Shown here piece by piece: positions 1 through 64,000 of a stretch of DNA of 64,000 bases. The notes under the pieces are model-generated. The model made no database searches, was not told the DNA's origin, and saw only the letters and a list, made by a program, of their open reading frames with translations. Each line of letters starts with the position of its first letter. Position 1 is the first letter of the stretch. Both the position numbers and the translations under genes were made by a program. The stretch is from an archaeon (GTDB lineage Archaea; B1Sed10-29; JAVZDC01): positions 70,703-134,702 of the forward strand of contig JAVZDC010000001.1 in the NCBI GenBank assembly GCA_038874115.1, read 5' to 3'.

Positions 1-2465
1 GAGATTTTCATGTTGTTGCCAACAGCAAAATCTATTCAAACACTGATACAGGAATACGAATAAACGGTAAAAATAATCAAATTTCAAATAACTTAATTTA
101 CTTTAATGGAGTTCGTGAGCTCTATCTTAGCGGCAATAATGCTACTGTTTACAATAATTCTTTCAATTCAACTGGTGGGGGAAATTATGGGATTTATTGC
201 GATTCTTGCGGAAATAGTAATATTTTCAACAACACTTTAATAAACTATCGATATGGCGTATATTCCAGATACTGCGGAACTTCAACATACTCAAATAATC
301 GAATAGTCGGGAATGCGGAAGTTTCTTATGGTATTTATATATACCACTATGGTTCTAAGGATTATTCAAATATTACAGACAACAGAATAGGTTCTGTTTA
401 CCGTGGCATCCATTTTGACAGTACGAGGGGTGGCCAAAGAATTGAAAACAATGTGATTAATTCGACATTTTTAGATATCCAGATTAGTCCTCCAAGCGAA
501 ACTTGGACGGATGATTTTTGCTCCTTCCAATTTAACAATAATAGCGGTTCAGGAAATCTTCCAATAAAGTTTTTCAATAATTCAGTAAATTTGGAAAATG
601 ATGTATTGTCTGAGTTAATCTTATGCGGAGCTCATTATTCAAACATAACTAATATTACGATCCATAGTCCAGATGGTAATCTAAACAATGGCTTTATTAT
701 ACTGGGAACAAACTTTACAAAGTTAATGAACATAAATTCTTCAAATAACTATTATGGTGTTGCTTTTGTTGGGCCCATAAATAATTTAACCATAGTAAAT
801 TCATCTTTCAATTTAAATACATATGGGATATATGACTCTAGAGGTCTGAGTACATTCAGAAAAAGCTATATCAGTCTGACAAATAATTCCATATTGAATA
901 ACACTTATTCAGTATCTGCAGTTTTATATAATTCTCTTTTAAGCAATAATCTTATCGCGAATAACAGCTATGGAATCATCCTGGAAGGCGATGGTACATT
1001 ATTAATAAATAATACCATTCAAAATAACGTAAAATCTGGAAATTATGAAATTGATTGCCGTGGATCAGATCAATCAATCGATGGTAATTTAATACAGTCT
1101 TATAAAACAGGGATACGCTTTTACTATACTACTGGAGGGGTAATAAAAAATAACTTACTGTTTGGAGCCGGTTCTAGCACCGGAATAGTTTTGGATTCCA
1201 GTTCTCAAAATGCGCTTATAGCAAATAATAATGTGTCTAGTTTTTATTATGGTATTCAGGTTGTAATTGGGTCTTCCAATCATACAATATCGAGTAATAA
1301 AATTTACTTTAATAATTATTGTGGAATTGAAATATATCCGAGCAGTTATTATATCAATCAAATAAATGTAACTGAGAATGAGATATATAATAATTCGAAT
1401 TGCGGAATTAGAATAATAAATTCAGGAAATAATATAATTTATAATAACAATATTTCCTCAAACTCGTATGGGTTAATTCTTGGATACTCGTCTAGAGATA
1501 ATTCAATAATATCAAACATGATCTATCTAAATAAAAATGGTACATACGTTACACAATCTTCTAACAATTTTTTTATTAATAATTACATACACTCTAATGT
1601 CTTTGGACTTTATGCATACTCTATCTCTAACTATTCTTTCGTAAATACTCTTTTTGGAAACAATACTTGGAATATATTTTTTAAAACATCGGCAAGTAAC
1701 AATAATTCATTCATTAACACTACTATTTCAGGAATGAGCTTCCAAAACCAAACCTTAGTTGATTTAGAAGTTTATTTACCTTCTGCAAACCTATCTGTTC
1801 AACCAATCATATCAAAGCCATCGGATCCGCAAGGATTCAAGAGTTTAAATAAACACTTAGATATCTCTGCTTACGGATCTGCAACGATTTTCATTAGTTA
1901 TCCATATGATACTTCAGAACTAGGAAAAATCCTGGAATCCAGTCTCAGAGTCGCAAGATATAATGGAACCTGGGAAACAAATTGTTCAAAATTTGCATCG
2001 GACTGTGGAGTCGACTTTGAAAATAAAAGAGTATACGCAAATATTACAAGTTTAGGAAGTATATTTACGATAATTGGAGAACAAGATGAAACTCCTCCAA
2101 GCATAATAGAAGGTCCAAACATTTCAGTAACTCACAACAGTTCATCCATATTCTGGAGTACTGATGAATTATCTAATTATTCTTTTGCCTATACTGATGG
2201 AATACATGAGTGGACAATTTCTTCGGATAATTTAAGCCTGGAGCACTTCATAATTTTAGAAAATTTAAAAGAAGGAACTTCCTATCATTTCAACATTACA
2301 ATTTATGATGGCGTTGGAAATAACAGAACTTACGAGAATTATTCTTTTACAACTTTAAAAACTGAGAATATAACGATTGTTACGGCTCCGGAAAATTTAG
2401 ATTTTATTTTCTTTCTATTTTCCTGCGTATTTTTAATTTTCATTTTATCAGGGATCAAGAACTAA
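1..2465 (+). CDS. Large cell-surface protein, 5'-partial: right-handed parallel beta-helix (NosD/CASH-like) repeats, PGF-pre-PGF-like region, FN3-like domain, C-terminal TM anchor
   Basis: Frame 3 is open from base 3 (DFHVVANSKIYSNTDTGIRING...) into the 453 ORF; many I-x-N-N-x-I / YGI repeats; many NxS/T sequons; ends TAPENLDFIFFLFSCVFLIFILSGIKN. Confidence 0.8.
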   Translation, partial: DFHVVANSKIYSNTDTGIRINGKNNQISNNLIYFNGVRELYLSGNNATVYNNSFNSTGGGNYGIYCDSCGNSNIFNNTLINYRYGVYSRYCGTSTYSNNRIVGNAEVSYGIYIYHYGSKDYSNITDNRIGSVYRGIHFDSTRGGQRIENNVINSTFLDIQISPPSETWTDDFCSFQFNNNSGSGNLPIKFFNNSVNLENDVLSELILCGAHYSNITNITIHSPDGNLNNGFIILGTNFTKLMNINSSNNYYGVAFVGPINNLTIVNSSFNLNTYGIYDSRGLSTFRKSYISLTNNSILNNTYSVSAVLYNSLLSNNLIANNSYGIILEGDGTLLINNTIQNNVKSGNYEIDCRGSDQSIDGNLIQSYKTGIRFYYTTGGVIKNNLLFGAGSSTGIVLDSSSQNALIANNNVSSFYYGIQVVIGSSNHTISSNKIYFNNYCGIEIYPSSYYINQINVTENEIYNNSNCGIRIINSGNNIIYNNNISSNSYGLILGYSSRDNSIISNMIYLNKNGTYVTQSSNNFFINNYIHSNVFGLYAYSISNYSFVNTLFGNNTWNIFFKTSASNNNSFINTTISGMSFQNQTLVDLEVYLPSANLSVQPIISKPSDPQGFKSLNKHLDISAYGSATIFISYPYDTSELGKILESSLRVARYNGTWETNCSKFASDCGVDFENKRVYANITSLGSIFTIIGEQDETPPSIIEGPNISVTHNSSSIFWSTDELSNYSFAYTDGIHEWTISSDNLSLEHFIILENLKEGTSYHFNITIYDGVGNNRTYENYSFTTLKTENITIVTAPENLDFIFFLFSCVFLIFILSGIKN

Positions 2466-2501
2466 CCAATTGTGTTTTTCACTTTTCATACTCCATACAC
2501 A

Positions 2502-3836
2502 TTATGGATGTTTGCTGGTTATCTCAAGATACTCCTTATCCATATACTTGTGCAAAACTTTTGGTACTCGGATATTTTTTGTTGAAGGATCAAAAAGATT
2601 TTCTGCGATAGCACAAATTATTCTTTCTGATGCAACTCCAGTAGAATAAATGTTTCTTACAAATTCTTTTTCCCAAGTTTTTGTTTTATACCGTATTTTT
2701 AATTTTTCCGAAACCCAAGTATCCATTGTCGCTATGGAATGGGTTTCTCTATACGCATTTTGCCCTGGGAACCAAGTCTGAACATCAACTTGCAAAACAG
2801 CTCGTTTATCCATGTCTCCGCTAGGCACGATTACTGATCTATTTGGAAGTTCTAAACTGCTTACAAATTCCTGAACATCTTTTCTAACTTTCTCAACCTC
2901 TTTAAAATCTTCTTCTTTCCTAACCATGCATTGAATCTCAGTTTTTAAAAACTGCTTAACTCTAAATATTCCTTTTGTATCTTTTCCATGGGCTCCAGCT
3001 TCTTTTCTAAAGCATGGACTCCAAGCCAAAATTCGCAAAGGAAGCTCCTCTTCTTTAAATATTGTATCTTCGAAATATGCCATAATTGGGTGCTCTGAAC
3101 TTGGTATAAGTATAAGGCCTTCTTTTTCAAGTTCAAAAATAGATTCTTCAAAAGTACTAAGATGGGTTATCTTTTTCTCAACATCTTTTCTCATAAAATA
3201 CGGGGGGATCAAGACAACATCCCCGTAGCCTTTCTTCTTAAAAAATTCCAAGGTATACAAATTCAAAGCTAAATCCAAAATAACAAGGTCATTAAACAAG
3301 TAATAAAACCTTGCGCCTGCCACCTCTCCAGCTTTCTCCTGATCTATCAAAGTTCCAACGAGATTATAATGGTGGAATGGTTGCTCTATAACGAATTCAG
3401 CTTCAACTCCAGGGTACTTTTTTTCAAATTCATCTTTAAACTCTACCCACACTTTTGGTTTTCCCATATATTCTATAGGTTTTTCAAACTCATCCCCAAC
3501 TCCAACTGGAACCATTTCAGAAAGCCAATTCGGTAGCAAAATGTTTATTTCTTCTAATTCTTCATCATATTGCGCCAATTTTTCTTCAGAACGTTGGATT
3601 TCATTTTTAACTTTTTTCGATTCCTCCAAAAGCTTCGGATCTTTTTCCTTTGCGTACTCTAAAGATAACTTATTTAATTTTTCTCTGAGTTTTTGAACTT
3701 CAAAATTTATTTTTTTCCAATTCGAATATATTTCCAATCCTTTTTCAAACACGGGAACCAAAGAACTTAGGCCACGGTTTTCCAAAACTTTCAAGTATTC
3801 TTCTTTTCTGCTAGCTAAATCCTTTATTTTTGGCAT
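2502..3836 (-). CDS. serS: Seryl-tRNA synthetase
   Basis: N-terminal coiled coil, LLPNW, GARFYYL, motif 2 CFRKEAGAHGKDTKGIFRVKQF. Confidence 0.93.
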   Translation of the reverse strand: MPKIKDLASRKEEYLKVLENRGLSSLVPVFEKGLEIYSNWKKINFEVQKLREKLNKLSLEYAKEKDPKLLEESKKVKNEIQRSEEKLAQYDEELEEINILLPNWLSEMVPVGVGDEFEKPIEYMGKPKVWVEFKDEFEKKYPGVEAEFVIEQPFHHYNLVGTLIDQEKAGEVAGARFYYLFNDLVILDLALNLYTLEFFKKKGYGDVVLIPPYFMRKDVEKKITHLSTFEESIFELEKEGLILIPSSEHPIMAYFEDTIFKEEELPLRILAWSPCFRKEAGAHGKDTKGIFRVKQFLKTEIQCMVRKEEDFKEVEKVRKDVQEFVSSLELPNRSVIVPSGDMDKRAVLQVDVQTWFPGQNAYRETHSIATMDTWVSEKLKIRYKTKTWEKEFVRNIYSTGVASERIICAIAENLFDPSTKNIRVPKVLHKYMDKEYLEITSKHP

Positions 3837-4288
3837 ATTTTTTCCTCCAATCTTTTAAAAACATCTAACAATTTCGAATCTAAGAAAGGACAGCCAGGAA
3901 CTTCAAAGTCTACTTCGACAACTGCTTTTAAATTTAATGATTTTTCTAAGTATTTATATTTTTTGATATGACTTGAGATCTTGTCTAGCTGAGTTTGGTT
4001 GAAAAAATTTCGCCAGTTAGAAGGAGATCCGGAACAAGCGCATGACCCTAAAGCAACCAAAAATTTACACTTTTTTCTAATTTCCTTAATTTTCTCTAAT
4101 TCTTCTTCAGTAGAGATACATCCTTCAACAAGAGCTACATCCACTTTTTCTGAATTTTTCCCTAAACTTTTAGAATCAGCAATTTCATATTTTTTAAAAA
4201 ACTCAGAATATCTAGAGTTTAAAAATTCTAAAAAATAAACTAAACAGCCTTCATCACAAGTTAAAGAATAAATCCCAAGTTTTATCAT
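3824..4288 (-). CDS. [NiFe]-hydrogenase small subunit (HydD/HoxY-like), short form with only the proximal Fe-S domain
   Basis: LTCDEGC, VALVEGCI, VALGSCACSG, VPGCP motifs; 154 aa. Confidence 0.8.
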   Translation of the reverse strand: MIKLGIYSLTCDEGCLVYFLEFLNSRYSEFFKKYEIADSKSLGKNSEKVDVALVEGCISTEEELEKIKEIRKKCKFLVALGSCACSGSPSNWRNFFNQTQLDKISSHIKKYKYLEKSLNLKAVVEVDFEVPGCPFLDSKLLDVFKRLEEKICQK

Positions 4289-4300
4289 TTCCTGACCCTC

Positions 4301-5038
4301 TCATTCTTTTTCTAAATTTTCTTTGCTTTTTTCTTTGCCGAAATAATCCAACCTTGCAGCGATGGCTATTTTATTTGCATACTTCCTTGCAATCTTCCCC
4401 CTAGCTTTTTTCTGTGCTTTTCTTATTTCAGGAATCAAAAATATTACTCCGTGTTTTGGAGCAGGCACTTTTTTCCTCAAATGTGCAAATAATGCTTTTT
4501 CAGCCCCGAGAACTTGGATTGTAGACGCAGGCATTTTAGATAATCTTTTCAAACCTCCAGCTTTTTCGATCAATCTAGCCCCAACGATCGGCCCTGTTAT
4601 CGCGGTAAGATTTGGAGCCTCTTCAACCATCAACTCTTCAATATACTTTCCTAATTCCAAGCTTTTACTTTTTATTTCTAAGCCAAACTCTGCCATCTTT
4701 TGAATAACTTTAATGTCTTTCTCAGCCAAATCAATTCCTAAACTTTTATCCACAATTTCCTTATATTCTTTTAAATTTGCAAAATTTTTTCTTTCCCCAT
4801 ATTTGCTTACTAACCTTAGAAAAGTTTCAGGATCATCTACTTTTTTACATAGTTCTGGAAAATTAACAGAATACCAATCGAATGTTTGAATGTAAATCAA
4901 ATTAAAACATTTTATCAACGTGTCGTACATTCTTAGAGCATGAATTATCAAATTATCCCTAGAACTAAGTTCTTTTTTTATCTTTTTTTTCAATTGAGCT
5001 AATGCTTTTTCACGTACGTCCATATCAATCATTCGCAT
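4301..5038 (-). CDS. nop5: Nop5 (Nop56/58) C/D box sRNP protein, short form
   Basis: WYSVNFPEL, APNLTAITGPIVGARLI, MPASTIQVLGAEKALF, PKHGVIF, RGKIAR. Confidence 0.92.
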   Translation of the reverse strand: MRMIDMDVREKALAQLKKKIKKELSSRDNLIIHALRMYDTLIKCFNLIYIQTFDWYSVNFPELCKKVDDPETFLRLVSKYGERKNFANLKEYKEIVDKSLGIDLAEKDIKVIQKMAEFGLEIKSKSLELGKYIEELMVEEAPNLTAITGPIVGARLIEKAGGLKRLSKMPASTIQVLGAEKALFAHLRKKVPAPKHGVIFLIPEIRKAQKKARGKIARKYANKIAIAARLDYFGKEKSKENLEKE

Positions 5039-5364
5039 CTTTTATTTGACCCTTCATATATTGCTTCCACATTTCCTCTTTTACAACAAAGGATCGCACT
5101 CCCGTTCCAACTTTCCATAATATCTTTTCCATTGGAATCCACGCAATCCGCATCACAAAAACCACACTCTCTTTCTCCACCCAAGGCTAACTTCTGAGAG
5201 CAAAAAGCAGCAGCATTTTTGCATTTAGAGAAAAACAAATTAGAACTTTGTTTTCCTAAAACTCCTGTTTGAACCAAAAGCAAAGTTGAATAAATAAGAA
5301 TTGCGAGCGAAACTACAATTACCCCTATACATAACCCGAAGATAGGTTTTGAAGGTGGAAACAT
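5029..5364 (-). CDS. Small membrane-anchored Cys-rich protein; paralogous domain to the pilin at 21777
   Basis: N-terminal hydrophobic helix, then 8 Cys (CKNAAAFC...CGFCDADC...LCCK...C). Confidence 0.7.
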   Translation of the reverse strand: MFPPSKPIFGLCIGVIVVSLAILIYSTLLLVQTGVLGKQSSNLFFSKCKNAAAFCSQKLALGGERECGFCDADCVDSNGKDIMESWNGSAILCCKRGNVEAIYEGSNKRCE

Positions 5365-5395
5365 AATTTTAATAAACTTATCAACTATTTAAACT

Positions 5396-5959
5396 ATGCC
5401 GGAGAATCTATCGATTAATGAAGCAAAAATTTTACTAGATAATTATATAAAAAACGATAAATTAAAAAAACATTCTTTAGCTGTTGCTGAAATAATGGTA
5501 AACCTTGCCGAATTTTTAAAAATTCCTGAAAAAGAAGAATGGTATTTAATAGGTCTTCTTCACGATTTGGATTTTGAAAGCACAAAAGATGATCCAAAGA
5601 AGCATGGGTTAATAACTGCTGAAATTTTAAAAGGAAAAATGAGTGAGGATTCAATAAACGCGATCAAAAACCATAATTTTGAAAACTTGATGCTTTTCCC
5701 ATCTAGAAAAGTTGATTTTGCTTTAATTTGCTCAGATGCGATATCCGGTCTTATAATCGCATGTATGCTGGTAATGCCAAATAAGAAGCTGGAAGAGGTT
5801 ACAGTGAAAACAATATTACAAAAGTTTAAACAAAAAGATTTTGCTAAGAACATATCTCGGGAAAGGATTTTATTTTGCGAAAAACTTGGCATTCCTTTAG
5901 AAAATTTTGTTGAAATTAGTCTAACTGCTCTAAAAAATATTTCTGAAAAATTAGGGTGA
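5396..5959 (+). CDS. HD-domain (HDIG-type) phosphohydrolase
   Basis: HSLAVA, GLLHDLD, KHG, AIKNH, CSDAISG. Confidence 0.85.
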   Translation: MPENLSINEAKILLDNYIKNDKLKKHSLAVAEIMVNLAEFLKIPEKEEWYLIGLLHDLDFESTKDDPKKHGLITAEILKGKMSEDSINAIKNHNFENLMLFPSRKVDFALICSDAISGLIIACMLVMPNKKLEEVTVKTILQKFKQKDFAKNISRERILFCEKLGIPLENFVEISLTALKNISEKLG

Positions 5960-6897
5960 TTTTAATGCATAAAGATATTTTAAAGAAACAAGTTAAAGAT
6001 TTCCAACTCCATAAAATAAAAAACTTTGAAGAACTTGCAGAAGCATTGTTCGAAAGTGGAGGCTTTGGGGCTAAGCATTTTGGACTTGGGGTAAAAATAT
6101 TTAAAGAAATGTTTAAAGATAAAAATTGCATTAGATTTTTATCTTTCCCTGCTTGCATAGTTTCAACAGGCTTAAGAGGAGTTTTAGCAGAAGCAATATC
6201 TAAAAAGCTTTTCGACGTAATTGTCACTACTTGCGGTACTTTAGACCATGATTTGGCAAGAGCATTTGGTGGAAAATATTACCACGGTTACTTTAATTTT
6301 GATGACGCTAAATTAAAAGATCTTGATATCTATAGGCTTGGAAATATATTTATTCCTCACGAATATTATGGGGGAGTTTTAGAGAAAAACTTACAGCAGA
6401 TTTTTAAGAAAATAGTAACGGAGAAAAAAGAATGGGCTCCTTGGGAACTAATTCAAAGAATCGGGTTTGAGATAAAAGACAAAAATTCAATAGTGGCGCA
6501 AGCAGCAAAAGCAAGAGTACCTATAATAATTCCAGGAATCATGGATGGTGCTTTTGGAAGTAATCTTTTATTTTTTAACGAATTAAAAATCGATGTTTTA
6601 GAAGATCAGAAGAAAATTGCAGAGTATGCTTTTACGAAAAAAAAGACTGGTGCTTTGATGCTTGGGGGCGGGATTTCAAAACACCATACAATTTGGTGGA
6701 ATCAATTTAAAGGCGGGTTAGATTATGCTGTTTATATTACCACTGCAACACAATACGATGGTTCTTTAAGTGGCGCTAGATTGGAAGAAGCAGTGAGTTG
6801 GGGAAAAATAAAGAAAAATGCAAAATATGTAACTATCGATGGGGATGTGACAATCATTTTACCTTTTTTACTAAAATCAGTGTATGAAACTAAGTGA
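5956..6897 (+). CDS. dys: Deoxyhypusine synthase
   Basis: VIVTTCGTLDHD, LGGGISKHH, DGSLSGARLEEAVSWGKI. Confidence 0.95.
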   Translation: MILMHKDILKKQVKDFQLHKIKNFEELAEALFESGGFGAKHFGLGVKIFKEMFKDKNCIRFLSFPACIVSTGLRGVLAEAISKKLFDVIVTTCGTLDHDLARAFGGKYYHGYFNFDDAKLKDLDIYRLGNIFIPHEYYGGVLEKNLQQIFKKIVTEKKEWAPWELIQRIGFEIKDKNSIVAQAAKARVPIIIPGIMDGAFGSNLLFFNELKIDVLEDQKKIAEYAFTKKKTGALMLGGGISKHHTIWWNQFKGGLDYAVYITTATQYDGSLSGARLEEAVSWGKIKKNAKYVTIDGDVTIILPFLLKSVYETK

Positions 6898-7096
6898 GCG
6901 GTTTTAATTAAAAGTTGACGCAAAGGGAAAATAAAAAAAGGAAGTGCCCCGATGAGCATAAAAAAATAGAAGTGATGGGATGCAATAATATTTATCTTGC
7001 AAGTTATATATAAACTTAACTGTTGAAAAAACAAAAAATAAAAAAGTTGGGAGGTATGAAATATTTAATATAAACAGAAAAAATATATAAAGTTTA

Positions 7097-8311
7097 CTAT
7101 TTACTTTCTTTGGTCTCGGTTTTTACTTGGCTTTCTTTTAAATCTTCCTTCAGAACAAAGAAAACCCCGGTGCTTGTAATTATAATTGTCATGAAAATTA
7201 TCATAAAAACAACATCTAGAAAAACAGGGTTCGCCCCTTTACTTATTAAAATTTGCGCAACAACTGCTGCTGCCAAACCTCTTGACAAGACTATGCTAAT
7301 CAAATCTAGATCTTTTTGACCTACTTGAGCTTTATACATCGCAATTTTCACTAAGAAAGGTCGGATAAAAACTATTGCCGCAGCCAATAAACATCCAATC
7401 ATAATATTCTCATAATTATTTAAAGTAAAAGATAAACCTAAGAAAACGAAGAAGAAAGTTTGGATTATAAAAGCAATTAAAGAGTGAAATTCCTTTGTTT
7501 TTTCATCCAATTCGAAAACATCTCCTGCAAGACCTAGTCCAGACATGAGCTTTTTCCCATTTGCAAGCAAGATTCCAAAAGTTAAAATTCCTAAAGAACC
7601 ACTACCGCCAACTAATTCTGCAGCAACATAGATTAAAAATAAATAGGAAAGTGTAACCAAATACGAGAAACTCTCATTTCTTACTTTTTTTATTATCGGA
7701 CTCCAAAAAATCCAAAATAAAAGCCCCACCATTATGCCGACTGAAAAAGAAGCTGCCATAGTTTGGAAAACATTTCCAACCCCGGCGTTTTGAATGAAAT
7801 TAAAAATAGTGAAAGCAAATACTATGGTGAATACATCCGTTATCGCACCTTCCAACTCCAAAAGTATTATCGAGTTTTCAGAAACTTTTTTCAACTTTTT
7901 TGATAAAGCCATGATTTCAACAGAGGACGTCCCACCGCATATTACACCTAAAAGCAACCCTTCAAGGAAAGGATGCCCAAGTAAAGTCCAAATTAAAGCG
8001 ACAACTAAAGCACTTCCGGAAAAGCAGATCGTGCTTAGTAGAGTGGCTCTACTCGCAAGTTTTATTAATTTATAAAAGTCGAAAGCCAAAGATCCCTCAA
8101 AAAGTAAAATTATTAAAGCAACTGTACAGAAAATAGGAGCTATGGAGAAAAAAGATCGTGCATCTATCACTTTGAAGATTGGGCCTAAAAACATGCCGAA
8201 AAGCATTAAAATTAGTACAAAAGAAATATTTGTTCTTTTAAAAATGACATTTCCTGTAAACCCAAGCAAACAGATTGTACTTATTAAAACTAAAGTAAAT
8301 AAAACGTCCAT
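7097..8311 (-). CDS. CPA1 (NhaP-type) cation/H+ antiporter
   Basis: About 12 TM helices, LLFEG, LEGAITD, FFFVFLG, SRGLAAAV. Confidence 0.85.
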   Translation of the reverse strand: MDVLFTLVLISTICLLGFTGNVIFKRTNISFVLILMLFGMFLGPIFKVIDARSFFSIAPIFCTVALIILLFEGSLAFDFYKLIKLASRATLLSTICFSGSALVVALIWTLLGHPFLEGLLLGVICGGTSSVEIMALSKKLKKVSENSIILLELEGAITDVFTIVFAFTIFNFIQNAGVGNVFQTMAASFSVGIMVGLLFWIFWSPIIKKVRNESFSYLVTLSYLFLIYVAAELVGGSGSLGILTFGILLANGKKLMSGLGLAGDVFELDEKTKEFHSLIAFIIQTFFFVFLGLSFTLNNYENIMIGCLLAAAIVFIRPFLVKIAMYKAQVGQKDLDLISIVLSRGLAAAVVAQILISKGANPVFLDVVFMIIFMTIIITSTGVFFVLKEDLKESQVKTETKESK

Positions 8312-8364
8312 GCTTAAATTTAAACTGGCATAGATATATAAATATTAACTTTTTATTTCTAGAT

Positions 8365-9636
8365 ATGCATCAAGATCTGGCCATATCAAAAGAACTATCT
8401 AAAACAGAAGGTACAGCTATTTTAGAAATTTCACTTAAAAAAGGAAAAATTGATCACGTTCATATAAGAGTGTCTGAAAATAAAAGATTTATTAAAGAAG
8501 CGGTTGAAGGAAAAAGTGTTTTTGAATTGCCAAGCATAGTCTCGAGAATATGTGGTACTTGCTCCTCTGCGCATTTAATATGTGGGTTGGAAGCTATAGA
8601 AAAAGCTTTGGGGATTACGCCTTCGGAACAAACGATTACTTTGAGAAAACTACTAATGTATGGGTCTATTCTTAGAGATCATGCCTTGCATCTTTATTTT
8701 TTTAGCCTACCTGATTATTTAGGCATTGAAAGCATTTTGGATGCAAAGAACAAGAAAATTTTAAAGCAAGCTTTTGAAGTTAAAAAAGCAGGCAATTTAC
8801 TTGCATCTTTGGTTGGTGGTAGAGCGGTCCATGCTCCCTTCCCAGTCGTTGGAGGCTTTGTAAAATACCCGGAAAAAGAAGACATTAAAAATGTGGTGAA
8901 TCAATTAAAGAAAAGTAGAGAAGAGATATTTCCTTTACTAGATTTGCTTAAAGAAAAAGTTTTTGAAAGAGATCCAAACTTCGTTTGTTTGAAAACTCCT
9001 GATTTTTCTTTTTTAGAAGGAGTTCTTGTATCTTCTGAAGGTTTACTGGCTGAAGAAAAGGATTTCTCAAAATACCTATCAGAAGTTGTCATTCCATATT
9101 CTCAAAGCGAATCTTATTTGTGGAATGGAAAAGAATATATGGTTGGAGCATTAGCAAGGTTTAATTTGAATAAAGACAATTTAAACAAAAAAACGAAAGA
9201 AGATTGTAAAGAATATTTGAGAAATTTCCCATCAAAAAATATTTTTGATAACAATTTGGCTCAAGCAATCGAAATGTTGCATTGCATAGATGCATCGATA
9301 GAGATCCTAGAAACTCAAGAATTTTTACGAGAATTACCAAAAAAACCAGAGAAATTATCTGGAACTGGAGTTGGCGTTATTGAGGCTCCAAGGGGAACTT
9401 TGTATTATCAGGTTAACATAGTTTCAGGAAAAGTTGCTTGGTTAGATCTAGTTATCCCAACATCTCAAAACTTAATAAAAATGGAAAATGATATTCACTT
9501 TTATCTAGAAAACTTAGATCCAAGTTCTTTTAAAAAAGAAAAAATATTGAAAACTTCGGAAGAAATAATTAGAGCTTATGACCCTTGTTTTTCTTGCGCA
9601 AGTCATTTTTTGAAATTAAAAATAAGAAAGATTTAA
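8365..9636 (+). CDS. [NiFe]-hydrogenase large subunit, group 3 (3b/HydA-like)
   Basis: L1 SRICGTCSSAH, EAPRGTL, L2 YDPCFSCASH followed by a cleavable C-terminal tail. Confidence 0.9.
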   Translation: MHQDLAISKELSKTEGTAILEISLKKGKIDHVHIRVSENKRFIKEAVEGKSVFELPSIVSRICGTCSSAHLICGLEAIEKALGITPSEQTITLRKLLMYGSILRDHALHLYFFSLPDYLGIESILDAKNKKILKQAFEVKKAGNLLASLVGGRAVHAPFPVVGGFVKYPEKEDIKNVVNQLKKSREEIFPLLDLLKEKVFERDPNFVCLKTPDFSFLEGVLVSSEGLLAEEKDFSKYLSEVVIPYSQSESYLWNGKEYMVGALARFNLNKDNLNKKTKEDCKEYLRNFPSKNIFDNNLAQAIEMLHCIDASIEILETQEFLRELPKKPEKLSGTGVGVIEAPRGTLYYQVNIVSGKVAWLDLVIPTSQNLIKMENDIHFYLENLDPSSFKKEKILKTSEEIIRAYDPCFSCASHFLKLKIRKI

Positions 9637-9961
9637 TTTCTTCTTTTGCTATTTCTTCATCTATATTGAAGGGTAGAGCTATAAAATATACTTTTTTCAA
9701 GTTTCCAAGCAATTGTTTAGCTTTCAATTCCTCATAAATTCCATAGTCGTGTGGAGAATAAGACGAATTTTTCTCTAATGTAGCTAAACCTTCTATAAGC
9801 ATTGCTTTTTTTATATTTTTTGCAAAGTCTATAAAAATCAAATCTTCCCCATCAGGTAATTCTTCGCCTGGAACATAATGTACGACTGGGATCTCTATTT
9901 TTTGAATAATTTTGAAAATTTTAGTCTCGGTCAAAGGGCTTCCAAGAAAATATACTTTCAT
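9569..9961 (-). CDS. Divergent hydrogenase maturation protease-like protein (HycI/HybD fold)
   Basis: VYFLGSP, LIFIDFA, SYSPHD motifs; convergent on the large subunit gene. Confidence 0.55.
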   Translation of the reverse strand: MKVYFLGSPLTETKIFKIIQKIEIPVVHYVPGEELPDGEDLIFIDFAKNIKKAMLIEGLATLEKNSSYSPHDYGIYEELKAKQLLGNLKKVYFIALPFNIDEEIAKEEIKSFLFLISKNDLRKKNKGHKL

Positions 9962-11127
9962 AAATTTTTCACAAGATTTCCAAGTATTTTTATCCCTTTA
10001 TCTATTTTTTCTTCAGATTCATAAGTAAAATTAAGCCTCATACAATCCTTTTCCGGGTTTGTAGCAAAGAATGAATGACCAGGAACAAAAAGCACTTTTT
10101 TTTGAATTGATTTTTTTAATAATAGCTCAGTATCCATCTTTAAACCAGAGATCCAGAAAAACATTCCTCCTTTCGGGATATGCCATTTCGCACTTTTTGG
10201 AAAGTATTTTTCCAAAGATTCGGCCATTGCATCTCTCAATTTTTTATAGTATTTTTTTATAAAATCGATTTGCTTATCTATTTCTTTGGTTTTAAGATAT
10301 TCAAAAAGTAAAAATTGACCAAAACTTGCGGGGCAAAGATCTGCATTTTGTTTTAAAAGCAACATTTTCTCCAATAAATCTTTTGGAACAATGGAAAATG
10401 CTAAGCGGAAACCAGGGCAGAATGTTTTTGAAAAAGTACTAATATAAATTACTCGATCATTTCTATCGAGAGCTTTTATGGGGAGATATTCTAATTTGTC
10501 ATAAGCAAGTTCGCCATAAGGATCATCCTCTAAAATATAAAAATCGTGTTTTTCCGCAAGTTCCAGAAGATGTTTCTTTTTTTCTAAAGTCGCAGTAGAA
10601 CCATGAGGATTATGAAAGATGGGAATTGTGTAAAAGAATTTTATTTTTGTTGTTTTTAATTTATTTTCTAATTCATAAGTATCCAACCCATCTTCAACAA
10701 GTTTAATTTCCATGTACTTTGGTCCACAAAAATTGAAAGCACACAAAGCCCCAACATAAGTTGGTCTCTCAACGCCGATTATATCTCCCTCATCAATAAA
10801 AAGCTGCGGTACAAGATAAAGCATTTGTTGGGATCCAGTAGTTATGTAAATATTTTCAAAACCTGTTTTTATTTTTCTTCTTCTTTTTACGAATCTAGCC
10901 AATTCTTCCCTTACGAAATTAAATCCTTCTGATGGACCATATTGAAGAGCTAAATCTCCTTTTTCTTCAATGATTCCCAATAAATGTTTTAGCATAAATT
11001 CTTTAGGGAATGTGTTGACGCTCGGCATTCCTCCAGAAAAAGAAATAACATCTTTTTCAGAAACAATTTTCAAAAGTTGTCTGATCGGAGATTGTTTCAA
11101 ATAAGTAGTATTCTTTGATAATTTCAT
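9958..11127 (-). CDS. PLP-dependent class I aminotransferase (LysN/ARO8-like)
   Basis: ISFSGGMP, ALQYG, TTGSQQ, HNPHG, EDDPY, STFSKTFCPGFR. Confidence 0.9.
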   Translation of the reverse strand: MKLSKNTTYLKQSPIRQLLKIVSEKDVISFSGGMPSVNTFPKEFMLKHLLGIIEEKGDLALQYGPSEGFNFVREELARFVKRRRKIKTGFENIYITTGSQQMLYLVPQLFIDEGDIIGVERPTYVGALCAFNFCGPKYMEIKLVEDGLDTYELENKLKTTKIKFFYTIPIFHNPHGSTATLEKKKHLLELAEKHDFYILEDDPYGELAYDKLEYLPIKALDRNDRVIYISTFSKTFCPGFRLAFSIVPKDLLEKMLLLKQNADLCPASFGQFLLFEYLKTKEIDKQIDFIKKYYKKLRDAMAESLEKYFPKSAKWHIPKGGMFFWISGLKMDTELLLKKSIQKKVLFVPGHSFFATNPEKDCMRLNFTYESEEKIDKGIKILGNLVKNL

Positions 11128-11180
11128 AATAAAAATAAACTATTTTCGAGTATAAAAACATTAAAGATATTAAAAAGTAA

Positions 11181-11208
11181 AGTTAAAAAAATAAAAAAAG
11201 TGGGGGTT
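11181..11208 (-). terminator. Probable oligo-T terminator of ftsZ
   Basis: Minus strand reads ACCCCCACTTTTTTTATTTTTTT directly after the ftsZ stop. Confidence 0.5.
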
Positions 11209-12309
11209 TTATCTCAAATAAGCAATTCCAAGAGAGGAATCGACAAAGTCTTTTTCCACGGAGCTCAATGTCCCTGTGGATGATTTAAGGTTGTCAGAAA
11301 CTGGACCTTTTATGTGTTGGGATTTTACTCCAGTCATGATGGCAATCACAGATATTTGTCCTTCAAATTCTGGAACTATTCTTGCTCCAACGATTACTTG
11401 CGCTGCTGGGTCTATCGCTTGCGTTAATTTTTCCGCAATTGTGTTTGCATCGCCTAGAGTCATGTCAAGTCCACCCGTAATGTGGATCAAAGCTCCTTTT
11501 GCTCCGCTGTAGTCGACATCCAATAAGCTGTTTTTCAAAGTATCCTCTACAACATCCTGAACTCGGTTGTGGCCGCGGCCTACACCTACTGAAATTACTG
11601 AAACTCCTCCCTGAGTCATTATGCTTCGAATATCTGCGTAGTCTAGGTTGATCAAAGATGGAACAGTTATCGTTTCAGTTATTCCTTTTACTGCTCTCGC
11701 AATAACCTCATCTGCTACTCCGAAAGCAGCTTCCATAGGCAAATTAGGAACAAGTTCAACCAATCGGTTGTTATCGATTATAACTACAGTGTCCGCAACT
11801 TTTCTAAGCTTCTGAATTCCTTCGTCTGCTTTTATCATTCTAGCCCTTTCAACTCTGAATGGGTAGGTTGCCATAGCAATAACGATTGCGCCTTGCTCTT
11901 TTGCAATGTCTGCAATAACTGGTGCAGCACCGGTACCTGTTCCTCCTCCCATTCCAGCGGCTAAGAATAACATGTCTGTACCTTCTAAAAGTTTAGACAA
12001 TTCTGCACGAGAAACTTCTGCAGCTTTTGCTCCAACTTCTGGAATGCCACCTGCTCCAAGACCTCTTGTAACACTTTGACCTATTAATACTTTCTTTATC
12101 GATTCGTGCATTAAACTCAAATGTTGTTTGTCGGTGTTAATTGCAATAAGTTCTGCGTTTGCTACACCCATTTTTGCAATTCTGTTTAATGTATTGTTTC
12201 CGGCTCCCCCTACTCCAACAACAACAATTTTTGGCCCATCTAACAATTTTACTGGCCCAGAGGCCTGTTGTGGGCCCAAACTAAGAGCATTTCTAACTAT
12301 CGACTCCAT
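11209..12309 (-). CDS. ftsZ: Cell division protein FtsZ
   Basis: [36 protein letters not shown]; SD GAGGTGA upstream. Confidence 0.97.
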
Positions 12310-12483
12310 TTACGTCACCTCTTTTACATTTCATTGAAGTATCAGAATACATCTATATATAAATCCTTTTCTAATGTATCTGAAAAGTACTTCCACTAAA
12401 ATTTCTATGTTTTTCACAGTTGTGATCCGATAGATTTAAATAGATGAAAAAAGAAAATATTTGGTTTGCTCGAGGTGACTCAC

Positions 12484-12708
12484 ATGACAACAGTAAATTG
12501 CCCAAATTGCAAAAGTAAAATAAATCTTCAAAATAATATAGAAGTTGGAGATTTTATTACTTGCCCCGTATGTGGCGCAGAACTTGAAGTTATTAAAAAG
12601 AAAAATAAGTTGGATGTTATTCTCATAACTCTGCCTGAAGAAACTGAAATGGACTTATCGGATCTAGGAGAAGAAGAACTTGAAGATATTGGAGGAGAAG
12701 ATTATTAG
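12484..12708 (+). CDS. LysW-like zinc-ribbon protein with an acidic tail
   Basis: SD GAGGTGA then ATG at 12484; CPNC...EVGDFITCPVCGAELEV; ends EDIGGEDY rather than EDWGE. Confidence 0.65.
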   Translation: MTTVNCPNCKSKINLQNNIEVGDFITCPVCGAELEVIKKKNKLDVILITLPEETEMDLSDLGEEELEDIGGEDY

Positions 12709-13545
12709 TTAAAATAATATTGGTAAAATAAAGGCAAGTAAACCAGAAAATAGAGCATACAAAGTATTTTTTCTTATTTCTTTCCAATTCTTTTTCTTTA
12801 CAACTTTTAAAGAGTTAAAAATAAAATAGACAGTTAAACCATAAAAAAGAAGATAAATTGGGTTCAAAAAATATCTAGGTAAAAAGAACCAAACAAATAA
12901 ACCAAGAAAAACAGATATTGTGAGACTTACTTTTGCAAAAAACATTGCTTTCTCATCTCCAATTAAAATTGGTAAAGTTTTTCTACCTGTCAATCTGTCT
13001 CCTTTTTTATCCTGAATACTTTTGAAAATTTCTCTTCCATAACCCATGAAAAAAGCGATTGCCGAGATGATTAAAACATCTAAACTTAGACTACCAACAC
13101 TCATCGCTCCATACGGAAATGGGATCGCCATAGTTAATGCTATGGCAACATTGCCGAAAATTGTATTTTTTAATTGGAAATCATACAATATTGAAATTAA
13201 AGAAAAGAGAATAACAATGAAAAAGCAGAAAAGATTAACTAAATAACCAGTTAAGAATGCAAGTATAAAACTCGACCAAATCAAAAATTTTACTTGTTTT
13301 GGTTTAATCTTACTCGAAACAAGAGGTCTATCATACCTTTTGTTTTTACAATCGGTCTCATAATCTAAATAATCATTCAAGGCAAAAGCTCCAATAGAAA
13401 CGAAAAAAGGTGCTATTAAAGCTAAAAGAGATATGCTTCTCGTCGTCAAAATCTGCCCAACAAGTATCGCCAGTATTATAAAAAAAGCATGATCTAATCT
13501 TACCAAATCATAATATGCTTTAATTATCTCTTTAAGCTTTCCCAT
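12709..13545 (-). CDS. UbiA-family prenyltransferase, probable digeranylgeranylglyceryl phosphate synthase
   Basis: NDYLDYETDCKNKRYDRPL, GREIFKSIQDKKGD, KTLP. Confidence 0.85.
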   Translation of the reverse strand: MGKLKEIIKAYYDLVRLDHAFFIILAILVGQILTTRSISLLALIAPFFVSIGAFALNDYLDYETDCKNKRYDRPLVSSKIKPKQVKFLIWSSFILAFLTGYLVNLFCFFIVILFSLISILYDFQLKNTIFGNVAIALTMAIPFPYGAMSVGSLSLDVLIISAIAFFMGYGREIFKSIQDKKGDRLTGRKTLPILIGDEKAMFFAKVSLTISVFLGLFVWFFLPRYFLNPIYLLFYGLTVYFIFNSLKVVKKKNWKEIRKNTLYALFSGLLAFILPILF

Positions 13546-14228
13546 AAAATTTCTTCTCTTGGATTTACAACTATTCCATTTTCAGTTATCTCATACGGAT
13601 GAATTTTTTGATTATGCTTTGTACCTCTCATTTTCCTTATGAAGAGAGCTCTTTGAGGCGGTAAAAAATAAAGAGATATAACTCCATCTGCGATAAATTC
13701 TTCGATTCCAAATCTAGAATACTGATCTCTTTGGCCGAAAGTTTCGCTCGTTAAAATTGTAGTGCATTTCATCTCTTTTAATTCTTCTGAAAGTTTGAAA
13801 AGATTATATCTTAGCTCGGCTTCGTTTGGAACCCACATTCCAAAAGCAGTTGTAGAGTCCACCACTAATCTTTTAGCATTCATGCCATCAACGATCTTCT
13901 TTATTTTTTCTATTTCCTCGTCGAATTTTTCTGCGAACCTTTTTGGTTCAAACAAAGAAAGCTTGTATATTTTAATTAAGTTTTCCTGTTCATATTTTGT
14001 TAAATTCCAACGAAAAGCTCGCATGTTCCACCAAATATTCGTTGGACCTTCTTCTAAAGAAATGTATATTCCCGGTTCTCCATAAACTTCTGCTCCCTTG
14101 TATATGTACTGCAAAGCAAAAATAGTTTTTCCTGTACCAGTTCCTCCAGATACTAAAATAGAAGCTCCTTCTAAAAAACCGCCTTCTATTAATTCATCAA
14201 GACCAGGGATTCCAGATGGAACTCTCAT
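13524..14228 (-). CDS. KaiC/RAD55-like single-domain RecA-superfamily ATPase
   Basis: SGIPGLDELIEGG, GGTGTGKT, SLEE, RLVVDS, KMRGT. Confidence 0.9.
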   Translation of the reverse strand: MRVPSGIPGLDELIEGGFLEGASILVSGGTGTGKTIFALQYIYKGAEVYGEPGIYISLEEGPTNIWWNMRAFRWNLTKYEQENLIKIYKLSLFEPKRFAEKFDEEIEKIKKIVDGMNAKRLVVDSTTAFGMWVPNEAELRYNLFKLSEELKEMKCTTILTSETFGQRDQYSRFGIEEFIADGVISLYFLPPQRALFIRKMRGTKHNQKIHPYEITENGIVVNPREEILWESLKR

Positions 14229-14249
14229 AAAAAAGAATAAATCAAATCA

Positions 14250-14263
14250 AATATTTAAATATT
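14250..14263. promoter_or_regulatory. Palindromic TATA-like element upstream of the kaiC-like gene
   Basis: AATATTTAAATATT, a perfect 14-bp palindrome 22-35 nt before the ATG at 14228; no SD, so probably a leaderless mRNA. Confidence 0.45.
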
Positions 14264-14450
14264 ACTTTTGTTGATCGTTAGTCTCAGTATCGTGTTCTCC
14301 ATCTTCATTATTCCCAGTTACCATTTCAACTAATTTTGGGTCTGCACCACACCATTTGTAAACTTCATCAAAACTTTCAGGTGAATCGTTGCACATAAAC
14401 TTCTTGTGTTTAATGAGATATTTAAACTTATCTCGTGCCATCCAAACCAA
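14262..14450 (-). CDS. Small hypothetical protein or gene remnant
   Basis: 62-aa ORF fills an otherwise empty gap; no recognised motif. Confidence 0.3.
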   Translation of the reverse strand: MVWMARDKFKYLIKHKKFMCNDSPESFDEVYKWCGADPKLVEMVTGNNEDGEHDTETNDQQK

Positions 14451-14514
14451 ATAAACGATATTCTTAAATATTCAAAAAGCAATTAAAAAATAATAAAATT
14501 TCAAGGTGAAGTAT

Positions 14515-14673
14515 ATGGTGAAAATGCTTCAAGTTTGTCCAATTTGTTTTTCTACAACGGGGGCAAGCATAGTTTTAGAAGATAACGGCCAAGGAGTTCT
14601 TGTTTGTCCGCAAAATGCAGCCCATAAATTCAGAGTAGATACAAACGGGTTTTTAGAGCAAATAAAATGGTAG
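14515..14673 (+). CDS. 52-aa zinc-ribbon microprotein (absent from the ORF track)
   Basis: SD AAGGTGA; MVKMLQVCPICFSTTGASIVLEDNGQGVLVCPQNAAHKFRVDTNGFLEQIKW; overlaps the xpd start. Confidence 0.7.
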   Translation: MVKMLQVCPICFSTTGASIVLEDNGQGVLVCPQNAAHKFRVDTNGFLEQIKW

Positions 14674-16451
14674 CTGTATCTGCTATATACTTCAGACATA
14701 ATAAATTTAGAGAATCTCAAAAAGAACTAATAAAGGATTGTATAACTGTTCTTAACGATAAAAAAATTTTACTGGCTCATGCACCTACCGGGCTTGGTAA
14801 AACAGACGCTGTTCTTGGATCTTGTTTTACTTGGGCTTGGAAAAACAATTTATCCGTACTTTTCTTAACCCCTAAAATATCCCAACATTTTCTTGCTTTA
14901 GATGTTTTAAAAGGAATTTCAGAAAAATACTCTTTAGACTTTTGTGCAACAGATGTTGTTGGCAAAAAATACCTTTGCTCTCATCCTCTTGTTTCCTCCA
15001 CAAGCAAAGAGGACATTTATGAGTTTTGTAATCGTTTAAAAGCAAAAGAAAAATGTGAATACTACTTAAATTCAGAGGATATAGAAATTAGTGGAATCTT
15101 ATCCCATATCGAAATTAAAGAAAAAGCGTTGGAATTCGAAAATACTCCTTGTCCTTATGAAATTTTATTAAACAACGCGAGAAAAAATATTGTTACAATA
15201 GCAGATTATTTTCACATATTCAACCCGGGAATTTGCAAAGTTTTCTTAAACAGAATTAAGAAAAAATTAGAAAACATAATCTTGGTTGTAGACGAAGCCC
15301 ACAATTTACCGGACAGAGTAAGAGAAGTACTTAGCGTAAGTATTACAAAAAATATTTTGAAAAACGCACAAGAGGAGGCTAACTTACTTAAAAATAAAGA
15401 ACTTGTTTCTTTCTTTAGAAAAGCAATAAAAGAATTTGACAAAGTGGAAGGAGAAAGAGTTGTATTCCAAAATGAGTTGAGTGTAGACGAGGATTTATTG
15501 GAAGATATGAGGGAAACTGGATTGGATTATCTTGAATTAACCAATCGGTCAAAATCCGCATGCTTAAAAGCATACTCTTTTTATAGTTCTTGGCTTGATG
15601 ATTCTCCAGGGTATTTGAGAATATGTACAGAAAGACAAACAAAAAGAATTTCTAAAAAATGTTTGGATCCTGGAATTTTTACTTCTGAAATTTTTAAGAA
15701 AACGTATGCAAGCATTTTAATGAGTGGTACTTTACAACCGTTAGACATGTATCGAGATCTTTTAGGTTTAGATCAAAAAAGAACAGTAATGAAGAGTTAT
15801 CCTTCCCCATTTCCAAAAGAAAATAGATTAAATTTGATTATCCCGACAGCGACAACAAAGTTTTCTGCAAGGACAAAAGAAGAATATTTGAAAATTCATG
15901 AAAAAATAAACAGTATTCTAAAATGTGTAAAAGGAAACGTAGCTGTATTCTTCCCGTCTTATGATGTTTTAAACGCAGTAGTTGAGTGTGGGACATTTTG
16001 CAAAGAACAAATAATTCAAAAAAATAAAGCGAACCCAGAGGAGGTTTCAAACATTTTGGAAAAACTTAAATCAAATAATTCCGACTATGTTTTGCTTGGG
16101 GTTGCTGGAGGTTCTTTTGCAGAAGGGGTAGATTTTCCAAACAACTGTTTAAAAGGAGTAATAGTTGTTGGAGTTCCTTTGGCTGAACCAGATTTAGAAA
16201 CTAAAAGTCTAATAGAATACTACGAACATAAATTTGGGAAAGGATGGGCATATGGATATATTTACCCTGCCATAATTAAAGCAATTCAAGCAGGGGGAAG
16301 AGTAATTAGAAGTGAAAAGGATAAGGGGTTTATTTTGTTTTTAGATTCACGATATACTTGGAAAAATTATTCAAACTGCTTACCAAAAGAGTTGGACTTT
16401 AAAATTTGTGAAAATCCAGAAAAAGAAATTTTAGAGTTCTTTAAAAATTAA
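14667..16451 (+). CDS. xpd: XPD/Rad3 Fe-S DNA helicase
   Basis: APTGLGKT, Cys cluster (CSH..C..C..CPY), VDEAHN, MSGTL, EGVDF, QAGGRVIR. Confidence 0.92.
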   Translation: MVAVSAIYFRHNKFRESQKELIKDCITVLNDKKILLAHAPTGLGKTDAVLGSCFTWAWKNNLSVLFLTPKISQHFLALDVLKGISEKYSLDFCATDVVGKKYLCSHPLVSSTSKEDIYEFCNRLKAKEKCEYYLNSEDIEISGILSHIEIKEKALEFENTPCPYEILLNNARKNIVTIADYFHIFNPGICKVFLNRIKKKLENIILVVDEAHNLPDRVREVLSVSITKNILKNAQEEANLLKNKELVSFFRKAIKEFDKVEGERVVFQNELSVDEDLLEDMRETGLDYLELTNRSKSACLKAYSFYSSWLDDSPGYLRICTERQTKRISKKCLDPGIFTSEIFKKTYASILMSGTLQPLDMYRDLLGLDQKRTVMKSYPSPFPKENRLNLIIPTATTKFSARTKEEYLKIHEKINSILKCVKGNVAVFFPSYDVLNAVVECGTFCKEQIIQKNKANPEEVSNILEKLKSNNSDYVLLGVAGGSFAEGVDFPNNCLKGVIVVGVPLAEPDLETKSLIEYYEHKFGKGWAYGYIYPAIIKAIQAGGRVIRSEKDKGFILFLDSRYTWKNYSNCLPKELDFKICENPEKEILEFFKN

Positions 16452-16984
16452 ACCTTCAAAGCTTTTGAAAAACGAGAGACAAAAGCATAAAGTGAAATTA
16501 TCAATATTAATTGAAGAGAAATTATTAGATTGTTTGATAAAATACCAAAAAACAGAATGCTGGATCTTATGGGCCGAAGAGAGATTTTTTCCCCTATTTG
16601 TTTTTTCAAATAAGCATCCAATAAGGCACTTTCATAGCTAGCAAAAAAAGTAAAAGCTAATGTTAAAAATCCAATCAAGTATTGATGGGTTGCAAAAATT
16701 ATTGTTCCAAGAATCACAAAGTCATTGATTCTATCTACTAATTTGTCAAAAAAACTTCCAAACTTTGTGGGCTTAAAATATTTTCTTGCAGAAATTCCAT
16801 CAAAAGCATCAAAAACATTTGCCAAGAGAAAAACAAATGCTGCAAACATGAAATCTTTTTGAAAAATTAAAATGCTTGAGCAAAAAGTCAAAAGAACACT
16901 AACTAAAGTCAGAATGTTGGGCTCCCATCTTGGGCAAAAAGGTTCTAAAAGATTTTCTAATTTCTTTTGTTTTTCTGTTTTCAT
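16448..16984 (-). CDS. CDP-alcohol phosphatidyltransferase (archaeal polar lipid synthase)
   Basis: PNILT, DAFDGISAR...FGSFFDKLVDRIND. Confidence 0.9.
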   Translation of the reverse strand: MKTEKQKKLENLLEPFCPRWEPNILTLVSVLLTFCSSILIFQKDFMFAAFVFLLANVFDAFDGISARKYFKPTKFGSFFDKLVDRINDFVILGTIIFATHQYLIGFLTLAFTFFASYESALLDAYLKKQIGEKISLRPIRSSILFFGILSNNLIISLQLILIISLYAFVSRFSKALKV

Positions 16985-17039
16985 GTTTTAAGTATGTAAG
17001 TAAAAATATTTAAACCTTTAAAAAGAAGATATTAAATGG

Positions 17040-17276
17040 ATGGATATGACATCGATAGGTGCAGCTATAGATAAGTTCTTTGATAAAATAGCCGATTTTG
17101 TAACTTTCTTTATTTGCTACACAATCGTGGTATTTATCCTCGGAGAATTTTATGGAATTTGGTTTGGCATGGCGAATTCAGAGTTCGTCTGGTATCCAAT
17201 ATATCTTTTATTTATAGTCCTTTTGTACAAAGTTTTAAAAGACTATTCTAAACAATCCGGAAAGTCCAAGAAATGA
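17040..17276 (+). CDS. Small two-TM membrane protein
   Basis: Two hydrophobic segments and a basic C-terminus. Confidence 0.6.
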   Translation: MDMTSIGAAIDKFFDKIADFVTFFICYTIVVFILGEFYGIWFGMANSEFVWYPIYLLFIVLLYKVLKDYSKQSGKSKK

Positions 17277-17736
17277 ATTCTGGACCGTAGAAATAGCCCA
17301 CGAAGGCGATCAGTAAGTATTTTAATAATTTTCCAGTGAGTAATGGCCCAAAGAAATTTTTAAAAGGATATCTTGTTAATCCGCAAAAAATCCCAACAAA
17401 ATCAAAGGGCAGAGGTAAAAAAGCAAATAGGAATATGATCACACTTGGCTTGTATTTTTGAAAATAGGTTCTTATTTCTTCAAGTTTCTGTTTATACTTT
17501 TTTAACAATATATTTCCTCCAAGACCTGCAAAATACCCTGTTGTTTCTCCTACTGCTGCACCTAAACCTGCAAGTAAAGCAATTAAGAAAGGGTCAAAAT
17601 TCCGCGTACTTGCCTCTAAAAATATTATAGCGAATGCGGGGGTTGGAAGGAAAATTGAAAAAGAGCTTAAAAAACCTAAGAGAAATGCGCCAAGATAGCC
17701 AAAAGTATCCATCAAGAATCTAAAGAACAATTCCAT
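17248..17736 (-). CDS. DedA/VTT (YqaA-like) membrane protein
   Basis: AGLGAAVGETTGYFAG, PLPFDFVGIFCG, GKLLKY. Confidence 0.85.
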   Translation of the reverse strand: MELFFRFLMDTFGYLGAFLLGFLSSFSIFLPTPAFAIIFLEASTRNFDPFLIALLAGLGAAVGETTGYFAGLGGNILLKKYKQKLEEIRTYFQKYKPSVIIFLFAFLPLPFDFVGIFCGLTRYPFKNFFGPLLTGKLLKYLLIAFVGYFYGPEFISWTFRIV

Positions 17737-17784
17737 AATTTAATAAGTGTTATATTTAAAAACTATTTATCGTATAATACTATT

Positions 17785-18294
17785 ATGCGACTCCAGATGG
17801 GTACTATTTCAAGTTTTGAACATTCGAAATTAATCCCACTTTTAAAAGATTTTAAAAAATACAAAAATATTAAGGTAGAATTTTGGCATTCTGAACTCCC
17901 TCTTTTTTGCAGTCTTTCACTCCCAAAACCTATAAAAAAAGTGAACTTTGAGGATTGCAACCATGTTATCGCATACATCGATGGGAAAAAGGCTTTTGAA
18001 CTTTATGGAAAGCCACTAAAAGCTGGCGGAATGCTATATGAAAAAAACCTGAGTCAAAAAGAGCTTTCTAAACTTGAAGAAATTCTAAGTAAACATGAAA
18101 TATACACTTTTAGAAAATTTAAAGAAGTAAAATATATTATACGGTACAACATGCTTATCTCAGCATTTCTTTTATTATTTTTATCTCTACTTGTGTTAAT
18201 CTCGAGCATCGAAACACAGAACATAACATATGGATTACTAAGTTTGCTTGCATGCATATATAGTACAATTTTAGTGTACCTTTATTCTGGGTGA
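17785..18294 (+). CDS. Hypothetical protein with two C-terminal TM helices
   Basis: 169-aa ORF directly upstream of metG. Confidence 0.55.
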   Translation: MRLQMGTISSFEHSKLIPLLKDFKKYKNIKVEFWHSELPLFCSLSLPKPIKKVNFEDCNHVIAYIDGKKAFELYGKPLKAGGMLYEKNLSQKELSKLEEILSKHEIYTFRKFKEVKYIIRYNMLISAFLLLFLSLLVLISSIETQNITYGLLSLLACIYSTILVYLYSG

Positions 18295-18300
18295 TAATTT

Positions 18301-20199
18301 TTGAAATTTATAATTACTTCTGCATTGCCATATGTAAATTACGTACCGCATTTAGGGCACTTTGTTGGGTGCGTATTGCCAGCTGATATTTATTCTAGGT
18401 TTCTTAAAAAGCAAGGTCATAAAGTTATTTACGTTTGTGGAACCGATGAATATGGAAGTACGAGTGAAATAGAGGCTTTAAAAAGAGGGATCTCTCCACA
18501 ACAACTTTGCGATGAAAACCATGAAATTCAAAAAAAATGCTTTTTAGCTTTAGGCTGTGAATTTGATGTATTTGGCCGTACGACTGCAAAAGAACACAAT
18601 AAGTTCACTCAAGATTTTTATATTCAATTAAAAAACAATGGTTTCATATACTTCAAAGAAATTGAACAAATGTTCTGCGAAAAATGCTCCAGATTTTTGC
18701 CAGATAGATTTATAATAGGAAAATGTCCAGCATGCGGAGAGGAAGCTCGCGGAGATCAGTGCGAGAAATGTGGAAAGTTACTGGAACCTACGGAACTATT
18801 AGAACCTAAATGCGCAATATGCAACTCAACACCTGTTTTAAAAAAGACTGAACATGCTTTTTTTGCACTTTCAAAGTTTGGAGAGCAACTTTATGAGTGG
18901 ATCTCAAAAAATGAACATTGGTTCCAAAACGCAAGGAATTTTGCTTTAAACATGCTGAAAGAAGGCTTGATTGATAGAGATATTTCAAGAGATATTGAGT
19001 GGGGAGTAAAAATGCCGGATAGGAAAGATAAAGTATTTTATTCCTGGTTTGATGCTCCTTTAGGGTACATATCTTTCACAAAAATGATTGGAAAAGAACA
19101 ATGGTGGAAAGATAAAAATACCAAAGTAGTTCATTTCATAGGTAAAGATAACATCCCATTCCACACTATTTTCTTTCCAGCAATGCTCATGGCGCATGGA
19201 GAATATACGTTACCATACCAGATAGCATCTTCTGAATTTTTAAATTTTGAAGGTCAAAAATTCTCAAAAAGCAAAAGAATCGGTGTCTTTTTACCTGATG
19301 CTATAGAGCTTCTCCCTGCAGACTATTGGAGATATTATTTAATCGCGAATGCTCCGGATAAAAGAGATACTGATTTTACTTGGGATGATTTTGCTCAAAA
19401 AATAAACTCTGATCTTAACGATACTTTGGGAAATTTTGTGCAAAGAGTTTTAGTGCTTAGTAAAAAAGCTTCTATCAAGTATATACCAGATCAAAAAGTT
19501 GTAGAAAAGGTAGAGGAAACTTATGAAAAATACTTAAAGGAGATGCAACAAATTCATTTAAAAGCAGCTCTAAATTTGGTTTTTGATTTGCTAAGGTTCG
19601 GAAATGCATATTTAAGTGAAAAGCAGCCTTGGAAAAATCCAGAAGTTCTAGATGAATGCGTGGACTCTTGCTTAGTTATATTAAAAGCAACAGTAGTAAT
19701 GTTGGACCCATTTTTACCAGAGACATCTAAAAAAATAAGAACCTTTTTGAACTTTACTTCTGATAATTTTAAAAACGGTAAAGTATCCATAGGGGAATTT
19801 TCGCCTTTATTTAGGAAGATTACTGAGAAAGAATTGGAAACTTGGAAAAACAAGTTTGGAGGTAAAAGTATGGAGAGCTCAGAATATATAGAGTTAAGTG
19901 ATTTTGAAAAAATAGTTCTTAAGGTTGGAGTTGTAAAAGAAGCAGAAAAAATATCGGGAACTAAACTAATACGATTAAGCGTTGATACTGGAGAAAAAGT
20001 AAGGACTATTGTTGCTGGAGTTCCTTATGAACCTCAAGAAATCATAGGGAAAAACATAGTTGTAGTTACAAACTTGAAACCAAAAACGATAAGAGGAATA
20101 ACTTCAGAAGGAATGTTGCTTGCTGTTGAAGATTCGAACGGGCAAGTATCTATTTTAACAACCGATAAAAAAGTTAGCGCAGGTTTAAGAGTGAAATGA
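18301..20199 (+). CDS. metG: Methionyl-tRNA synthetase with C-terminal tRNA-binding domain
   Basis: ALPYVNYVPHLGH, Zn knuckles, WFDAP, GKDN, KFSKS, VVTNLKP..SEGMLL; TTG start. Confidence 0.96.
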   Translation: MKFIITSALPYVNYVPHLGHFVGCVLPADIYSRFLKKQGHKVIYVCGTDEYGSTSEIEALKRGISPQQLCDENHEIQKKCFLALGCEFDVFGRTTAKEHNKFTQDFYIQLKNNGFIYFKEIEQMFCEKCSRFLPDRFIIGKCPACGEEARGDQCEKCGKLLEPTELLEPKCAICNSTPVLKKTEHAFFALSKFGEQLYEWISKNEHWFQNARNFALNMLKEGLIDRDISRDIEWGVKMPDRKDKVFYSWFDAPLGYISFTKMIGKEQWWKDKNTKVVHFIGKDNIPFHTIFFPAMLMAHGEYTLPYQIASSEFLNFEGQKFSKSKRIGVFLPDAIELLPADYWRYYLIANAPDKRDTDFTWDDFAQKINSDLNDTLGNFVQRVLVLSKKASIKYIPDQKVVEKVEETYEKYLKEMQQIHLKAALNLVFDLLRFGNAYLSEKQPWKNPEVLDECVDSCLVILKATVVMLDPFLPETSKKIRTFLNFTSDNFKNGKVSIGEFSPLFRKITEKELETWKNKFGGKSMESSEYIELSDFEKIVLKVGVVKEAEKISGTKLIRLSVDTGEKVRTIVAGVPYEPQEIIGKNIVVVTNLKPKTIRGITSEGMLLAVEDSNGQVSILTTDKKVSAGLRVK

Positions 20200-20303
20200 C
20201 TATGAAAAAGGACTTTGAAGAAAACTTAAAATTTTTTATATATCTGAATGTGGCATTAGTTGGCTTTATTTTGGGTTTCATCGTTAGGTTTATTTTTGGT
20301 TAA
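20196..20303 (+). CDS. 35-aa single-TM microprotein (absent from the ORF track)
   Basis: ATGA overlap with the metG stop; MTMKKDFEENLKFFIYLNVALVGFILGFIVRFIFG. Confidence 0.55.
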   Translation: MTMKKDFEENLKFFIYLNVALVGFILGFIVRFIFG

Positions 20304-20598
20304 GTTGTTCAGAAATAAGCTTTCTAACCTGGGCAAAGTCCATAGATAAGGTTACTTCTAAAGCTTTATTTTCCGAAACTCCAATATTTTCTATAATTTC
20401 TAAACGAATTAGATTTAAAGAACTAAGCTTCTGCTTTGGGTCTTCTCCTTCTTTTACATATAGTTTTTTTAATAAATCAATCGCACAATCATCGCAAACT
20501 TTTAATTCGTTTAGAATTGAATTGTCAACGGCATGATCGCGAATTGTCCACTTATTCAGAGTATCTTTATTTTGTTTGCATAACGCACAGAAAACCAT
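20290..20598 (-). CDS. Hypothetical Zn-binding protein
   Basis: CALC...CDDC pairs. Confidence 0.6.
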   Translation of the reverse strand: MVFCALCKQNKDTLNKWTIRDHAVDNSILNELKVCDDCAIDLLKKLYVKEGEDPKQKLSSLNLIRLEIIENIGVSENKALEVTLSMDFAQVRKLISEQLNQK

Positions 20599-20685
20599 AC
20601 TAAAATATAATATTGCATAAGGAGTTTATAATAATATCTCTTCTAAAAGAAAAAGTATTTAAAAACAAGAATTCTTTTTAGTAGT

Positions 20686-21732
20686 ATGATTTCTGGAAAA
20701 AAGTATTTTTTTTATATCTATGATGTAGCGCAAGAAATAAACCTCCAGAAAATTGAAAAGATATTTAAGAAATCCCCGGCTTTGTTTGAATTTTCGTATT
20801 CTAGATTGATGCCTTTGTATGTGAAACTTGAACCTGCTCCTTTAGAAATAATCTTGAAAAGAAAAATTGGGCAAAAGGAATGTAAAGTAATAATTCACAT
20901 ATATTCGATAGGAGTTATAAGCATATGTTTTGTGATGGATTTTTCAGGTTCGGAAAAAGAAATAATGGCTTTAGTGGATGAAGGAGAGATAAAATCCAAT
21001 GCTGAACATTTGTTACAAAGCACAATCGACATGATTAAAGATGCTTTAGAAAAACCAACATCTGAAACGTTTTATGAAGATTATAAAGTACTTGTTTTAA
21101 AAGAGTTGGATTTGCCCGCGAATGAGTTTATTAAAAAACATAAGAAAGAAATTGCTGCCTTTTTAAGAGAGGAAACGAATCCTGAGGAATTAAGTGAAGA
21201 CGAAATAAAAAGAGCTTTTGAAGTTGCCTTCTCGTATTATTCCGATGATTTTTGTTTACCTGGATATGTAAATTCATTTGTAATTGAACCTGGTAATGAA
21301 AAAGACATCATCACAATTTTTGAAATTGCAAATATACAACTCTTAGAATTTAGATTCTATTCCAACCTTTTAGATAAATTAATAGATAAAGCATACGAGG
21401 ATCTTAGAAAAATAAGGAATAGTAAGTTTGGGATTGGAAGCATTCCATGGCAAGAAATTGCTAGCTTAAAGCTTGAAATAACTGAGATGATTGAGAACGT
21501 GTTAAATTATTCTAAATTTACTGGAGATTGGCATACTGCGAGAGTTTACAATGCAACTGTGAAAAAACTGCATATAGATGAGTTACGAGAAGAAATTAAG
21601 AGAAAACTTGATGTTTTAACCGAATTATACGCTGTTGCCACTCAAAACATAGAGGCTAAAAGAGCTAACTTTTTAGAATTGCTTATCGTTATTTTAATTT
21701 TAATAGAAATTTTACTATTCTTTTTTAAATGA
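20686..21732 (+). CDS. RMD1/DUF155-like protein with a C-terminal TM
   Basis: YDVAQEINL, ANIQLLEFRFY, GDWHTARVY, LELLIVILILIE. Confidence 0.65.
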   Translation: MISGKKYFFYIYDVAQEINLQKIEKIFKKSPALFEFSYSRLMPLYVKLEPAPLEIILKRKIGQKECKVIIHIYSIGVISICFVMDFSGSEKEIMALVDEGEIKSNAEHLLQSTIDMIKDALEKPTSETFYEDYKVLVLKELDLPANEFIKKHKKEIAAFLREETNPEELSEDEIKRAFEVAFSYYSDDFCLPGYVNSFVIEPGNEKDIITIFEIANIQLLEFRFYSNLLDKLIDKAYEDLRKIRNSKFGIGSIPWQEIASLKLEITEMIENVLNYSKFTGDWHTARVYNATVKKLHIDELREEIKRKLDVLTELYAVATQNIEAKRANFLELLIVILILIEILLFFFK

Positions 21733-21776
21733 AGAATATCCAAAATCTTTTTATTTTAAACTATTTTAATTTATTC

Positions 21777-22385
21777 ATGCGAGCACAAGGAGCTATGGAA
21801 TACATGATTATGATTACTGCTGTCTTAGTTATAGCAAGTATAATCATATTGTTTATGACTGGTGTTTTTAAAACAACAAAATCCGGCGGAGACATAGAGC
21901 TTTGTAAACAAGCAGCAGCAAGATGTCAACAAGCCAGGTTAACAAATCCAGACGATCCATGTAACTTTTGTGATGAAGCTTGTAGTTCTAACGGAGTTGA
22001 TATTTTTGATAGTTGGGGAGGGGAAGCAATTACTTGCTGCAAAAAAGCAGACCCTTCAATAATTTATTATAAATCTAAAGAATGCTTGGCATCGCTTAAA
22101 ATTGTATCCGGACCAACTAAAAATGTTGAAGGCCCTTATAATGGAAAATATAATGTTACTTTCTCGTGGAAAACAAATCGACCAACTAAATATATAATAA
22201 ATATATACGTTGGACCTACGCCTGGCCCAAACATTAAATGCTGGCTTCAGAACAATACTTTAAGTTTAGATCACACTTACACTTGCACTACATTACTAGA
22301 ATCTGGAAAGTACAATCTATCGATTACGAACTTTGATGAATATAAAAATAGTATCTATTTTAAGGAAGAATTTTCCGTACCGTAA
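21777..22385 (+). CDS. Class III signal peptide (type IV pilin-like) protein with Cys-rich and FN3-like domains
   Basis: MRAQGAMEYMIMITAVLVIASIII prepilin motif at ATG 21777. Confidence 0.8.
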   Translation: MRAQGAMEYMIMITAVLVIASIIILFMTGVFKTTKSGGDIELCKQAAARCQQARLTNPDDPCNFCDEACSSNGVDIFDSWGGEAITCCKKADPSIIYYKSKECLASLKIVSGPTKNVEGPYNGKYNVTFSWKTNRPTKYIINIYVGPTPGPNIKCWLQNNTLSLDHTYTCTTLLESGKYNLSITNFDEYKNSIYFKEEFSVP

Positions 22386-22459
22386 AACTTTGATAAAAAC
22401 ACTACAAGTTTATACTTTGCATTTTTTGTTTATGAATAAAAAAATAATTCAATTAAACA

Positions 22460-22675
22460 TCAAAATTTCTTTGATTTACTTTGTCTCATGTCTTTTATTC
22501 CTCTATGTCTAGCACAAGATTTACAACAAAATTTTCTTTCTGGAACCCCGCGATACTCCAACCCGACTCTCTCGTCAATATAATTAAAACTATACTTGAT
22601 AAAAGGAATAGCTTTACTTCTAGGTATTCTAGTACCGCAGAATACACATTGAACAGTCGCATCGCTCCCACGCAT
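22460..22675 (-). CDS. rps26e: Ribosomal protein eS26 (S26e)-like
   Basis: RG..VQCVFCG.RIPRSKAI...CCKSCARHRGI; SD GGTGA. Confidence 0.75.
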   Translation of the reverse strand: MRGSDATVQCVFCGTRIPRSKAIPFIKYSFNYIDERVGLEYRGVPERKFCCKSCARHRGIKDMRQSKSKKF

Positions 22676-22749
22676 CTAAATCACCAATCCTTTTTTTATT
22701 TAACTAAACTAATATTTAAAGATTACATTTTTTAATTTATTGAAATGGA

Positions 22750-23715
22750 TCACGTTACATTTTGTTGATGATTTCCCAAAGTCAAGGTTGAAAAAGTACT
22801 CTTCAAATCTTCAAAAGGTTTTGCTTTTATCCCAAGCTCTTCCGTAATTGATTTTGCCAAATCCTTTGCAAACCCGTGGTGCGTTATAACTTCTCGAGGT
22901 TTTGCTTCAGAAACATAATTAAGAAGTTGTTCATAATCCGCATGATCTGATAAAGGAAAAGTCTTCATACCAAACCTAAACTTTAATGCCCATCCAGTAA
23001 AAATCGCAGGTAAAACTTCAGTATTTGTTTGCTTTTCTAAAATTCGAATAAAAGATCTATCCAAAAGTCTTGGCGGTACGACTGCTACAAAACGTTTTTT
23101 CATGTTTTCACAATCCGGATATCCATATTTCAAAGAATACCCAAATTTTGAGTAAAGTTCGCAATATTTGTAAACTTCTGGATGCACTACTGGAACTATT
23201 CCAAGTTTATTCAGCATGTAAACTACTTCCTGAGCTTTCCCATAAGGATATGCGCCACAAAGCAAACTTTTATCTAAATTTTCATTTACCCACGTTTTAA
23301 AATTTTCAAATATTTCTTCCATTGTTGGAAAGTTAAACTCTTTCCTTCCATATGTGGCTTCTATAATTAAGTAGTCTCCTTTTAGAACTTTCGGCTTTCT
23401 GAAAAAGAAGCTATCAGAGAATCTTAAATCTCCGGTAAAAACCAAAGAAGATCCGTTTTCAACTAAAAATTGAGCAGCTCCGAGTACATGGCCAGAAGGA
23501 AACATGGAAATTTCAAAGCTATCATACGTTATTTTTTCTCCCCAAGAATATCCTTGTTTTCCAATTATTTCTCCAGTCTCCTTTGAAAAAATTACTGGGT
23601 TTTTTACTTTATGATCTCCATGAGCATGACTAAAAATAGTATCAAGTACTGGATTATCTAAACCAAGCTCCAGATTGTCCTTTACAACAAAACCTTTTTT
23701 CCAGAGCAGATGCAT
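22750..23715 (-). CDS. MBL-fold beta-CASP nuclease
   Basis: SHAHGDH, SGHVLGA, FTGD, EATYG, GKAQE, LSDHAD, HG. Confidence 0.88.
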   Translation of the reverse strand: MHLLWKKGFVVKDNLELGLDNPVLDTIFSHAHGDHKVKNPVIFSKETGEIIGKQGYSWGEKITYDSFEISMFPSGHVLGAAQFLVENGSSLVFTGDLRFSDSFFFRKPKVLKGDYLIIEATYGRKEFNFPTMEEIFENFKTWVNENLDKSLLCGAYPYGKAQEVVYMLNKLGIVPVVHPEVYKYCELYSKFGYSLKYGYPDCENMKKRFVAVVPPRLLDRSFIRILEKQTNTEVLPAIFTGWALKFRFGMKTFPLSDHADYEQLLNYVSEAKPREVITHHGFAKDLAKSITEELGIKAKPFEDLKSTFSTLTLGNHQQNVT

Positions 23716-23747
23716 TAATTTTAAAAAGAAATTAGGTATATAAATTT

Positions 23748-24671
23748 ATGCTTTACGATTTGATCATAATAGGACTTGGACCTGCAGGATTAACGGCTGG
23801 AATATATGCTACTAGAAGGAATCTGAAAACTCTGATAATAGGAAAGGAGTTTGGAGGAAACATGGCAAAAGCTCACCTTATAGAAAACTATCCCGGTTTT
23901 GAATCGATATCTGGAATTGAACTTGCTAAAAAAATGAGTGAGCAAGCATCTAAATTTGGTTGTGAAATAATTTATGATTCTGCAGTAGATTTAATAAAAG
24001 AAAAAGATTCGTTTAAAGTTATTTGTGAGACTAATTCTTTTGAGAGTAAAGCAGTAATACTTGCGACAGGAACTGCGCACAGAGAACTTGGAATCAAAGG
24101 TGAAAAAGAATTTTTAGGTAAAGGTGTAAGTTATTGCCCCACATGTGATGGTCCTTTTTTTAGAAATAGAATAGTCGCAGTTATAGGTGGTTCTGATTCA
24201 GCTCTAACTTCTGCAGCATATTTATCCGCAATCGCTAAAAAAGTATACTTAATACACAGAGGGGAAGAGTTTAGAGGGGAAACTAAAAATCTAGAGAAAA
24301 TTCTTCAAGCACAAAATATAGAAAGAATCATGAATTCTGTAGTTTCTGAAATAAAAGGAGGAAAGATCGTCGAAAGTATATTAGTTAAGAATGTTAAAAC
24401 AGAAGAAATAAAAGAGATAAAAGTAGATGGTGTATTCATTCAAGTTGGTTATGTTCCACTATCCAATCTTTTAAAAAATCTTAATGTAAAAACAGATGAA
24501 AAAGGATACATCGAAGTAAATAAGAAAATGGAAACAAACGTACCAGGAGTTTTTGCAGCAGGGGATGTAACCGGAGGTATTCTACAGGTGGCTCAGGCTG
24601 TTGGACAAGGCGCTATAGCTGCAATTTCTGCATATTACTATATTAAAAATATGAAAAATCCATATTATTGA
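23748..24671 (+). CDS. trxB: Thioredoxin reductase
   Basis: GLGPAG, IENYPG, GVSYCPTCDG, GGSDSA, FAAGD. Confidence 0.93.
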   Translation: MLYDLIIIGLGPAGLTAGIYATRRNLKTLIIGKEFGGNMAKAHLIENYPGFESISGIELAKKMSEQASKFGCEIIYDSAVDLIKEKDSFKVICETNSFESKAVILATGTAHRELGIKGEKEFLGKGVSYCPTCDGPFFRNRIVAVIGGSDSALTSAAYLSAIAKKVYLIHRGEEFRGETKNLEKILQAQNIERIMNSVVSEIKGGKIVESILVKNVKTEEIKEIKVDGVFIQVGYVPLSNLLKNLNVKTDEKGYIEVNKKMETNVPGVFAAGDVTGGILQVAQAVGQGAIAAISAYYYIKNMKNPYY

Positions 24672-25756
24672 TCCTCAGACTCTTCTTCCAAGTCTTCCTT
24701 GAATTCCTCCTCCGAACCATCTACTTCTTCCTTAGTTTCTTTTTCAGATTTTTTTAACTTTTTCTCAGATTTTAATTTATCTGATTTTTCAGACAAGTTT
24801 TCTTTTTCCTTTAATTTTTTTGTTTCTTTTTTAATTTGTTCCTTTATTTCTTGAATCTCTTCTTCGTTTATACCTTCTACATTCTCATCCTGAATTATCT
24901 TTTCAAATATATTTTTAGTGCGTAAATAATCTATTTCGTTTAAAAGATTGTTTTTTGTCCTGATGTATGCCAATACAAGAACGAAAATAACCACTAACAA
25001 TAGCCCAACTACCCAAGAACCACCAAGAATTGCAAAACCAGTTATTTGCCCAATTTGATTTCCAGAAACTCTCAAGACTTTTGTCACTATTTTCTCCGTA
25101 CCTTTTACTACGCTTATATTCAAAACTTTTTCTTCAAAGTTAGATGAAATAATCTCCAATTTAATTTCTTTTGTTTCTCCAGGTTTTAACGTAAACTGAT
25201 CTAAGCTTCTTATAATCCAATCTGCAGGAGCTCCATCTACTTGAATCTTTAAATTAGATATCACTTTATCTGATGGGTTATAGACTTTAAGAACTTCTAA
25301 GTATCCAATCGTCTGATTTTTATCATCTTTTAAAGCATCTGCTGGAGAAAGTTCTAAATAAAGCATCCCTTTTAAACTAGAATATGGTAAAACGCTTATA
25401 ATCATCTCTTCATACCCGGAGACATTTCCGTATCCAATTTTCCCTAAAACTTTATAATCTCCAGCAGGATATTCAGAACCTACATAAAGTTCAAATTTTA
25501 CTGTTTTTGATTCTCTCGGACCAAGATATATTACTTGAGTATCCGGAACAACCTTTCCAGGAATCTCGCCAGCCATTTTTATCACAATATTATCCAATAT
25601 TGAAGATCCTGTATTGGATACTGTGAATTTTATATCTGCGTAGCCTCCTTGCATGGTTTCTATTTTCGTATAGACTGGGTGAAATTCAATTGCAGCAAAA
25701 ACACTACTTAAAACAAATACAAAAGCAATGCATATCGCAAAAACGTTCTTGCACAT
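24665..25756 (-). CDS. Secreted Ig/CARDB-like surface protein with a TM anchor and charged cytoplasmic tail
   Basis: Signal peptide from MCKNVF (ATG 25756), VSNTG, LKPGE motifs, ITGFAI then TM, E/K-rich tail. Confidence 0.7.
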   Translation of the reverse strand: MCKNVFAICIAFVFVLSSVFAAIEFHPVYTKIETMQGGYADIKFTVSNTGSSILDNIVIKMAGEIPGKVVPDTQVIYLGPRESKTVKFELYVGSEYPAGDYKVLGKIGYGNVSGYEEMIISVLPYSSLKGMLYLELSPADALKDDKNQTIGYLEVLKVYNPSDKVISNLKIQVDGAPADWIIRSLDQFTLKPGETKEIKLEIISSNFEEKVLNISVVKGTEKIVTKVLRVSGNQIGQITGFAILGGSWVVGLLLVVIFVLVLAYIRTKNNLLNEIDYLRTKNIFEKIIQDENVEGINEEEIQEIKEQIKKETKKLKEKENLSEKSDKLKSEKKLKKSEKETKEEVDGSEEEFKEDLEEESEDQ

Positions 25757-25915
25757 CTCAATCACTCTTAATGTGTGATTTTTCTTATATAAAAACTTTT
25801 CTATCGTTTGTTGGAAATTATAAAAATAGTGAGTGAACGATCCAAAAGCAAGATTAAAAAAGTTGAACATAAATATTTATATATATCTTTTGTAACAAAA
25901 AAATTGTGAGGATTT

Positions 25916-26566
25916 ATGGAATTTGAAAAACTTCGTGAAACATTATTGGAACTTGGATTATCTCCAGCAGAAATTCAAGTGTACAATATCCTGCTAAATT
26001 ACCATGATGGGACTGTTGGGTTTATAAGTCGACAAACTGACATGCAAAGGAACAGAGTTTACTCCATATTACAATCTTTGGAGAAAAAAGGTTTCGTCAA
26101 ATTGATAGACACAAAACCAAAAAAATATGCTCTAGAAGATGCAGATATAGCAATTAATAAGTTTGAACAGTATTTTAGAGAAAAAGCGGAGAAAAAGATT
26201 GAAAAAATAAGAAAATATAAGGATACTTTAAAATCTTTAATTCATAGAGAACTAACGTTTGAAGATTATGTAAAGAGGGCTGAAAACGAAGTAATTATCT
26301 CCTTGGATGAAGAGACTTTGAAGAAGAAGGTTGAACTTTTAATTCCGTGCTTAAAGGCTGCTTTTGAAAGAGGGGCGAATATAAAGATAATCTCTGATGC
26401 TGATCCAAGTTTATTAAAAGAATTCCAATTTTTCACCAAGTATATTAAAGAGTCTCCAAAAAATAAATTTATTTTAATCGACAATTCTTTATTGCTAATG
26501 CATTCTGCAAATGGGTTTGAAAAAGTTCTAGATCGGTCTGTAATAGAAAACATAAGAAATGGATAG
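25916..26566 (+). CDS. TrmB-family transcriptional regulator
   Basis: LGLSPAEIQVY...RVYSILQSLEKKGFV...PKKY. Confidence 0.85.
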   Translation: MEFEKLRETLLELGLSPAEIQVYNILLNYHDGTVGFISRQTDMQRNRVYSILQSLEKKGFVKLIDTKPKKYALEDADIAINKFEQYFREKAEKKIEKIRKYKDTLKSLIHRELTFEDYVKRAENEVIISLDEETLKKKVELLIPCLKAAFERGANIKIISDADPSLLKEFQFFTKYIKESPKNKFILIDNSLLLMHSANGFEKVLDRSVIENIRNG

Positions 26567-26742
26567 AATAAGCTTTTTATTGATTTTTGGCAGGATTTAA
26601 ACTCAATCGAAAAGAATAACATTAAAAGCATCAAACTTTTTAAAATAGCTAAATAATTTAAATGAAATCTTCCTCAAATTCTACGGAACAAATGTTTTTA
26701 ACAAAAGTAAGGCATTAAAGAAGTAGAAGTTGAGGTGGGTAA

Positions 26743-28059
26743 ATGAAATTTAGAGAATTTATAAATCACTTAGAAACTAAAAACGAATTGATACATATAA
26801 AAAAACCTGTTTCTCTTGAATTTGAGATGGCAAATATCATGGCAACTCTTAACGAAAAACCAATAATATTCGAAAATATAAAAGAATCGTCTTTTCCTGT
26901 TGTCGGCGGTTTATGTTCTTCAAGAAATTTAATCGCAGAGGCACTTGAGGTTTCGGAAAAAAACCTTGTTAAAAAATTATGTGATGCTATAAGTAATCTA
27001 AAAAAACCAGAAATTGTTGAAAATGCGCCTTGCCAAGAAATAGTGGAAACATCTCCTGATTTATATAAACTCCCGATCATGCGTTACATGCCAAAAGATG
27101 GTGGAAGGTATATACCTTCTGGAATTTCAGTGGTACGCGATCCAGAATTAAATGTGCAGAATGTTAGCTTTCATAGGTTAATGTTGTTGGATAAAAATCA
27201 TTTTGTTGCAAGAATAGTTGAAAATCGTGGGACAGATACAGCATTAAAGAAAGCAAGTGGAGAACTTGAAATTGCGATATGTGTAGGAAATTCAACTGCT
27301 GTAATGCTTGCCGCAGCAACATCTTTACCTCACGGAGTAGATGAATTTTATCTTGCTAATGCAATAGAACAAACTCCACTTGTAAAATGTAAAACAGTTG
27401 ATCTATATGTACCTGCGGATTCTGAATTTGTTCTTGAAGGAAAAATTACGAAAGAGATGCATGATGAAGGTCCTTTTCTTGACTTAACAACAACATACGA
27501 TAAAATACGCAAGCAGCCTGTAATTGAAATAACCTGTATTACTCATAGGAAAGATGCAATATGGCAAACACTGTTGCCTGGGTTGAACGAGCATAGAAAT
27601 CTCATGGGAATGCCTCGAGAACCAACGATTTTTAATGAAGTCTCAAAAGTTTGTAAATGCGTAAATGTTCGATTAACTCCTGGTGGAGGAAATTGGCTTC
27701 ATGCAATTATTCAAATTCATAAAGAAAAAGAGGAGGATGGAAAACGAGCGATTCAAGCGGCATTTAAAGGCCACAGTTCATTAAAACATTGCGTTGTCGT
27801 CGATGATGATATAGATATAGACAATCCTATTTCAGTAGAATGGGCGATTGCAACAAGATTTCAAGGAGATAAAGATATGATAATTATGCCAAATCAACCG
27901 GGTTCATCTCTCGATCCAAGCGCAGATTTGACTGAAGGAAAAAAAGCAATTACTTGTAAGGTGGGCATCGACGCAACAATTCCGTTGGATAAAAAAGATA
28001 AATCATTTAAACCGGAAAGTTATAGAAAAGTAAATGTGAAAGAATATTTAGAGGGATAA
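26743..28059 (+). CDS. UbiD-family decarboxylase, probable trans-anhydromevalonate 5-phosphate decarboxylase
   Basis: DGGRY, NVSFHR, EFVLEG, DEGPF, VVVDDDID, WAIATR; adjacent to the AcnX pair. Confidence 0.88.
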   Translation: MKFREFINHLETKNELIHIKKPVSLEFEMANIMATLNEKPIIFENIKESSFPVVGGLCSSRNLIAEALEVSEKNLVKKLCDAISNLKKPEIVENAPCQEIVETSPDLYKLPIMRYMPKDGGRYIPSGISVVRDPELNVQNVSFHRLMLLDKNHFVARIVENRGTDTALKKASGELEIAICVGNSTAVMLAAATSLPHGVDEFYLANAIEQTPLVKCKTVDLYVPADSEFVLEGKITKEMHDEGPFLDLTTTYDKIRKQPVIEITCITHRKDAIWQTLLPGLNEHRNLMGMPREPTIFNEVSKVCKCVNVRLTPGGGNWLHAIIQIHKEKEEDGKRAIQAAFKGHSSLKHCVVVDDDIDIDNPISVEWAIATRFQGDKDMIIMPNQPGSSLDPSADLTEGKKAITCKVGIDATIPLDKKDKSFKPESYRKVNVKEYLEG

Positions 28060-28060
28060 A

Positions 28061-29242
28061 ATGTATTTAACACATGAAGAAGAAGCTATGCTTGCTGGAG
28101 AACATGGCGAAGCATGTAGAAGGGCGATGGAAATTCTTGTTGCGCTTGGAAAAATTTATGGAGCAGACAGGTTAATTAACGTAGCTTCAGTGCAAGTCGC
28201 TGGCGTAAGTTATCATAATTTAGGCGATGCTGGTTTAGAATTTTTATCTGAATTAGCAAAGGACGGAAAAGTAAGAGTTTTAACAACGTTAAACCCTGCA
28301 GGTATTGATCTTGAAAATTGGAAAGAATTAAACATTCCTGAAGACTTTGTAATAAAGCAAAAAATGGTTATTGATGCGTTTGAAAAGCTTGGAATAATTA
28401 CTTCATGTACTTGCATACCATATTTAGTGGGTAATCTGCCATTGAAAGGCCAGCATATTGCTTGGTCGGAATCAAGTGCAGTAACATTTGCAAACTCTGT
28501 GCTTGGGGCAAAAACAAATCGGGAAGGGGGGCCCTCTGCGCTTGCTGCTGCTTTAACAGGAAAAACTGCAAATTTTGGTTTACATTTGGATGAAAATAGA
28601 AATGCACAAATTGTTGTAAATGTAAGAACAAAAATCGAAAATGAAGATTGGGCTTTACTTGGATTTTCGATTGGAAAAAAAATAGGGAATAAAATACCTT
28701 TTATCCGAGGCATTAAATCAGCAAATCTTGAGGAATTAAAAAGTTTTAGTGCCGCAATCGCAACTTATGGGGGAACAGCGTTATTTCATATCGAGAATAT
28801 TACGCCTAATAAAACTGAAATTCCGAGCGAAGAAATAGACATTGAAGAAATTGATTTAAAAAACGCTCGTGATGAATTAAACGATGAAGGAGAAATAGAT
28901 TTCGTAGGGATAGGATGCCCTCATTGTTCTTTACAAGAAATAGAGAAAATTGCGAAATTGCTGGATGGGAAAAAAGTTTCTGTAGAAACTTGGATATTTA
29001 CTGCAAGACAAATTAAAACATTGGCTGAATTGCAAGGTTGGGCATCTAAAATTGAAAAATCAGGGGCTAAAATTGTATGCGATACATGCATGGCTGTTGC
29101 ACCACTTAAGGGAAGATTTAAATGTCTTGTAACAAATTCATCAAAAGCATGTTTCTATGGACGTGGAACAAACAATTTTAAAACAAAATTTGGAACAATT
29201 GAAAAGTGTATTGATGCTGCGGTGAGTGGAAAATGGAAATAA
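28061..29242 (+). CDS. Aconitase X large subunit, probable phosphomevalonate dehydratase
   Basis: MYLTHEEE, GVSY, TLNP, CTCIPY, WSESSA, NREGG, IGCPHCS, DTC. Confidence 0.9.
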   Translation: MYLTHEEEAMLAGEHGEACRRAMEILVALGKIYGADRLINVASVQVAGVSYHNLGDAGLEFLSELAKDGKVRVLTTLNPAGIDLENWKELNIPEDFVIKQKMVIDAFEKLGIITSCTCIPYLVGNLPLKGQHIAWSESSAVTFANSVLGAKTNREGGPSALAAALTGKTANFGLHLDENRNAQIVVNVRTKIENEDWALLGFSIGKKIGNKIPFIRGIKSANLEELKSFSAAIATYGGTALFHIENITPNKTEIPSEEIDIEEIDLKNARDELNDEGEIDFVGIGCPHCSLQEIEKIAKLLDGKKVSVETWIFTARQIKTLAELQGWASKIEKSGAKIVCDTCMAVAPLKGRFKCLVTNSSKACFYGRGTNNFKTKFGTIEKCIDAAVSGKWK

Positions 29243-29631
29243 AAGGGAGAGTAATATTTCCTGGTTTTGCAAAGGGGGAAGCGCTCGTAACGAATCAGCC
29301 AATTTCATTTTTTGGTGGTGTCGACCCAAACACAGGCATTGTAGTTGAAAAAGGACACGAGCTTGAAAATAAATGTATTGCAGGTAAAATCCTTGTATTT
29401 TCTACAGGTAAAGGTTCAACTGTTGGGTCATATACTTTATACAGACTTTCCAAAAATAATGTGGCTCCTGCTGCAATTTTAAACAAAGAATGTGACGTGA
29501 TTGTTGCTGTTGGTGCAATTATTGCTAGAATTCCACTTATGGATAAGATTGAAATTGAAAAAATAGAAACTGGAGACATAGTTGAAGTTAATGCAAATGA
29601 CGGGTTTATTAAAATTGCGAAACGAAAATAA
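29233..29631 (+). CDS. Aconitase X small (swivel, DUF126) subunit
   Basis: ISFFGGVDP.TG, GKGSTVGSY. Confidence 0.9.
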   Translation: MEIKGRVIFPGFAKGEALVTNQPISFFGGVDPNTGIVVEKGHELENKCIAGKILVFSTGKGSTVGSYTLYRLSKNNVAPAAILNKECDVIVAVGAIIARIPLMDKIEIEKIETGDIVEVNANDGFIKIAKRK

Positions 29632-29706
29632 CGGGCCTGGTGGGATTTGAACCCACGATCAACGGCTTAGGAGTCCGTTGCCTTATCCAGGCTAGGCCAC
29701 AGGCCC
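29632..29706 (-). tRNA. tRNA-Arg (anticodon CCT)
   Basis: GGGCCTG TG GCCT AGCCTGGATA AGGC A ACGGA CTCCTAA GCCGT TGATC GTGGG TTCAAAT CCCAC CAGGCCC G; no encoded CCA. Confidence 0.93.
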
Positions 29707-29813
29707 TTTGCAAACAAAGTTTTATTATTTTTTAATGTAGTTGATTGGTATTTAAAAATTACTCCGACACAAAAACATCAAATATTTAATTATCGTCCAA
29801 CATCTGATTCTTT

Positions 29814-30740
29814 ATGGACTTTGAAATTCCGTTTGAAAAAATAAATAAAATTTTAAGAAAAAGAAAAATTAAAAAAGCTTTAATCCAATTGCCAGAAGGA
29901 TTAAAACCAATCTTTCAAGAAATTAAAAAGAATTTGGTTTGCGAATGTATTTTTTCTGGGGATTCTTGCTTTGGTGCTTGCGATCTAAGATTTTCAAAAG
30001 ATTGCGATGCCACAATTCATATTGGGCATAATTCTTTTGGGTTTGAAGAATTAGAAAACAAAAAAACAATATTCTGTGAAGTTTTAGCAAAAAATGTATC
30101 TTTTTCTAGATTATCTTCATCAAACCTTCCAAAAAAAGTCGGTTTACTTTCAAGTTTAGATTTCTTGGAATATTTGCCAAAAGTGAGGAGGATTTTAGAA
30201 GAAAAAGGGATAAAATGCTACGTTGGAGGACAAATTTTAGGTTGCAATTGGATAAATGCTTTAAAAATCAAAGACAAAGTGGATTGCTTTCTCGTTCTTT
30301 CATCAGGGATATTTCACGCTTTGGGAGTCCAGTACGCAACCAAGAAACCTGTTTTTAACTATAATCCATTTTCCGAAAGATTGGAAAAAATAGAGAAAGA
30401 CTTTGAAAAGGAAAAGTGGACTAGAATTGCTCTTGGAAAAAAAGCGAGATCTTTTGGAATCGTTTTAAGTTTAAAACCTGGGCAATATAAAATAAAAGTT
30501 GCTGAAAAACTTTTGGACATGATAAAAGAAAAAGGGTCGGAAGCAGAGCTTGTCTTACTCGACGATATTTTTCCTGAAAAGTTAGATTATTTGCCTTTCG
30601 ATGCTTTTGTGATAACTGCTTGCCCAAGAATTGTGATCGATGATTGGAAAAATTATCAAAAAGTAATTATTTTACCTGATGAATTAAATATAATTTTAGG
30701 AGATAAATATGAGCAAAAATCTAAAGAAGAAACAAAGTAA
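29814..30740 (+). CDS. dph2: Diphthamide biosynthesis protein Dph2
   Basis: IQLPEGL, CFGACD, HIGH, QILGC, FH, KPGQ, TACPRI. Confidence 0.92.
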   Translation: MDFEIPFEKINKILRKRKIKKALIQLPEGLKPIFQEIKKNLVCECIFSGDSCFGACDLRFSKDCDATIHIGHNSFGFEELENKKTIFCEVLAKNVSFSRLSSSNLPKKVGLLSSLDFLEYLPKVRRILEEKGIKCYVGGQILGCNWINALKIKDKVDCFLVLSSGIFHALGVQYATKKPVFNYNPFSERLEKIEKDFEKEKWTRIALGKKARSFGIVLSLKPGQYKIKVAEKLLDMIKEKGSEAELVLLDDIFPEKLDYLPFDAFVITACPRIVIDDWKNYQKVIILPDELNIILGDKYEQKSKEETK

Positions 30741-31158
30741 AAAAGTTTCGAACATATTTAAACAAATTAAACTAGCAGGAGAAATTGAAGAAAAGTTGAA
30801 GCAACATAAAACTGCTCTTGACAAAATACGAGTTGTTGAAGCTGAACTAAGTGAAATAAGAAGAAAAATTTTAGAAAGTAGTAAAGGGATCTCCGAGTAT
30901 GAGAGTGCATTTGGTACTTTATGGGATGATCTTGGCAGAGCCCCTTTAGTAATGCGGGGAAAAATAGCCACCCCGAAAGAATATGTAGAAAAAATAATTG
31001 AGCTTGGTGAACTAGAAAAAGAAGTTCCGCCTGAAATTAGAGAACTTGATAAAAAGTACCGGGATGTTTTAGAAAAGTATTTAAGAAAAGAAATAAATGC
31101 TGAGCAAGCACTTGAAGAAATAAAGAAGTTGCATAAAAAATATGGAAAAAAAGTATAA
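30709..31158 (+). CDS. Hypothetical helical/coiled-coil protein
   Basis: 149 aa, K/E-rich; SD AGGAGA. Confidence 0.6.
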   Translation: MSKNLKKKQSKKVSNIFKQIKLAGEIEEKLKQHKTALDKIRVVEAELSEIRRKILESSKGISEYESAFGTLWDDLGRAPLVMRGKIATPKEYVEKIIELGELEKEVPPEIRELDKKYRDVLEKYLRKEINAEQALEEIKKLHKKYGKKV

Positions 31159-31191
31159 ATATCTATTAATCGAAAAATAAGAGGGATTTAT

Positions 31192-31596
31192 GTGGAGAGA
31201 AGATCTTTAGAAGAATATAAAAAAAGAATAAATGAAGAAATAGAAAAAAAGATTAAAGAACGTGAAGAGGCTGAAAGAAAAATTAAAGAATTAAGTAAAA
31301 AAGAAGCCGAATTAGATAAAACGAGAAATAAATTGATAGCAAAAGTGTATGATATGATTGAAAATAGATTACTTTCGACAGAGGAGTGTAATATTTTCTT
31401 CGGTAATGTTGCACGATACCAGGATATAGATTCAAGTAAAGCAAAATTATTTTATGTGCAACAAGAGAAAGCTGTTGAAAAATTTGAAATCGCAGTTAAC
31501 TTAAAAGAAGAAATTCTTAAAGAGATTGCCGAACTTATCGAAAAAGTGGAAAAAAGAATATTCTCAACAAAAGAAAAAGAATCTAAAAAAGAATAG
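31192..31596 (+). CDS. Hypothetical coiled-coil protein
   Basis: 134 aa, K/E-rich heptads. Confidence 0.6.
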   Translation: MERRSLEEYKKRINEEIEKKIKEREEAERKIKELSKKEAELDKTRNKLIAKVYDMIENRLLSTEECNIFFGNVARYQDIDSSKAKLFYVQQEKAVEKFEIAVNLKEEILKEIAELIEKVEKRIFSTKEKESKKE

Positions 31597-32218
31597 TTCC
31601 TTTGAAAGGTTCGTTGTTTAAAACTTTTTTTAAATTCTTTAAATCTTTTCCGACAATGAAAACTTTCATCTTGTTCTTTTGAGCCAATCTTGCAGCGATA
31701 GGATCGAATGGGGCATGCATTCCAGGCTTCCATTCTCCAAATATTTTTAAATAATCATTCCAACTCATCTTTTCAATTTTCTTTGCATCCGGATATTTTG
31801 GGTCTTTATCATAAACATAATCTACATTCGTAACGTTAATTATTCTTTTAATCCTGTTCTTTTTTGCAAAAATAACGGCATCATAATCCGTACTCCAACC
31901 AGGCTTCCATCCGCAAAAAACCATTACTTTACTTTTAAACTTAACGTTTGGGTTTTTGTATACTTTTTCTAAACCGAAAAACTTAGCCACAAGGAAAGCA
32001 TTAAGCTCGGTAGCTTTTATGCCAATTAGATCCAAATTATATGTTTCTGGACTAACAGTCTTTAATGCCTCTTGATATTTTCTAGCCGTTTTTCCACCTC
32101 CAACAAAAATAGCTTTTTTCCCATTAATCGATAAAACAAGATTTCGAAATTTTTTCAAAAAGTCAACATCTATAAAATCTGAAACAAAAGTGGAACCTCC
32201 AAGAGAAATGACCTGCAT
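31583..32218 (-). CDS. pyrH: UMP kinase
   Basis: ISLGGS, VGGGKTAR, PGWSTD, TNVDYVYDKDP, FDPIA. Confidence 0.93.
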   Translation of the reverse strand: MQVISLGGSTFVSDFIDVDFLKKFRNLVLSINGKKAIFVGGGKTARKYQEALKTVSPETYNLDLIGIKATELNAFLVAKFFGLEKVYKNPNVKFKSKVMVFCGWKPGWSTDYDAVIFAKKNRIKRIINVTNVDYVYDKDPKYPDAKKIEKMSWNDYLKIFGEWKPGMHAPFDPIAARLAQKNKMKVFIVGKDLKNLKKVLNNEPFKGTILF

Positions 32219-32269
32219 GATACATAAAAAACATCACGTTTATATATTCTTTTTCTAAAAAATAATGTC

Positions 32270-33448
32270 ATGGAAAAATCTACAGCTCTTTATGAATTAA
32301 AAAAACAAATAAAAATTTTAAAAAGCATAAAAGGAGAAGCTACAGAATTAATAAGTGTGTACATTCCACAGAATGGAAACGTGAACGATATTGTAAATCA
32401 GTTAAGGCTTGAGTATAGCACTGCAGCAAACATAAAATCGAAACAAACTAGAAAAAACGTGCAAGCAGCAATAGAAAGTTTGATAGGTATGTTAAAAGGA
32501 GTACACAAAGCTCCGGAAAATGGTTTGGCCGTGTTTGCTGGAAACATAAATGGAAAAATAGTTACTTTTCAAATAATACCTCCTGAACCAGTAAACGTTA
32601 AACTTTATCACTGCGATTCTAGTTTTAAAACGCAGCCTTTAGAAGATCTATTGGAAACTAAAGATTTGGTGGCCCTTCTTACTTTAGACAGAAGAGAAGC
32701 TACTTTCGCTATTTTGAAAGGGAAAAATGTAACTATTCTTGAATATTTAACATCAGGAATTCCGGGGAAACATGGGAAAGGAGGCCAAAGTAAACTTAGG
32801 TTCGAGAGAATACATGATCAAGAAGTTCAAGCATTTTATAAAAGAATTGCAGAGAATGCGAATAAACTTTTTGCAGATCCAAAAATAAAATTTATTCTCC
32901 TTGGTGGGTCTGGCCCTTCAAAATATGACTTTGTAAAATCCGGTTATTTGCACACAGACATTGAGAAAAAGATTTTGAGAATTTTTGATACTGGATACAC
33001 AGATGAAATAGGGATTAAGGAGCTTGTAGATAAATCTACAGAAGTATTTAAAGATTTGGAAATATCACGCGAAAAAGAAGTTATGCAAGAATTTTTCCAA
33101 AAAATATTGAACGATAAAGCAACATATGGAGTAAAAGAAGTTTTAAATGCGATAGAAGAAAGACGGGCAGCCAAAATACTGATTTCTGAAGGATTTTCGG
33201 TTAAAAGAATAAAATTAAAATGCTCAAAATGTGGAGCGGAAGAAGAGGAGTTTTCAGAAAAAGCAATTGAAAAACCTTGCGTGTGCGGGGGAGTTAAACA
33301 AATAAGTGAAGAAAAAGATCTTGCAGATGAAATAATCAATTTAGCTGAGAATCAAAATATTGATGTTGAAACTATTTCTATAGATACGTACGAAGGAAAA
33401 CAATTACTTCAAGGATTCGGAGGAGTTGGAGCGATATTAAGGTACTAA
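32270..33448 (+). CDS. prf1: Peptide chain release factor aRF1
   Basis: NIKS, YHCD, GKHGKGGQS, FGGVGAILRY. Confidence 0.96.
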   Translation: MEKSTALYELKKQIKILKSIKGEATELISVYIPQNGNVNDIVNQLRLEYSTAANIKSKQTRKNVQAAIESLIGMLKGVHKAPENGLAVFAGNINGKIVTFQIIPPEPVNVKLYHCDSSFKTQPLEDLLETKDLVALLTLDRREATFAILKGKNVTILEYLTSGIPGKHGKGGQSKLRFERIHDQEVQAFYKRIAENANKLFADPKIKFILLGGSGPSKYDFVKSGYLHTDIEKKILRIFDTGYTDEIGIKELVDKSTEVFKDLEISREKEVMQEFFQKILNDKATYGVKEVLNAIEERRAAKILISEGFSVKRIKLKCSKCGAEEEEFSEKAIEKPCVCGGVKQISEEKDLADEIINLAENQNIDVETISIDTYEGKQLLQGFGGVGAILRY

Positions 33449-33460
33449 TCATTGATTCAT

Positions 33461-34546
33461 ATGTTAATTTATAAAAAAGTTCCAGAAGATTTTATTGTTG
33501 AAGAAATAACGCCAGAGAAAATAGTAATTGAGTTTGGAAAAGAATACGAATTTGAGAATGGCCAAGGTCCTTATTTGAAATGCTACTTAGAAAAAGTAAA
33601 CTGGGATAATCACGTTGCTTTTAAGAAAATTTCCAAACTCCTACATGTCTCAGTAAAAAGAATTGGGTTTGCAGGAACAAAAGATAAAAAAGCGTGCACT
33701 ACTCAAAGAATATCGATTTGGGGGATAAAAAAAGAACAAATAGAGAAATTAAAAATAAAAGACATGCGCATAATTCCAATCAAATACTCAGACAAACCGG
33801 TAGAACTTGGTGATTTATATGGAAACAGATTCACAGTAAAAATATATTGTGAAAAATTCGATTTCTGTGATGAGATTCCAAATTTTTATGGCTTCCAAAG
33901 GTTTGGAGAAACTAGACCGATAACTCATAAAGTCGGGTTAAAAATATTACAAGGTGACTTGGAGGGGGCGGTTAAAAGCTACTTGTGTGAAAGTTTCGGA
34001 ACCGAAAGTAAAATGCATAAAGAAGTACGGGAAAGACTGGCAAAAGACTTTAATTATAAAGAAGCTTTAACTTATTTTCCAAAATCTCTCTATTTTGAAA
34101 GGTTAATTTTGAGTCATTTGGTCAGATACCCTAACGATTATGCTGGGGCTTTGAGAAAATTACCGAAATTTCTAAAAATCATGTTTATCCATGCTGTTCA
34201 AGCTTGGCTTTTCAATAAGTTTTTATTGAAAAATATGAAAGAAGGAAGAAAATATGCGGATGGACCTTTATTTGGTTATGAATTAGAATGCGATGACTTT
34301 GAACAAGTCTTTCTTGAAAGTTTTGGTTTAAAAAAAGAGAACTTTTTAGTTAAAAAAATGCCTGAAATGAGTTCTAAAGGGGAAAGAAGGCCTTGTTTTG
34401 TAAAAGTTGAAGATTTTAAAATTTTGGAAAGAACAAACGATTTTTTAAAAATTAGATTTTCTTTGCCTAAAAGCAGCTATGCTACAGTTGCTTTGTCTTG
34501 GTGGTGTGAGAGAGATGAATTTTTAAAGAAGATAGAGAATCTTTAA
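33461..34546 (+). CDS. truD: tRNA pseudouridine(13) synthase TruD
   Basis: PEDFIVEE, FAGTKDK, GNRF, PNFYGFQRFG, LPKSSYAT. Confidence 0.93.
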   Translation: MLIYKKVPEDFIVEEITPEKIVIEFGKEYEFENGQGPYLKCYLEKVNWDNHVAFKKISKLLHVSVKRIGFAGTKDKKACTTQRISIWGIKKEQIEKLKIKDMRIIPIKYSDKPVELGDLYGNRFTVKIYCEKFDFCDEIPNFYGFQRFGETRPITHKVGLKILQGDLEGAVKSYLCESFGTESKMHKEVRERLAKDFNYKEALTYFPKSLYFERLILSHLVRYPNDYAGALRKLPKFLKIMFIHAVQAWLFNKFLLKNMKEGRKYADGPLFGYELECDDFEQVFLESFGLKKENFLVKKMPEMSSKGERRPCFVKVEDFKILERTNDFLKIRFSLPKSSYATVALSWWCERDEFLKKIENL

Positions 34547-35904
34547 ACTTTTTCAAATATCCAAATTTTTTCATCTTGGTAAATCAGTCTTAATTTTCCT
34601 TTTTCAACCAAATCTAAAAGATTGCTTGGACTCTCTTCTCCACCATCATAATAAATATAATTTGCAGAATATTTATCTAAAATTTGAAGAACTTCTTTTT
34701 CGGATCCTGAAAAAACTTTTTGAATATCTTTAAACCTTTCATCCGGGTTAGGAGCATATTCTAAATAAGCATCCATTACGTTCTTTCTATTCGCTATTCC
34801 AGCAATCCAGTGTCCATACCACATTGAAGCTAAAATTGTTGAATTTTCCGGAGTATTTTCTTTCAAAAATTTAAAAGCTTTGAATTGACTTACGTTTGGA
34901 GATATCAAAGCTACCGCACCTATTCCAAGCAAAACTGTAACAAAACAATAAAAAATAAATAAAGATTTAAAGAAAACGTAATTTACATTGAATTTTTTAG
35001 CTAAAAACTTCAAATTTCCTTGTAGATTTTCTGATACTAAAAGTGCAAGAGGAACAATAATTTGCTCATTAAATCTATTTCCTAATAAAAGAGGGATTAA
35101 AATTGCGATGAATAACCATTTCTTTAAAAAAGTATCTTTTGTTCTAAACCAAGCTATAAAACCAATCAATAAAATTCCAAATTGGATACTGTCCTGGTTA
35201 CTAAACGTTTCAAAGATATAATATTGAGGACCACGTTGTAATTCAGTAAATTGAGAATAAACGTTTGAAGCTTTTGGGAAGCCATATTGAAGAATGGTTG
35301 GAATAAACCATAAAGAAAATATCGTTAATCCTAAGACTATTGGAATTAAAGATTTCTTTTTGTATAAAACGAAAGAAATGAATGAGCCAACAGCTCCGAC
35401 TGCTGGATGGATCAAAAAGGAAGTTCCAAGGGATAAACCTGAAAGAATCTTTTTATCTATAAACATTAAAGAAAGCATGAAGAAAAATAAGGAAGGGAGT
35501 CTTGGGTTTATGTGCCCAGATAAGTAAATAGAAATATGCATAATTCCTACAAAAACAGCACAAAGAGTTGCTTTTTTTTCATTCTTGAAGTAATTTAAAC
35601 TAAAAAAATATGCTAAAAGCACGAGTAAACAACCAAAGAAAACGTTTACGAATTCTTTGAAATTAAAAAATATCGCTAGTATAACAGGATACCCTAAAGG
35701 GTATGTTAATGGCCTTCCACCATAAGAAAGTGGGTCAAAAAACTGATTATTAATAAGAAGTTCTGCATTTCTTATATGGAAATATGTAGTAAATCCAATT
35801 ATGTTTCCTTGCCCGTAAAGTAAATAATGAATTATTTGAGGCAAGGAATATATGATGAAAAAAGTTATGAATAAAAGTAAAGGAAGTTTAGTAGACTTTA
35901 CCAT
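34543..35904 (-). CDS. AglB/STT3-like GT-C membrane protein with degenerate motifs
   Basis: TTYFHIR, DPLSYGGR.LTYP, multi-TM, FLKENTPENSTILASMWYGHWI (compare SWWDYG). Confidence 0.65.
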   Translation of the reverse strand: MVKSTKLPLLLFITFFIIYSLPQIIHYLLYGQGNIIGFTTYFHIRNAELLINNQFFDPLSYGGRPLTYPLGYPVILAIFFNFKEFVNVFFGCLLVLLAYFFSLNYFKNEKKATLCAVFVGIMHISIYLSGHINPRLPSLFFFMLSLMFIDKKILSGLSLGTSFLIHPAVGAVGSFISFVLYKKKSLIPIVLGLTIFSLWFIPTILQYGFPKASNVYSQFTELQRGPQYYIFETFSNQDSIQFGILLIGFIAWFRTKDTFLKKWLFIAILIPLLLGNRFNEQIIVPLALLVSENLQGNLKFLAKKFNVNYVFFKSLFIFYCFVTVLLGIGAVALISPNVSQFKAFKFLKENTPENSTILASMWYGHWIAGIANRKNVMDAYLEYAPNPDERFKDIQKVFSGSEKEVLQILDKYSANYIYYDGGEESPSNLLDLVEKGKLRLIYQDEKIWIFEKV

Positions 35905-37254
35905 TTATTTCACCCTGTACAACGCGCCTTCTCCATATTCATTCCAAGTTATTGCTATCCTTTCGTGCTTATACGCATCCAAATTAAATGCTCCCCAATC
36001 TGAAGTTGAGAACACCACATAATCTACCCCGTATTTTTTCAAAATATCTTCTACAAAGTCTGGATTGGAAGTCCAAAAAATAGATTCGAAATCTTTCCAT
36101 TTTTTAAAGTTTGGTAAAGATTCAAAATAAAGGTCTAATTCGCAAGATTTATTAAACAAAGTTAGGATTAAACCACAAGAAGTATAAGAACCAAGTAAAG
36201 TGCCATTTTTTTCTGAAGCCTTCTCAAATATCAAGTAATCTGCCTTTGTAAATGGGGGGGTTTGAACATAAGAATTAAGGTAACCAACCAATATCAAGCA
36301 TACTGCTAGAACTATACAAGATATCGGAATTAAAGAATTCTTTGTTTTATTTATAAAACTTGGTAGTAATAAGGAAAAGGATATTGAAATAAATAAAGGG
36401 TACCTCCATGGATGGAAAGCCTGAGTGAAATAATGGGTTAAGAAAAGAGTACAAGATATTAAAAACCATATAAACATTGCTTTTTCAAAATTGGATTGTT
36501 TTTTTGGGATGAAAAATAAACATGTAAAGAGTCCTAATAAAATTGCTGGGGTATAGTACTTCATCCAATAATCTATTGTTTTTGAAACAAATTCTGTGCC
36601 AAACTCATTAGAAAAGCTAGATGCTTGGGATAATAATGGCAAATAATATATTAGTAAAAAACTTAGAGCCGGGGCAAAGACCCAATATTTCTTCTCTTTT
36701 TCCAGAAACAATAAAGATAAAATTGGGACTGATACTAACAAGAAACCAAAAATGTTAAAGAAGGAAGATAAAAATATAAAAATACAGGAATGGAAATATT
36801 TTTTATTTTCTATAAAATAAAGGGCTGTCAGACCGAGAAGAACAGAAATAATTTCCGGAGAATCATAACTCGCGTTTATAATAAAAGGTAGAAATGCTAA
36901 AAAGAAGATACTTAAATATGTTTTTTCTTTTAGGTGTTTTTTAAATAAGAAAGGGGTTAAACATAAACTCCAACTTGCCGCTGCGATAATAAAGCGAGAA
37001 ATTTGCAAAGTGGAAACTCCGGAGATTAAGCTTAGGAAAGCAAGCAAAATATGATAACCAGGAACATAAAAATTTGGTCTAGGTTCTGGCCAAGGAATTT
37101 CTGAAACAAAACCTTTAGATTTAAATAATTCTGCCATTCTTGCATGCCAATAAGAATCGTACTTTAAAGGATATTCGTATGCGAAAACAGGGATAAACCT
37201 GACTGCAAAAGCCCCAACCAAAATCAGTATAATTAACAAAAGCTTAACATTCAT
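35905..37254 (-). CDS. Second AglB/STT3-like GT-C membrane protein
   Basis: VRFIP...YDSYWHARMA, YVPGYH, multi-TM, PWRY, ILKKYGVDYVV. Confidence 0.6.
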   Translation of the reverse strand: MNVKLLLIILILVGAFAVRFIPVFAYEYPLKYDSYWHARMAELFKSKGFVSEIPWPEPRPNFYVPGYHILLAFLSLISGVSTLQISRFIIAAASWSLCLTPFLFKKHLKEKTYLSIFFLAFLPFIINASYDSPEIISVLLGLTALYFIENKKYFHSCIFIFLSSFFNIFGFLLVSVPILSLLFLEKEKKYWVFAPALSFLLIYYLPLLSQASSFSNEFGTEFVSKTIDYWMKYYTPAILLGLFTCLFFIPKKQSNFEKAMFIWFLISCTLFLTHYFTQAFHPWRYPLFISISFSLLLPSFINKTKNSLIPISCIVLAVCLILVGYLNSYVQTPPFTKADYLIFEKASEKNGTLLGSYTSCGLILTLFNKSCELDLYFESLPNFKKWKDFESIFWTSNPDFVEDILKKYGVDYVVFSTSDWGAFNLDAYKHERIAITWNEYGEGALYRVK

Positions 37255-37257
37255 TTT

Positions 37258-37671
37258 CTAATCACTCTTTAAAGTCAAATAATGAGGTCTTTTAAAAGAC
37301 CCAAGTGAATCTAAAGGTTTGTCTTTTTCATAAAATCTTATTTCAATAAAATCTGAACTAGAAACATTTAAACATCTCACTATGCTTTTGTTCCCTTGAA
37401 CCGAAAAATTAAAAGTATCGATTAAATTTTTGTTTCCATAGATTTCAAAGATAAAAGATTTTTGATTTTCAGAAAAAAGGGTTAAATTTAAACAGTCTCC
37501 GATTTTCTTCACGCTTGCGAACCCAAGCTCTTTTTCTATGTTTGGATTTTTTATATAATTACTTGAAAAAGATACAAAAATTATGATTACTGTGGATATA
37601 AAAACTAAAACAAAAAGCATTGTGTCTTCTTTTAAATCAATTGTTTTCCAAAAATCTTTGAAACCCAGCAT
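37258..37671 (-). CDS. Hypothetical membrane-anchored protein
   Basis: One TM and a small soluble domain; within the glycosylation operon. Confidence 0.55.
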   Translation of the reverse strand: MLGFKDFWKTIDLKEDTMLFVLVFISTVIIIFVSFSSNYIKNPNIEKELGFASVKKIGDCLNLTLFSENQKSFIFEIYGNKNLIDTFNFSVQGNKSIVRCLNVSSSDFIEIRFYEKDKPLDSLGSFKRPHYLTLKSD

Positions 37672-38327
37672 TTTAACACCATAACTATATTATAAAATGA
37701 TTCATCTAAAAGCCTTCTTTGTATGTATTTTGATAAACTTCTATGTCTTTGTCTTGGGTTTTCGCCCTCATAAGTAACTTTAACCGGAACAAACTCAACT
37801 TTTAAATTATTGAAACCTGCTTTAAACATTATCTCGGCTTCAATTCTATAATCTTTCATTTTTGTGTCAAGTTTTAAAAAAGTGCTCTTTCTTATTGCCC
37901 TAAAACCGCTTAAACAATCCGGATATTTTTTCAAGGTTCCTAAGAAAATAGCCAAACAAGTTAATTTATTCGTTATAACTCTTTGCCAAGGGATAACGCT
38001 CATGTCTCTTGCTCCAACAACCATGTCGCAATGTTTCAATCTTCTTTCAAGTTTTGGAATCTCTCTTGGGTCAAACTGAGACGAATCAATAAAAATCAAA
38101 ATGTCTTCTTTTGCTTCTCTTGCTCCAGTCCTCATCGCTTCTCCCTTCCCTCTGTTTGTTTCGTGCCGTATAACTTTTACTCCTTTAACTTTCATTGCTT
38201 CCCTAGAAGTATCATCTTTAGACCCATCGTCAACAACTATCACTTCTTGATTAGTATTTTTCTTTATTTCTTTTAAAGTCTTTTGAATAACGTTTTCATC
38301 GTTATATGCTGGAACAATAACTGTCAT
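37632..38327 (-). CDS. GT2 glycosyltransferase (dolichol-phosphate sugar synthase-like)
   Basis: VIVPAYND, VVDDGSKD, NRGKG, FIDS, VVGAR, DCLSGFR. Confidence 0.9.
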   Translation of the reverse strand: MTVIVPAYNDENVIQKTLKEIKKNTNQEVIVVDDGSKDDTSREAMKVKGVKVIRHETNRGKGEAMRTGAREAKEDILIFIDSSQFDPREIPKLERRLKHCDMVVGARDMSVIPWQRVITNKLTCLAIFLGTLKKYPDCLSGFRAIRKSTFLKLDTKMKDYRIEAEIMFKAGFNNLKVEFVPVKVTYEGENPRQRHRSLSKYIQRRLLDESFYNIVMVLKCWVSKIFGKQLI

Positions 38328-39194
38328 TTAAACATCACTTTTTACAAACATATTTGCTAAAAAGCTTAAAATTAATGGTACCCAAAATCTCATAATGCCA
38401 TAAGAAATTATAAAGCTTGCTATAGTTTGTGGGTCGAATTTAAAATAACCACTACTTAAAACCCAAGCTATTAAAGCATCGTTCACTCCCACCCCTTGCG
38501 GGGTTATGGATACTGCGTTTATTGAACTTGAAAATGAACCTAAAAGTAAGTAATGTATTGTGGTTAAGTCTCTACCAGAACTTAAAACCGCGAAATATAC
38601 GCATAGGAACTCGAAAAAAATGCTTATGATTAAAAAGAACATGATTTTCATGGATTGAGTTATTGAAAGTTTTTCCAAATGTCTTCTCATACATTCCGCG
38701 ATCTTCTTAGAGTAGTAATTTCTGAACTTCATTCTTTGAAAAAATACTATGAAAATTATGAAAACTAGAATTGCAAACATTGTGGAAAGAATCACTGGAT
38801 AAAAAGAATAAGCATCAAAGGAATACTTGGATAAAAGAATAAGGGCGATTGCTAGTAAAATTATTGAAAAAAATGATCTGAAGACTTTTACGATTAAACT
38901 CGTGCTTAAAACTTCTGATCTGCTAAGCTTCATTTTTTTTGCCCAAATTATCCTTGCAACATCAGTACCTATTCCTGGAACTGAAACTCCTTGGAAGGAA
39001 AGAAAGTTTAGCAAAATTGCCTTTTTTCTTCCCGTCCTTAAAATAGAATCCCAAGAAAGGGACCAAAACACGATTGAAAGAGTGAAGCTTAAAGATCCAA
39101 GAATTAAAGGGAGGATGTATATTTTTGGATTAAAAACCGCATAAATTCCTAGAAAAAGCAAAAATATTATAAAAAGAGTGGAAATTTTATTCAT
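38328..39194 (-). CDS. Flippase-like membrane protein (UPF0104/AglD C-terminal type)
   Basis: GTDVAR, TPQGVGVND, multi-TM. Confidence 0.75.
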   Translation of the reverse strand: MNKISTLFIIFLLFLGIYAVFNPKIYILPLILGSLSFTLSIVFWSLSWDSILRTGRKKAILLNFLSFQGVSVPGIGTDVARIIWAKKMKLSRSEVLSTSLIVKVFRSFFSIILLAIALILLSKYSFDAYSFYPVILSTMFAILVFIIFIVFFQRMKFRNYYSKKIAECMRRHLEKLSITQSMKIMFFLIISIFFEFLCVYFAVLSSGRDLTTIHYLLLGSFSSSINAVSITPQGVGVNDALIAWVLSSGYFKFDPQTIASFIISYGIMRFWVPLILSFLANMFVKSDV

Positions 39195-39718
39195 GGCAAA
39201 TAACCTCTTAGAACCATGTATTCCGCATAAAGAGCCTGACTTGATTTTGCATAAAATTCTAATTTATTCTCAGAAATTTTTACCAAATTTTCTTTTGATT
39301 CTGGAAAAGCAATAAATATTGTTGGACTTTCAGGTTTTTTAATGCATTTGTCTTCATGGTATACTTTTGATAAATTCCCGGATTTGTATTCAAAGTATTC
39401 GCAAGAAGAGTTAGTTAGGTCATAGATTAAATAAGTGAAAGACTTGTTTCTTTGGGCCAAATCTTTAACCAATTGCATCCCTGTCGTAAATATTAAAGTA
39501 TTTTCTGAAGAGTTTCCTTTTGATTCCACCCAAATGTTAAAATGATCTTTATTGAAAAAATCTTTAAATTCGTTAGTTATGTCTCCCTGGCCGTAAATGC
39601 AAAAATCTGCATAACACTGTTTTGTTTGTGGTTTTATAACTTGCGCAAATATTAATATGTTTAGTATTACTAATGAAAAAACCACTATAGAAATCAAAAT
39701 AGTTTCTTTTTTGAACAT
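39191..39718 (-). CDS. Hypothetical membrane-anchored secreted protein
   Basis: N-terminal TM, Cys pairs, sequons. Confidence 0.6.
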   Translation of the reverse strand: MFKKETILISIVVFSLVILNILIFAQVIKPQTKQCYADFCIYGQGDITNEFKDFFNKDHFNIWVESKGNSSENTLIFTTGMQLVKDLAQRNKSFTYLIYDLTNSSCEYFEYKSGNLSKVYHEDKCIKKPESPTIFIAFPESKENLVKISENKLEFYAKSSQALYAEYMVLRGYLP

Positions 39719-39774
39719 AAAAGTCTTCTTAAAAAAGTATTTTTAATATTTAAAGTTTTTTGAAGAAAAATAAA

Positions 39775-39807
39775 ATTGAAAATAAAAAAGAGAAAAGGGT
39801 TTGGGTT
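39775..39807 (-). terminator. Probable T-rich terminator of the S-layer gene
   Basis: Minus strand reads CCCAAACCCTTTTCTCTTTTTTATTTTC after the stop. Confidence 0.5.
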
Positions 39808-42294
39808 TTAGCCTTTCAATAAGCCTATTAATTCGTCGACAGCTGCTGCAGTGTCTTCTGCTGACCAACCTGCTGCGATCAACTTGTTGTCAGATGTTGC
39901 GATCAAGTATTGGTCTCCTTGAGCTTTAATCGCTTGTGTTTCTTCATATTTCTGAGCAATGGAGTTTACGAAGTAACCTCCAATTACGATCTGGTATGGT
40001 TTGGTTGCTTGGCTGTCTAAGACAATCAAGCTCTCAGGAGTAATTGCTGCTTTTTGTTCGTAGTAGGTTCCAGATACTGTTGTTGGGTATTCAATCTTAA
40101 CAATCTCTATGTTTCCTTTCTTTTCCCCTTCTTTCAAAACTGTTTCTCCTGCAGCTCCTGTTGTCGTTGATGCAATTCTTACCAAGGCGTTATATGTCTT
40201 ACTAGGGACTGTAGCTATCACTTTGTTGGTTGTTGAGCCGTCCAACACTACTCCAGTTGGACTTATGTGGTATTTGTTTTGCTCATATACTTCTGGTCTT
40301 GCTTGGTCAATGTAAGAGCTAATGTTAGATATGTTGTAGAACCAGAAATTACTGATATTAGTGTATGGTACATTGTAGTAAACTTGCATACCTTGGTATG
40401 TACCTGTATCGTAACCTCCAGAAGTAGTGGTATCGTCATAAACGATTAGTATATTCTTGGAAGCTGCGTCTGTTATTTGGATAACAGGTCTGGTTACATA
40501 TTTGTTGGATTCGTTGCTTTCTCCAACATTTACTCCTCCGCCTAAACCAGTCATGTTTGCTTTTATCGAAGTTGGGAAGTAAATGGATTGTCCTATCTCT
40601 ACTGAATCAGGGTATATATCACAATTCGTACCATTTTTAATGGTTACTTTATAGTTTGTATTGTTTACGGTCACTGCGCAAGATAGTTGAGATCCGCTTG
40701 CACCATAGTAAGTCACAGTTGAGTCTTGTCCATTTGCTACTGCTGTTCCTTTAAGCTCCAAACCATTAACTCCGCCTAATTTGAATACTGGAGAGTACAT
40801 ATCTGTGCTTGGGGACTCTATTCCGGAGAAGTATAAAACCTTATCATTCACGATCGTGTATCTTGCAGTGGCATCCAAAGTTACATTTGCATCTGTACTG
40901 TTGGCCAGTTTGTAAGATGTGTTCGTTGTCGGGTCGAAAACATTTGTCAATCCGTCTTTATCAGTCCACTTTACTTGAATTAGTGAGTTTGGTGCTGTAC
41001 CAATTCCTGTAACTTCTATTGGAGTCGTGTAAACTGGATCAGAGTTTCCGAGACCTAGCAATTCGATATAGAACGTCGGGCTTCCACTACCGGATTTAGG
41101 CCCATAAATCTTAACATTCTGAGCCAATCCGTTCGTAACCGTACCGTCGAAATTTCCTCTTATGACTGGATCAGTGGAAGAAGGATCTCCGTATGAAAGC
41201 ACTATTTTATTCAAAGCATCGCCGGTGTTGCTAAAGTTTACTTGCGTTACTCTCCAGGTTGGATCGAATGGGAACTTATCTCCTTGCTTTATTTCTATTT
41301 TACCAGAACCAACTCTTAAAACAGCCATACTCCCTTGTGCTGAACCATAAATAATCTTTTCAACAAATACAGAGAGAGTTGCATTTCCACTGAAAAAGTC
41401 GTAGCTGCTTCCTTCATCCAATGATTGAACGTAACTTTGTGTTCCTCTTTCAACTCTTACAGTCACTGTATATTTCGTTCCTTGTTGCGTTGATGTGGCT
41501 CCGATCGCAACTATTGTTAGTTTTGCGTCTCCAATGTTGTATGTCTCTCCTTCCTTGTATGTATCTTTTGTTCCAGAATATAAGACAACTTTGTTATTGG
41601 CTAATTCCTTTGTATCTAAAGCATATTTGTATCCCAGCATCGTTATTTCTGGAATTTCTGAATAAACGCTACTGTTTGTTGGAAGTCCTTGACCTCCGGC
41701 AGTAAAGTCTATCGTATAGTTAATTGCATCTCCTGTTTTAGCAAGGTATAATCCATGCCCAGAAGGAGTTGGCCCTGCCTCGTCGTATTTCACTTTATCT
41801 AAATTAACGTCAAGTTTCTCCTGAATTCTAAACGTTTGCTGAGCTCCGTTAATCACCAGAGTCAATGGTGTTTCAGTAAAGACATCCGGCATTACTTGTG
41901 GTGTTATTGTAAAGCTAGTTCCATTAGTTTCATAACTACTTTTACTTGTATTTGCAGTTAATTCTTTCGTAAATGCAGATCCAGAGATTTCAAATTGTGA
42001 AGTTCCAGCAACCTTTAAGGTTACTTTTGCTTCTCCAGACGGGGTGATCTCTGTTTGCTTGTAGTTTAAGCTTGCGAGAACTGCTGCGACTCTTGCTGCT
42101 TGAATTCCGTCTGCTAATTGTGCGTTTGATCCTACAACGACTTGAGTGTCTTTTATATTCTCTTTTATTGCTGAAACTAAGCTAGGTACGTTACCTACTG
42201 TCTGGACTGCGGAGAAACCTGTGGCCAAAACTGTTCCTATCATTGCTGCTCCAGTAACCACAGCTCCTATTTTTCCTATATTCACACTTTTCAT
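39808..42294 (-). CDS. S-layer protein (Methanococcales/Thermococcales-type N- and C-terminal domains)
   Basis: KIGAVVTGAAMIG signal, VVVGSNAQLAD, IVIGGYFVN, AAGWSAEDT; strong SD GGAGG; higher GC. Confidence 0.85.
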   Translation of the reverse strand: MKSVNIGKIGAVVTGAAMIGTVLATGFSAVQTVGNVPSLVSAIKENIKDTQVVVGSNAQLADGIQAARVAAVLASLNYKQTEITPSGEAKVTLKVAGTSQFEISGSAFTKELTANTSKSSYETNGTSFTITPQVMPDVFTETPLTLVINGAQQTFRIQEKLDVNLDKVKYDEAGPTPSGHGLYLAKTGDAINYTIDFTAGGQGLPTNSSVYSEIPEITMLGYKYALDTKELANNKVVLYSGTKDTYKEGETYNIGDAKLTIVAIGATSTQQGTKYTVTVRVERGTQSYVQSLDEGSSYDFFSGNATLSVFVEKIIYGSAQGSMAVLRVGSGKIEIKQGDKFPFDPTWRVTQVNFSNTGDALNKIVLSYGDPSSTDPVIRGNFDGTVTNGLAQNVKIYGPKSGSGSPTFYIELLGLGNSDPVYTTPIEVTGIGTAPNSLIQVKWTDKDGLTNVFDPTTNTSYKLANSTDANVTLDATARYTIVNDKVLYFSGIESPSTDMYSPVFKLGGVNGLELKGTAVANGQDSTVTYYGASGSQLSCAVTVNNTNYKVTIKNGTNCDIYPDSVEIGQSIYFPTSIKANMTGLGGGVNVGESNESNKYVTRPVIQITDAASKNILIVYDDTTTSGGYDTGTYQGMQVYYNVPYTNISNFWFYNISNISSYIDQARPEVYEQNKYHISPTGVVLDGSTTNKVIATVPSKTYNALVRIASTTTGAAGETVLKEGEKKGNIEIVKIEYPTTVSGTYYEQKAAITPESLIVLDSQATKPYQIVIGGYFVNSIAQKYEETQAIKAQGDQYLIATSDNKLIAAGWSAEDTAAAVDELIGLLKG

Positions 42295-42332
42295 TTCATC
42301 CCTCCGTTAATGCTTTTTTGGAGTATTTTTTT

Positions 42333-42350
42333 AGCAAGCCAAAGCTTGCT
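42333..42350 (-). promoter_or_regulatory. Stem-loop in the S-layer mRNA 5' leader
   Basis: AGCAAGC-TTTG-GCTTGCT, perfect 7-bp stem about 25 nt downstream of a TTTTTAAA TATA-like box. Confidence 0.55.
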
Positions 42351-42412
42351 TTATAATGAGCATTTAGTGATGGTTTAAAAATATTTCGGTTCAAAAACTA
42401 CATTTTGACGAA

Positions 42413-43018
42413 TTACATTTCGACATTTTCAGATTCTTCAGCTTGTAGTTTTTGCAAATATAAACTTGCTATTAAAGATATATAGTAGTTTACGGCTGAA
42501 CTAACATTCAATAAAATCGTTTGTGCGTCTCTTAAATTTACAGTAAAACTATCTGGCTCTAAAAACTCTATGGCTCCAGGACCATAATTTATAACAAAAT
42601 TAACCATGTCTTCAAACCTTTGCGTACCAAGAACAAAAGAAAAATATTGCGAATATATGCCATTATTCTCCATAATATCGCTTTTAAAGAAATTTTCATA
42701 AACATAAGGCTCTTTACGCAATCTTTTTTCAAAATCTTCAACAGCTTTTATTAAACTCTCTTTACTCTGTGATGCGTTTTCAATTATCATCATTGCTTTA
42801 AACTTAGGTTTACTCTGTAAACGATCTATAATCTCCCCAAGTAAAGCATACTTTTCAGCTTTCTTCTCGATCAAACCCTTTTTGATTAAACTTTTTAACC
42901 CTTCATTTATTTCTTGTACTTGGAGACCTGTAGAATAAACAAGCTCTTGAAGAGACTTTTCACCCGAAACCAATTGCTTGGCAATTTTAATTTCTAAATC
43001 CGTAAAAGGCATAACCAA
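42413..43018 (-). CDS. wHTH protein fused to an uncharacterised archaeal domain
   Basis: N-terminal helix-turn-helix (LKSLIKKGLIE); YGPGAIEFLEP. Confidence 0.6.
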   Translation of the reverse strand: MVMPFTDLEIKIAKQLVSGEKSLQELVYSTGLQVQEINEGLKSLIKKGLIEKKAEKYALLGEIIDRLQSKPKFKAMMIIENASQSKESLIKAVEDFEKRLRKEPYVYENFFKSDIMENNGIYSQYFSFVLGTQRFEDMVNFVINYGPGAIEFLEPDSFTVNLRDAQTILLNVSSAVNYYISLIASLYLQKLQAEESENVEM

Positions 43019-43057
43019 TCACAATATTTAAAAATAATCTTCCCTATTTATAATAGT

Positions 43058-43360
43058 ATGTTTGCTTTAGATGTTTTAAGCAATGGTTTGGAAAACGTTT
43101 CAATCCAAAATCCATTGGTAGGCAATGCAAACCTAATTTTTGGAGCAATAATATTCTTAATTGCAGCATTTATTTTAATATACATATTTAAACATTTAAT
43201 TGCAAATGCGATCGCAGGAATAATTGGAATTTTACTCATAAAGTTTCTATTTTTCCCACAAATCCCATTAAATGGATTAACGCTTTTAATCTCTGCTCTT
43301 GGTGGGCTCGGAGGAGTTGCCGCTGTACTTATAGCTGTTTTTCTTGGATGGATAACTTAA
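43058..43360 (+). CDS. Small membrane protein (BofA-like)
   Basis: NAIAG..., IPLN...GGLGG, three TM. Confidence 0.6.
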   Translation: MFALDVLSNGLENVSIQNPLVGNANLIFGAIIFLIAAFILIYIFKHLIANAIAGIIGILLIKFLFFPQIPLNGLTLLISALGGLGGVAAVLIAVFLGWIT

Positions 43361-43488
43361 CTTTGCTCGATCGGTCCAGGTTCCCAAGATACAAGATCCT
43401 CTGCAGGAATTAACTGGTCTGGAAACTTCTTTTTTCTTTTTTTCTTTTTCTGAGTTGGCTTTGGAATTTCAAATGAAATTTCATCCAT
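43357..43488 (-). CDS. 43-aa basic microprotein
   Basis: ATG 43488 overlaps the radical SAM stop; MDEISFEIPKPTQKKKKRKKKFPDQLIPAEDLVSWEPGPIEQS. Confidence 0.45.
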   Translation of the reverse strand: MDEISFEIPKPTQKKKKRKKKFPDQLIPAEDLVSWEPGPIEQS

Positions 43489-44521
43489 AATATCTACCAA
43501 AGATTGGAATATTTTGACCACAATAAATACATTTATTTTTTTCATCTAGATGCCAACCAACTATCGAAAAACCAAATCTTTCTATAACTTTTTTTCCACA
43601 ACTTGGGCAAAAAGTATTCTCAAACTCATGCCCAAGAACATTTCCAATGTATACATAATTCATTTTTTTACTCGCAATAGAATGCGCTCTTTCCAAATCT
43701 TCGATCGCAGTTGGAGAGACATCGAGCATTTTATATGCTGGATAAAACCTTGTGAAATGCCAAGGGATATCTGGGTTTATGCTTGAAAGATAATCTGTCA
43801 TGTCTGAAATCCATTTTTCATCTGTATTCTTACCTGGAATTAAAAGAGTAATCACTTCCAAATGAATCTTACCTGCACATTTTTCTATGTTTTCTAAAAC
43901 AGGCTCCAAGTGTGCACCACCAACTATTTTCCGATAAAAATTTTCATCCCCTTTAAGGTCGATTCTTATTCCATCCAAGAACTTAAGTAATTCTTTTCTA
44001 GAATCCTCGGAAAAATAACCATTTGAAACAAAAACATTGTATAAATTATGTTTTTTAGCTATCTTAGCCGTGTCTTCACAATATTCAAAGAAAATAGTAG
44101 GTTCTGTGTAAGTATAAGCAATCCCGTGACATCTTTCCATTAAAGCACTTTGAACTACTTTTTCTGGCGGCAAATCAAACTCCGGAACATCTCCTGGGAA
44201 TGCTTGAGAAATTTCCCAATTCTGACAATGTAAACAAGCAAAATTGCACCCAACAGTTGCTATAGAATAAGATAAAGAACCAGGATTAAAGTGAAAGAAA
44301 GGCTTTTTTTCTATTGGGTCAACCTCAAAAGAACATGGTTTTCCATAAGTTAAAGCATAAAGTTTTCCATCTATGTTTTTCCTAACCCTACAAAAACCAG
44401 TTTTTCCTTCTGGAATCGTACAAAACCTATGGCAAAGTAAACATCTTACTGTTTTGTTTGCCTTTTTTTCATAAAATCTTGCCTCATGTAGAACATCATT
44501 TGGAACCATGTTTTTAAACAC
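43481..44521 (-). CDS. amrS: AmmeMemoRadiSam-type radical SAM enzyme (PflA-like)
   Basis: CLLCHRFC, GFCRVR, DPIEKKP, GCNFACLHCQNWEISQ, YTYTEP, YVYIGN, C-terminal Zn finger. Confidence 0.88.
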   Translation of the reverse strand: MFKNMVPNDVLHEARFYEKKANKTVRCLLCHRFCTIPEGKTGFCRVRKNIDGKLYALTYGKPCSFEVDPIEKKPFFHFNPGSLSYSIATVGCNFACLHCQNWEISQAFPGDVPEFDLPPEKVVQSALMERCHGIAYTYTEPTIFFEYCEDTAKIAKKHNLYNVFVSNGYFSEDSRKELLKFLDGIRIDLKGDENFYRKIVGGAHLEPVLENIEKCAGKIHLEVITLLIPGKNTDEKWISDMTDYLSSINPDIPWHFTRFYPAYKMLDVSPTAIEDLERAHSIASKKMNYVYIGNVLGHEFENTFCPSCGKKVIERFGFSIVGWHLDEKNKCIYCGQNIPIFGRYYG

Positions 44522-44587
44522 GAAGAGTAAATATTTAAATACTTTGCGGATTTTTAAATAAATAAATGCTTTTAAAGGGGTGAAAAA

Positions 44588-44881
44588 ATGGCTGAAAAGA
44601 TAAATTTCACGATTGAGAACATAGTTGCGTTTGCAAACTTAGGGGTTGAGCTAGACCTTTATGCAATAGCAAAAGAAGTACATGGGAAAAATGTGCAAGA
44701 TGTTGAATATGAACCAGAGCAATTCCCTGGAGCTATATTAAAACTTAAAGAACCAAAAACCGCTTTATTGCTTTTCAAAACCGGAAAAATAATTTGTACA
44801 GGAGCTAAAAGTGAAAAAGAAATCGAATCTGCGATGAATCAAACATATGAGCTAATAAAACCATACATTAGGAAGAAATAA
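44588..44881 (+). CDS. TATA-binding protein homologue with a single TBP repeat
   Basis: IENIVA, LDL, YEPEQFPG, LLLFKTGKIICTGAKS; 97 aa; SD GGGGTGA. Confidence 0.9.
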   Translation: MAEKINFTIENIVAFANLGVELDLYAIAKEVHGKNVQDVEYEPEQFPGAILKLKEPKTALLLFKTGKIICTGAKSEKEIESAMNQTYELIKPYIRKK

Positions 44882-45698
44882 TTTTTCTTTTCTTTCTTTT
44901 TTTCTCAATCTTTAGATAATTTTCTAATTCTTCACCCAATTTTTCCAAATCCAAATCTCCAAAATCTTCTTCCACAATCTCTGGAAGCTCTACAGGAGGT
45001 TCTTCAAAAAGAGGTTTTTCTTCAACAGCGGGAACTTCTCCCATGGTTTCGTATCTTCTACGCCTGTACTCCTCTGATTTTCTCACAGGGGCAGGAGCTG
45101 CTTGTCTCTGTTTTTCTCTGAAAGCTTTCAAAACTTTCCCCACATTCTCAAGAAGTAAAAGAATCTCATAAATGCCAAGCATCTGATTTGGCTTTCCCTT
45201 CGATTTATTATATTCCAAATAAATCTCTTTTTTTAGTTTACCAAGAATTCCTGAATCTGGAAGCATGCGAAACTTTTTCACAACTTCTTTAACTAATTTT
45301 TGATAATCTGATGCTATCTCTTCATTAACTTCGATATTTTCCACGCATTCCAAAGAAAGGTCATATAGATCTTTTATCGGAATGTTTGTCTTTACATCTT
45401 TTGGGTTCTTAAACCCGCCTAAATAATAATCCTTTTCTGGAAAATATCCAAAAGCTCTAGACGTAACTCTGTGAACAACAAGTGCTTTTTTTGAATAATA
45501 AGTTGATTCATAATCTTGGCCTTCTTTTAAACATTCCTCGCTAAACTGAACAAACTTATCGAAAAGCGATCCTAAAGAATAAAAAACTAAAGTATAAAAA
45601 TCTGCATCGCCAAAAAATATCCGTGAAACCAATTTCTTTTCAAATAACGATATCTTTTCAACTATGTTTTCAACAGACCGGAATGGATCGAATACCAT
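44868..45698 (-). CDS. Hypothetical protein
   Basis: 276-aa ORF with an acidic/basic low-complexity C-terminus. Confidence 0.6.
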   Translation of the reverse strand: MVFDPFRSVENIVEKISLFEKKLVSRIFFGDADFYTLVFYSLGSLFDKFVQFSEECLKEGQDYESTYYSKKALVVHRVTSRAFGYFPEKDYYLGGFKNPKDVKTNIPIKDLYDLSLECVENIEVNEEIASDYQKLVKEVVKKFRMLPDSGILGKLKKEIYLEYNKSKGKPNQMLGIYEILLLLENVGKVLKAFREKQRQAAPAPVRKSEEYRRRRYETMGEVPAVEEKPLFEEPPVELPEIVEEDFGDLDLEKLGEELENYLKIEKKRKKRKIISS

Positions 45699-45740
45699 AC
45701 AAAAATAAATAATTCTTAAGTTAAAAAACTTTATGAGAAC

Positions 45741-47186
45741 ATGCCAGAATTTGTAGAACTTCCATTCATCAAAAAAAATACTTTAGAAAAAAGAAAATAT
45801 CAAATGAACATTCTCGAATCGATAAAAGGAAAAAATTCTTTAGTAATTTTGCCGACCGGCCTTGGAAAAACAGCTATTGCTGCTCTTGTAGCCTCGACTG
45901 TTCTTCCAAAAAAAGTTTTGGTTGTTGCCCCAACAAGACCTTTGTCAGTTCAACATTATGAATTCTTTAAAAAAGTTATGGACCTTCCTGAAGACCAAAT
46001 TTGTTTGCTCACTGGAAAAACCAACAAAAAAGAAAGAGCAAGGATTTGGGGAAATGCAAAAATAATTTGTGCTACTCCTCAAACTGTAATTAATGATTTT
46101 AATAAAAAAATAGCTGATTTTTCTGATTTCGAATTACTCGTTGTTGACGAATGCCACAGAGCCACAAAAAAATACGCTTATGTTCCGATAATAAAAAATT
46201 TTCCAGGTAAAGTTCTTGGTCTAACCGCTTCTCCTTCGTATTCTTTGGAAACGATAGTTAAAAACTTGGGTGCTGAAAAAATCGAAATTTATACTGAAGA
46301 TCATCCAGACGTAGCTCCTTACGTGTTTGCAAAAGAAATTGAAAAAATACAAGTTAATTTGCCTGAAAAATATAAAGAAATTTCTGAAAAAATTAAAGAG
46401 ATTATAAAGAGGATATGGGAAAAATTTGGAGAAATGAATGTAAAAATCTCCAAAAGAAGAAGAGATATTTTAGAATATCAAAAATGGGCTATTGAAAACA
46501 AATTTTACCCCGGGATAGTGCTTTCAAGTGCTTTAATAAAAGCATACTATTCTTTGGATATGCTTGAAAGTCAGGGCGTTGATGCTTTTCTAAGCTATAC
46601 TTCCAAACTTATAAACAATCAAAGCAAAAGTTCAAAATTCTTGGTAAAGCTTGGCTTAAAAAATGCTTATGAAATGGCAAAAGATATGGAAAAGCATCCA
46701 AAATATAAGGCTTTGCTAGAGATCTTGGAAAAGGAAAGGGGTAAACAGGGAATAATTTTTGCTCAGTATCGGGATACTGTGGAAAAAATTGTAGATTTTT
46801 TGTCTGGGCATGTTAGAGCTGTGAAATTTGTTGGTCAAGCTGGCGAGGATGGACTTTCTCAAAAAGAACAACAAGAGATAATCTCTGACTTTAAAGCAGG
46901 AAAACATGATGTTTTATGCGCAACTAGTGTAGCAGAGGAAGGATTAGACATCCCAAGTGTGGATTACGTTGTATTTTTTGAACCCGTTCCATCTGACATT
47001 AGAAAGATTCAAAGAGAAGGGAGGACTGGGAGGCACAAAATTGGAAAAATTTATGTTTTAATGGCTAAAAAAACAATAGACGAAGCCAATTTTTGGAGTT
47101 CTAGAGCGAAGTATAAAAAAATGCTTTCAAAAGTAAAAGAATTTAAAAAAGAGCCTATTGGTCTAGAAAAGTGGTTGAATGGTTAA
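45741..47186 (+). CDS. Hef/FANCM-like SF2 helicase (helicase half only)
   Basis: LPTGLGKT, PTRPL, ATPQ, DECH, LTASP, AEEGLDIP, IQREGRTGR. Confidence 0.92.
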   Translation: MPEFVELPFIKKNTLEKRKYQMNILESIKGKNSLVILPTGLGKTAIAALVASTVLPKKVLVVAPTRPLSVQHYEFFKKVMDLPEDQICLLTGKTNKKERARIWGNAKIICATPQTVINDFNKKIADFSDFELLVVDECHRATKKYAYVPIIKNFPGKVLGLTASPSYSLETIVKNLGAEKIEIYTEDHPDVAPYVFAKEIEKIQVNLPEKYKEISEKIKEIIKRIWEKFGEMNVKISKRRRDILEYQKWAIENKFYPGIVLSSALIKAYYSLDMLESQGVDAFLSYTSKLINNQSKSSKFLVKLGLKNAYEMAKDMEKHPKYKALLEILEKERGKQGIIFAQYRDTVEKIVDFLSGHVRAVKFVGQAGEDGLSQKEQQEIISDFKAGKHDVLCATSVAEEGLDIPSVDYVVFFEPVPSDIRKIQREGRTGRHKIGKIYVLMAKKTIDEANFWSSRAKYKKMLSKVKEFKKEPIGLEKWLNG

Positions 47187-47790
47187 AGTTATTGCTGATT
47201 TCAGAGAAGCCGAAGTATCTGAAATTTTAAAGAAATTTTGTGAGGTTGAAGTAAAGGCTCTCCCTGTTGGCGATTTCTTGGTTTCTGAAGCTTGCATAAT
47301 CGAGAGAAAATTTTTTCCAGATTTTGAGAAATCTATCGTGGATGGAAGGCTTTTCCAACAAGCAGCAAATTTAAAAGAATATGAAAAACCAATAATAGTT
47401 GTTGAAGGAGAAGTGGAATTTAGGTTGAATGAAAAAGCTACTTTTGGCGCTATCGCTTCTTTAATCTCGGATTTCAGAATACCAATATTATTCTTAAAAG
47501 ATTCTTATCAAACTGCTTTGTTTATTTTTTCTTTAGCTAAAAGAGAGCAAGAAGGGAAAGAAGTAAACGTTAGAATCCAAACTAGGAAAAAACCAAAAGA
47601 CATAAAATTACTTCAAAGAATGATTGTCGAAAGTCTTCCAAACGTTGGGCCTGCATCTGCAGAACAACTTTTAAAAACTTTCCACACTGTAGAAAATATC
47701 TTCACTGCTCCAGAACCTTATTTAGCCAAAGTTGTCGGGGCGAAAAAAGCGGAAAAAATAAGAGAAGTTTTAGAAAAATGGTACGATTAA
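47179..47790 (+). CDS. ERCC4/XPF nuclease (Hef nuclease half) with HhH
   Basis: ADFRE, LPVGDF, IERK, SIVDGRLF.Q, LPNVGP. Confidence 0.92.
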   Translation: MVKVIADFREAEVSEILKKFCEVEVKALPVGDFLVSEACIIERKFFPDFEKSIVDGRLFQQAANLKEYEKPIIVVEGEVEFRLNEKATFGAIASLISDFRIPILFLKDSYQTALFIFSLAKREQEGKEVNVRIQTRKKPKDIKLLQRMIVESLPNVGPASAEQLLKTFHTVENIFTAPEPYLAKVVGAKKAEKIREVLEKWYD

Positions 47791-50279
47791 AATCTTTCTT
47801 TTATGCTTAGGTAAGAAAAAATTAGCAAAACTAATAAGATAAGTGCGGCGACTTGGGTGGAGTCTTCCGGAGCAGAGGTCACCACTACTTCCGCTTGGCC
47901 TCCAGGTTGCTCTGATGGGTTTGTTGTAAAGTTATAGTTTGAATATGTATTGTTGTTTCCTGCTTGATCCCAGATGGTTATGTTATAATAATATGTTGTG
48001 TTTGGGGATAGGTCTAAGATCGTAACTAGATGAGATGAATCAAACGTGGAATTGGATATTGTCCAGGATGTACTTCCATCAGAGATTGATATCGTGTAGT
48101 TTGATGGTTCTGATGTAATCCACGATATATTTGCTGATGTTGATGTTGTAGAACTGTTTGGTCCAGAAATAATGTCTGGTGGAGTTGTATCTTCTTGTCC
48201 TAATGGAGCAAATATACTTCCAAAGTCAGTTATGTTTGCATAAACTATGTTATTGTTTGTATCTACTCCACAGGAAGATGCAAACTGGGAGCAATTAAAC
48301 CATCCAGTTCCGTTATATTTCCATAGTGAAAGGGTGGATTCGGAAACATTACCTAATTCTGATTCATTATATGATATATTTAGGAAAAGCCAGATTGATT
48401 CTCCTGTGAAAGTTATGTCGACATACCTACCGATGTTATAATAATCGGACGGGTCGTTTGGCAGCTGAGAATAATTTACACTTTTTATTGATAATCCTTC
48501 GTTGAAACTACCTGACATATTGGAATGAGAAAAACTTAAAGTTACTTCTTTTGTTAAGCTTGAGTCCAAGACTCTTTGATTGATAAAAGTATTATTAAAC
48601 GAAATTATCTGCCCACCTTCAAAAAATATTGGCCCTATGGAGATAGCATAATTCGAGATGTTTCCAATCTCATTATTTTTGAAAGTATTGTTGGCGCATC
48701 CTACGATAGCTATGCCTCCATTCGTAGAAAATATTCTATTGTTTGATACGTTATTGTGATGACATTCCGACAATTCAATTGCAGCGGCATTAAGTATATT
48801 TTGAAAAGTATTATTTTCAATGAGGGTATTAAAAATGCCGTATGCATAAATGCTGCGCGGGTTTCCAAAAAATGTATTATTTCTAATAACTGCGCTTGTA
48901 CCCGTCAGATAAAGGGGATAATCGGAAATATTTTCAAAAGTATTGTTTTGAATTAAAGAGTCGCCAGCCCCTGAAAGAGAAATACCCATTCTGCAGTCTC
49001 TGAAAGTATTGTTCTCGACATGTATAGAACTTGAGCCATAAAAAGAATCTACTCCAGCATCAAGACCTATGAAATTAAAACCTGAAATCGTTATGTTATT
49101 AACATTATTGAAACGAATTCCCCCTTCAAAATCCGCTCCTGCGATAAGAGAAAAGTTATTCCCAATAAAAACTGTATTATTGGCTGAAACTAAAAAACAT
49201 GGTCCTCCGCTTCCAGGATGTAAAACTCGAATATCCTGAGCTAAAGTATAAGCTCCACTCTCAGTTATATCCCCGCATGAAAGAAGAGGAATGCAAGTTG
49301 TTGTAATCATCCTCGTTTCTGTAGTATTACTTTCTCCTGCGGAATTGTTAGCAAATGCAGAGAAATTATGTTGATTTGGTTGAGGAATTTGATGAATGTA
49401 AAAGTTCCACTCTTCATTATTGTATTTTTGTAAATTTGCAAGATAATGCTGCTTCACTTCATCTTCGGATAAAGCTCTATTATAAATTCTTACTTCATCT
49501 ATACTTCCATTGAAATAATGAGAATTTGTTATGTGATTATATCCTATGGAAAGTGGAGACATGCGTGTATCTAGAGATCTCGAAATAGAAGCTGCTAAAT
49601 TGCCATCCACATACCATTTCAATAAAGATCCGTCATACGTAACTACATGGTGCTGCCATACTCCATATTCCACTGAAATACCAGCAGTCCAATCATAAGG
49701 ACCGCATCCCCAAACAAACCACTCTTGCAATGAATCAGATACAGCTATCCCAAAAGTATGTCCGACATAAGGCCAATAACAATAATCCCCAACTAAAACC
49801 AAGTATTGATCCTTTCCTGTCGACCCATTCACACGAGCCCAAAATTCTACAGATCTTGGTGAATTTCCGGAAAAAGAGATATTGTTCAAAGTAGATGCGT
49901 AATCATTCACTCCGTCAAACAACAAACCTTTCCCATGATATCCAGAAGAATATTGAACACCGTTATACAAAGTTACATTATTGGAACTTTTAGAAATATC
50001 TACAACAAAAGTATCGTTTTCTCCCAAATCAGACCTATTCTCAAAGTTGAGAGCTAAAAGCAAAGAATCATCATAGAAAGGATAAGAAATATCATCAAAA
50101 GTGTAAGAGAAATAATCTAAGTTTGATGTTGTCGAAATAGATATGTTTGTCTTTATGCCAGGCAAACATCCTGAAGTTCCATTCGGGGGCGTGGGGGGAA
50201 CAAAATTTAAATTTATTGCTGAAAAACTGAGAGAAAAAAGGAACAAACTCACCAACAAAGTTTCATAAAACAATCTCAT
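47787..50279 (-). CDS. Cell-surface protein: LamG-like domain, beta-helix repeats, FN3-like domain, C-terminal TM
   Basis: Signal peptide from MRLFYE; FDGVNDY, WQHHVVTYDG, FNGSIDEVRIYNRALS; NNTF repeats; SAPED then TM. Confidence 0.82.
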   Translation of the reverse strand: MRLFYETLLVSLFLFSLSFSAINLNFVPPTPPNGTSGCLPGIKTNISISTTSNLDYFSYTFDDISYPFYDDSLLLALNFENRSDLGENDTFVVDISKSSNNVTLYNGVQYSSGYHGKGLLFDGVNDYASTLNNISFSGNSPRSVEFWARVNGSTGKDQYLVLVGDYCYWPYVGHTFGIAVSDSLQEWFVWGCGPYDWTAGISVEYGVWQHHVVTYDGSLLKWYVDGNLAASISRSLDTRMSPLSIGYNHITNSHYFNGSIDEVRIYNRALSEDEVKQHYLANLQKYNNEEWNFYIHQIPQPNQHNFSAFANNSAGESNTTETRMITTTCIPLLSCGDITESGAYTLAQDIRVLHPGSGGPCFLVSANNTVFIGNNFSLIAGADFEGGIRFNNVNNITISGFNFIGLDAGVDSFYGSSSIHVENNTFRDCRMGISLSGAGDSLIQNNTFENISDYPLYLTGTSAVIRNNTFFGNPRSIYAYGIFNTLIENNTFQNILNAAAIELSECHHNNVSNNRIFSTNGGIAIVGCANNTFKNNEIGNISNYAISIGPIFFEGGQIISFNNTFINQRVLDSSLTKEVTLSFSHSNMSGSFNEGLSIKSVNYSQLPNDPSDYYNIGRYVDITFTGESIWLFLNISYNESELGNVSESTLSLWKYNGTGWFNCSQFASSCGVDTNNNIVYANITDFGSIFAPLGQEDTTPPDIISGPNSSTTSTSANISWITSEPSNYTISISDGSTSWTISNSTFDSSHLVTILDLSPNTTYYYNITIWDQAGNNNTYSNYNFTTNPSEQPGGQAEVVVTSAPEDSTQVAALILLVLLIFSYLSIKERF

Positions 50280-50340
50280 GACTATCACACTAAAAAGATA
50301 ACTAATCAATCATTTAAAAAATTTTTGGAAAATTCTTGCA

Positions 50341-51597
50341 TTATATTCTTATAAAATATGGTAAAAAATTCAGAATAAGGAAAAATAACACAAGATAGGT
50401 TAATCCTTTGCTGATTTTTAAAATTGCTTTTTTATTTAACTTTCTTCCAAAAAGAGTTCCAAGAATAATCGGAAACATTTTCAAACCATCTAAAATTGCA
50501 AAAGGTGCAAAATTAAAAACTCCAAGCATAAGATTTAAGAAAAACGTCCAATAAACAATCTCAATGTAGCTTTTTTTAACCCAAAAATCCAACCCAAAAG
50601 GCTTATGGAAAGTGAATTCAGAAAGTTTAACTCCAATGTATCCTTTTTCATCAGTTGTTAAATTTAATAACCCCCTGCTAGTATTCAAGTAAAAAGAAGT
50701 ATTTCTCTGACCAACTACGTTAAACAAGTTTTGAGGAGAATATATAACATCGCCTTTTTTTAAGCCAGCTAACTCCGCAGGGGAACCAGGGTAAACTTCA
50801 GAGATCACTGCTGATCGAATATTGTTTAAATATTCTTTTTGTATATCGATTTGAGTTTGAGAAACTAATAAGACTACGGCAAGTATAAAGCTAATAAAAA
50901 TATTTATGGATGAACCTGCTGAAAAAAACTTGATTTTATCGAAATTACTTTTTCCTTTTAACTTTTTTTCATTGATTTCTGTATATGCTCCAAGAGGAAT
51001 CAATCCAAGAGTTAAAAGACCAAAAGATTTCACACTTACTTTTGCTTTTTCTGCAAGTATCCCGTGGGCAAGTTCGTGTACAACTATCGCTAAAACAAAC
51101 CCAAACCAAGCAATCAAAGGAACCTCGATCGGAGATCCTGGAATGCTAACTCCTGGAATTATTAAAGCAACCCCGGGAGAGGGTTGAATTCCAAAAAAGT
51201 AACTAGCAACTATTTCAAAACCTTTCATGGCTAAGGCAATCAAGATGAAAAACCCAAAACCTAGAAATAAAATTAAATAAATAAAAGGCGTGGGTTGTAA
51301 GAAAAAATAAAAAAATAAAAGAAAACTAAGAAAAAATGAGAAATGTACCAAGATTTTTTTAAAAGACTTAAAGTTTTTCCATAGGTACAAAACTCCGAGG
51401 ATTCCAAACCCAAAAATTACTCCAGCCTCAGACAAAAAATTTAAGAAAGAAGATTTGGCAAACTTTCGTAAGAATTTTGGATTACGCTTCAAGCATATTA
51501 AATGAAATATTCCGTATGACTTAAACTTCGTATATTTTTTCAATAAAAACGAAGGTATAAAAACAAGTGCGAGTAGATACAAAATTAACTCAAACAT
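50341..51597 (-). CDS. Site-2 (M50) intramembrane protease with PDZ domain
   Basis: HELAHG, AGSSIN, GSPAELAGL, FNFAPFAILDG. Confidence 0.9.
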   Translation of the reverse strand: MFELILYLLALVFIPSFLLKKYTKFKSYGIFHLICLKRNPKFLRKFAKSSFLNFLSEAGVIFGFGILGVLYLWKNFKSFKKILVHFSFFLSFLLFFYFFLQPTPFIYLILFLGFGFFILIALAMKGFEIVASYFFGIQPSPGVALIIPGVSIPGSPIEVPLIAWFGFVLAIVVHELAHGILAEKAKVSVKSFGLLTLGLIPLGAYTEINEKKLKGKSNFDKIKFFSAGSSINIFISFILAVVLLVSQTQIDIQKEYLNNIRSAVISEVYPGSPAELAGLKKGDVIYSPQNLFNVVGQRNTSFYLNTSRGLLNLTTDEKGYIGVKLSEFTFHKPFGLDFWVKKSYIEIVYWTFFLNLMLGVFNFAPFAILDGLKMFPIILGTLFGRKLNKKAILKISKGLTYLVLFFLILNFLPYFIRI

Positions 51598-51602
51598 TTA
51601 AT

Positions 51603-51980
51603 TCACTTTCTAATTTCTTGCAAAAAAGCTGGTCCAAAAACTTTAGATAATTTAACAAACACTGGCTTCGAGATCGAAATTTTGTTAGACTCTATTTTTT
51701 GAATAGTGCTTTTCTGCTCATTAATTCTTTTAGCCAATTCTTCTTGGGTCAGACCAAGTTTTTCTCTATAATCTTTAATTAGTTGCCCAAACCCTTTTAT
51801 TTCAAATTCGTCAGGTTGAGAAGTAATTGTTTGACCTGAGCTTTGAGGTTTTTTTGGAGTTAAATTAACAGGTTCAGCGAGTTTACCTTGGCTACATCTT
51901 TCGCAAGCAAGCAATTCCGCCCCTTCCAACCTAACTTTATACATCTTTTCTGCTTTCGAACCGCAAATTTCGCAAAACAT
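51603..51980 (-). CDS. Archaeal multiprotein bridging factor aMBF1
   Basis: CEICG...EGAELLACERC plus HTH (REKLGLTQEELA). Confidence 0.88.
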   Translation of the reverse strand: MFCEICGSKAEKMYKVRLEGAELLACERCSQGKLAEPVNLTPKKPQSSGQTITSQPDEFEIKGFGQLIKDYREKLGLTQEELAKRINEQKSTIQKIESNKISISKPVFVKLSKVFGPAFLQEIRK

Positions 51981-51985
51981 TCAAA

Positions 51986-52519
51986 TCATGCGGATTCAAA
52001 AACTATTTCCAATACTCCATTACGATATTCTTTTCTCTTTGGTTCCTGTTTTACCTTTACCGGTAAAACTACTTTTTTATAATATTTTTTAGGAACTTTT
52101 AGAACTAATGTTTTTTGATCAGAAGATAAATTTAATTGGATCGATTTTTCATCAACCCCGGGTAACTGTGCCAAGATAGTCACTTCTTTACCTTTTTGAA
52201 AAACATCAACAAGAGGTTCTATTTCTTCTTTGATTTGCTTTTTCTCCGGCTTTATATTCCCAAACCTTTGAAAAACAGGTTTCCCATCTGGTCCTATCTT
52301 TATCGTAAACCCGTAAATTATTGGTTTTTCTCCCGATTTTTGCTCAACATATTTAAACTTTTTTTCAAAAGTTGTTCTTGGCTCAATTTCTTCAAATTCT
52401 TTAAAAAAACCTTCATATAATTTTTCGAATTGCTCCTGGATTTCTTCGTCGAGATCTTTTATAATGTCAAAAAAATCATCATCAAAAAAGAAACTTTTCC
52501 TTCTTTTTTTGCCAAACAT
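51986..52519 (-). CDS. Small heat-shock protein Hsp20
   Basis: YGFTIKIGPDGKP...FGN, EPLVDV, LPGV, YRNGVLE. Confidence 0.92.
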   Translation of the reverse strand: MFGKKRRKSFFFDDDFFDIIKDLDEEIQEQFEKLYEGFFKEFEEIEPRTTFEKKFKYVEQKSGEKPIIYGFTIKIGPDGKPVFQRFGNIKPEKKQIKEEIEPLVDVFQKGKEVTILAQLPGVDEKSIQLNLSSDQKTLVLKVPKKYYKKVVLPVKVKQEPKRKEYRNGVLEIVFESA

Positions 52520-52560
52520 TATATCACCTTTATATTAGAAGTAAAGTCTATATAAAAATT

Positions 52561-53442
52561 TTATCTAAAAAAGGCAAATATTTTCTCTTTTTCAAGGATA
52601 AGACTTCCTTTTGTCTCTATCTCATGGACGAAAGTGGGTGTATTTGGTATTATTAAAATTGTAAATTTTTTTGAGTATGGATAGGATGGACCACGAGAGA
52701 TTTTATAAAAATCACTAAAACATATGAAATCAAAAATTGGCGGAGAATTCCGTAAAGGTTCGATTGTAATATACAATAAATATTCTTTTGTATCGTCAAA
52801 AGTTCCAAAAGAAACTCCTTCCCGGACTCCTTTTATGTATGGTTCCAATGAAGTAAAAAGTTTCTCGCAAAAATCTTCAAACTTTGCTTTACTAAACTCT
52901 ATTTTGGAAAAATTCTTAAAAGTTCCACAACAAAATAAACGATCTTCAAAAACATCGTAAAAAGAAAACTCCAAGCCGGCTTTTTTCCAAAGTTCTTTAA
53001 AAGAAAAATATTCTTTAACTTCTTTGAGCAAAGATTTTCTGATTACTTCAACAGGTTCTGAAAAGAAAATAGGGAAAATTCCACAAAAAACAACGTTTGA
53101 AAATTTTTGAAGGAATGAAAAATCTTTTTGGAGGCTGGAATAATTTTCTTCGAAAAGAACTATTTTATTTATTTTTTTGAAAGCAGAAAAGGTCTCAAAA
53201 GTTGAAATAGTTATATTTGGAATCAAACTTGAATATTCTTTGTTTTTCACTAGAAAAGCATCCAAATTTTCATCAGATATTACGCTTAAGGAGCATTTTA
53301 ACTTTCTTTCTTTAAGCAAATGTGCAAACTTTAAAGTGTTTTCAAGAGCATTCGTTCCGAAAAATAATACGTTGTCTTTATTGGTTGGCGATATTAACTC
53401 CAGGATCTTATCTTGGACGCTCATCCATTTTGTAAAATCCAT
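52561..53442 (-). CDS. Hypothetical protein, possibly a degenerate Rossmann/methyltransferase-like N-terminus
   Basis: 293-aa ORF; ELISPTNKDNVLFFGT. Confidence 0.5.
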   Translation of the reverse strand: MDFTKWMSVQDKILELISPTNKDNVLFFGTNALENTLKFAHLLKERKLKCSLSVISDENLDAFLVKNKEYSSLIPNITISTFETFSAFKKINKIVLFEENYSSLQKDFSFLQKFSNVVFCGIFPIFFSEPVEVIRKSLLKEVKEYFSFKELWKKAGLEFSFYDVFEDRLFCCGTFKNFSKIEFSKAKFEDFCEKLFTSLEPYIKGVREGVSFGTFDDTKEYLLYITIEPLRNSPPIFDFICFSDFYKISRGPSYPYSKKFTILIIPNTPTFVHEIETKGSLILEKEKIFAFFR

Positions 53443-53468
53443 TCAAGGTAATAAAGCTTTCTCATCCG

Positions 53469-53858
53469 CTAGTTATCGACGCTTAAGCTTGGCGATTGTG
53501 AATGTTTGAATTTTGCAAATACTTGTATCGCTTTGATGGCCTCGTTTTTGATGAGGTTTAACTTATCTTCTTGTCTTTTTATAAGAAAATCAACGATTTC
53601 ATCTATCGGTTTAGCTATGTATCTTTTCGGTCTTTCCAAAGATGCTTGTATCAGATTCATGTCTTCCAAATTTTCCAAAACAGAATATACTTTAGTAATC
53701 GGAATGTTTGCTTGTTTTGAAATGAAATCAGCTTTGCAATTTGGGTTGTGGATTACAACTGCTAAAGCACCAGATTGGTATTGGGTTAAACCGAGTTTAT
53801 TTAAGATGCGAGTGGAAGTATTTAAGTCTAAAAAAGTGGAATCTTTCTCGTCTAGCAA
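53469..53858 (-). CDS. TrmB-type HTH protein (DNA-binding domain only)
   Basis: LGLTQYQS...IPITKVYSVLENL...RPKRY; SD GGTGA. Confidence 0.8.
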   Translation of the reverse strand: MLDEKDSTFLDLNTSTRILNKLGLTQYQSGALAVVIHNPNCKADFISKQANIPITKVYSVLENLEDMNLIQASLERPKRYIAKPIDEIVDFLIKRQEDKLNLIKNEAIKAIQVFAKFKHSQSPSLSVDN

Positions 53859-54001
53859 AAAATCACCCGATACTTAATTTGCTCAGTGAAAAGTACTATT
53901 TTTAAAAATTTCTACCAAACGAAAGTTAATTCGACAATAAGCGAGAAAAAATAGAATTTTTCTACAATATACTTAAATATAATTTTTGAGTTTAAGATAG
54001 T

Positions 54002-55189
54002 ATGCTTTTAGAAGACAAAGTTTTAGAAATTAGAAAAGATTTTCCAATCTTGGAAAAAAAACATAAGAATAAACCTTTTATATATTTTGATTCTGCATGC
54101 ATGTCTTTGAAACCAAAACAAGTAATTGAGAAGATGCTGGAATATTATAAAGAATATACGGCGTGCCATGGCCGTTCTGTTCATGATTTCTCTGAAAAAA
54201 CAACAGAGGAATTTGAAAACGTAAGGAGAAAAGTTGCTAAAATGATTGGGGCGAGGGAAGATGAAATTATTTTTACTAAAAATACGACAGAGTCCATAAA
54301 TTTTGTTGCTAACTTTTTTAGGGGTAAAAAAGTTATAACAACTGACTTAGAACACAACAGTAATTTTATTCCTTGGAAAAAAATGAGCGGAAAACATACG
54401 ATAATCCATGTTGATGAAAAAACCGGTTTTGATTTTGAAACTTTTGAAAAAGAAGTTAAAGACGCAGATCTTGTGAGCGTAGTTCATTATTCTAATTTTT
54501 CAGGCCACATTTTACCCGTAAAAGAAATTATTAAAATTGCACATAAGAATGGTGTAAAAGTTCTATTGGATTGTGCTCAAAGTGCACCTCACGTAGAAAT
54601 AAATGTAAGAGATTTGGGGGCTGATTTTATCGCTTTTTCTGGGCATAAAATGCTTGGGCCAACAGGGGTTGGAGTCCTTTATGGAAAAATAAACCTTCTG
54701 AAAGATTTTGAAGGAATGATGTTTGGCGGGGAGACTGTTAAAAACGTTGATAAAAATAAGATTGAATGGGAAGATATTCCTCATAAATTTGAAGCAGGTT
54801 TACAAAACTATGGTGGAATTATTGGTTTTGGAGCAGCGATAGACTACCTGCTAAAACTTGGGTGGAAAAATATAGAAAATTATGAGAGTAAATTAGTTAA
54901 AGAGTTGGTGGAGGGTTGTGAAAAACTAGGGTTGAGATATGTAGGCCCAAAAGAAAGGCCTGCGTTAATATCCATAGTACCAAAAACTTTAAGCGCCCAT
55001 GAATTAGCTTTGCTTTTAAACGAAGAGAATATTTTCGTAAGAAGTGGAATGCACTGTGTGCATTATTATCATAATGAAGTTTTAAAAGTTGCTGGTACTG
55101 TAAGAGCATCTTTATATTTCTACAATACCTTTGAAGAGATTCATAACTTTTACAAAGTTTTGGAAAAAATACAGAAAACATTTATATAA
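54002..55189 (+). CDS. sufS: SufS-type cysteine desulfurase
   Basis: YFDSA, EHNSN, DCAQ, FSGHKMLGP, RSGMHC, RASLYFYN. Confidence 0.9.
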   Translation: MLLEDKVLEIRKDFPILEKKHKNKPFIYFDSACMSLKPKQVIEKMLEYYKEYTACHGRSVHDFSEKTTEEFENVRRKVAKMIGAREDEIIFTKNTTESINFVANFFRGKKVITTDLEHNSNFIPWKKMSGKHTIIHVDEKTGFDFETFEKEVKDADLVSVVHYSNFSGHILPVKEIIKIAHKNGVKVLLDCAQSAPHVEINVRDLGADFIAFSGHKMLGPTGVGVLYGKINLLKDFEGMMFGGETVKNVDKNKIEWEDIPHKFEAGLQNYGGIIGFGAAIDYLLKLGWKNIENYESKLVKELVEGCEKLGLRYVGPKERPALISIVPKTLSAHELALLLNEENIFVRSGMHCVHYYHNEVLKVAGTVRASLYFYNTFEEIHNFYKVLEKIQKTFI

Positions 55190-55207
55190 TCGCTGTGTCA
55201 AAAGAAT

Positions 55208-56968
55208 ATGGTATCTGCAAAGTTTGTCGAGGACTTGATAAATAAAAAAAATTGGAAAATTTTGGAAAACAGCAATATTTCTTATTCTTTTTCAAATGTG
55301 TTTTTTAGAGTTGGAGGAGAAGAAATATCCAGATATGTATTAAGAAAAGTATATCCTAAGAATATTTCAAAAGCTCATCTTGATGGGACAATCCATATTC
55401 ACAATCTTTACATGGGAATCACGGGATATTGCGCAGGCTGGAGTTTAGAAAACATATTATATCGCGGCTTGGTCGGAAAAGGATCCAGGATTGTTTCAAT
55501 TCCTCCAAAACATTTAAGGACTGCTGTACATCATCTTGTAAATTTCGTTGGAATTATTCAAAATGAGTGGTCTGGGGCCCAAGCTTTTAATTCACTAGAC
55601 ACAATACTTGCTCCATACATCGCAAAAGACAAACTAGAATACAAAGAAGTTAAACAATGTCTCCAAGAGTTTATCTATGGTTTAAACGTCACAAACAGAT
55701 GGGGAGGCCAGTCGCCATTTACAAACGTAACGCTTGATTTTTCAGTACCAAAAGACATGGAGAACAAAGAAACTTTACTTGGTAATGGAGTTTATGGAGA
55801 CTTTTCTAATGAAATGGAGATATTTAACCGTGCTTTTCTCGAAATAATGCTTGAAGGAGATCCAACCGGAAAACCATTTACTTTCCCAATACCAACATAT
55901 AATATAACAAAAGATTTTCCATGGGAATCTGAAAACTCAAAACTTTTATTCAAGGTTACTGGAAAATATGGATTGCCATACTTTTCAAACTTTATAAATT
56001 CTGATCTAAAACCAAGCGATATAAGAAGTATGTGCTGTCATTTACGACTTGATTTAAGACAATTGAAAAGAAATATAACTGGGGGGTTATTTGGGTCTGG
56101 AGACCAAACTGGTTCTATAGGCGTAGTTACGATAAATATGCCAAGGATTGGATATCTTTCTAAAAGAGAAGAAGATTTCTTAGAAAGATTAGAAGACATA
56201 ATGGAAATTGCATATTTATCTTTGGAAATAAAGCGAAAAAAGGTTAAAGAAGGTTTTGAAGAAGGACTTTTCCCATACTCCAACGTGTATCTTGGAACAT
56301 TAGATAATCATTTTTCCACGATTGGTTTGGTTGGTATGAATGAAGCTTGTGAAAACCTTCTTGGAAAAAACATTCTTGACAAAGATTCTCAAAAATTCGC
56401 ATTAAAAGTTTTAGACTTTATGCTAAAAAAACTTAAAGAATTTCAGGAAAATTCTGGGAATTTATATAATTTGGAGGCAACACCTGCTGAAAGTGTGGCA
56501 TATAGATTAGCAAAAATAGATAAGAAAAAATATCCAAAAATAAAAACAAGAGGAGAAAAAGTTCCATTCTATACAAATTCTTCTTTATTCCCGCCTGAAG
56601 AAAGAATAAACTTCTGGGATGCGATAAAGCACCAAGAAGAATTACAAACGAAATACACTGGAGGAACGGTTTTTCACATTTATTTAGGAGAAAGTATTCC
56701 GTCTTTTGAAAATTGTAAAAACTTGGTTAAAACAGTACTTGAGAAAACAAAATTGCCTTACATAACTATAACTCCAACATACAGCGTATGTTTAGAGCAT
56801 GGGTATTTCTCAGGTAAAAAAGAGTGCTGCCCTGTTTGTGGAAAGAAGACTCTAATTTACAGTAGAATAGTTGGATATTTTAGACCGACCGAAGATTGGA
56901 ATCCAGGTAAAAAAGAAGAATTTAAAGTTAGAAAATTCTTTTTGAATCCACTTAATGCTCATACTTAA
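55208..56968 (+). CDS. nrdD: Class III anaerobic ribonucleoside-triphosphate reductase, no ATP cone
   Basis: HIHNL, YCAGW, FTFPIPT, RSMCCHL, EATPAE, YTGGT, YSRIVGY (glycyl radical). Confidence 0.93.
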   Translation: MVSAKFVEDLINKKNWKILENSNISYSFSNVFFRVGGEEISRYVLRKVYPKNISKAHLDGTIHIHNLYMGITGYCAGWSLENILYRGLVGKGSRIVSIPPKHLRTAVHHLVNFVGIIQNEWSGAQAFNSLDTILAPYIAKDKLEYKEVKQCLQEFIYGLNVTNRWGGQSPFTNVTLDFSVPKDMENKETLLGNGVYGDFSNEMEIFNRAFLEIMLEGDPTGKPFTFPIPTYNITKDFPWESENSKLLFKVTGKYGLPYFSNFINSDLKPSDIRSMCCHLRLDLRQLKRNITGGLFGSGDQTGSIGVVTINMPRIGYLSKREEDFLERLEDIMEIAYLSLEIKRKKVKEGFEEGLFPYSNVYLGTLDNHFSTIGLVGMNEACENLLGKNILDKDSQKFALKVLDFMLKKLKEFQENSGNLYNLEATPAESVAYRLAKIDKKKYPKIKTRGEKVPFYTNSSLFPPEERINFWDAIKHQEELQTKYTGGTVFHIYLGESIPSFENCKNLVKTVLEKTKLPYITITPTYSVCLEHGYFSGKKECCPVCGKKTLIYSRIVGYFRPTEDWNPGKKEEFKVRKFFLNPLNAHT

Positions 56969-57801
56969 TCAGAAATATGAAATTCAACTATGTCTCCATC
57001 TTGTAAGATATAATCTTTTTCTACTCTTTGACCTGGAAATTTCGCAGACCCCCACAATCTAGCATACTCCAATTTCTCCGCAAAATCTTTATGAATTTCT
57101 TCCGCAGCATCTAATACTGAAGATCCTTTTTTCAAAAGAATTGGCTGAGTCAAATCCGGATCTTCCCCTGGTTCTTTTGTGTAAACTCGAATAAGTTCGA
57201 AAAATTCAAAAATTTGTTGTTTTTCCAATCGTTCCCCTTTCCTTAAGAAAAGTATTTTCTTCTGTATACCAAACTCGTTCAATTCTTTTAGTAAAACTTC
57301 TTTTTCATAATCGTCTGAATATATCAAAATAATTCCATCACAGGAAGTTAAAAGAGAAAGTAAATGTCTCTGTTTTGTTGCCGCTCCTTCCATTAGCGCA
57401 GGGAGTTCGAAAATCTGAACCCTACCCCCTTCATAAAACATGGATCCTACAACTGGCTCTTTTGTTGTAAAAGGATATTCTGCTACCTCTGCGTTTGCGT
57501 TAGTTAAATAATTTAAAAGAGTGCTTTTTCCAGAGTTTGGAAATCCAATAATGGCTATTTGAAACCCTTCTTTCGGAATACTTATGGAGTAGCGCGCCGC
57601 TTTCTTTTTCTTTTCAAGAAGCATTTCCTTTTTCAATCTTCCGATTTTCGCCCTTATATCTGAAAGTAAATTCTCGCTTCCTTTATGCTTTGGAGCTGTA
57701 CGAAGCATTTCTTTTAAAGCTTCTAACTTTTCTTCATTAGACCTTGCATTCTGATATTTCTCTTTTGCTTTTTCGAATTCTGGACCTGCATTTATGACCA
57801 T
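56965..57801 (-). CDS. DRG/OBG-family GTPase with TGS domain
   Basis: PKHKGSE, GFPNSGKS, YPFTT, IRVYTK, WGSAKFPGQRV. Confidence 0.88.
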   Translation of the reverse strand: MVINAGPEFEKAKEKYQNARSNEEKLEALKEMLRTAPKHKGSENLLSDIRAKIGRLKKEMLLEKKKKAARYSISIPKEGFQIAIIGFPNSGKSTLLNYLTNANAEVAEYPFTTKEPVVGSMFYEGGRVQIFELPALMEGAATKQRHLLSLLTSCDGIILIYSDDYEKEVLLKELNEFGIQKKILFLRKGERLEKQQIFEFFELIRVYTKEPGEDPDLTQPILLKKGSSVLDAAEEIHKDFAEKLEYARLWGSAKFPGQRVEKDYILQDGDIVEFHISD

Positions 57802-57840
57802 AAATATTATTTTTACGTTAGATTTTTATAAAAGTTAAGC

Positions 57841-58092
57841 TTGATTCTATTAATAAGGATGGGTATGAAAGGAATTCTTATAATAAAACAAAACATTGGT
57901 TTTTGGGATAGAGCTGTAAGATTAATTTTAGGAATATTGCTTTTGGGCAATCTAGGTGCAAAATTGGCTGGGATAGAAATATTGTATTTGGACGCAGCCT
58001 TGGCAACAATGATTGGTTTTATTGGAGTTATACTAATTGTAACGGCTGCGCTTGGATTTTGCCCACTTTATGAATTTATAAAAAGACTTTAA
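57841..58092 (+). CDS. DUF2892 (YgaP-like) membrane protein
   Basis: NIGFWDRAVR...TAALGFCPLY. Confidence 0.8.
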   Translation: MILLIRMGMKGILIIKQNIGFWDRAVRLILGILLLGNLGAKLAGIEILYLDAALATMIGFIGVILIVTAALGFCPLYEFIKRL

Positions 58093-58108
58093 AAAAGTAG
58101 ATGAAAAC

Positions 58109-59392
58109 ATGGAAAAAAGAATTATCTTGGCTAGTGGAAAATGCTCTTGGGGAAAGTGTTTTGCTTGTGGATGGGGAAAAATTGAGAGCGAGCTAAACAT
58201 TGAAAAATTAAAAAAATATTTGGAAAACTTAAACTTGAAAAATGTTGATTCTTTAAAAGTGTTTGCGAGCGGGAGTTTTTTAGACGATGCACAATTCCCT
58301 AGAGAATTTAGAAAATGGTTTGTTAAGTTTCTGAAAGAAAAGGGGGTAAAAAAATTAACTATCGAAAGTAGGCCTGAATATATTACTGATGAAAACTTAG
58401 CTGATTTTGAAGGCATAGAATTAACAGTAGCAATTGGTTTAGAATGTGCGAATGATGAGGTTTTAGAAAAATATGAAAAAGGTTTTACTGTGGAAGATTA
58501 TTTGAAAGCAGTTCAAACATTAAAGAAAAACAAGTGCAAAGTTAGAACTTATTTAATGGTAAACATGCCGTTTTCTACCCCTCAAGACTTGGATAAAAGT
58601 GTTGAATTTGCTTTAAACTATAGTGACTCGATAGTTTTAATAAATACTTTTCCACATTCTAAATCCAAATTATTTGAACTTTGGGTCGAAGGGAAATGGA
58701 AACCTTATGATAAAGAACAATTCTTTAATGCTGTTGGAAAATGGGCTAAAAATCCAAAGATAGAACTTGATTTTGAAAACTACGTCTTTATTCCAAAAAT
58801 TCCTCAAGAAAAACAAGAAAAAATAGTTGGAGCATCGATAAAAAATTTAGAGCATCCTTATTATAACGTTTGGCAAGATTATTTCCAAAGGTTTTACAAT
58901 CCGCCAAAAGAAAAAGATATATTGCTATTTTTGCCTTGTGCTTACAAAAAACCATACCGAGAATCTGAAACTCATAAAAAAATTAGGGAGACTTTGAAAA
59001 AGGTGCCATGCTTTCCAAGGATTCATAGAGTAGTTGTCTCAAACCCGGGGGTAATTCCTTTTGAGTTTTCGGATTATTATCCTTTCAATAATTATGACTG
59101 GCCGGAATGGGAAGAAACTTTAGAAATAAAAAAGGCTTACATTGAGATAACAAAAGAAAGAGTGAAAAAATATTTGGAGAAACATTCAAAGCATTACAAA
59201 AAGATGTTTGCCTTTTTAAAATACACTGAAACTTGGGAAGCAATATCTAAAGCGGCTGAAGAATTGGGTTTGGAAATCGAAAATGTTTTAAGAAAAGAAA
59301 CTTGGGAAAAAATAAAAGAAGAAAAAAATCCAATAATTCATGAGTTAGCTTTGAAAGATTTAGAGGAAAAATTGAAAAAAGTTAACGCCTGA
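58109..59392 (+). CDS. Fusion of a RaSEA-like radical SAM domain and an ArcS/DUF5591-like domain; putative archaeosine synthesis protein
   Basis: CSWGKCFAC, SGSFLD, ESRPEY, AIGLE, KG, TYLM; then LLFLPCAYKKPY.ES.TH, GVIP.E...YP...YDW. Confidence 0.7.
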   Translation: MEKRIILASGKCSWGKCFACGWGKIESELNIEKLKKYLENLNLKNVDSLKVFASGSFLDDAQFPREFRKWFVKFLKEKGVKKLTIESRPEYITDENLADFEGIELTVAIGLECANDEVLEKYEKGFTVEDYLKAVQTLKKNKCKVRTYLMVNMPFSTPQDLDKSVEFALNYSDSIVLINTFPHSKSKLFELWVEGKWKPYDKEQFFNAVGKWAKNPKIELDFENYVFIPKIPQEKQEKIVGASIKNLEHPYYNVWQDYFQRFYNPPKEKDILLFLPCAYKKPYRESETHKKIRETLKKVPCFPRIHRVVVSNPGVIPFEFSDYYPFNNYDWPEWEETLEIKKAYIEITKERVKKYLEKHSKHYKKMFAFLKYTETWEAISKAAEELGLEIENVLRKETWEKIKEEKNPIIHELALKDLEEKLKKVNA

Positions 59393-59458
59393 GGCAGGAT
59401 TTGAACCTGCGACCTTCCGGTTAACAGCCGGACGCTCTACCAACTGAGCTACCCAGGC
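59386..59458 (-). tRNA. tRNA-Asn (anticodon GTT)
   Basis: GCCTGGG TA GCTC AGTTGGTA GAGC G TCCGG CTGTTAA CCGGA AGGTC GCAGG TTCAAAT CCTGC CTCAGGC G. Confidence 0.95.
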
Positions 59459-59853
59459 ATATCAAGCCCATTTTTTATATAATGATATACTGTACGCAAA
59501 GGAATATTTAATTCTTTAGCTATGTTTTTTGGAGCAACCCCTTCAGAATATTTCGCCAAAATATATTTCAAAGTATCCTCATGATACTTTCTTGGTCTAC
59601 CGATTTTAAAATTCCCTGGTTCTACAATGATATTAACATTTTCCAAATATTCTTTTGTGTTTTTAGAAATTTGAAGGTATAAACTTCTTGGGCAAACGAT
59701 TTTTTTAATTTTTAAATTATTTGCTAAAATATGATCGATAATATCAGAAGTTGGTCTTAAACTTATGTAAACTTCTTCCTCGCCTTTAAGTTCTTTCAAA
59801 GCCTCCAAAAGTTCGATTTTATTTTTTGTAGTTATTTTTTTCATGCAATTCAC
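59449..59853 (-). CDS. DUF1699-like protein with a C-terminal HTH
   Basis: VYISLRPT, CPRSLY, GRPRKY, IAKELNIPLRTVYHY. Confidence 0.7.
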   Translation of the reverse strand: MNCMKKITTKNKIELLEALKELKGEEEVYISLRPTSDIIDHILANNLKIKKIVCPRSLYLQISKNTKEYLENVNIIVEPGNFKIGRPRKYHEDTLKYILAKYSEGVAPKNIAKELNIPLRTVYHYIKNGLDMPG

Positions 59854-60972
59854 TTATGGTAAAAATTCTTTATTTTCAATTTTCTCGGGCAGATAAACGT
59901 TTGTTAAATAACGCAAATTCAACCTTGTAAAAGCTTCTATTTCCCCTTTTTTCTTAGTTTCTAAAGCTTTTTTTAACTCTGTCTGCCACTCTGGTTTCTT
60001 AAACCAAGCATAGTCCATTAACTCTCTAGTTCTTTTCAAGTCTTGATCTTCTGCTGGCATTAACTGCTTTTCCAACCCTCTTTCATAAAGGTCTGTTAAA
60101 GATACTCCAAGAAACTTTGCGGCTGGAGTAGCTAAAAGATCAGTCAAGTAAGCCAATTTCATGGAACCAAACTTTATTGTAGAGTAAATATACCATCCAT
60201 AACCGTCGGCATCCGTCACCACATAAATTGGAAGACTTTTCTCCATCGAAAGTCTTTGAATTAATCTTCTTGCGCCACGGGCTGCCTGTCCTTTCGTTGC
60301 TATCAATAAACAGTTGTTTTTCTTCCAAAACATATCTTCATTCAACCTGTCAAACGCTGCTGATTTTTCTACGACTAAAACGTAATCTACGTCAACTTCT
60401 TTAAATTCCAAATGCTCAACGTTTGAAGGAATGGCCCATCCACCAGATCCTTGTTTATCTAGCTCAATAACTATATCTTGGCCAGCAAAATGATCTACAA
60501 AAACAGCGGGCCCTACAACCATCCCTTTTGGATCCGCGTTCAAATGAAGTTGTTCTCTTATAGATCCAAGCATAATCTCCAAATCTTCTATGCAAGAGTT
60601 TGATTCTCTTTGATCATCCCAAACATTTTCTGTTGAATTTTCCACACTCCTCGCAAAAGCATAATACAAATCTCTGATTGTACAGTGAAGACCTTCTTTG
60701 AGAAGATTTTGATAACAGTAGTTTGCAATATGTAAAGTTTGCATGAACTTCTTTGAATGTGCAACATTCATGAAATTCCTTCTCAAGAATTTTTCCGGGT
60801 TCTTCAAAAGTATTTGGTTTTTTTCTTCATCGAAAAAAATATTTGATCTACCTCTGACTGGAATTCTTAACACAGGGGGTTCTTTAACCTTTATATCGTT
60901 CCAAATAATCTCTGCAGTTTTCTCGATCTTATTTTTAACCTCAGAATCCATTTCCACTATCTTCTTAGTCAT
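59854..60972 (-). CDS. top6A: DNA topoisomerase VI subunit A
   Basis: TIRDLYY, VVEK, KGQA, TDADGYG. Confidence 0.95.
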   Translation of the reverse strand: MTKKIVEMDSEVKNKIEKTAEIIWNDIKVKEPPVLRIPVRGRSNIFFDEEKNQILLKNPEKFLRRNFMNVAHSKKFMQTLHIANYCYQNLLKEGLHCTIRDLYYAFARSVENSTENVWDDQRESNSCIEDLEIMLGSIREQLHLNADPKGMVVGPAVFVDHFAGQDIVIELDKQGSGGWAIPSNVEHLEFKEVDVDYVLVVEKSAAFDRLNEDMFWKKNNCLLIATKGQAARGARRLIQRLSMEKSLPIYVVTDADGYGWYIYSTIKFGSMKLAYLTDLLATPAAKFLGVSLTDLYERGLEKQLMPAEDQDLKRTRELMDYAWFKKPEWQTELKKALETKKKGEIEAFTRLNLRYLTNVYLPEKIENKEFLP

Positions 60973-62603
60973 TCATCACCACCGTTAGATTCCGATGTGC
61001 TATCAGTTTCCATTCTTTCTTCATCCGATTCCTCTAATTCCTCTTTTTCATATTTAGACTCGATCAACTCTATAAGTTTATCTAAAATCTCTTTTTTAGG
61101 TATTCCCAACAATTCTGAAAGAGCAGTAGCGATTTCAGGTGCATATTTATGTAAAGTTTGTTTTTTAGCCGCTGCTTCTTTTCTTTTCATCTGCCCTGAA
61201 ATATATCTTTGAACTTCTCTTGCACAATCGAGTAAAGCGAGATGCAATTCCCTCATTAATTCTTCTTCATCACTCACCGCCTGCTTTCCCGCACCAGTGT
61301 ACGGAACGTATACTGAAACAAGGTTTACCATTACAGTCAATGGAACATTATCTCTTAAATTATAACGTTTCCAATCTACTTCTTGAACAGCCTTCGTAAT
61401 CGCACATCCCCCTGAATCAAATAAAAGTGGTACTCTATTTGCAAACCTCATAAGCTCCAAAGTCCTAACAGTTTTCACTTCTCCCCCAACTTCTTCTTTA
61501 ACTTCCTTACCTGAATTACCTCCGTAAGCCATAGCAATTTCTACTTGAAAAGGAATTCCTCCTCTGTAAACTCCAGCAGGCCTAATTTTTACAACTTTAA
61601 ATTCTGGTTTCAAAATAGCATCTAAAGATTGTTCTATGTGTTTTTCACCAATGGGAACCAAAATATCTCCTGGCGGGGCTATAAATTTAATTTGCTGGAC
61701 TGCAGAAATTATCTGTTCTGCTTCTTCCCAAGTCATATCTTTTGGTCTTTTATTCAAATCGAAATTTACTTTTTGTTGAATCTCATTAACTTTTTGACTC
61801 GAAACTCTGGAAAATTCTTGAATTAAAAATCCTCTAATCGTACGTGCGGATGTATTTTGGGCGAGAGAAATAAGATCATCAGCATTAACTCCTTTCAAAT
61901 GAGGTTTCGAAGCTTTCGGTAGCTTTGGTAAAACACTTACAGAGCGCTCATAGACTGTCTTCAACCCGTCTGGGTCCACATAAATTATTTTTACGTGCGG
62001 ATTTGCCAAAGCAGTCCGACGTAAATATTCATCTGGGGAATTTTCACCTTTTTGATACAATACTTCTTTAACTTCTGTTTGAATCCATAACCCTTTGAAA
62101 TCAGGATCTAAATATTCTGACTCTTGAAAGAATCTTGGTTCATTTTTTTGAGTATCAACCATTATCGCACAAGAATAAACTTTCCCATCTCCTTGAGCGG
62201 AGCGGATTAACGTTGGTTTCCCTGTGGTAATTTGTCCATACAGAATACATCCACTTGCCCCAATGCCCTGTTGTCCCCTCGATTGTTTAAAACTTTTGAA
62301 TTTAGTCCCTGCAAGCATCTTTCCAAGAGCTTTACCAACGTATTTTTTAGGAATCCCAGGACCATTGTCGTGTACTGTAATCAAATAATGCTCAGGTCCA
62401 AGTTTTTTAATCTCAACATAGATCTCTGGCAAAATGCCTGCGTCTTCACAAGCATCAAGACTATTTGTTACATATTCGTGAATAATTGTTGTTAATGATC
62501 TTATTTTACCCGAATATCCCAGCATTTGCCTATTTTTCTTAAAAAATTCAGCTACAGAATATTCTTCGAACTTAGAAAAAATTTCATGTCCAGCAGTCGG
62601 CAT
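60969..62603 (-). CDS. top6B: DNA topoisomerase VI subunit B
   Basis: SVAEFF, HEYVTNSLDA, DNGPG, QSRGQQGIG, RFANRVPL. Confidence 0.96.
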   Translation of the reverse strand: MPTAGHEIFSKFEEYSVAEFFKKNRQMLGYSGKIRSLTTIIHEYVTNSLDACEDAGILPEIYVEIKKLGPEHYLITVHDNGPGIPKKYVGKALGKMLAGTKFKSFKQSRGQQGIGASGCILYGQITTGKPTLIRSAQGDGKVYSCAIMVDTQKNEPRFFQESEYLDPDFKGLWIQTEVKEVLYQKGENSPDEYLRRTALANPHVKIIYVDPDGLKTVYERSVSVLPKLPKASKPHLKGVNADDLISLAQNTSARTIRGFLIQEFSRVSSQKVNEIQQKVNFDLNKRPKDMTWEEAEQIISAVQQIKFIAPPGDILVPIGEKHIEQSLDAILKPEFKVVKIRPAGVYRGGIPFQVEIAMAYGGNSGKEVKEEVGGEVKTVRTLELMRFANRVPLLFDSGGCAITKAVQEVDWKRYNLRDNVPLTVMVNLVSVYVPYTGAGKQAVSDEEELMRELHLALLDCAREVQRYISGQMKRKEAAAKKQTLHKYAPEIATALSELLGIPKKEILDKLIELIESKYEKEELEESDEERMETDSTSESNGGDE

Positions 62604-62810
62604 GCTCTCCTCTCTAAAACAGAGTATAATAAAGGTAAGAAATTTTTACGTCACCGCTTTGAATTATAATAACATATTTTATATAAAAACCTTTGTATCT
62701 CGGGTTCTGTCAACTTATTGGAGGCGATTAATCTACCTTAGTAACTCCAGGAGTAAGAGGAATTGTAAAATAAAAACAAAAAGAAAATTTCTACAAATTT
62801 CTTCAAGTAA

Positions 62811-63752
62811 TTACCAAACATATATCCCAAAATAATTGCCGATAAATTTTACAGCTACATATAAGAAATAAATACCGAAAATCAATTTTAGGTGAAATGG
62901 CTTAAATCTCTTGATTGTTGCTGCACCTATTTGTGCTCCAACAATTGTACCCATCGCTATCATTAAAGCTGCACAAAGAAAGACAAAGCCCTGCGCTAAT
63001 TTTATTGAACCACCAACTATTGCCATAGGTACCATTATTGCTAAAGAAGTTCCCATTGTGATATAAACCGGTGCTTTAAACAAATAAATGAGTCCTGGAA
63101 CTAATGCATAGCCTCCCCCAAGACCAACTATTCCTGTAAGAATTCCTACAATAAATCCAAAAACTGATAGTTTTGCAGGATGGCCATTTATTGTTTCTGG
63201 CATCGAACTTTGCATTTTTGATGATACAATATGTCCTTGCTTAATTTTTTTGTATCCTTCAATTCCTTCCCATATCATTCTGAATGCAGGCCACAGGAAC
63301 ACAATTCCAAGGATAAGACCTAAAAGCATAGATTGATTTGATAAAAACAGAAATAACCAAGACCCTAGAATTACTCCTAAAAGTCCAGCCCCACCCATCC
63401 AAAGCATTACTCTCTTATCCACATTTTTTTGCTTAAAATGACCATAGCCGCCAGAAATAGCAGTGAAAATTACTGCAAAAAGAGTTGTTCCGATGGCAAT
63501 GGGGGCAGGAAATCCTAACCAGAAATGTAATATTGGAAGCATAACGCTGCAACCACCTGTTCCTATCCATCCACCTAAAAGCCCTGCAGCTAACCCCACA
63601 AGAATTAGTATTACACCTGTTATGACATTAATCTGGGGAACATCTTTAATAGTTTGTTTTTCAGTAGAAAATACAAAAATAGTTATTGCTATCATAACTA
63701 ATAATAGAAAAATAGTAAATTTGTTTTTATTGCAAATTGATTTTACATCCAT
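62811..63752 (-). CDS. TauE/SafE (TSUP) family membrane transporter
   Basis: Duplicated GWIGTGG / GIVGLGGG, AIGT / MGTS. Confidence 0.87.
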   Translation of the reverse strand: MDVKSICNKNKFTIFLLLVMIAITIFVFSTEKQTIKDVPQINVITGVILILVGLAAGLLGGWIGTGGCSVMLPILHFWLGFPAPIAIGTTLFAVIFTAISGGYGHFKQKNVDKRVMLWMGGAGLLGVILGSWLFLFLSNQSMLLGLILGIVFLWPAFRMIWEGIEGYKKIKQGHIVSSKMQSSMPETINGHPAKLSVFGFIVGILTGIVGLGGGYALVPGLIYLFKAPVYITMGTSLAIMVPMAIVGGSIKLAQGFVFLCAALMIAMGTIVGAQIGAATIKRFKPFHLKLIFGIYFLYVAVKFIGNYFGIYVW

Positions 63753-63801
63753 TTTAATGCCCCTTTACTGCAGATATATATAAATTAACAGATATTTATA
63801 A

Positions 63802-63821
63802 ATATTGATGGTTATCAATAT
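63802..63821. promoter_or_regulatory. Probable ArsR-family operator
   Basis: Perfect inverted repeat ATATTGAT-GGTT-ATCAATAT between the divergent tauE and arsR genes, next to a TATA-like palindrome. Confidence 0.55.
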
Positions 63822-63881
63822 ATCAATAAGAAGTATTTTGCACTGAAGCTTTAAAATTTGGGTGTTTAGATGGGTATAAAA

Positions 63882-64000
63882 ATGAATGAAAAAACAATAA
63901 AAATATTGAAAGCTCTTGCAAATGAAACAAGGCTAAAAATAGTTGAATTCTTGTTAAATGGGGAAAAATGCGTTTGTGAAATTTTTCCGTATGTAAAAAG
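63882..64000 (+). CDS. ArsR/SmtB-family repressor, 3'-partial
   Basis: MNEKTIKILKALANETRLKIVEFLLNGEKCVCEIFPYVK. Confidence 0.85.
   Translation, partial: MNEKTIKILKALANETRLKIVEFLLNGEKCVCEIFPYVK

What the first reader, a model, noticed from the sequence alone, without database searches (positions are those of the whole stretch)
44588..44881. Stand-alone single-repeat TATA-binding protein: candidate homodimeric, symmetric TBP
Seen: a complete 97-aa gene with a strong SD and its own TAA, flanked by a divergent and a convergent gene, so there is no room for a second half. Known: archaeal and eukaryotic TBP is a ~180-aa pseudo-symmetric saddle of two repeats, thought to derive from a homodimeric half-size ancestor. 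This protein keeps the DNA-contact residues (Asn in ENIV, both intercalating Phe in QFPG and LLLF, Thr in CTGAK). It combines a repeat-1-like start (IENIVA) with the repeat-2-like acidic TFB-binding stirrup (YEPEQFPG). Inference: it may homodimerise into a symmetric saddle with two TFB sites, or act as an alternative or inhibitory TBP. Several promoter regions here carry perfect palindromic TATA-like boxes (14250-14263, 44532-44541, 62677-62688, 63792-63805), though AT-richness alone could explain that.
Basis: partly seen in the sequence, partly recalled or inferred. Interest (0 to 1): 0.82.

Follow-up and report, generated by a model that had tools for sequence, protein, structure and literature searches.

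The report
Half-size TATA-binding protein, sole copy
This tiny archaeon encodes only one half of the normally two-part TATA-binding protein that starts transcription, so two identical copies probably pair up to grip DNA, the arrangement long proposed for the ancestor of this universal factor.

Summary
Window 44588-44881 (+) is an intact 97-aa gene with exactly one TBP repeat (Pfam PF00352, 98.8 bits). It is the only TBP-domain sequence in the 569-kb, 2-contig, 91.7%-complete genome by three searches. A second sample's contig shows the same undisrupted gene.

It is not a one-off. In its phylum (relatives' records are titled Iainarchaeum), 24 of 31 held genomes carry only half-size TBPs. 4 carry tandem two-repeat genes and 3 incomplete genomes show none. 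Named Micrarchaeota genomes show the same.

Half and full-length genes occupy the same locus. The two repeats of the full-length forms share long runs of identical codons, so the gene collapses and re-duplicates by recombination.

A homodimer model passes its controls (ipSAE 0.47 against 0.01). One intact TFB and BRE/TATA-type promoters are present.

Best reading: it is the organism's general TBP and works as a symmetric homodimer, with TFB and BRE setting direction. No biochemistry exists.

The palindromic TATA boxes are not above chance. This scan found the same on other DNA, in Micrarchaeota genomes. I found no paper that describes it.

The parts
44588..44881 (+). Single-repeat (half-size) TBP gene, 97 aa. 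Predicted elements S1-H1-S2-S3-S4-S5-H2. A lineage-specific 5-residue insertion lies between H1 and S2, and Phe replaces the otherwise near-invariant Ser at residue 15.
   Evidence: PF00352 98.8 bits; 35 of 35 PDB matches are TBPs, and the one query aligns to both of their lobes. (30 invariant columns among 40 half-size relatives, including N11, F46, F63, G72). (AF2 pLDDT 86.5; 44 PDB fold matches at E<=0.001, all TBP, TMq 0.71-0.84 to one lobe).
44577..44583 (+). Shine-Dalgarno-like GGGGTGA, 4 nt upstream of the ATG
   Evidence: GGTGA peaks at -10..-1 genome-wide.
44532..44541 (.). Perfect 10-bp palindrome TATTTAAATA in the divergent intergenic region, a candidate shared TATA box. Its centre lies about 27 bp from the in-frame ATG of the minus-strand radical-SAM gene at 44509 (leaderless spacing) and 51 bp from the tbp ATG (leadered with SD). 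Both flanks are A-rich in the respective upstream direction.
   Evidence: Genome-wide TATA-like boxes centre at -27..-25 from start codons. Function is inferred and no transcript data exist.
44552..44568 (+). Second AT-rich TATA-like tract about 28 bp before the tbp ATG, an alternative promoter candidate that would give a leaderless mRNA lacking the SD
   Evidence: by reading only. Not tested.
44868..45698 (-). Convergent 276-aa gene of unknown function that overlaps the tbp stop by 14 bp. It is a conserved neighbour of tbp in the order and so marks the locus as the orthologous tbp locus.
   Evidence: homologues directly downstream of tbp in 6 relatives: 3 with two-repeat tbp, 3 with half tbp. 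(no Pfam match). (all-alpha model, no PDB fold match at E<=0.001, so it is not a hidden TBP lobe).
43481..44521 (-). Divergent radical-SAM gene that bounds the tbp promoter region
   Evidence: PF04055, E 4.7e-18.

Best explanation
The 97-aa protein is this organism's general TATA-binding protein. Two identical chains pair through their first beta-strands and C-terminal helices. Together they rebuild the ten-stranded saddle that canonical TBP forms from two fused lobes. The symmetric dimer binds AT-rich TATA boxes about 27 bp upstream of transcription starts. Direction is set not by TBP but by the single TFB, which reads the A-rich BRE on one side and binds the adjacent stirrup. Either stirrup can serve, because both carry the YEPEQFPG motif. 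The gene belongs to a conserved family of half-size TBPs in Iainarchaeota and Micrarchaeota. This family most likely arose when an ancestral two-repeat gene collapsed by recombination between its repeats. It has been re-duplicated in tandem several times since. Shown here: gene structure, uniqueness in the assembly, conservation, synteny and recombination tracts. Inferred: dimerisation, DNA and TFB binding, and the direction of evolutionary change.
For: (1) It is the sole TBP repeat in the genome. PF00352 at E<=1 gives 1 match. A profile built from 53 half-size relatives, run on all six-frame segments of 30 aa or more at E<=10, gives 1 hit. The A1 profile at E<=10 gives 1 match. The assembly is 569,033 bp in 2 contigs and 91.68% complete.

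(2) Other near-complete genomes of the phylum show the same. G003 (91% complete), G006 (95%), G010 (91%) and G019 (96%) each have one repeat above the Pfam cut-off, in a 95-119-aa open frame.

(3) Distribution in the phylum, 31 genomes. 24 carry only half-size TBP genes. 4 carry a tandem two-repeat gene (G001, G007, G008, G011). 3 have none found (G015 80%, G016 67%, G030 61% complete). All 10 genomes sampled from other phyla have two-repeat genes.

(4) Purifying selection. 30 columns are invariant among 40 half-size proteins, with mean column identity 63%. 5 of the 6 variant sites seen inside the ORF in other samples' contigs are synonymous, and the sixth is R95K.

(5) No decay. 0 of 46 half-tbp loci show any remnant of a second repeat nearby.

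(6) Same locus. The 276-aa convergent neighbour follows half tbp in G002, G006 and G010 and two-repeat tbp in G001, G007 and G008.

(7) Homodimer model. ipSAE is 0.46, 0.47 and 0.47, against a best control of 0.01. pLDDT is 89-90 and at least 94% of contacts are shared between runs. In the tool's calibration the mark was reached by 20 of 30 solved homodimers and 1 of 23 solved monomers. The interface is symmetric, residues 4-16, 18, 68-70, 76, 79-80, 83-84 and 87, centred on I12-I12'.

(8) Partners are present. There is one intact TFB of 299 aa with a Zn ribbon and two TFIIB repeats. TATA-like hexamers peak at -30..-21 from start codons, for example TTTAAA 49 against 6-27 in the other bins. 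An unconstrained EM motif reads A-rich plus TTTWWAWA. A is 0.54-0.59 at -5..-3 upstream of the box, against 0.36-0.48 at the mirrored downstream positions.

(9) A review states, in passages I read, that orientation of the archaeal TBP-TFB-DNA complex relies on TFB-BRE contacts (PMC7289017).

(10) Recombination. N and C repeats of the two-repeat genes in these phyla share runs of about 30-60 identical codons. In G007, 59 of 71 identical residues use identical codons. In two canonical TBPs the figures are 24 of 38 and 25 of 47, without long runs.
Against: No experiment or transcript evidence exists, and no RNA run was listed. The homodimer pass may reflect the model's memory of the intramolecular lobe-lobe interface of solved TBPs. 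The tool says a pass shows likeness, not binding, and the calibration used other alignments than mine. The genome is not closed: 2 contigs, and about 8% of markers were not found. A second tbp in a gap cannot be strictly excluded. A divergent partner lobe beyond HMM reach cannot be excluded either. The BRE-like asymmetry is modest, and no control genome with a canonical TBP was analysed. Gene starts for the promoter analysis came from a crude longest-ORF call (595 ORFs). The repeat tree is unrooted and has only 85 columns, so 'collapse then re-duplication' is not separated from 'ancestral half, later duplications'.
Confidence: 0.75

Rival explanations
1. The half protein pairs with a second, highly divergent TBP-like lobe encoded elsewhere, forming a heterodimeric 'split TBP', rather than with itself.
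For: Other orders of the same phylum, and family f23 of the Micrarchaeota-like phylum, carry two paralogous half-TBP genes at separate loci. Heterodimers are therefore plausible in those genomes.
Against: In this genome no second lobe is found at E<=10 with two profiles or at E<=1 with Pfam. The conserved neighbour gene is all-alpha and has no TBP-like fold. It also accompanies two-repeat tbp genes. The homodimer model passes its controls.
Confidence: 0.08
2. It is an accessory, regulatory or inhibitory single-lobe TBP, like halobacterial TbpA or the Thermococcales monopartite TBP-domain proteins. The true full-length TBP lies in the unassembled part of the genome.
For: Single-domain TBP proteins that coexist with full-length TBPs are on record (Brindefalk et al. 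2013, PMC3597702, section 24 and Table 3 read). The assembly is in 2 contigs and 91.68% complete.
Against: Four other genomes of the phylum at 91-96% completeness also have only one repeat. 33 of 121 genomes at 90% completeness or more in the Micrarchaeota-like phylum have exactly one repeat at E<=1e-12. The gene occupies the locus where relatives keep their two-repeat tbp. It scores 98.8 bits on PF00352, unlike the divergent Thermococcales proteins described in that paper.
Confidence: 0.05
3. It acts as a monomer or in a role outside transcription initiation, for example as a generic minor-groove or nucleic-acid binder as in the RNase HIII N-domain. Initiation would then proceed without a saddle-shaped TBP.
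For: [quoted passage not shown]
Against: The family keeps the residues that TBP uses on DNA and the stirrup motif invariant (N11, F46, F63, Y41-G48). The roles of these residues are recalled from TBP-DNA structures and were not tested here. TFB and TATA/BRE-type promoters are retained. The S1 edge strand is the most confidently paired part of the dimer model, and the monomer model leaves residues 1-11 unstructured.
Confidence: 0.05
4. It is an assembly artefact, frameshift or decaying pseudogene of a normal two-repeat tbp.
For: None was found. The idea was considered because metagenome-assembled genomes can collapse tandem repeats, and the two repeats of related two-repeat genes share long identical DNA tracts, which is the kind of repeat that assemblers can collapse.
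Against: An 18.4-kb contig of run X1 (possibly the source) is identical over 43800-45800. A 3.7-kb contig from a different sample (X2, depth 33.7) spans 44184-45800 with 10 substitutions and one 1-base deletion at 44511, outside the ORF, and has no indel in the ORF. Half-size genes recur in 24 of 31 genomes of the phylum and on contigs up to 1.17 Mb in the protein database. No remnants appear in 0 of 46 loci. The gene has its own SD, start and stop, and the neighbour overlaps its 3' end. Contigs cannot exclude a minor two-repeat variant, because no raw reads were available.
Confidence: 0.02

Closest known systems
Canonical archaeal TBP (two PF00352 repeats, about 180-200 aa; solved examples M. 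jannaschii 2Z8U, S. acidocaldarius 1MP9, P. woesei 1AIS/1PCZ)
   Same: The lobe sequence and fold are the same. E-values to these chains are 4e-34 to 8e-33, and the one query aligns to both lobes about equally. Fold TMq is 0.71-0.79 with 41-44% identity. Conserved Asn, two Phe, Thr and the YEPEQFPG stirrup are present. It sits in a genome with one TFB and BRE/TATA promoters.
   Different: It has one lobe per chain instead of two fused lobes. NCBIfam TBP models score 63-87 bits against full-length cut-offs of 181-347, with 7 of 10 best stretches on the C half and 3 of 10 on the N half. Signature residues are fixed in the half-size proteins sampled from the two phyla and differ from 51 canonical TBPs: FPG-A against FPG-L, and FKNGK (FKTGK in this copy) against F-[RG]-SGK. 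In the repeat tree all 38 canonical N and C lobes form one clade (support 100/98) that excludes these proteins.
Half-size TBP family of Micrarchaeota, noted earlier by this scan on other genomes (e1-888952, e1-2896941, e1-4466575 and others)
   Same: It shares the architecture, the signature motifs, occupancy of the tbp locus and the presence of re-duplicated relatives. Identity to database members is 63-76%.
   Different: This copy lies in the sister phylum, where relatives' records are titled Iainarchaeum. It carries a unique 5-residue insertion after helix 1 and Phe at residue 15. In this phylum the other orders carry two paralogous half types, whereas this order carries one.
Halobacterial TbpA and Thermococcales monopartite TBP-domain proteins (Brindefalk et al. 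2013, PMC3597702; also mentioned in Ravarani et al. 2020, PMC7221094)
   Same: They are stand-alone proteins made of a single TBP domain in archaea. They were used as an argument that a single lobe can function alone.
   Different: Per the paper (section 24 and Table 3), each of those coexists with one or more full-length TBPs. The Thermococcales ones are highly divergent from TBP, and TbpA is described as not essential. Here the half protein is the only TBP and is close to TBP in sequence. I could not see the supplements of either paper, which may list further single-lobe sequences.
N-terminal TBP-like domain of bacterial RNase HIII
   Same: It is a single TBP-fold lobe that binds double-stranded nucleic acid (PMC3597702, PMC7221094, passages).
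   Different: It is part of a multidomain enzyme, is not a transcription factor and has no detectable sequence match here. All 44 significant fold matches and all 35 sequence matches in the PDB were TBPs.

Membership tests
TBP (Pfam PF00352 / NCBIfam PRK00394 TATA-box-binding protein) | Sequence match to the TBP repeat above the curated cut-off | tested here: met
   98.8 bits against a cut-off of 22.9, covering 83 of 85 profile positions.
TBP (Pfam PF00352 / NCBIfam PRK00394 TATA-box-binding protein) | Two tandem repeats in one chain of about 180 aa that form a pseudo-symmetric saddle | tested here: not met
   One repeat, 97 aa. All 10 NCBIfam full-length models score far below their cut-offs. 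No second repeat is found nearby or elsewhere in the genome.
TBP (Pfam PF00352 / NCBIfam PRK00394 TATA-box-binding protein) | TBP lobe fold (S1-H1-S2-S3-S4-S5-H2) | tested here: met
   The AF2 model (pLDDT 86.5) has these elements in this order. The top 44 PDB fold matches are all TBP, with TMq up to 0.84.
TBP (Pfam PF00352 / NCBIfam PRK00394 TATA-box-binding protein) | Conserved DNA-contact residues (Asn in S1, two Phe, Thr before H2) and the acidic stirrup that TFB binds | tested here: met
   N11, F46, F63 and Y41-G48 are invariant and T71 is at least 90% conserved among 40 half-size relatives. The same residues are fixed in 51 canonical N and C lobes. The assignment of roles to these residues is recalled from published TBP-DNA-TFB structures and comes from no call.
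TBP (Pfam PF00352 / NCBIfam PRK00394 TATA-box-binding protein) | Binds and bends TATA DNA, recruits TFB and RNAP | not testable with these tools
   Only context is available: one intact TFB and a BRE/TATA-like motif at about -27.
Accessory monopartite TBP-domain proteins (TbpA; Thermococcales group of Brindefalk 2013) | Coexists with a full-length TBP in the same genome | tested here: not met
   No other TBP repeat is found in the assembly, which is 91.68% complete.
Accessory monopartite TBP-domain proteins (TbpA; Thermococcales group of Brindefalk 2013) | Consists of a single TBP domain | tested here: met
Half-size TBP family of Micrarchaeota and Iainarchaeota | Complete ORF of about 90-130 aa with one repeat and the FPGA and FKNGK-type signature | tested here: met
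   97 aa, 63-76% identical to 39 aligned members. FPGA is present. FKTGK replaces FKNGK, where N is at least 90% conserved.
Half-size TBP family of Micrarchaeota and Iainarchaeota | Occupies the locus where relatives carry tbp | tested here: met
   The conserved 276-aa convergent neighbour is shared with 3 half-tbp and 3 two-repeat-tbp relatives. The helicase further downstream is shared with 2 of them.
Half-size TBP family of Micrarchaeota and Iainarchaeota | Forms a homodimer | tested here: inconclusive
   The model passes (0.47 against best control 0.01; the mark was reached by 20 of 30 solved homodimers and 1 of 23 solved monomers). It may be from memory of the TBP lobe-lobe interface, and no experiment exists.

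The most novel reading that the evidence does not exclude
The half-size TBP is not a secondary collapse. It is a survivor of the pre-duplication state. The root of the TBP repeat tree would then lie between the Micrarchaeota/Iainarchaeota proteins and the clade that holds all canonical N and C lobes. In that case these two DPANN phyla branched off before the duplication and fusion that created the two-lobed TBP of all other archaea and eukaryotes. The unrooted tree allows this: canonical N plus C form one clade with 100/98 support that excludes every repeat from these phyla, and the half proteins are nested in neither N nor C.
Probability: 0.08. Interest if true: 0.95.

Novelty: new variant of a known kind. 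Interest (0 to 1): 0.78.

Why it matters
TBP is needed for transcription initiation throughout archaea and eukaryotes. Its two-lobed, pseudo-symmetric saddle is a textbook case of a protein thought to descend from a homodimer by duplication and fusion.

Until now that ancestor was hypothetical. The single-domain TBP proteins on record are accessory to a full-length TBP (PMC3597702). Here a whole lineage appears to run transcription on a single lobe, and its close relatives have fused two lobes again. Nature therefore supplies matched half-size and two-repeat versions at the same locus.

This makes several questions directly testable with natural proteins:
- Can a perfectly symmetric TBP support directional initiation?
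- Does TFB-BRE alone set polarity?
- What does fusion add in stability, asymmetry or regulation?
- How easily does the architecture switch by recombination?

It also matters for annotation. Many database members of the family are named 'hypothetical protein', and full-length TBP models score them below their cut-offs. Marker-based surveys may therefore misjudge these genomes.

Tried and rejected
Expression. The look-up of sequencing runs listed no RNA holder, so nothing can be said on expression.

Reads. Only Logan contigs, not raw reads, could be laid. They show that the single-repeat structure is present in two samples of one study, but they cannot exclude rare variants. X3 and X4 gave only short low-depth pieces (depth 2-4), used only for the list of variant sites.

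Literature. Nine searches used terms for single-domain, half, monopartite, split and single-lobe TBP, and DPANN, Micrarchaeota and Diapherotrites with TBP, TFB or TATA. They found no description of a half-size TBP as the sole TBP of these phyla. They found only Brindefalk 2013 and one sentence in Ravarani 2020 on single-lobe versions. The library lacks most subscription journals, and supplements were closed.

Hybrid-origin test (N-lobe start plus C-lobe end). It was not supported: log-odds are mildly N-like along the whole length.

Rooting and direction of change. The 85-column tree gives a three-way split between canonical N, canonical C and these phyla, with no outgroup. I did not attempt distant outgroups, judging them unreliable at this length.

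Symmetry of TATA boxes. The unconstrained motif is the usual TTTWWAWA with an A-rich upstream flank. TTTATA and TATAAA are about equally enriched at -30..-21 (23 and 20). I analysed no control genome, so I draw no conclusion on special symmetry.

Palindrome excess. Rejected.

Neighbour gene as a hidden second lobe. Rejected.

Not run. I did not run the 'longer' protein-database search or the representative-library search, because fused relatives were already found through the genome searches.

Full report
WHAT IS THERE

Window 44588-44881 (+) is an intact ORF of 97 codons. It has an ATG start, a TAA stop and GGGGTGA four bases upstream of the start. The upstream gene is a divergent radical-SAM gene at 43481-44521 (-). 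The downstream gene is convergent, at 44868-45698 (-), and overlaps the stop codon by 14 bp. No second repeat can be read on either side. A maximally sensitive profile search of every frame around the gene finds nothing else at E<1.

Pfam finds one TBP repeat: PF00352, 98.8 bits, residues 6-91 on 83 of 85 profile positions. Ten NCBIfam full-length TBP models match at only 63-87 bits, against cut-offs of 181-347. Seven match on their second half and three on their first. All 35 PDB sequences matched are TBPs, and the single query aligns about equally to both of their lobes, for example 59.2 and 60.3 bits on 2Z8U. An AlphaFold2 model (pLDDT 86.5) has the lobe topology S1-H1-S2-S3-S4-S5-H2. It superposes on one lobe of 44 solved TBPs with TMq 0.71-0.84, and the next matches are insignificant.

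IT IS THE ONLY TBP IN THE GENOME

The window lies in a 569,033-bp assembly of two contigs, 91.68% complete and 0.04% contaminated. Three searches each return this gene alone:
- Pfam TBP at E<=1.
- A profile built from 53 half-size relatives, run on all six-frame segments of 30 aa or more at E<=10.
- The profile of alignment A1 at E<=10.

The genome has one TFB of 299 aa, with a Zn ribbon and two TFIIB repeats.

IT IS NOT AN ARTEFACT

An 18.4-kb contig of run X1 is identical over 43800-45800, but it may be the source of this DNA. A 3.7-kb contig of run X2, from another sample of the same study, covers 44184-45800. It has ten substitutions and one single-base deletion at 44511, outside the ORF. 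Inside the ORF it differs at one site only. Across all laid contigs, six sites vary inside the ORF. Five are synonymous third-position changes and one is R95K. These are contigs, not reads, so rare variants cannot be excluded.

IT IS A FAMILY, NOT A ONE-OFF

The protein database holds 716 relatives of 53-170 aa at E<=1e-5. Of the 120 listed, 51 are 80-109 aa long. Some lie on contigs of up to 1.17 Mb, and many are named 'hypothetical protein' in Micrarchaeota or Diapherotrites records. Forty half-size members align with 30 invariant columns and 63% mean column identity. The window's protein differs by a 5-residue insertion after helix 1, by Phe for the near-invariant Ser15, and by Thr for Asn65.

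The window's phylum equals its class in the held set: searches return the same 20 genomes at 85% completeness or more. Relatives' records there are titled Iainarchaeum. I classified all 31 genomes of the phylum:
- 24 carry only half-size genes. One of these, G004, has its gene cut by two contig ends.
- 4 carry a tandem two-repeat gene (G001, G008, G011, G007).
- 3 have none found (G015, G016, G030, at 61-80% completeness).

Within the window's order, 12 of 18 genomes have one half-size gene. In the other orders most genomes carry two paralogous half-size genes on separate contigs.

Among 80 named loci from the species-representative genome collection, 19 carry a complete single-repeat ORF. Their record titles are:
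- Micrarchaeota, Micrarchaeia or Micrarchaeaceae: 13
- Iainarchaeum: 1
- Marsarchaeota: 2
- Nanobdellati: 1
- unnamed archaeon: 2

No locus titled Thermoplasmata, Bathyarchaeota, Thermoproteota, Woesearchaeota or Pacearchaeota has a complete single-repeat ORF. One single-repeat match (L082) is cut by its locus end and was set aside.

In the Micrarchaeota-like phylum centred on G040, 118 of 121 genomes at 90% completeness or more have a match. 33 have exactly one repeat at E<=1e-12, and many others have two separate half-size frames. 58 matches were not listed, and one unpublished genome, G068, is in the tally.

HALF AND FULL-LENGTH GENES ARE THE SAME LOCUS AND INTERCONVERT

The 276-aa convergent neighbour follows half tbp in G002, G006 and G010. 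It follows two-repeat tbp in G001, G007 and G008. The helicase further downstream is shared with G005 and G008.

The two-repeat genes of these phyla are unusual. Each lobe scores 126-157 bits on the half-TBP profile, against about 80-108 bits for canonical lobes. The two lobes are 69-79% identical to each other, against 44% and 57% in two canonical TBPs. They also share uninterrupted runs of about 30-60 identical codons in the centre.

In a 126-row, 85-column maximum-likelihood tree, the N and C lobes of these proteins group by lineage rather than by position. For example, G007 N and C are sisters with support 99/83. The one-repeat label needs 8 changes on the tree, of which at least 3 are forced by well-supported branches.

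This is the signature of recombination between direct repeats: gene conversion, collapse to one repeat, and tandem re-duplication. None of the 46 half loci keeps a remnant of a lost repeat.

ANCESTRAL OR DERIVED?

All 38 canonical N and C lobes, from 19 proteins of other phyla including Woese- and Pacearchaeota, form one clade with support 100/98. That clade excludes every repeat of the two phyla. The tree is unrooted and the canonical N/C split is poorly resolved, so it amounts to a three-way split and does not give direction.

Twelve columns separate canonical N from C lobes. At these the half-size consensus is N-like at 4, C-like at 1 and neither at 7. The window's own sequence is mildly N-like along its whole length.

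Other DPANN lineages and all other archaea sampled have the N/C architecture. By my recollection, not by any search, eukaryotes share it as well. A collapse in the common ancestor of the two phyla is therefore the economical reading. A pre-duplication relic is not excluded, and I give it about 8%.

HOW IT LIKELY WORKS

A two-copy model passes the tool's mark. ipSAE is 0.46, 0.47 and 0.47, against a best control of 0.01. pLDDT is 89-90 and at least 94% of contacts are shared between runs. In the tool's calibration the mark was reached by 20 of 30 solved homodimers and 1 of 23 solved monomers.

The interface is symmetric. Strand S1 (residues 4-16) pairs antiparallel with its mate around I12, backed by residues 68-70 and helix 2. 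As I recall from TBP structures, this is where the two lobes of canonical TBP meet, so the pass may be memory of those structures. The monomer model leaves residues 1-11 disordered.

The genome's promoters look ordinary for an archaeon:
- TATA-like hexamers peak at -30..-21 from start codons. TTTAAA occurs 49 times in that bin and TATATA 30 times.
- An orientation-neutral box search puts 52 of 139 box centres at -27..-25, which suggests many leaderless mRNAs.
- An unconstrained EM motif reads an A-rich element followed by TTTWWAWA.
- A is 0.54-0.59 at -5..-3 upstream of the box, against 0.36-0.48 at the mirrored downstream positions.

A review states that directionality in archaea relies on TFB contacting the BRE (PMC7289017, passages). 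A perfectly symmetric TBP is therefore compatible with directional initiation.

The tbp gene itself lies 51 bp downstream of a perfect palindrome, TATTTAAATA at 44532-44541. The same palindrome sits at leaderless spacing from the divergent gene's internal ATG at 44509, so it may serve both genes. That is inference only.

The four palindromes exist. AT-only palindromes of 10 bp or more are as frequent as chance predicts: 43 against 40.9 +/- 5.7. The 'alternative or inhibitory TBP' option has no full-length partner to act on.

PRIOR KNOWLEDGE

Brindefalk et al. 2013 (PMC3597702; abstract, section 24 and Table 3 read) describe monopartite TBP-domain proteins in Halobacteria and Thermococcales, all beside full-length TBPs. 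Ravarani et al. 2020 (PMC7221094; passages) mention single-lobe versions in archaea. Nine literature searches found no account of a sole half-size TBP in these phyla. Supplements of both papers were closed and may list such sequences.

This scan has reported the same phenomenon on other DNA, in Micrarchaeota genomes, including gene conversion and re-duplication. I read those notes after my own analysis. They agree with it but are not independent evidence.

VERDICT

This is a real, conserved, single-lobe TBP that is the organism's only TBP. Most likely it is a symmetric homodimer acting as the general TBP (confidence 0.75). It is a new variant of a known kind, of high interest for the evolution and mechanism of transcription initiation, and it awaits biochemistry.

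Noticed in passing
L046 2964-5141 (+) = G007 contig 8: A 726-aa open frame with four divergent TBP repeats in tandem (38-63 bits each on the half-TBP profile). It lies in a genome that also has a normal two-repeat tbp.
   Followed up: no
window 44868-45698 (-): A 276-aa protein with no Pfam family, an all-alpha AF2 model (pLDDT 76.7) and no PDB fold match at E<=0.001. It has an acidic, disordered C-terminal part. It is the conserved convergent neighbour of tbp in six relatives of the order.
   Followed up: partly
L032, L033, L035, L037, L038, L041, L042, L048, L050 (relatives G018-G029): Other orders of the phylum carry a second, paralogous half-size TBP type at a separate locus beside the first type. 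A heterodimeric 'split TBP' is possible there. Two of these genes sit in 230-aa open frames with about 140 residues before the repeat.
   Followed up: partly
whole genome G000 (promoter survey): TATA-like boxes centre at -27..-25 from many start codons, which implies widespread leaderless mRNAs. A second class of genes has GGTGA at -10..-1. TTTATA and its complement TATAAA are about equally enriched at the box position (23 and 20).
   Followed up: partly
L049 2888-3541 (+) = G023 contig 1: A divergent 218-aa two-repeat TBP-like frame (15 and 37 bits on the half-TBP profile), in a genome that also has half-size TBPs.
   Followed up: no
G003 contig 1 84172-84276, G014 contig 6, G017 contig 69: Open frames of about 324 aa with a weak partial TBP-repeat match (about 18 bits, below the cut-off). 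No counterpart was found in the window's genome.
   Followed up: no
window 45741-47186 (+): A 481-aa DEAD/ResIII helicase (Helicase_C 5e-28) downstream of the tbp neighbour. It is syntenic in two relatives.
   Followed up: no
L074 2959-3661: In one Micrarchaeota-titled record the second TBP repeat is split over two overlapping frames (210-aa and 96-aa ORFs). This is a possible frameshift or a collapse in progress.
   Followed up: no
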